DNA of 6,067 nucleotides. It comes from a virus. The position numbers and the translations under genes were made by a program. The stretch's first letter is position 1. Each line of letters starts with the position of its first letter. Below, piece after piece: positions 1 through 6,067 of this stretch. Location of the stretch: IMG/VR virus record IMGVR_UViG_3300038492_000631, positions 1-6,067 of that record; one strand, 5' to 3'. The notes beneath the pieces were generated by a model that was not told the DNA's origin, made no database searches, and saw nothing but the letters and a program-made list of their open reading frames with translations.

Positions 1-44
1 ATTGTGTGCCACTCTTCAGTGGCCCCGATTTTGAAGAACTTCAT
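1..44 (-). CDS. Duplicate of the first 14 full codons (plus 2 nt of codon 15) of the 206-aa ORF. It is the same gene as 5392..6012, seen again because of the circular overlap, and is not a separate gene.
   Basis: Position 44 corresponds to 6012 (ATG on the minus strand) after subtracting 5,968. Confidence 0.9.
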   Translation of the reverse strand, partial: MKFFKIGATEEWHT

Positions 45-64
45 GGTTTTTCCCTTGATGTGTC

Positions 65-85
65 ACTAGGGCTGTTCGCCCTGGT
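65..85 (-). repeat. Conserved 21-nt stem-loop element, copy A (viral strand ACCAGGGCGAACAGCCCTAGT). It lies 20 nt upstream of the 206-aa ORF start.
   Basis: Exact 21/21 identity with 1997-2017 and 3454-3474. Internal inverted repeat AGGGC / GCCCT with a 5-nt loop. Confidence 0.9.
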
Positions 86-103
86 GAAGTTATGCCGTTA
101 GGT

Positions 104-126
104 ACCAGGTGCTCTAGGCACCTGGT
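104..126 (-). terminator. Perfect 9-bp hairpin (ACCAGGTGC / TCTAG loop / GCACCTGGT) in the VP1-downstream intergenic region. It is a candidate terminator, mRNA 3' stabiliser or complementary-strand priming structure.
   Basis: The inverted repeat was read directly, and both arms carry CCWGG. It is flanked by direct repeats CCGTTAGGT (95-103) and CCGTTTAGGT (135-144). No U-tract follows on the coding strand. Confidence 0.45.
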
Positions 127-245
127 CCGTCGATCCGTTTAGGTCAGAAGAAATTCCAGAACCTGGATTGCTACCGACGTAAACGCGAGGGCGAATTCAT
201 TCCTGGCATACGCCCTTGCTTTTTTCACCTGGTCGTCAACGCCCA

Positions 246-1904
246 TTAGTCGTTGACCGACGTTTCTTCATTGCGACTGTTGTCCATGAGCGCGCGCGTG
301 TCCGCCCACTCATTGTCGGATTCAACCAACTGGCCGCCGAACTGGGTCAGGCCGCGGATCTTGCCCATTCCCTTGACCTGGATGTCAAAGGGATCCTGGT
401 CCGAATCAATGAACGGATTCTGGTTCATTGACGTTGCGACGTACCACTCCGTCGTAAGCGTCGGATCGGTCGGTTCGACGATCCAGAGCTTTTCGCGGTC
501 CTGGTCGTAGGTCGGCGAGCCGTTGTCGCGGAAGTACTTGCCACCGATCCTGGTGGCAACGACATTCCACTGATCGTTCTTTGGCATGAAGCCGAAGGTG
601 TCGGTACCGGCGGAATGCTCCACGTCAATGTGGGAATTTTCGACCACCTCGACGGGCTCGACGTCCAGGAAGTCACGTAGTGCCTGGGGAAGGTCCGAAA
701 CGTCGCCGGCTTCAAGCCAGTAGTTTTTCTGACGCTCGAAAATCTGGTCGGGAAGGATCTCAACCAGGATCATGATGGTTCCTCCGCACTGGACCGGAGG
801 CGTTGCCAGGTTGAGCTTGAAGATGCCAGCGCCCTGGCTGGTTTTCTCATCCAGGCTACCGGCGGTCGTCGAATACCTGGTCGACGTACCCAGGGCGCCC
901 ATCGTTGTGTCCAGGAGGATCGGTTGCTTGTACATCTGGTCGGAAATCTCCAGACCCATCATGAGCCGGTCGATTTCCCAATCCTCATCCAGGCCAGTGT
1001 ACTTCTGCCGAAGCTTTGCGAACTTCTCGGTCCGACGAGCCGCCGCCACGTCGGCAAGCGACATGGTCAGCGAGCCGTCGGTGAGCTCCGCCCACAAGTT
1101 CGGATAGCCCGGATTGTCCGGATCCTCCTCGACATGGATATTCTGCGTATTGGTGACTGCCGTCGCCGCGTATTCCGTCTCGATCCCGCCGGTCTCGCGA
1201 ACGGTCACGTTGGTGTTCGGATACGTCGATCCTTCCCGGCCAATACCGCGCAGGTTGAGCTTTGACTGGACTACGTCAATGTCCACGGCACCGATGATCA
1301 GCTCCTGGTCGTATTCCGACACAATGTTGTTGAACTGCCGATGGTGCCAGAACGCCGGCGCGACATCGGTCAGGAATTCGTCGCGAAGAATGATGTTCTT
1401 GGAGCGGTTCTTGGCCCGGTGATTCCAGATGATGTTGTAGCACTCGACGTAGTCGGTGTTCGCGTTCGCGGAATCGATGACATGTTCGCCCATGTAGTAA
1501 TGGATGTTGTCCTCATCGGGGGTACCGATATCGCCCACGTTGATGTAGTCGATCGGCGACCCTCCCGAATAGGGAGCCTCACCGTGGTAGCTTCTCATGA
1601 GCTGATCCATCGACCCGTCAAACCTGGCCTTCGCCAGGTTGGGCACCAGGTACGCCGACATCTTGACCGTCACGCCGTTCAACAGCTCATCCGCTGTTTC
1701 ATCCATCCGGACCTTCATGGCAACCGTTGTGCTCCGGAGCTGATCGCCCTGGAGCAGCGGGATTGCCGCCACCGGAATGCACTTGCCAGCAGGCATCGAC
1801 GTCATGACATCGACCGTGTGTGTCCTGGTCGTCTTGGGAATATCGACCGGGGACGTGTTCGTCCTGGCGTTTCCGTAACTGACCTCTGCGTTGTTCTTCC
1901 TCAT
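246..1904 (-). CDS. Major capsid protein VP1 (Microviridae F-protein family).
   Basis: 552-aa ORF, the size typical of gokushovirus-type VP1. The N-terminal segment '...GKCIPVAAIPLLQGDQL...' resembles the conserved VP1 N-terminal 'LPGD' strand. 'YNIIWNHRAKNR' resembles the conserved 'Y-N-x-I-x-N-x-x-Y-R' block. It is syntenic with a microvirus Rep and pilot protein. The start is ATG at 1904 with SD AAGGAAG (complement of 1909-1915) 4 nt upstream (5 nt from the SD's last base to the A of ATG), and the stop is TAA at 248..246. Confidence 0.9.
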   Translation of the reverse strand: MRKNNAEVSYGNARTNTSPVDIPKTTRTHTVDVMTSMPAGKCIPVAAIPLLQGDQLRSTTVAMKVRMDETADELLNGVTVKMSAYLVPNLAKARFDGSMDQLMRSYHGEAPYSGGSPIDYINVGDIGTPDEDNIHYYMGEHVIDSANANTDYVECYNIIWNHRAKNRSKNIILRDEFLTDVAPAFWHHRQFNNIVSEYDQELIIGAVDIDVVQSKLNLRGIGREGSTYPNTNVTVRETGGIETEYAATAVTNTQNIHVEEDPDNPGYPNLWAELTDGSLTMSLADVAAARRTEKFAKLRQKYTGLDEDWEIDRLMMGLEISDQMYKQPILLDTTMGALGTSTRYSTTAGSLDEKTSQGAGIFKLNLATPPVQCGGTIMILVEILPDQIFERQKNYWLEAGDVSDLPQALRDFLDVEPVEVVENSHIDVEHSAGTDTFGFMPKNDQWNVVATRIGGKYFRDNGSPTYDQDREKLWIVEPTDPTLTTEWYVATSMNQNPFIDSDQDPFDIQVKGMGKIRGLTQFGGQLVESDNEWADTRALMDNSRNEETSVND

Positions 1905-1958
1905 GTCACTTCCTTTTCAAGTTTCGGCGGAGTCTTAGAATTGCCGCCTTCATTTTTC

Positions 1959-1977
1959 GCCTGCGTTTTTCGCAGGC
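1959..1977 (-). terminator. 7-bp hairpin GCCTGCG / AAAAA / CGCAGGC between VP2 and VP1.
   Basis: Perfect inverted repeat. A second, weaker hairpin GGCGG(13 nt)CCGCC at 1926-1948 sits between it and the VP1 SD. No U-tract follows on the coding strand. Confidence 0.4.
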
Positions 1978-1996
1978 TTTGCACCTGGCCCGCTTG

Positions 1997-2017
1997 ACTA
2001 GGGCTGTTCGCCCTGGT
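1997..2017 (-). repeat. Conserved 21-nt stem-loop element, copy B. It lies 4 nt downstream of the VP2 stop and 92 nt upstream of the VP1 start.
   Basis: Exact 21-nt identity with the other copies. Confidence 0.9.
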
Positions 2018-2021
2018 CGCG

Positions 2022-3056
2022 CTACCACGTCTCGCCGGTGTGATAGGTCTGTTTCGGTTTCGACCTATTCGGCATTGGTTCGGAGCCGCCGAACAGCCAG
2101 GGCATGATCGGTTCTTCATCGATCTTAGGCCCTTTGCCGTGCCACCATTCCATTCCATGGGCCCAAAGCGCCTGGTCCATGTCTGGGCCCTCAGGATTCG
2201 CGCCCCAAACGGTTCGACCGTTCTTGAGCTTTGTCGGAACCAGGTAACTTCCGCTTTCGCCTGTCCTTGGTTCCCAGGTTGACAGCGCCTCTCCTGGAGT
2301 TGCTTCGTCAGACCTTGACACCATCTTGAGTCCACGTTCCTGGGTCTTCATTCCCTGGTTCAAAAGTTCAAGGCGCTTTTCCAGGATCCTAGTTTCGAGT
2401 TCGTCTCGTTTGTCCTGGACGGGATCGCCGAGTATTGACTGTGCAATATCACCGAGTCCCGCAGCGGTCGCTGCTACGTCCGCAAATACTTCGCTGTCCT
2501 GCATCCCTTGGACAAGGCTTGGGATGCTTCCTGACGACGGCGCTGCGCCTGGTGCTCCTGGAGCTGAGCCTCCGCCGAAGGACATTGGACCGACAGACGG
2601 ACCGCCTCCTGTCGATCCGCCTCCGGAACTGACGGCGCCGAAAGCGGCGGCTGGATTGATTCCCGCCTTACGCAGTCCCTCGACCTGGAGCGAAGGTGCC
2701 TCGCCCAGATCAAAAAGCTGTTGACGACGGTTGCGAAGATAATTCGCATACTGATTTTCCTCTGTCTTACGCCACTCGTAATCCGACGCCTTCCTGTTCA
2801 GCCGAGCCGCCAGGAGAGCGTTGTCATAGTCGTAACCTTGCTGGACCCCCATAAGATCCTTTTGCTGGTCGAGTTGGTAATCCATCTTCTCGAGATCGTG
2901 AACATGGTTCCACTCAGCCATTTTGCGGCCGTACTGAAAATTCAGTGCGGCCGCTTTTCGTTGCGACAGTCCCTGGTTGAACATGCCGCTTAGCGAGCTG
3001 ATGATACTTGCGCCTCCAGACAAAATGCCTGGAAGCGCACCGATGAAGCCAACCAT
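2022..3056 (-). CDS. DNA pilot / minor capsid protein VP2. The ATG at 3056 is preferred; the ORF track extends to a GTG at 3083.
   Basis: Gly/Ser-rich hydrophobic N-terminus 'VGFIGALPGILSGGASIISS'. The motif 'LRKAGINPAAAFG' matches the 'AG(L/I)NP..A(F/Y)' signature of microvirus VP2/pilot proteins. A long Gly/Pro/Ser linker 'GGGSTGGGPSVGPMSFGGGSAPGAPGAAPSSGS' is present. The codon at 3083 is GTG. The in-frame ATG at 3056 is preceded by AAGGGAAAAACC (the same SD context as the 206-aa ORF) and overlaps the upstream stop as TAATG. Confidence 0.85.
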   Translation of the reverse strand: MVGFIGALPGILSGGASIISSLSGMFNQGLSQRKAAALNFQYGRKMAEWNHVHDLEKMDYQLDQQKDLMGVQQGYDYDNALLAARLNRKASDYEWRKTEENQYANYLRNRRQQLFDLGEAPSLQVEGLRKAGINPAAAFGAVSSGGGSTGGGPSVGPMSFGGGSAPGAPGAAPSSGSIPSLVQGMQDSEVFADVAATAAGLGDIAQSILGDPVQDKRDELETRILEKRLELLNQGMKTQERGLKMVSRSDEATPGEALSTWEPRTGESGSYLVPTKLKNGRTVWGANPEGPDMDQALWAHGMEWWHGKGPKIDEEPIMPWLFGGSEPMPNRSKPKQTYHTGETW

Positions 3057-3238
3057 TAAGGTTTTTCCCTTCCTCGCAGCCACTCCGACACGATGCTGAT
3101 TGCCGCCGTGACCAAAACGGCAATCGCATTTGCCACTGCCGTTTCATCAACGACAGCGGACGCCACCGCGCCGCCGGTCACCAGGTGTGACACCCGATTG
3201 ACGACGCGGTTAGTAAGTATTCCGACAACTTTTTTCAT
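3056..3238 (-). CDS. Small 60-aa membrane protein (hypothetical). It is a candidate holin-like or virion/pilot-associated membrane peptide.
   Basis: ATG at 3238 with SD AAAGGA 4 nt upstream ('GAAAGGAAAACATG'). Hydrophobic segment 'AVANAIAVLVTAAISIV' followed by a charged tail 'SEWLRGREKP'. The stop TAA overlaps the VP2 ATG (TAATG). Confidence 0.6.
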   Translation of the reverse strand: MKKVVGILTNRVVNRVSHLVTGGAVASAVVDETAVANAIAVLVTAAISIVSEWLRGREKP

Positions 3239-3741
3239 GTTTTCCTTTCACACCAGGGAATGTACGGCCTGGATGTTCCGTCGCCGCGATTCGCGACTGG
3301 CCTAGCCTTGCAGTGATTTGTTAGGTCGCGCAAGCTATCGCTTGAATGTTTTCCACCATGCAACCTTTTTTGTTTCTGCTTTGCTGGCCGGTTAGGTCGC
3401 GTTTCGCGCTCTAGGTTCCTCGCTTCGCGAGTTACCTGGAACGCGGCCCGCCAACTAGGGCTGTTCGCCCTGGTCGGCTCCGCCCTGGTTTTCCTGACAG
3501 GCATTTCACCTGGTTGAAGCCTGGTGACCCTCACGGTCCTTGCCCTGAGGTCCGGCCTGGTTGTCGTTCTTGATCTCCGACGGCTTTCCAACTCTGGAAA
3601 GCCCTCGACTGCCAAACGCATCAGCCTCTCGAAATCGGTCTGACGCCTTTGGATTTTCGTGCTCTTTCTTGGTGCGCGCGAGCGGTTTTCCTGTATGCGG
3701 CGGCTACGACGCCGCCGCTTTTTGTAGGAAGCCATCGCCAT
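3235..3741 (-). CDS. Arginine-rich basic protein, a possible J/VP8-like internal DNA-binding protein. The coding status of the distal two-thirds is uncertain.
   Basis: The ORF starts inside the last 40 codons of rep in another frame. AAGGGGA lies upstream of the two ATGs (3741 and 3735, with better spacing to 3735). The N-terminus 'KKRRRRSRRIQENRSRAPRKSTKIQRRQ' is protamine-like, as expected for microvirus DNA-packaging proteins. Against full-length coding: the ORF runs through DNA-level repeats (the 21-mer, and 11-mers in different frames), and 168 aa is far longer than known J/VP8 proteins. Confidence 0.45.
   Translation of the reverse strand: MAMASYKKRRRRSRRIQENRSRAPRKSTKIQRRQTDFERLMRLAVEGFPELESRRRSRTTTRPDLRARTVRVTRLQPGEMPVRKTRAEPTRANSPSWRAAFQVTREARNLERETRPNRPAKQKQKRLHGGKHSSDSLRDLTNHCKARPVANRGDGTSRPYIPWCERKT
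3320..3330 (-). repeat. 11-nt direct repeat GTTAGGTCGCG (viral strand CGCGACCTAAC), copy 1.
   Basis: Exact repeat of 3391-3401, 71 nt away. The core GTTAGGT also occurs at 97-103, and a variant GTTTAGGT at 137-144, in the other long non-coding region. Confidence 0.7.
3391..3401 (-). repeat. 11-nt direct repeat GTTAGGTCGCG, copy 2.
   Basis: Exact identity with 3320-3330. The 71-nt spacing is not a multiple of 3, so the two copies fall in different frames of the Arg-rich ORF. Confidence 0.7.
3454..3474 (-). repeat. Conserved 21-nt stem-loop element, copy C. It lies 146 nt downstream of the rep stop, inside the Arg-rich ORF.
   Basis: Exact 21-nt identity. It is preceded on the viral strand by a partial tandem copy, ACCAGGGCG, 15 nt upstream. 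Copies B and C also share GCGGGCC just downstream. Confidence 0.9.
3582..3603 (-). terminator. Perfect 9-bp hairpin GGCTTTCCA / 4-nt loop / TGGAAAGCC, 17 nt downstream of the rep stop.
   Basis: The inverted repeat was read directly. Its position immediately 3' of rep fits a phiX-like leaky terminator or RNA-stabilising hairpin. No U-tract follows. Confidence 0.45.
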
Positions 3742-4652
3742 TCCCCTTCACTGTTTTGTTTGAAAACCTCGATGAACCCAACTACAGGGTTCACCGTCGC
3801 CCACAAGCGCAACATTTCATCCCAGAAAACCGGACTTTGCTTGTACGGAGCTTCCGGTTTTTCTGTTGCGCTTCGATGCTCAAACTGCATACGCAGCTCG
3901 ACATCCTGGTCTCTTGCGATTTTGTCCTGGTAGGCTTCCAGGTACTCGCTGGAACCTGGCAAGGTTCCACGCTCCTTGCACCACAGCTCCTGGAAATCTT
4001 CCAGGAAAATCTGTGCCGCCCTACCTCTCAATTTATGAATCTGACCGTCTAACTCGTAACGGTCATCTTGTGGCACCAACCCCTGGCTGACGTAGTCTGC
4101 AGCCAGGTCGCGGATAAACTTGCGCCCTATTATCGGTTGGGTGCTCATCCGGAGTGGTTCTGTCATCACTCCGTGTTTCGCGTAGCGGTCCTTGAGCGCA
4201 TATTTGACGACGTACTTTATCTGAACGTCCTCTGTCGGCCTGGTCAAATAGACGAAGCCATTTTGCCAGTATTTGCACTCTTGCTTTTCCTTTCGCTCCG
4301 CAAAATTTTCGTAGGGATCGCTACCAGCGCCCCACAGAAGCATGTGCCAGTGGGCACGTCCTTTCCTGGAGCCGTATTCTCCGGCAACCAGGTAACGCAC
4401 GTTGTAACCGGCTTTCCGAAGCCGTTTGAGGAAATTTTGAACATCGCGATAGGAAAGCACCACGGCTGACGCCGGGTCCTTTCCGTCAGCTCCTGGTCGA
4501 TAAGTCAGGTCCAACCTGACAAACCAGGAGGCTTCCTTGGTTTCTGTTTTTATTCTGCCAAGCCAGTCGTTCACCAGGACCGACTGGCATTGCCAGCATT
4601 CCTTACACCCGATTTTCAGGCCACTGGGCAAGACGCCTGGGTTGATACACAT
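3621..4652 (-). CDS. Replication initiation protein VP4 (HUH rolling-circle endonuclease, Microviridae Rep / phiX gene-A-like).
   Basis: N-terminal Cys cluster 'MCINP...GCKECWQC'. Motif I-like 'FVRLDLTY'. HUH motif 'RAHWHMLLW' (codons at about 4344-4352). Two-tyrosine catalytic motif 'KYVVKYALK' (Y147 and Y151, about 4200-4214), closely resembling phiX174 A 'YVAKYVNK'. ATG at 4652, and AAAGGA upstream. Confidence 0.93.
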   Translation of the reverse strand: MCINPGVLPSGLKIGCKECWQCQSVLVNDWLGRIKTETKEASWFVRLDLTYRPGADGKDPASAVVLSYRDVQNFLKRLRKAGYNVRYLVAGEYGSRKGRAHWHMLLWGAGSDPYENFAERKEKQECKYWQNGFVYLTRPTEDVQIKYVVKYALKDRYAKHGVMTEPLRMSTQPIIGRKFIRDLAADYVSQGLVPQDDRYELDGQIHKLRGRAAQIFLEDFQELWCKERGTLPGSSEYLEAYQDKIARDQDVELRMQFEHRSATEKPEAPYKQSPVFWDEMLRLWATVNPVVGFIEVFKQNSEGEWRWLPTKSGGVVAAAYRKTARAHQERARKSKGVRPISRG

Positions 4653-4690
4653 CCGTTTTTATCCTTTGCCTTCAATCGGGTGTCAGGAAA

Positions 4691-4714
4691 GACACTATTA
4701 TACAAGTTGGTGTC
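4691..4714 (-). promoter_or_regulatory. Candidate viral-strand replication origin / rep promoter region. The stem GACAC/GTGTC encloses CAACTTG followed by TATAATAG on the viral strand.
   Basis: The viral strand reads GACAC-CAACTTGTATAATA-GTGTC. CAACTTG (4709..4703) equals the first 7 nt of the phiX174 30-nt origin, CAACTTG^ATATTAATAAC. It is followed by the most AT-rich patch of the genome and lies 50 nt upstream of the rep ATG. The same TATAAT (4702..4697) is a perfect -10 hexamer, but I found no -35. Confidence 0.4.
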
Positions 4715-4722
4715 TGCCTTCC

Positions 4723-4759
4723 GCCCGCCCCTTCGCCTTATGTTGGCTACGGGGCGGGC
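4723..4759 (-). terminator. GC-rich 9-bp stem (GCCCGCCCC ... GGGGCGGGC) with a 19-nt loop, 12 nt downstream of the M15 peptidase stop.
   Basis: Perfect 9-bp G/C-only inverted repeat. It separates the peptidase from the rep upstream region. Confidence 0.45.
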
Positions 4760-4771
4760 TCCGCTGTTGAC

Positions 4772-5395
4772 TTAGTCAATCAGCTCCCAATGTGCGGGAT
4801 CGTAAAGCGAGTGCTCCAGGACGTTGCCGTCGCTGTCCCAATCTCCGCCGTTGCGGATCGGGATAGCGAGATCCCTTGCCAGGGTGTGGCCCAGCATCAT
4901 AATTGCGGCCCACTCCCCTTTGTTCAGGTTCCAGAACCTGGTCGAGTGAACGATGTCAACGGCTTTTCCGGCAGGATGCTTTCCGCCGGTCTTGATCTTG
5001 CTGAAGCCCTTCTCGTAAAGCTCCCGCTGGCGCTGGGGCGACCGCATTGCTTCCTGGACGTGAAACGGAAGCCGCTGCTTGACCAGGCGTTTACAAAACA
5101 CCTGGGCAAACAGCTTGATTCGCGGATCAACCCCGCGCCAATCCGCCCTGGAGGCGTACCTGGCCGACTTCGCCCTGGCGTTTTCATCGACCAGGCGCTG
5201 GAGCCCGACCGGCTCGGTGTAGCCGTCCACCTTGTAGTGGTTCGGATCGTAGTAAAGCAGCTCCGACGCATTCATTTTCACAATGTCCCGCTGGTCCATG
5301 TACATTCTCCGGATTGTCTTTCTGATGTGATGTGCCTTTGGCCCCGTTGCTGTTCGCAACGAGGCCTCCAGCGCCTTCCTGGCAATGCCGCTCAT
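4772..5395 (-). CDS. Peptidase M15 family zinc peptidoglycan hydrolase (VanY / L-Ala-D-Glu peptidase-like), a putative endolysin with an unassigned ~90-aa N-terminal extension.
   Basis: Catalytic-domain signatures: 'RSPQRQRELYEKG', then 'HPAGKAVDIVH' (H-x-x-G-x-A-x-D zinc ligands), and a C-terminal 'DPAHWEL' (D-x-x-H-x-E, third ligand and catalytic residue). No N-terminal signal peptide is visible. The ATG at 5395 overlaps the upstream stop (ATGA). Confidence 0.85.
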   Translation of the reverse strand: MSGIARKALEASLRTATGPKAHHIRKTIRRMYMDQRDIVKMNASELLYYDPNHYKVDGYTEPVGLQRLVDENARAKSARYASRADWRGVDPRIKLFAQVFCKRLVKQRLPFHVQEAMRSPQRQRELYEKGFSKIKTGGKHPAGKAVDIVHSTRFWNLNKGEWAAIMMLGHTLARDLAIPIRNGGDWDSDGNVLEHSLYDPAHWELID

Positions 5396-6012
5396 TTCTT
5401 CTTAGGTGCGGTATCTGAGGTCTCGACGACCTCTTGATTTTCATTGCCCGGCTCGCCGGTCGTCGTGGAGATCGGCGGGTCCGCCGGGTGCGGTGCCTTG
5501 GGATCGGGACTGACGCCCTTCGCCTTTGCGTCCTTCTTCATCTCCTCCAAGTCAGCCAACAGCGACTTGATCTGTTTCTGCTGTTCCTCGAAGGCCTTGA
5601 ACTCGGCTTTCTTACGCCGTTCTTCGTTCTGCTTTGCGATAGCCGCGACCAGCTCGGCCTGAGGATCGCGAACGCGTTCGCGCATTGGCCGCACGAACAC
5701 CGGTCCTTTGACTTCAAACCTGGTTCCCCTGAGGTTCCTGGTCCGGACGTTGACCGGCTTGGAAAAGGTGATGATTCCACCACCCTTCAGCTTTAGGTCG
5801 ATTGTCACGACCTCCGCTCCCGGGACAGGAAAAAAGTGTTCCACGGGCTGGCCCTGGTCATCGACGGTCCTGCCGTCACTGACAGTCATAGCGCAGCCTT
5901 CCTGGGCAAGCACCTCCAGCTTGATTCCGGTGTGCTTTGCACCGTGACTTTCCAGAGAAAGGCTTTCGATTGTGTGCCACTCTTCAGTGGCCCCGATTTT
6001 GAAGAACTTCAT
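5392..6012 (-). CDS. Hypothetical 206-aa protein. It has a beta-rich N-domain, a charged coiled-coil and a Pro-rich acidic tail, and may be a scaffolding (VP3-like) or accessory protein.
   Basis: ATG at 6012 with SD AAGGGA (complement of 6019-6024) 6 nt upstream. The central heptad-like charged helix is 'AELVAAIAKQNEERRKKAEFKAFEEQQKQIKSLLADLEEMKKDAKAKG'. The tail 'SPDPKAPHPADPPISTTTGEPGNENQEVVETSDTAPKKK' looks disordered. I recognise no family motif. Confidence 0.7.
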   Translation of the reverse strand: MKFFKIGATEEWHTIESLSLESHGAKHTGIKLEVLAQEGCAMTVSDGRTVDDQGQPVEHFFPVPGAEVVTIDLKLKGGGIITFSKPVNVRTRNLRGTRFEVKGPVFVRPMRERVRDPQAELVAAIAKQNEERRKKAEFKAFEEQQKQIKSLLADLEEMKKDAKAKGVSPDPKAPHPADPPISTTTGEPGNENQEVVETSDTAPKKK

Positions 6013-6067
6013 GGTTTTTCCCTTGATGTGTCACTAGGGCTGTTCGCCCTGGTGAAGTTATGCCGTT
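5969..6067. repeat. Second copy of the terminal redundancy (equals 1-99).
   Basis: Exact 99-nt identity with the window start. Confidence 0.97.
6033..6053 (-). repeat. Copy A of the 21-nt element seen again inside the terminal redundancy. It is not an independent copy.
   Basis: 65-85 plus 5,968. Confidence 0.9.

Follow-up and report, generated by a model that had tools for sequence, protein, structure and literature searches.

Lineage-specific excess of CCWGG in an alphaproteobacteria-type microvirus genome and its possible link to host methylation

The window, by which we mean the whole 6,067-nt stretch of DNA analyzed here, is the entire genome of an alphaproteobacteria-type microvirus. 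It comprises a circular unit of 5,968 nt plus 99 nt of terminal redundancy, has a GC content of 56.3%, and gave the same assembly in each of two independent samples. Its main features are as follows.

1 to 5968, no strand: genome unit, complete circle (period 5968), with 83 CCWGG sites, which read on the coding (minus) strand as 56 CCAGG and 27 CCTGG
5969 to 6067, no strand: terminal redundancy of the assembled circle, 99 nt, identical to positions 1 to 99
45 to 245, no strand: main intergenic region, 201 nt, 6 CCWGG sites against 0.55 expected
246 to 1904, minus strand: VP1, major capsid protein, 552 aa (phrog_514 and homologues), 21 CCWGG sites
2022 to 3083, minus strand: pilot protein, VP2-like, 353 aa (phrog_8693), 15 CCWGG sites
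3056 to 3238, minus strand: hydrophobic protein, 60 aa, kept in the relatives L003 and L107
3235 to 3741, minus strand: Arg-rich protein, 168 aa, conserved, C-terminal motif HCKxRP...PWCERK, 8 CCWGG sites
3621 to 4652, minus strand: Rep, rolling-circle replication initiator, 343 aa (PF23343, phrog_942), 15 CCWGG sites
4772 to 5395, minus strand: M15-type peptidase/endolysin-like protein, 207 aa (phrog_465), 11 CCWGG sites
5392 to 6012, minus strand: protein of unknown function, 206 aa, 4 CCWGG sites

The Arg-rich gene overlaps the 3' end of Rep in a different frame, and a search of the window for a dif-like site found none. The gene set of VP1, pilot protein, Rep, M15 peptidase, and basic protein is that of the 'Tainavirinae' and 'Occultatumvirinae' microviruses of Alphaproteobacteria (PMC9753089, PMC11499846), and VP1 is about 35-41% identical to those of Rhizobium and Roseobacter microviruses and Hyphomicrobiales prophages. 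The window differs from these groups in being a deep branch, the VP1 of its closest relative being only 60% identical, and in its CCWGG usage, which is unique.

The 83 CCWGG sites in the unit (as written, 56 CCTGG and 27 CCAGG) compare with 16.3 expected from zero-order composition, a 5.1-fold excess. A preliminary description had arrived by hand at about 83 sites with the same 56:27 split and at an approximately 5-fold excess (about 15 expected at about 55% GC), and exact counting reproduces both. The excess is specific to the W center as had been claimed, with CCSGG occurring 9 times (about 8 had been given), and ACCWGGT is present in the 11 copies estimated earlier. The k-mer statistics agree: no other of the 1,024 pentamers matches CCAGG in count, in zero-order ratio (5.7-fold), or in maximal-order Markov z (6.5), and the observed-to-expected ratio of CCTGG is 4.1.

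Protein sequence and codon usage alone yield about 37-48 sites, or 2-3 times the zero-order expectation, which is what can be said for chance, or for ordinary usage of codons, dipeptides, or oligonucleotides, as the source of the excess. We give this explanation next to no credence. Three kinds of synonymous shuffle, including a dinucleotide-preserving one, place the observed count at z 9-11, and not one of 2,000-3,000 shuffles reached 83 (the highest had 61), which refutes ordinary usage and chance and bears out the earlier judgment that codon or dipeptide usage is a poor explanation. The enrichment also extends to intergenic DNA and all reading frames, and the same genome came from both samples.

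The sites come close to saturating the synonymous opportunities for them. CCWGG is present at 75 of the 125 synonymously accessible positions in the window (60%), NCC precedes 19 of the 41 AGG codons, and amino acid changes created some sites (e.g., DED to DQD). Site mapping places CCWGG in all three frames and in intergenic DNA, as described before. That the sites are densest in noncoding DNA is true of the genuinely intergenic sequence (437 nt with 8 sites where about 1.2 would be expected, a density above that of coding DNA) but not of the cluster at 3434-3560, which lies inside the conserved Arg-rich gene. Long site-free runs likewise exist, but there are four of at least 315 nt rather than three, amounting to only mild overdispersion (p = 0.02; spacing CV 1.05). 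No helical phasing of the sites was found in the window. Flank preference is reverse-complement symmetric, with A enriched 1.7-fold at -1, T enriched 1.8-fold at +1, and S disfavored on both sides.

The excess had also been called strand-polarized. We reject strand polarity as a separate signal because a ratio of about 2:1 already follows from the A>T skew and from the codon null: the skew gives a CCAGG fraction of 0.597, against which 56:27 has a binomial p of 0.09, and the codon shuffles give CCAGG:CCTGG ratios of 1.8-2.0 against the observed 2.07. The polar element singled out was the octamer CGACCAGG, which in the orientation as written (CCTGGTCG) starts at 228, 500, 876, 1304, 1824, 2012, 3469, 4492, and 4937. 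Two of these nine copies sit within a 23-nt hairpin repeat (family D2). The repeat copies and the remaining octamers, placed by exact count and site mapping, are listed below.

228 to 235, minus strand: octamer CGACCAGG, intergenic
500 to 507, minus strand: octamer in VP1, GAC-CAG-G, encoding DQD
876 to 883, minus strand: octamer in VP1, ACC-AGG, encoding TR
1304 to 1311, minus strand: octamer in VP1, encoding DQE
1824 to 1831, minus strand: octamer in VP1, encoding TR
4492 to 4499, minus strand: octamer in Rep, CCA-GGA, encoding PG
4937 to 4944, minus strand: octamer in the M15 gene, encoding TR
5188 to 5195, plus strand: sole opposite-orientation copy of the octamer (exact count)
65 to 87, minus strand: hairpin repeat copy 1, coding strand cACCAGGGCGAACAGCCCTAGT, one CCAGG, flanks pairing CAC/GTG, fold -7.4 kcal/mol
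1997 to 2019, minus strand: hairpin repeat copy 2, CGACCAGGGCGAACAGCCCTAGT, directly downstream of VP2, one octamer, flanks pairing GAC/GTC
3454 to 3476, minus strand: hairpin repeat copy 3, within the Arg-rich gene, one octamer, flanks pairing CCGAC/GTTGG, fold -9.5 kcal/mol

The nine starts and the single opposite copy are exactly as first described. The expectation of about 0.1 copies is not upheld, since codon nulls yield 3.9-4.8 and independent flank frequencies 4.6 (p = 0.04), and neither is an independent polar signal, for which base skew, flank preference, and the repeat account. The octamer is a weak effect, secondary to the flank preference and the hairpin repeat. These results bear on the idea that CCWGG is a word for some other duplex-reading factor that does not act through methylation, such as a Chi-like signal of AddAB/RecBCD that protects rolling-circle intermediates, with CGACCAGG as its polar core. 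The 9:1 orientation, the 16 copies of GACCAGG in the window, and the presence of GACCAGG (8 copies) and the octamer (4 copies) in L003 would suit such a word, and no Chi sequence is known from AddAB-type Alphaproteobacteria (PMC8022716). We nevertheless consider it unlikely: base skew accounts for the octamer polarity (p = 0.13), the octamer's abundance is only about twice the conditional expectation and stems partly from the repeat, and the main signal differs from known Chi and KOPS words in being a palindrome with both orientations enriched.

A role at the level of single-stranded DNA had been suggested as well, in which CCAGG/CCTGG pairing folds or condenses the packaged strand or the sites contact the Arg-rich DNA-binding protein. 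The predicted folding of the window is indeed strong (z -9 to -13), at -1236 kcal/mol for the native strand against -1067+/-19 and -1046+/-14 kcal/mol for synonymous shuffles; in the minimum free energy structure 28 of the 83 sites are fully paired with another site, and when the 67 sites of the six scored genes, and nothing else, are destroyed by changing 78 nt, about 48 kcal/mol is lost, roughly a quarter of the folding excess. This folding is, however, largely independent of the sites. Shuffling all but the sites abolishes the excess (-1071+/-17 kcal/mol, near the full-shuffle means), and a relative with only three sites (L007) shows an equal or stronger one (z -14.3; L003, z -12.3). A 2:1 imbalance of CCAGG to CCTGG is poor for a pairing code, and CCWGG-poor relatives encode the same Arg-rich protein family, which speaks against protein contacts as the purpose. 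On these predictions a role in single-stranded DNA is largely refuted, and we regard it as improbable.

The CCWGG excess is lineage-specific, being common only to the window and its sister lineage (L003-L006), whose VP1 is 60% identical to that of the window. The observed-to-expected ratio is 5.1 in the window and 4.0 in L003-L006, against 0.46 in the next lineage (L107) and 0-1.8 in about 95 further relatives, the high-GC ones having 0.07-0.37. The neighbor-joining tree is (L107,(L003,window)), and the sign of the bias flips between sister lineages. Occupancy of synonymously accessible positions is 53% in L003 and 1-6% in L007, L010, L008, and L107, and across 75 related genomes no palindrome is a stronger outlier than CCWGG in these two enriched genomes, the window and L003. 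Three high-GC relatives were examined (L007, the L010 prophage, and L014), and in them CCWGG is among the most avoided palindromes, which points to CCWGG-specific host enzymes as a common agent. The earlier contention that the excess opposes the usual trend therefore holds, as nearly all of the roughly 100 related microviruses show no excess and most purge CCWGG. The two enriched lineages known amount to one evolutionary event, and the 23 SNPs among L003-L006 give no clear purifying signal on CCWGG sites.

A mutation or repair bias imposed by the host, or amelioration toward the host's composition, is a possible but doubtful cause. A CCWGG-rich host would be mirrored passively or adaptively, for instance one in which Dcm and Vsr very-short-patch (VSP) repair convert CTWGG/CCWAG to CCWGG. 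Both enriched lineages are low in coding-strand CTWGG (window, 4 against 10.9; L003, 5 against 11.7), one SNP among L003-L006 is CCAAG<->CCAGG, and some cellular genomes show a 2- to 3.4-fold CCWGG excess with CCAGG as the top pentamer (L147, L187). Related prophages lie below their own host flanks in CCWGG at all loci except L099, which indicates that phages can exaggerate a host trend. The low CTWGG count, however, equals its Markov expectation, and CCWAG, at 15 against 14.2, shows no depletion. Because the whole transition family (CCWGG, CTWGG, CCWAG, and CTWAG) stands at 107 against 50.8 expected (2.1-fold), conversion within the family cannot supply the excess; in a simple mutation model perfect VSP repair would be capped at about 3-fold, at which point no CTWGG or CCWAG would be left, and by that model VSP-type repair alone cannot yield 5-fold. 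Host composition also argues against amelioration. CCWGG stands at 0.1- to 1.07-fold in 18 of 18 Hyphomicrobiales host flanks, none of 161 EF-Tu loci preselected for CCWGG codons reaches 4-fold, and within that set no locus labeled alphaproteobacterium exceeds about 1.4-fold (an unclassified Pseudomonadota MAG has 1.7-fold). The tetranucleotide signature of the window correlates with Hyphomicrobiales flanks at r of about 0.72 and with a CCWGG-rich Dehalococcoidia locus at r = 0.22. Since GANTC (15 against 1) and CCSGG usage differ sharply between the two enriched lineages, they probably do not share one common host composition.

Tentatively, we take the most likely cause to be duplex-level positive selection linked to a putative CCWGG-specific methylation system of the host. 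The pressure appears to act on double-stranded DNA, reading CCWGG as a double-strand palindrome, because, with the A>T skew taken into account, both orientations are about equally enriched, the flanks show W-CCWGG-W symmetry, the sites occur in all frames and in noncoding DNA, and their spacing is Poisson-like. Counting against this reading, symmetric flanks would also come from intramolecular pairing of sites, the two enriched lineages represent a single event, and the L003-L006 SNPs lack a clear purifying signal. Selection would act on the double-stranded replicative form for dense CCWGG targets and would have shaped codon choices, some amino acid choices, and intergenic DNA until CCWGG filled about 60% of possible positions. 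The agent would be a methyltransferase, a candidate being a host CCWGG-specific cytosine methyltransferase of the Dcm, M.EcoRII, or DrmMII type, and the benefit would be methylation itself, with methylated CCWGG serving as a protective or 'self' mark. Such a benefit would need a nonclassical system, because in classical restriction-modification more sites mean more restriction.

Several known systems resemble parts of this picture. Work by Bhagwat & McClelland (1992), Merkl (1992), and Glasner (1995) is said to describe a Dcm/Vsr bias in E. coli K-12, with an excess of CCWGG and a deficit of CTAG/CTWGG. The window shares the overrepresentation of CCWGG and low CTWGG on one strand, but its excess is 5-fold where that of E. 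coli is roughly 1.3-fold, CCWAG is not depleted, and the family as a whole is raised 2.1-fold. The avoidance of restriction sites (palindromes) by phages and plasmids is likewise directed at a short restriction-modification target, works genome-wide through synonymous codons, and depends on lineage and host; most relatives of the window show it in classic form for CCWGG. The window would be its sign-reversed counterpart, with occupancy up to 60% instead of down to 1-6%, and its excess points to a host-linked pressure that favors rather than penalizes a classic methylation/restriction target. DISARM provides a precedent with a comparable logic, in that methylated motifs are the off-switch of a motif-independent defense: plasmid transfer rose 82- to 134-fold when the motifs were methylated, and CCWGG is the reported methylation target of class 2 DrmMII (bioRxiv 10.1101/2021.12.28.474362). 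The authors of that study state, however, that in phages a larger number of sites did not bring more protection (10.1101/2021.12.28.474362), and motif enrichment in phages is unreported for DISARM. The highly iterated palindrome HIP1 (GCGATCGC) of cyanobacteria (PMC6105098, PMC6604393) is also a palindrome containing a methyltransferase target that is overrepresented in coding and noncoding DNA and in any frame, but it is an 8-mer of cellular chromosomes, whereas the window holds a 5-mer enriched in a 6-kb phage.

Exact recounting bears out the figures of the preliminary description: the 5,968-nt circular unit (the other 99 nt of the 6,067 bases are assembly redundancy) holds 83 CCWGG sites, 56 CCAGG and 27 CCTGG on the coding strand, together with 11 copies of ACCWGGT and the octamer CCTGGTCG at nine positions with a single inverse copy at 5188. 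At 56.3% GC the zero-order expectation is 16.3 sites, an excess of 5.1x, and CCAGG ranks first among the 1,024 pentamers by count, by zero-order ratio (5.7x) and by maximal-order Markov z (6.5). Assemblies of two independent samples yielded identical genomes, which excludes an assembly artefact. Codon-preserving shuffles, which the preliminary description had named as a possible source of similar counts, did not reproduce the excess: synonymous shuffling within genes, genome-wide or with exact dinucleotide preservation yielded 37-48 CCWGG sites against the 83 observed (z 9-11), and none of 2,000-3,000 shuffles attained 83, the maximum being 61. Codon or dipeptide usage is ruled out as the cause by all three kinds of shuffle, and the probability that the excess reflects codon usage or chance is close to nil. 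CCWGG is over-represented in all frames, in both orientations and in non-coding DNA, with intergenic DNA the denser (437 nt hold 8 sites where about 1.2 would be expected).

All genes of the window lie on the minus strand.

Genes of the window
246-1904, minus: VP1 capsid protein
2022-3083, minus: VP2-like pilot protein
3056-3238, minus: 60-aa hydrophobic protein
3235-3741, minus: Arg-rich protein
3621-4652, minus: Rep
4772-5395, minus: M15-type peptidase
5392-6012, minus: 206-aa protein, function not assigned

A circle within the ~4-6.5 kb range, a VP1-type capsid protein, a pilot protein, an HUH Rep and genes on one strand place the virus in the alphaproteobacterial group of the Microviridae, a group named 'Tainavirinae' and 'Occultatumvirinae' (PMC9753089). 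Profile matches in the window are to PF23343, phrog_514, phrog_8693 and phrog_942. VP1 is 35-41% identical to that of Rhizobium and Roseobacter microviruses and Hyphomicrobiales prophages, and prophages with VP1 similarity occur in Mesorhizobium, Agrobacterium, Rhizobium, Aminobacter and Devosia. The coding strand is T-poor (17.5%) and purine-rich, which is unusual for a microvirus, and AT-only palindromes are nearly missing (TTAA 1 and TATA 1, with 12.5 expected each; TTWAA 0 against 5.4). A 23-nt element, CGACCAGGGCGAACAGCCCTAGT, occurs three times on the minus strand, upstream of orfA, downstream of VP2 and within the Arg-rich gene (65-87, 1997-2019 and 3454-3476). Its hairpin has a stem of 5 bp, AGGGC/GCCCT, capped by a GAACA loop, and a C/A mismatch is conserved; the outer flanks of the element vary yet stay complementary (CAC/GTG, GAC/GTC, CCGAC/GTTGG). 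No Rfam match was found, and metagenome contigs gave chance matches only, none homologous; the element may act in regulation, as a terminator or as a hairpin of the origin type.

The strength of the bias is best seen at positions where the protein sequence permits CCWGG synonymously (P-G, [SPTA]-R, [SPTA]-W, x-Q-[VADEG] and x-L-[VADEG]): 75 of these 125 accessible positions (60%) carry the word. AGG follows an NCC codon in 19 of 41 cases, placing 46% of AGG codons within CCAGG, and the C-CWG-G context takes up 22 of 61 CAG and 22 of 54 CTG codons. Some sites are created by amino-acid changes; for example, the enriched lineages read DQD in place of the DED of other relatives, and SQG/TQG in place of their TNG/VNG. 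The pressure is thus strong enough to dictate rare codons and some amino-acid changes.

The preliminary description had also treated strand polarity and the recurrent octamer as signals in their own right, and neither holds up as such. Given its A>T skew, the coding strand should have a CCAGG fraction of 0.597, from which the observed 56:27 does not depart clearly (p = 0.09), and codon-shuffle nulls give CCAGG:CCTGG ratios of 1.8-2.0 against the observed 2.07. The nine copies of CGACCAGG compare with 3.9-4.8 under codon nulls and 4.6 under independent flank frequencies (p = 0.04); two of them belong to the 23-nt repeat, and the 9:1 orientation has p = 0.13, so that skew, flank preference and the repeat account for the octamer. 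Over all 83 sites the flanks show reverse-complement symmetry, with A at -1 and T at +1 at 1.7x and 1.8x background and C/G disfavoured on both sides, and this symmetric A/T preference explains the 11 copies of ACCWGGT. Polar oligomers such as Chi, KOPS and other strand-skewed words are biased beyond base skew, a bias not found here. That CCWGG is selected through a duplex-reading factor other than methylation enzymes, such as a Chi-like signal, is quite improbable. Spacing between sites is Poisson-like (CV 1.05) and lacks helical periodicity, with four gaps of at least 315 nt, only mildly above expectation. No tandem repeats were found in 80-232, and the 41-41-40 spacing there belongs neither to a repeat nor to a genome-wide phasing. 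Two CCWGG sites at 105-125, in the main intergenic region, form a perfect 8-bp hairpin, CCAGGTGC-TCTAG-GCACCTGG.

A further proposal had been that CCAGG:CCTGG pairing structures the ssDNA. When the viral strand was folded with DNA parameters in eight 746-nt chunks, the native energy was -1236 kcal/mol, against -1067+/-19 for dinucleotide-preserving synonymous shuffles (z -8.8) and -1046+/-14 for within-gene shuffles (z -13), and 28 of the 83 sites were fully paired with another site in the native predicted fold. With all CCWGG frozen and the remainder shuffled, the energy was -1071+/-17 kcal/mol, near the shuffle means, and with only the 67 CCWGG sites of six scored genes destroyed (78 nt changed), -1189+/-7 kcal/mol remained. 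The fold excess is also present in L003, from the CCWGG-rich sister lineage (z -12.3), and in L007, a related locus with 3 sites only (z -14.3). Given the freeze and destroy controls and the CCWGG-poor L007, strong predicted structure is general to this virus group and independent of CCWGG. Structure or packaging of ssDNA is thereby rejected as the purpose of the word, the pairing proposal is not supported because the structure largely persists without the sites and is as strong in L007, and any ssDNA-level role for CCWGG is very improbable. Considered separately, folding far below synonymous shuffles in all three genomes (window, L003 and L007; z -9 to -14) suggests that selected ssDNA or mRNA structure, as predicted here, is pervasive across this microvirus group.

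The cluster at 3434-3560 had been described as non-coding; it falls within ORF 3235-3741, the conserved Arg-rich gene, which runs over the final 121 nt of Rep in a different frame. The ORF shares an Arg-rich N-terminus and a C-terminal HCKxRP...PWCERK with many relatives, among them the sister lineage, whose protein has 128 aa; the fuller motif of this Arg/Lys-rich protein is HCKxRP...G..SR..[IV]PWCERK. Most relatives encode a homologue, in many cases without annotation or out of frame with a called gene (for example 3678-4052 in L107, the next lineage). The protein is therefore not specific to the enriched lineages, and since CCWGG-poor relatives also encode the family, its presence fails to explain the enrichment, and contacts with it, once offered as a possible role of the word, are not supported.

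The relatives supply the sharpest comparison.

CCWGG content of the window and its relatives (observed over zero-order expectation; occupancy of synonymously accessible positions)
Window: 5.1x
L003-L006, sister lineage from 4 samples, VP1 60-62% identical: 4.0x; same 2:1 ratio; 53% occupancy
L107, VP1 ~59% and M15 59% identical: 0.46x; 6% occupancy
About 95 further relatives, VP1 ~35-41% identical: 0-1.8x; high-GC genomes 0.07-0.37x; 1-4% occupancy

Most relatives carry CCWGG at the low levels of an avoided word, and it is among the most avoided palindromes in the individually examined high-GC relatives L007, L014 and the L010 prophage. Across all palindromic 4-, 5- and 6-mers in 75 related genomes, CCWGG supplies the two strongest positive outliers, one in the window and one in L003. 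The neighbour-joining topology is (L107,(L003,window)). CCWGG flips from near-total avoidance to near-saturation between lineages with ~60% identical capsid proteins. Window and L003 share 10 of 21 VP1 site positions, which does not prove conservation, as independent equilibrium occupancy of the shared opportunities (0.6 x 0.53) would also give about one-third; the 23 SNPs among L003-L006 were too few to tell whether sites are being gained or lost. GANTC (a CcrM/HinfI-type word) is nearly missing from L003, L107 and the related locus L108 (1 site against ~17-21 expected), and in the window it numbers 15, with 21.6 expected. Depletion of CCSGG is seen in the window (9 per unit against 21) and not in L003 (22 against 25). 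These differences indicate that the two CCWGG-rich lineages face different pressures on other words.

Repair bias or amelioration on the host side offers another origin for the excess that we consider rather unlikely. CTWGG is low (4 against 10.9 expected), as VSP (Dcm/Vsr) repair would have it, yet no lower than a Markov model predicts; CCWAG shows no depletion (15 against 14.2), so the joint loss of both words beside a CCWGG excess is not seen, and the transition family CCWGG+CTWGG+CCWAG+CTWAG totals 107 against 50.8. Under simple neutral assumptions, flawless T:G-to-C:G correction at both inner positions would raise CCWGG at most ~3-fold, a ceiling that would be reached only if CTWGG and CCWAG vanished altogether. 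With neighbour words not both depleted, the family total doubled and the bound at ~3x, VSP repair alone is insufficient. As to amelioration, host DNA beside 18 prophage relatives has CCWGG at 0.1-1.07x, and the tetranucleotide signature of the window correlates best with Hyphomicrobiales flanks (r ~0.72) and worst with CCWGG-rich loci (0.09-0.29). Cellular genomes rich in CCWGG were surveyed through EF-Tu patterns forced to CCWGG codons, in biased samples of at least 161 loci. Among the EF-Tu matches listed, values of 2-3.4x occur in Dehalococcoidia, Bacillota, Bacteroidota and Acidobacteriota, the maxima at GC of at least 0.55 are 3.1-3.4x (a Dehalococcoidia and a Bacillota MAG), an unclassified Pseudomonadota MAG has 1.7x, no alphaproteobacterium-labelled locus exceeds ~1.4x and no locus reaches 4-5x. 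The 8 kb around tuf in the MAG loci L147 (Dehalococcoidia), L187 (Acidobacteriota) and L121 (Bacillota) have CCAGG as top pentamer or 2-3.4x CCWGG, so moderate CCWGG richness exists in bacteria beyond Enterobacteria. The unlike use of GANTC (15 against 1) and CCSGG in the two enriched lineages argues against one shared host composition. Host amelioration is weakened by these data, and no more than weakened because the samples are biased and incomplete.

Neither a close prophage of the window in genome contigs nor relatives in metagenome contigs were found, and M15 peptidase homologues came only from other small viral contigs, none informative on the host. Dif-like direct repeats (e.g. GATTGCATAAGATATATTATG) flank Hyphomicrobiales prophage relatives (L010 8879/14573; L011 5378/11222; L008 5965/11686); no dif-like site was found in the window, although these relatives have them. 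The repeats of L010 and L011 are placed between mazG/hflX and a metG-like tRNA synthetase/tatD/lactamase_B cluster, an arrangement consistent with XerCD-mediated integration.

Collectively, our results support a persistent positive, duplex-symmetric pressure on the CCWGG palindrome itself, with a per-site strength roughly equal and opposite to that of avoidance in relatives. Because most relatives purge the same word, the simplest common agent would be the Dcm/EcoRII-type methyltransferases of the host and their partner enzymes, which recognise CCWGG. We tentatively infer a host methyltransferase, methylation and a benefit: selection may act on the replicative form for dense methylatable CCWGG, whose sites the enzyme would methylate and which would then serve as a protective or self mark. 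In DISARM, restriction needs no motif and methylated motifs turn the system off, methylated plasmids gain 82- to 134-fold, and one such system reportedly methylates CCWGG (10.1101/2021.12.28.474362); it offers a literature precedent for the logic of the self-mark proposal. By analogy, and with less confidence, the enrichment might be camouflage, an idea we regard as unlikely: the replicative form would carry many copies of the word that a CCWGG-specific cytosine methyltransferase of the host modifies, and progeny strands, leaving densely marked as 'self', would switch off methylation-sensing, motif-independent (DISARM-like) defence in the next host. If true, this would mirror restriction-site avoidance with the sign reversed, and in the literature searched we found no phage for which motif enrichment is described as camouflage.

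The CCWGG saturation is an anomaly that is real, unexplained and open to test. Counts of short palindromes in phages are nearly always interpreted as avoidance of restriction targets. Methylation-based self-marking, if true, would be a new counter-defence principle, and word enrichment, alongside depletion, could then reveal host defence repertoires from viral metagenomes; if extreme host repair bias is responsible instead, an unusually strong VSP-like drive would be revealed. Either way the case is directly testable, since the coding sites could be eliminated with 75 synonymous changes. The literature searched held no restriction-modification or methylation target at ~60% saturation in a phage beside purging relatives. 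Avoidance, VSP bias and HIP elements are known word biases that resemble this case, and none fits on the features tested: the window is 5.1x over where avoidance would deplete the word, the neighbour words do not follow VSP repair, and the likeness to HIP elements, with the sampled Hyphomicrobiales flanks at 0.1-1.07x, lies in the over-representation shared across all frames, both orientations and non-coding DNA.

What the first reader, a model, noticed from the sequence alone, without database searches (positions are those of the whole stretch)
1997..2017. Perfectly conserved 21-nt stem-loop element present at three module boundaries
ACTAGGGCTGTTCGCCCTGGT (viral strand ACCAGGGCGAACAGCCCTAGT) occurs at 65-85, 1997-2017 and 3454-3474 with 21/21 identity. 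A 6-kb genome should not contain even one chance 21-mer repeat. It folds as AGGGC-loop5-GCCCT. The stem extends to 7 bp with one G-T (G-U wobble) pair on the window plus strand, and with a C-A mismatch on the viral strand. Each copy precedes a gene block: the 206-aa ORF plus M15 peptidase, VP1, and the small TM protein plus VP2. Copy B sits 4 nt after the VP2 stop. Copies B and C share further downstream similarity (GCGGGCC), and copy C has a half-copy (ACCAGGGCG) 15 nt upstream. This resembles a reiterated cis-element. It could be a terminator/processing or stabilising hairpin, an operator for a host or phage factor, or an ssDNA structural, priming or packaging signal. I know of no described equivalent in cultured microviruses.
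Basis: seen in the sequence. Interest (0 to 1): 0.66.

Follow-up and report, generated by a model that had tools for sequence, protein, structure and literature searches.

The report
Repeated GAACA-loop hairpins in a microvirus
A 6-kb circular single-stranded-DNA phage carries four same-direction copies of a stable hairpin with an identical five-base loop at the junctions between its gene blocks, most likely to mark and protect segments of one long transcript; the element is real and specific to this lineage, but its function is untested.

Summary
ACTAGGGCTGTTCGCCCTGGT occurs exactly at 65, 1997 and 3454. A fourth hit at 6033 is the 99-nt assembly overlap of a 5,968-nt circle. None is expected by chance.

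A fourth, diverged member (5340-5366) has the same GAACA loop and closing pairs on a different stem. Compensatory changes support a real single-strand hairpin: 8 of 12 pairs change on both sides.

All four copies point the same way as the genes. They sit at the four junctions Rep/Arg-rich | TM-VP2 | VP1 | 206-aa | endolysin. Copy C lies inside a real 128-aa Arg-rich gene.

None has a U-tract or promoter, and Rfam finds nothing. The nearest relative (60% VP1 identity) and 80 others lack the element.

Exact copies in a Geomonas inovirus prophage and in Kordiimonas sit in unrelated hosts. The inovirus copy arose in place inside a gene. Both matches may be coincidence.

Best guess (0.4): intercistronic RNA hairpins that bound and stabilise segments of one polycistronic transcript. 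The main rival (0.25) is an ssDNA signal for priming or folding.

Separately, the genome has a 5-fold excess of CCWGG, which relatives avoid. This is unexplained.

The parts
63..87 (-). Hairpin A: tcACCAGGGC-GAACA-GCCCTAGTga (10 pairs including one C/A mismatch). Intergenic, 20 nt upstream of the ATG of the 206-aa gene. The 21-mer core is 65-85. It is duplicated at 6033-6053 by the assembly overlap.
1996..2018 (-). Hairpin B: gACCAGGGC-GAACA-GCCCTAGTc. Intergenic, 4 nt after the VP2 stop and 92 nt before the VP1 ATG. The 21-mer core is 1997-2017.
3450..3478 (-). Hairpin C: gccgACCAGGGC-GAACA-GCCCTAGTtggc (11 pairs plus one mismatch). It lies inside the Arg-rich 128-aa gene, at about codons 50-56, where it encodes TRANSPS. 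It is 215 nt upstream of the TM-protein ATG. The 21-mer core is 3454-3474.
5340..5366 (-). Hairpin D, a new diverged member: GGCCTCGTTGC-GAACA-GCAACGGGGCC (11 pairs including one U.G). It lies 25 nt after the stop of the 206-aa gene and 40 nt before the probable endolysin start (Met33, ATG at 5299).
3482..3490 (-). Half-copy ACCAGGGCG, 15 nt upstream of C. It belongs to the over-represented CCAGGGCG 8-mer class (8 copies in the genome; 5 in the relative L007).
3235..3621 (-). Arg-rich 128-aa gene that contains hairpin C. Its ATG overlaps the Rep stop (TGATG). It is the same length as the L007 orthologue and both end in PWCERK.
4653..4771 (-). IG4, the only intergenic spacer without a GAACA hairpin. 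It has a different G/C-only hairpin (4723-4759) and an AT-rich CAACTTGTATAAT stretch. It is a candidate origin, promoter or terminator region that would bound the proposed single transcription unit.

Best explanation
The element is a lineage-specific family of four co-oriented hairpins. Each has an invariant apex (GC-GAACA-GC, a GNRNA-type pentaloop) and a stem of 8-11 bp.

I infer that the hairpins act in the phage's mRNA. All genes lie on one strand, and the only spacer without a family member (IG4, upstream of Rep) is the likely start and end of a single polycistronic transcript. The hairpins would divide that transcript into Rep/Arg-rich | TM-VP2 | VP1 | 206-aa | endolysin. As stable stem-loops without a U-tract they would not terminate efficiently. 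Instead they would block 3'-exonucleases, cap the 5' ends left by endonuclease cleavage, and perhaps pause or attenuate RNA polymerase. The gene blocks could then accumulate at different levels from one promoter.

Shown: the repeats, the structure, its covariation, the common orientation, the junction positions, and the absence of U-tracts.

Inferred: the transcript map, the RNA as the acting molecule, and the stabilising or processing effect.
For: - Exact triplicate plus a diverged fourth copy sharing the 9-mer GCGAACAGC, all on the coding strand.
- 8 of 12 stem pairs change on both sides. 80.6% of cells are paired against 65% in shuffles (0/500), and the slid registers collapse.
- The apical pairs form with probability 0.9-1.0 in 201-nt context and appear in the MFE folds of the spacers.
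- Hairpins with a stem of at least 5 bp and a GNRNA loop: 4 observed against 0.23 in shuffles.
- Three of the four copies lie in spacers directly after a stop codon or before an RBS: B is +4 nt from the VP2 stop, D is +25 nt from the 206-aa stop, and A is 20 nt before an ATG.
- The nearest relative, L007, has unrelated hairpins after the VP2 stop and at the VP1 stop. Boundary hairpins therefore look like a conserved need while their sequence is free, as expected for stabiliser or terminator hairpins.
- Established knowledge (from memory): phiX174 has hairpins after genes J, F, G and H that act as leaky terminators or mRNA stabilisers. E. coli REP elements and the Rhodobacter puf intercistronic hairpins protect upstream mRNA segments. 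f1 mRNAs are processed inside coding regions.
Against: - No U-tract follows any copy, and the scan places no terminator or sigma-70 promoter at them. A classical terminator role is therefore excluded, and the stabiliser role is untested.
- Copy C lies inside a translated gene, where cleavage or 3'-end formation would cost Arg-rich protein.
- A generic stability role does not explain why the loop and closing pairs are invariant.
- The element is absent from all relatives.
- No transcript data exist and the host is unknown.
- The same geometry would form in the packaged ssDNA, so the acting molecule is not resolved.
Confidence: 0.4

Rival explanations
1. The hairpins act in the packaged single-stranded DNA. 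They fold in the viral strand and serve as entry sites for host priming of complementary-strand synthesis, or as folding or packaging nodes of the genome.
For: - The hairpins form equally well with DNA parameters.
- An ssDNA role is indifferent to coding context, which fits copy C lying inside a gene.
- All four copies share the orientation of the strand that Microviridae package (family knowledge).
- Conserved intergenic hairpins with compensatory changes in very small microviruses have been tentatively linked to primosome recognition (PMC9865509).
- The same 21-mer occurs in the coding (packaged) strand of an inovirus, another ssDNA phage.
Against: - Known complementary-strand origins (phiX174 PriA site, G4 and Ff origins; from memory) are single, larger and composite. 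Four dispersed short hairpins have no precedent.
- The placement at gene junctions is not explained.
- DNA stability of the core is modest (-5 kcal/mol).
- The inovirus match is in a Geomonas prophage, an unrelated host, and may be chance.
- The genome has about 90 other hairpins of at least 6 bp.
Confidence: 0.25
2. The hairpins are a loop-specific operator. A protein reads the GAACA loop in RNA or ssDNA, in the manner of lambda N binding boxB. The candidate is the phage's own Arg-rich 128-aa protein or a host factor, coupling expression or packaging of the blocks.
For: - The invariant apex on variable stems is the signature of loop recognition.
- The 5-bp apical stem plus a GNRNA pentaloop matches the boxB architecture (from memory).
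- The phage encodes a very basic protein.
Against: - There is no boxA-like sequence next to any copy.
- The Arg-rich protein has no Pfam hit.
- It has an orthologue in L007, which lacks the hairpins, and every gene of the window has an L007 orthologue, so there is no private trans-factor.
- The basic protein is more simply a J/VP8-type DNA-condensing protein (inference).
Confidence: 0.12
3. There is no dedicated function. One boundary hairpin was copied within the genome recently, by template switching or gene conversion during rolling-circle replication, and the identity of A, B and C simply reflects their youth.
For: - A, B and C are 21/21 identical, while B and C also share partly diverged flanks (about 39 nt), as expected for a duplicated segment.
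- The element is absent from every relative.
- No within-species variation is available to show purifying selection, because L006 is identical to the window.
Against: - The fourth copy, D, keeps the loop and pairing through six stem differences, which requires selection on the structure.
- Each copy has acquired its own context-specific stem extension.
- Direct repeats in a 6-kb rolling-circle genome invite deletion, yet they persist.
Confidence: 0.1
4. The hairpins are mobile or host-derived palindromic units, of REP or MITE type, or a host-specific signal shared by phages of one host.
For: The exact 21-mer is also present in an inovirus prophage and in Kordiimonas aquimaris. In each case different flanks extend the stem.
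Against: - Only one genome among 185,579 species has it, and only once.
- The Y/R-relaxed metagenome scan found only the same inovirus.
- The hosts are unrelated: Geomonas and Kordiimonas.
- In the inovirus it lies in frame inside a conserved lipoprotein gene and aligns with homologous codons of relatives, with no insertion.
- There is no target-site duplication and no GTAG motif (sequence).
- My estimate of the chance of two such exact hits in about 1.7e12 nt searched is roughly 0.03-0.2.
Confidence: 0.05
5. The hairpins are a palindromic double-stranded operator for a dimeric regulator, or the rolling-circle origin or nick site for Rep.
For: The 21-mer is an imperfect palindrome. HUH Rep proteins often nick at hairpins (from memory).
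Against: - In copy D the arms differ while the spacer is conserved, the opposite of a half-site operator.
- Four co-oriented origins would cut the genome into sub-genomic circles.
- The Reps of the microvirus and the inovirus are only 21% identical.
- A better origin candidate lies in IG4.
Confidence: 0.04

Closest known systems
phiX174 intercistronic hairpins (terminators TJ, TF, TG, TH and mRNA-stabilising signals)
   Same: Same virus family. The hairpins sit at gene junctions, are co-oriented with a one-strand gene set, and are thought to shape a nested set of mRNAs.
   Different: The phiX174 hairpins each have a different sequence. Here three are identical and a fourth shares the apex. No U-tract follows any copy, and one copy is intragenic. 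The comparison rests on memory of the phiX174 literature, not on a test.
REP/BIME extragenic palindromes of enterobacteria
   Same: Reiterated, near-identical imperfect palindromes placed after genes. They protect upstream mRNA and modulate downstream expression.
   Different: REPs are chromosomal, occur in hundreds of copies, carry a GTAG motif and are mobilised by RAYT transposases. This element has four copies in a phage, lacks GTAG, and no host with multiple copies was found.
Lambda nut boxB hairpins bound by the Arg-rich N protein
   Same: A 5-bp G/C stem with a GNRNA pentaloop, reiterated at operon starts and read in RNA. The phage encodes an Arg-rich protein.
   Different: There is no boxA and no N-family match. 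The orthologous Arg-rich protein exists in a relative without hairpins. The hosts are not enterobacteria.
Complementary-strand origin hairpins of ssDNA phages (phiX174 PriA site, G4 origin, Ff minus origin) and the conserved hairpins of roodoodoo- and reekeekeeviruses (PMC9865509)
   Same: Stable hairpins in the packaged strand of small ssDNA phages, with compensatory substitutions and a conserved loop.
   Different: Those occur at one locus per genome, are usually longer or composite, and lie between Cap and Rep. Here there are four dispersed short copies at gene junctions.
T4 intercistronic C(UUCG)G hairpins
   Same: The same very stable loop sequence recurs in the intercistronic regions of one phage genome.
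   Different: That is a tetraloop of known exceptional stability in a large dsDNA phage. The stability of the GAACA pentaloop has not been measured. The comparison is from memory.

Membership tests
Intrinsic (rho-independent) terminator | G+C-rich stem-loop | tested here: met
   Stems of 8-11 bp; -14 to -27 kcal/mol with flanks
Intrinsic (rho-independent) terminator | Run of U/T directly after the stem | tested here: not met
   None of the four copies, on either strand, is followed by a T run. The scan lists no terminator at them (sequence)
REP/RAYT-type repetitive extragenic palindrome | Many copies in a host chromosome | tested here: not met
   The exact 21-mer occurs in 1 of 185,579 species genomes, once. 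Diverged copies cannot be excluded.
REP/RAYT-type repetitive extragenic palindrome | Conserved GTAG tetranucleotide at the base of the hairpin | tested here: not met
   The flanks are tc/ga, g/c, gccg/tggc and ggcc/ggcc. No GTAG is present.
Lambda-type nut site | boxB: short stem with a GNRNA pentaloop | tested here: met
   AGGGC-GAACA-GCCCT and GTTGC-GAACA-GCAAC
Lambda-type nut site | boxA (CGCTCTTTA-like) just upstream of boxB | tested here: not met
   With up to 2 mismatches there are 16 hits against 14 expected. The single coding-strand hit is not near any hairpin.
Lambda-type nut site | N-family antiterminator protein | tested here: not met
   The Arg-rich ORF has no Pfam match.
Any curated RNA family (Rfam 15) | Covariance-model match | tested here: not met
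   No hit at E<=1 in the window
Complementary-strand origin / primosome assembly site | Hairpin in the packaged strand recognised by PriA, DnaG or RNA polymerase | not testable with these tools
   The structure forms as DNA. Recognition needs biochemistry, and the host is unknown.
Rolling-circle (+) origin | A single Rep nick site per genome | tested here: not met
   There are four co-oriented copies. A separate phiX174-like CAACTTG/TATAAT stretch lies in IG4.
Palindromic dsDNA operator | Conserved half-site arms with a free spacer | tested here: not met
   Copy D has different arms but the same spacer.

The most novel reading that the evidence does not exclude
The invariant GC-GAACA-GC apex is the recognition site of a dedicated loop-binding factor. 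The factor would be either the phage's own Arg-rich protein or a host nucleic-acid-binding protein. This would give the microvirus a private cis/trans system that coordinates expression, or coupled replication and packaging, of its gene blocks. The exact matches in an inovirus and in Kordiimonas would then be convergent uses of the same hairpin rather than coincidence.
Probability: 0.12. Interest if true: 0.75.

Novelty: new variant of a known kind. Interest (0 to 1): 0.45.

Why it matters
Regulation in Microviridae outside phiX174 is essentially unmapped. A compact genome that marks every gene-block junction with the same hairpin offers a simple, mutable handle on how a 6-kb ssDNA phage sets the ratios of its seven proteins, or how it primes and folds its DNA. 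The apex-conserved, stem-variable design also gives a concrete search rule for finding analogous elements in other uncultured microviruses.

The accompanying CCWGG excess may matter more. The wider clade avoids this motif, so this lineage appears to have reversed a restriction-avoidance signature.

Tried and rejected
- **Shared host signal or mobile unit.** The exact 21-mer is also in an inovirus contig (L001, the same element as L003/L004) and in Kordiimonas. The inovirus is a Geomonas prophage. There the 21-mer lies in frame inside a conserved lipoprotein gene, without any insertion, and related inoviruses lack it. The two Reps are only 21% identical. My estimate of the chance of two such hits is about 0.03-0.2. 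I treat these matches as unproven and not as evidence of function.
- **Dcm/Vsr decoy idea.** The C/A mismatch falls on the inner C of CCAGG, and the T.G pair on the other strand sits in the Vsr sequence context. Copy D has neither a CCWGG site nor that mismatch, so the link is incidental.
- **Vsr-driven conversion as the source of the CCWGG excess.** The deamination neighbours are only 0.76 of expectation.
- **CCWGG as regularly spaced or locally paired sites.** Spacing is random-like (CV about 1) and there is no excess of local pairing.
- **Broad family search.** The 15-mer cores give 37 and more than 120 IMG/VR hits. These are chance matches or conserved coding sequence. GenBank phages and plasmids give only insignificant hits. 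Blackfly microvirus SF02 matches 16 of 21 nt, but with a 4-bp stem inside a CDS, so I judged it chance.
- **Within-species variation.** None is available. L006 is identical to the window and L005 is the same record.
- **Sample provenance.** Nothing was found in the literature.
- **A single-protein VP1 scan of IMG/VR.** It found nothing. A scan with a VP1 alignment was needed.

Full report
**What the window is**

The first 99 bases repeat at the end, so the sequence is a 5,968-nt circle. All genes lie on the minus strand:
- VP1 at 246-1904 (PHROG major head protein).
- VP2 pilot protein at 2022-3083.
- A 60-aa membrane protein at 3056-3238.
- Rep at 3621-4652 (PF23343 and a PHROG replication initiator).
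- An endolysin-like protein at 4772-5395.
- A 206-aa protein at 5392-6012.

GenBank phages share only short VP1 stretches with it. The closest VP1 in the 5.8-billion-protein set is 60% identical. The next are about 42%, and prophage copies occur in Rhizobium genomes. It is therefore an uncultured microvirus of a clade associated with Alphaproteobacteria. I take the coding strand to be the packaged strand, as in all known Microviridae; this is family knowledge, not something tested here.

**The observation**

ACTAGGGCTGTTCGCCCTGGT occurs exactly at 65, 1997 and 3454, and at 6033, which is the overlap copy of the first. No match with up to 3 mismatches appeared in 200 shuffles. The 21-mer folds into 8 pairs around a 5-nt loop. 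The window + strand has a T.G pair; the coding strand has a C/A mismatch.

**A fourth member and covariation**

I scanned the coding strand for stems of at least 5 bp closed on a GNRNA loop. This found four hairpins against 0.23 in shuffles. They are the three known copies plus GGCCTCGTTGC-GAACA-GCAACGGGGCC at 5340-5366.

The 9-mer GCGAACAGC occurs four times, always on the coding strand. Copy D shares the loop and the two closing pairs with A, B and C but differs at six stem positions while staying paired. The flanks of A, B and C each extend the stem with different bases.

On an alignment of the four copies plus the two external ones:
- 8 of 12 pairs change on both sides.
- 80.6% of cells are paired against 65% in shuffles (0 of 500 reach the observed value).
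- Registers slid by 1-3 columns fall to 22-50%.

The apical pairs have probability 0.9-1.0 in 201-nt context, as RNA or as DNA. The structure is therefore real. The conserved part is the apex, not the arms. That argues against a palindromic duplex operator and for a single-stranded hairpin.

**Where the copies sit**

Two gene starts need correcting.
- **Arg-rich ORF.** It is a real gene. Its last 51 residues are 43% identical to a 128-aa protein at the same position in the relative L007 (E 1e-10), and both end in PWCERK. An in-frame ATG overlaps the Rep stop (TGATG) and gives exactly 128 aa. Copy C is therefore intragenic, at about codons 50-56.
- **Endolysin.** It aligns with its L007 orthologue only from residue 44. 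Met33 has a GGAG 7 nt upstream, and the independent assembly calls a 175-aa product. Copy D is therefore intergenic.

With these corrections the order on the coding strand is: IG4, Rep, Arg-rich[C], TM, VP2, [B], VP1, 35-aa ORF, [A], 206-aa, [D], endolysin, IG4. Every junction between gene blocks carries one family member. Only IG4 lacks one. IG4 instead has a G/C-only hairpin and an AT-rich stretch.

**What the element is not**
- **Not a terminator or promoter.** No copy is followed by a T run on either strand, and the scan places no sigma-70 promoter or terminator at them.
- **Not a known RNA family.** Rfam has no match.
- **Not a nut site.** There is no boxA-like sequence nearby, and the Arg-rich protein has no Pfam hit.
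- **Not served by a private phage protein.** All seven genes have orthologues in L007, which lacks the element.

**Relatives**

L007 to L009 (60% VP1 identity), L010 and 80 IMG/VR relatives have no 21-mer at up to 4-5 mismatches. They also have no reiterated hairpin and no GAACA-loop family. L007 does have unrelated hairpins after the VP2 stop and across the VP1 stop. The second assembly of this phage is identical to the window, so there is no population variation to use.

**External matches**

The exact 21-mer occurs once in an inovirus-like prophage (rolling-circle Rep and a Zot-like protein), and the metagenome scan re-finds the same element. It also occurs once in Kordiimonas aquimaris, 16 nt after a stop codon between convergent ORFs. 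Both have their own stem extensions.

Several findings argue against reading much into these matches:
- The prophage is in Geomonas, since the flanking creatininase is 100% identical to one from a Geomonas MAG. Kordiimonas is a marine alphaproteobacterium.
- In the inovirus the 21-mer lies in frame within a conserved small lipoprotein gene. It aligns with homologous codons of relatives without any insertion, and those relatives lack it.
- The two Reps are only 21% identical.
- From the frequencies of the 15-mer cores, I estimate about 0.2-0.8 exact hits by chance in the roughly 1.7e12 nt searched. Two hits are therefore only suggestive.

I do not use these matches as evidence of function.

**Mechanism**

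The features that need explaining are:
- a single-strand hairpin;
- an invariant apex on a free stem;
- co-orientation with transcription;
- one copy at each block junction;
- no U-tract;
- one intragenic copy;
- lineage specificity;
- relatives that carry other hairpins at the same junctions.

The reading that fits most of these is an intercistronic RNA hairpin. It would bound and protect segments of one polycistronic transcript and tune block-wise expression. This is analogous to the phiX174 junction hairpins, REP elements and the Rhodobacter puf hairpins, all recalled from memory. I give it 0.4.

Its weak points are copy C inside a gene and the unexplained invariance of the loop. An ssDNA role in priming or folding handles copy C easily and has a literature parallel (PMC9865509). 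It does not explain the junction placement or the multiplicity; I give it 0.25. A loop-specific protein operator gets 0.12. Recent neutral duplication gets 0.1 and is opposed by the compensated stem of copy D. The mobile-unit, origin and duplex-operator readings are unlikely.

**The CCWGG excess (found in passing)**

The genome has 83 CCWGG sites against 16 expected from base composition. In coding regions there are 67, against 26.5 +/- 3.9 in synonymous-codon shuffles. The sites occur in all reading frames and are densest in non-coding DNA.

L007 shares the excess (72 against 18), but only 13 of 51 sites are at aligned positions. About 80 more distant relatives are depleted, with ratios of 0-0.5. 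Conversion from deamination neighbours, regular spacing and local pairing do not explain the excess.

The left arm of hairpins A, B and C is one of these sites, and CCAGGGCG is itself over-represented. Hairpin D has no such site, so the two features are probably independent.

**Verdict**

The finding is real and extends from three copies to a four-member structural family. It is a new variant of the known class of junction hairpins in ssDNA phages. It is lineage-specific and its function is undetermined. Interest is moderate.

Noticed in passing
whole window (for example 16 sites within non-coding 45-245, 1905-2021 and 3239-3620); also L007-L009: CCWGG is over-represented 5-fold: 83 sites against 16.3 expected, and 67 in CDS against 26.5 +/- 3.9 in synonymous-codon shuffles. 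The excess is strand-biased (56 CCAGG to 27 CCTGG on the coding strand). The 60% relative shares it, but mostly at different positions. About 80 more distant relatives are strongly depleted. The phage has no methyltransferase gene. Unexplained.
   Followed up: yes
window 4653-4771 (IG4), especially 4697-4709 and 4723-4759: This is the only spacer without a GAACA hairpin. It holds a 9-bp all-G/C stem and, on the coding strand, CAACTTGTATAAT. From memory, this resembles the phiX174 origin core CAACTTG/ATATTAATAAC. AACTTGT recurs in non-coding DNA of about 10 marine relatives, but L007 has no AACTTG. It is a candidate rolling-circle origin or promoter.
   Followed up: partly
window 3235-3621 (minus strand): The Arg-rich ORF is a real 128-aa gene translationally coupled to Rep (TGATG). 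It is orthologous to a 128-aa gene in L007 and both end in PWCERK. It is probably the DNA-condensing (J/VP8-like) protein. The JGI gene call on the same genome missed it.
   Followed up: yes
window 5297-5395: The endolysin most likely starts at Met33 (ATG at 5299, with GGAG 7 nt upstream), not at 5395. This frees a 90-nt spacer that holds hairpin D.
   Followed up: partly
window 3286-3296, 3396-3409, 3420-3432: A cluster of CGCGAA-type mini-hairpins lies in the 3' half of the Arg-rich gene: TCGCGAATCGC, GCGCGAAACGCGAC, and CTCGCGAAGCGAG, which contains GCGAAGC. CGCGAA occurs 10 times on the coding strand against 3 on the other.
   Followed up: no
window 104-126; L007 454-482: A perfect 9-bp hairpin, ACCAGGTGC-CTAGA-GCACCTGGT, lies after VP1. 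L007 has a similar arm (GACCAGGTGCC) in a hairpin upstream of Rep. This may be a second shared hairpin type built from CCWGG sites.
   Followed up: no
L001 8313-8501 (= L131 about 11740-11930); L131 2172-8164: The inovirus prophage carrying the same 21-mer is integrated in a Geomonas genome next to a Tn7-like element (TnsA-like, transposase and AAA_22 genes). The 21-mer forms a 12-bp hairpin inside a conserved small lipoprotein gene.
   Followed up: partly
L133 (MK249234.1) 1589-1604: Blackfly microvirus SF02 has CCAGGGCGAACAGCCC (16 of the 21 nt) about 60 nt after its capsid gene. The stem is only 4 bp and the match lies inside a CDS (QGEQP). I judged it chance.
   Followed up: yes
window 139-248 (minus strand): A 35-aa ORF overlaps the VP1 stop (TAATG) and is called in both independent assemblies. 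Whether it is a real gene was not tested.
   Followed up: no
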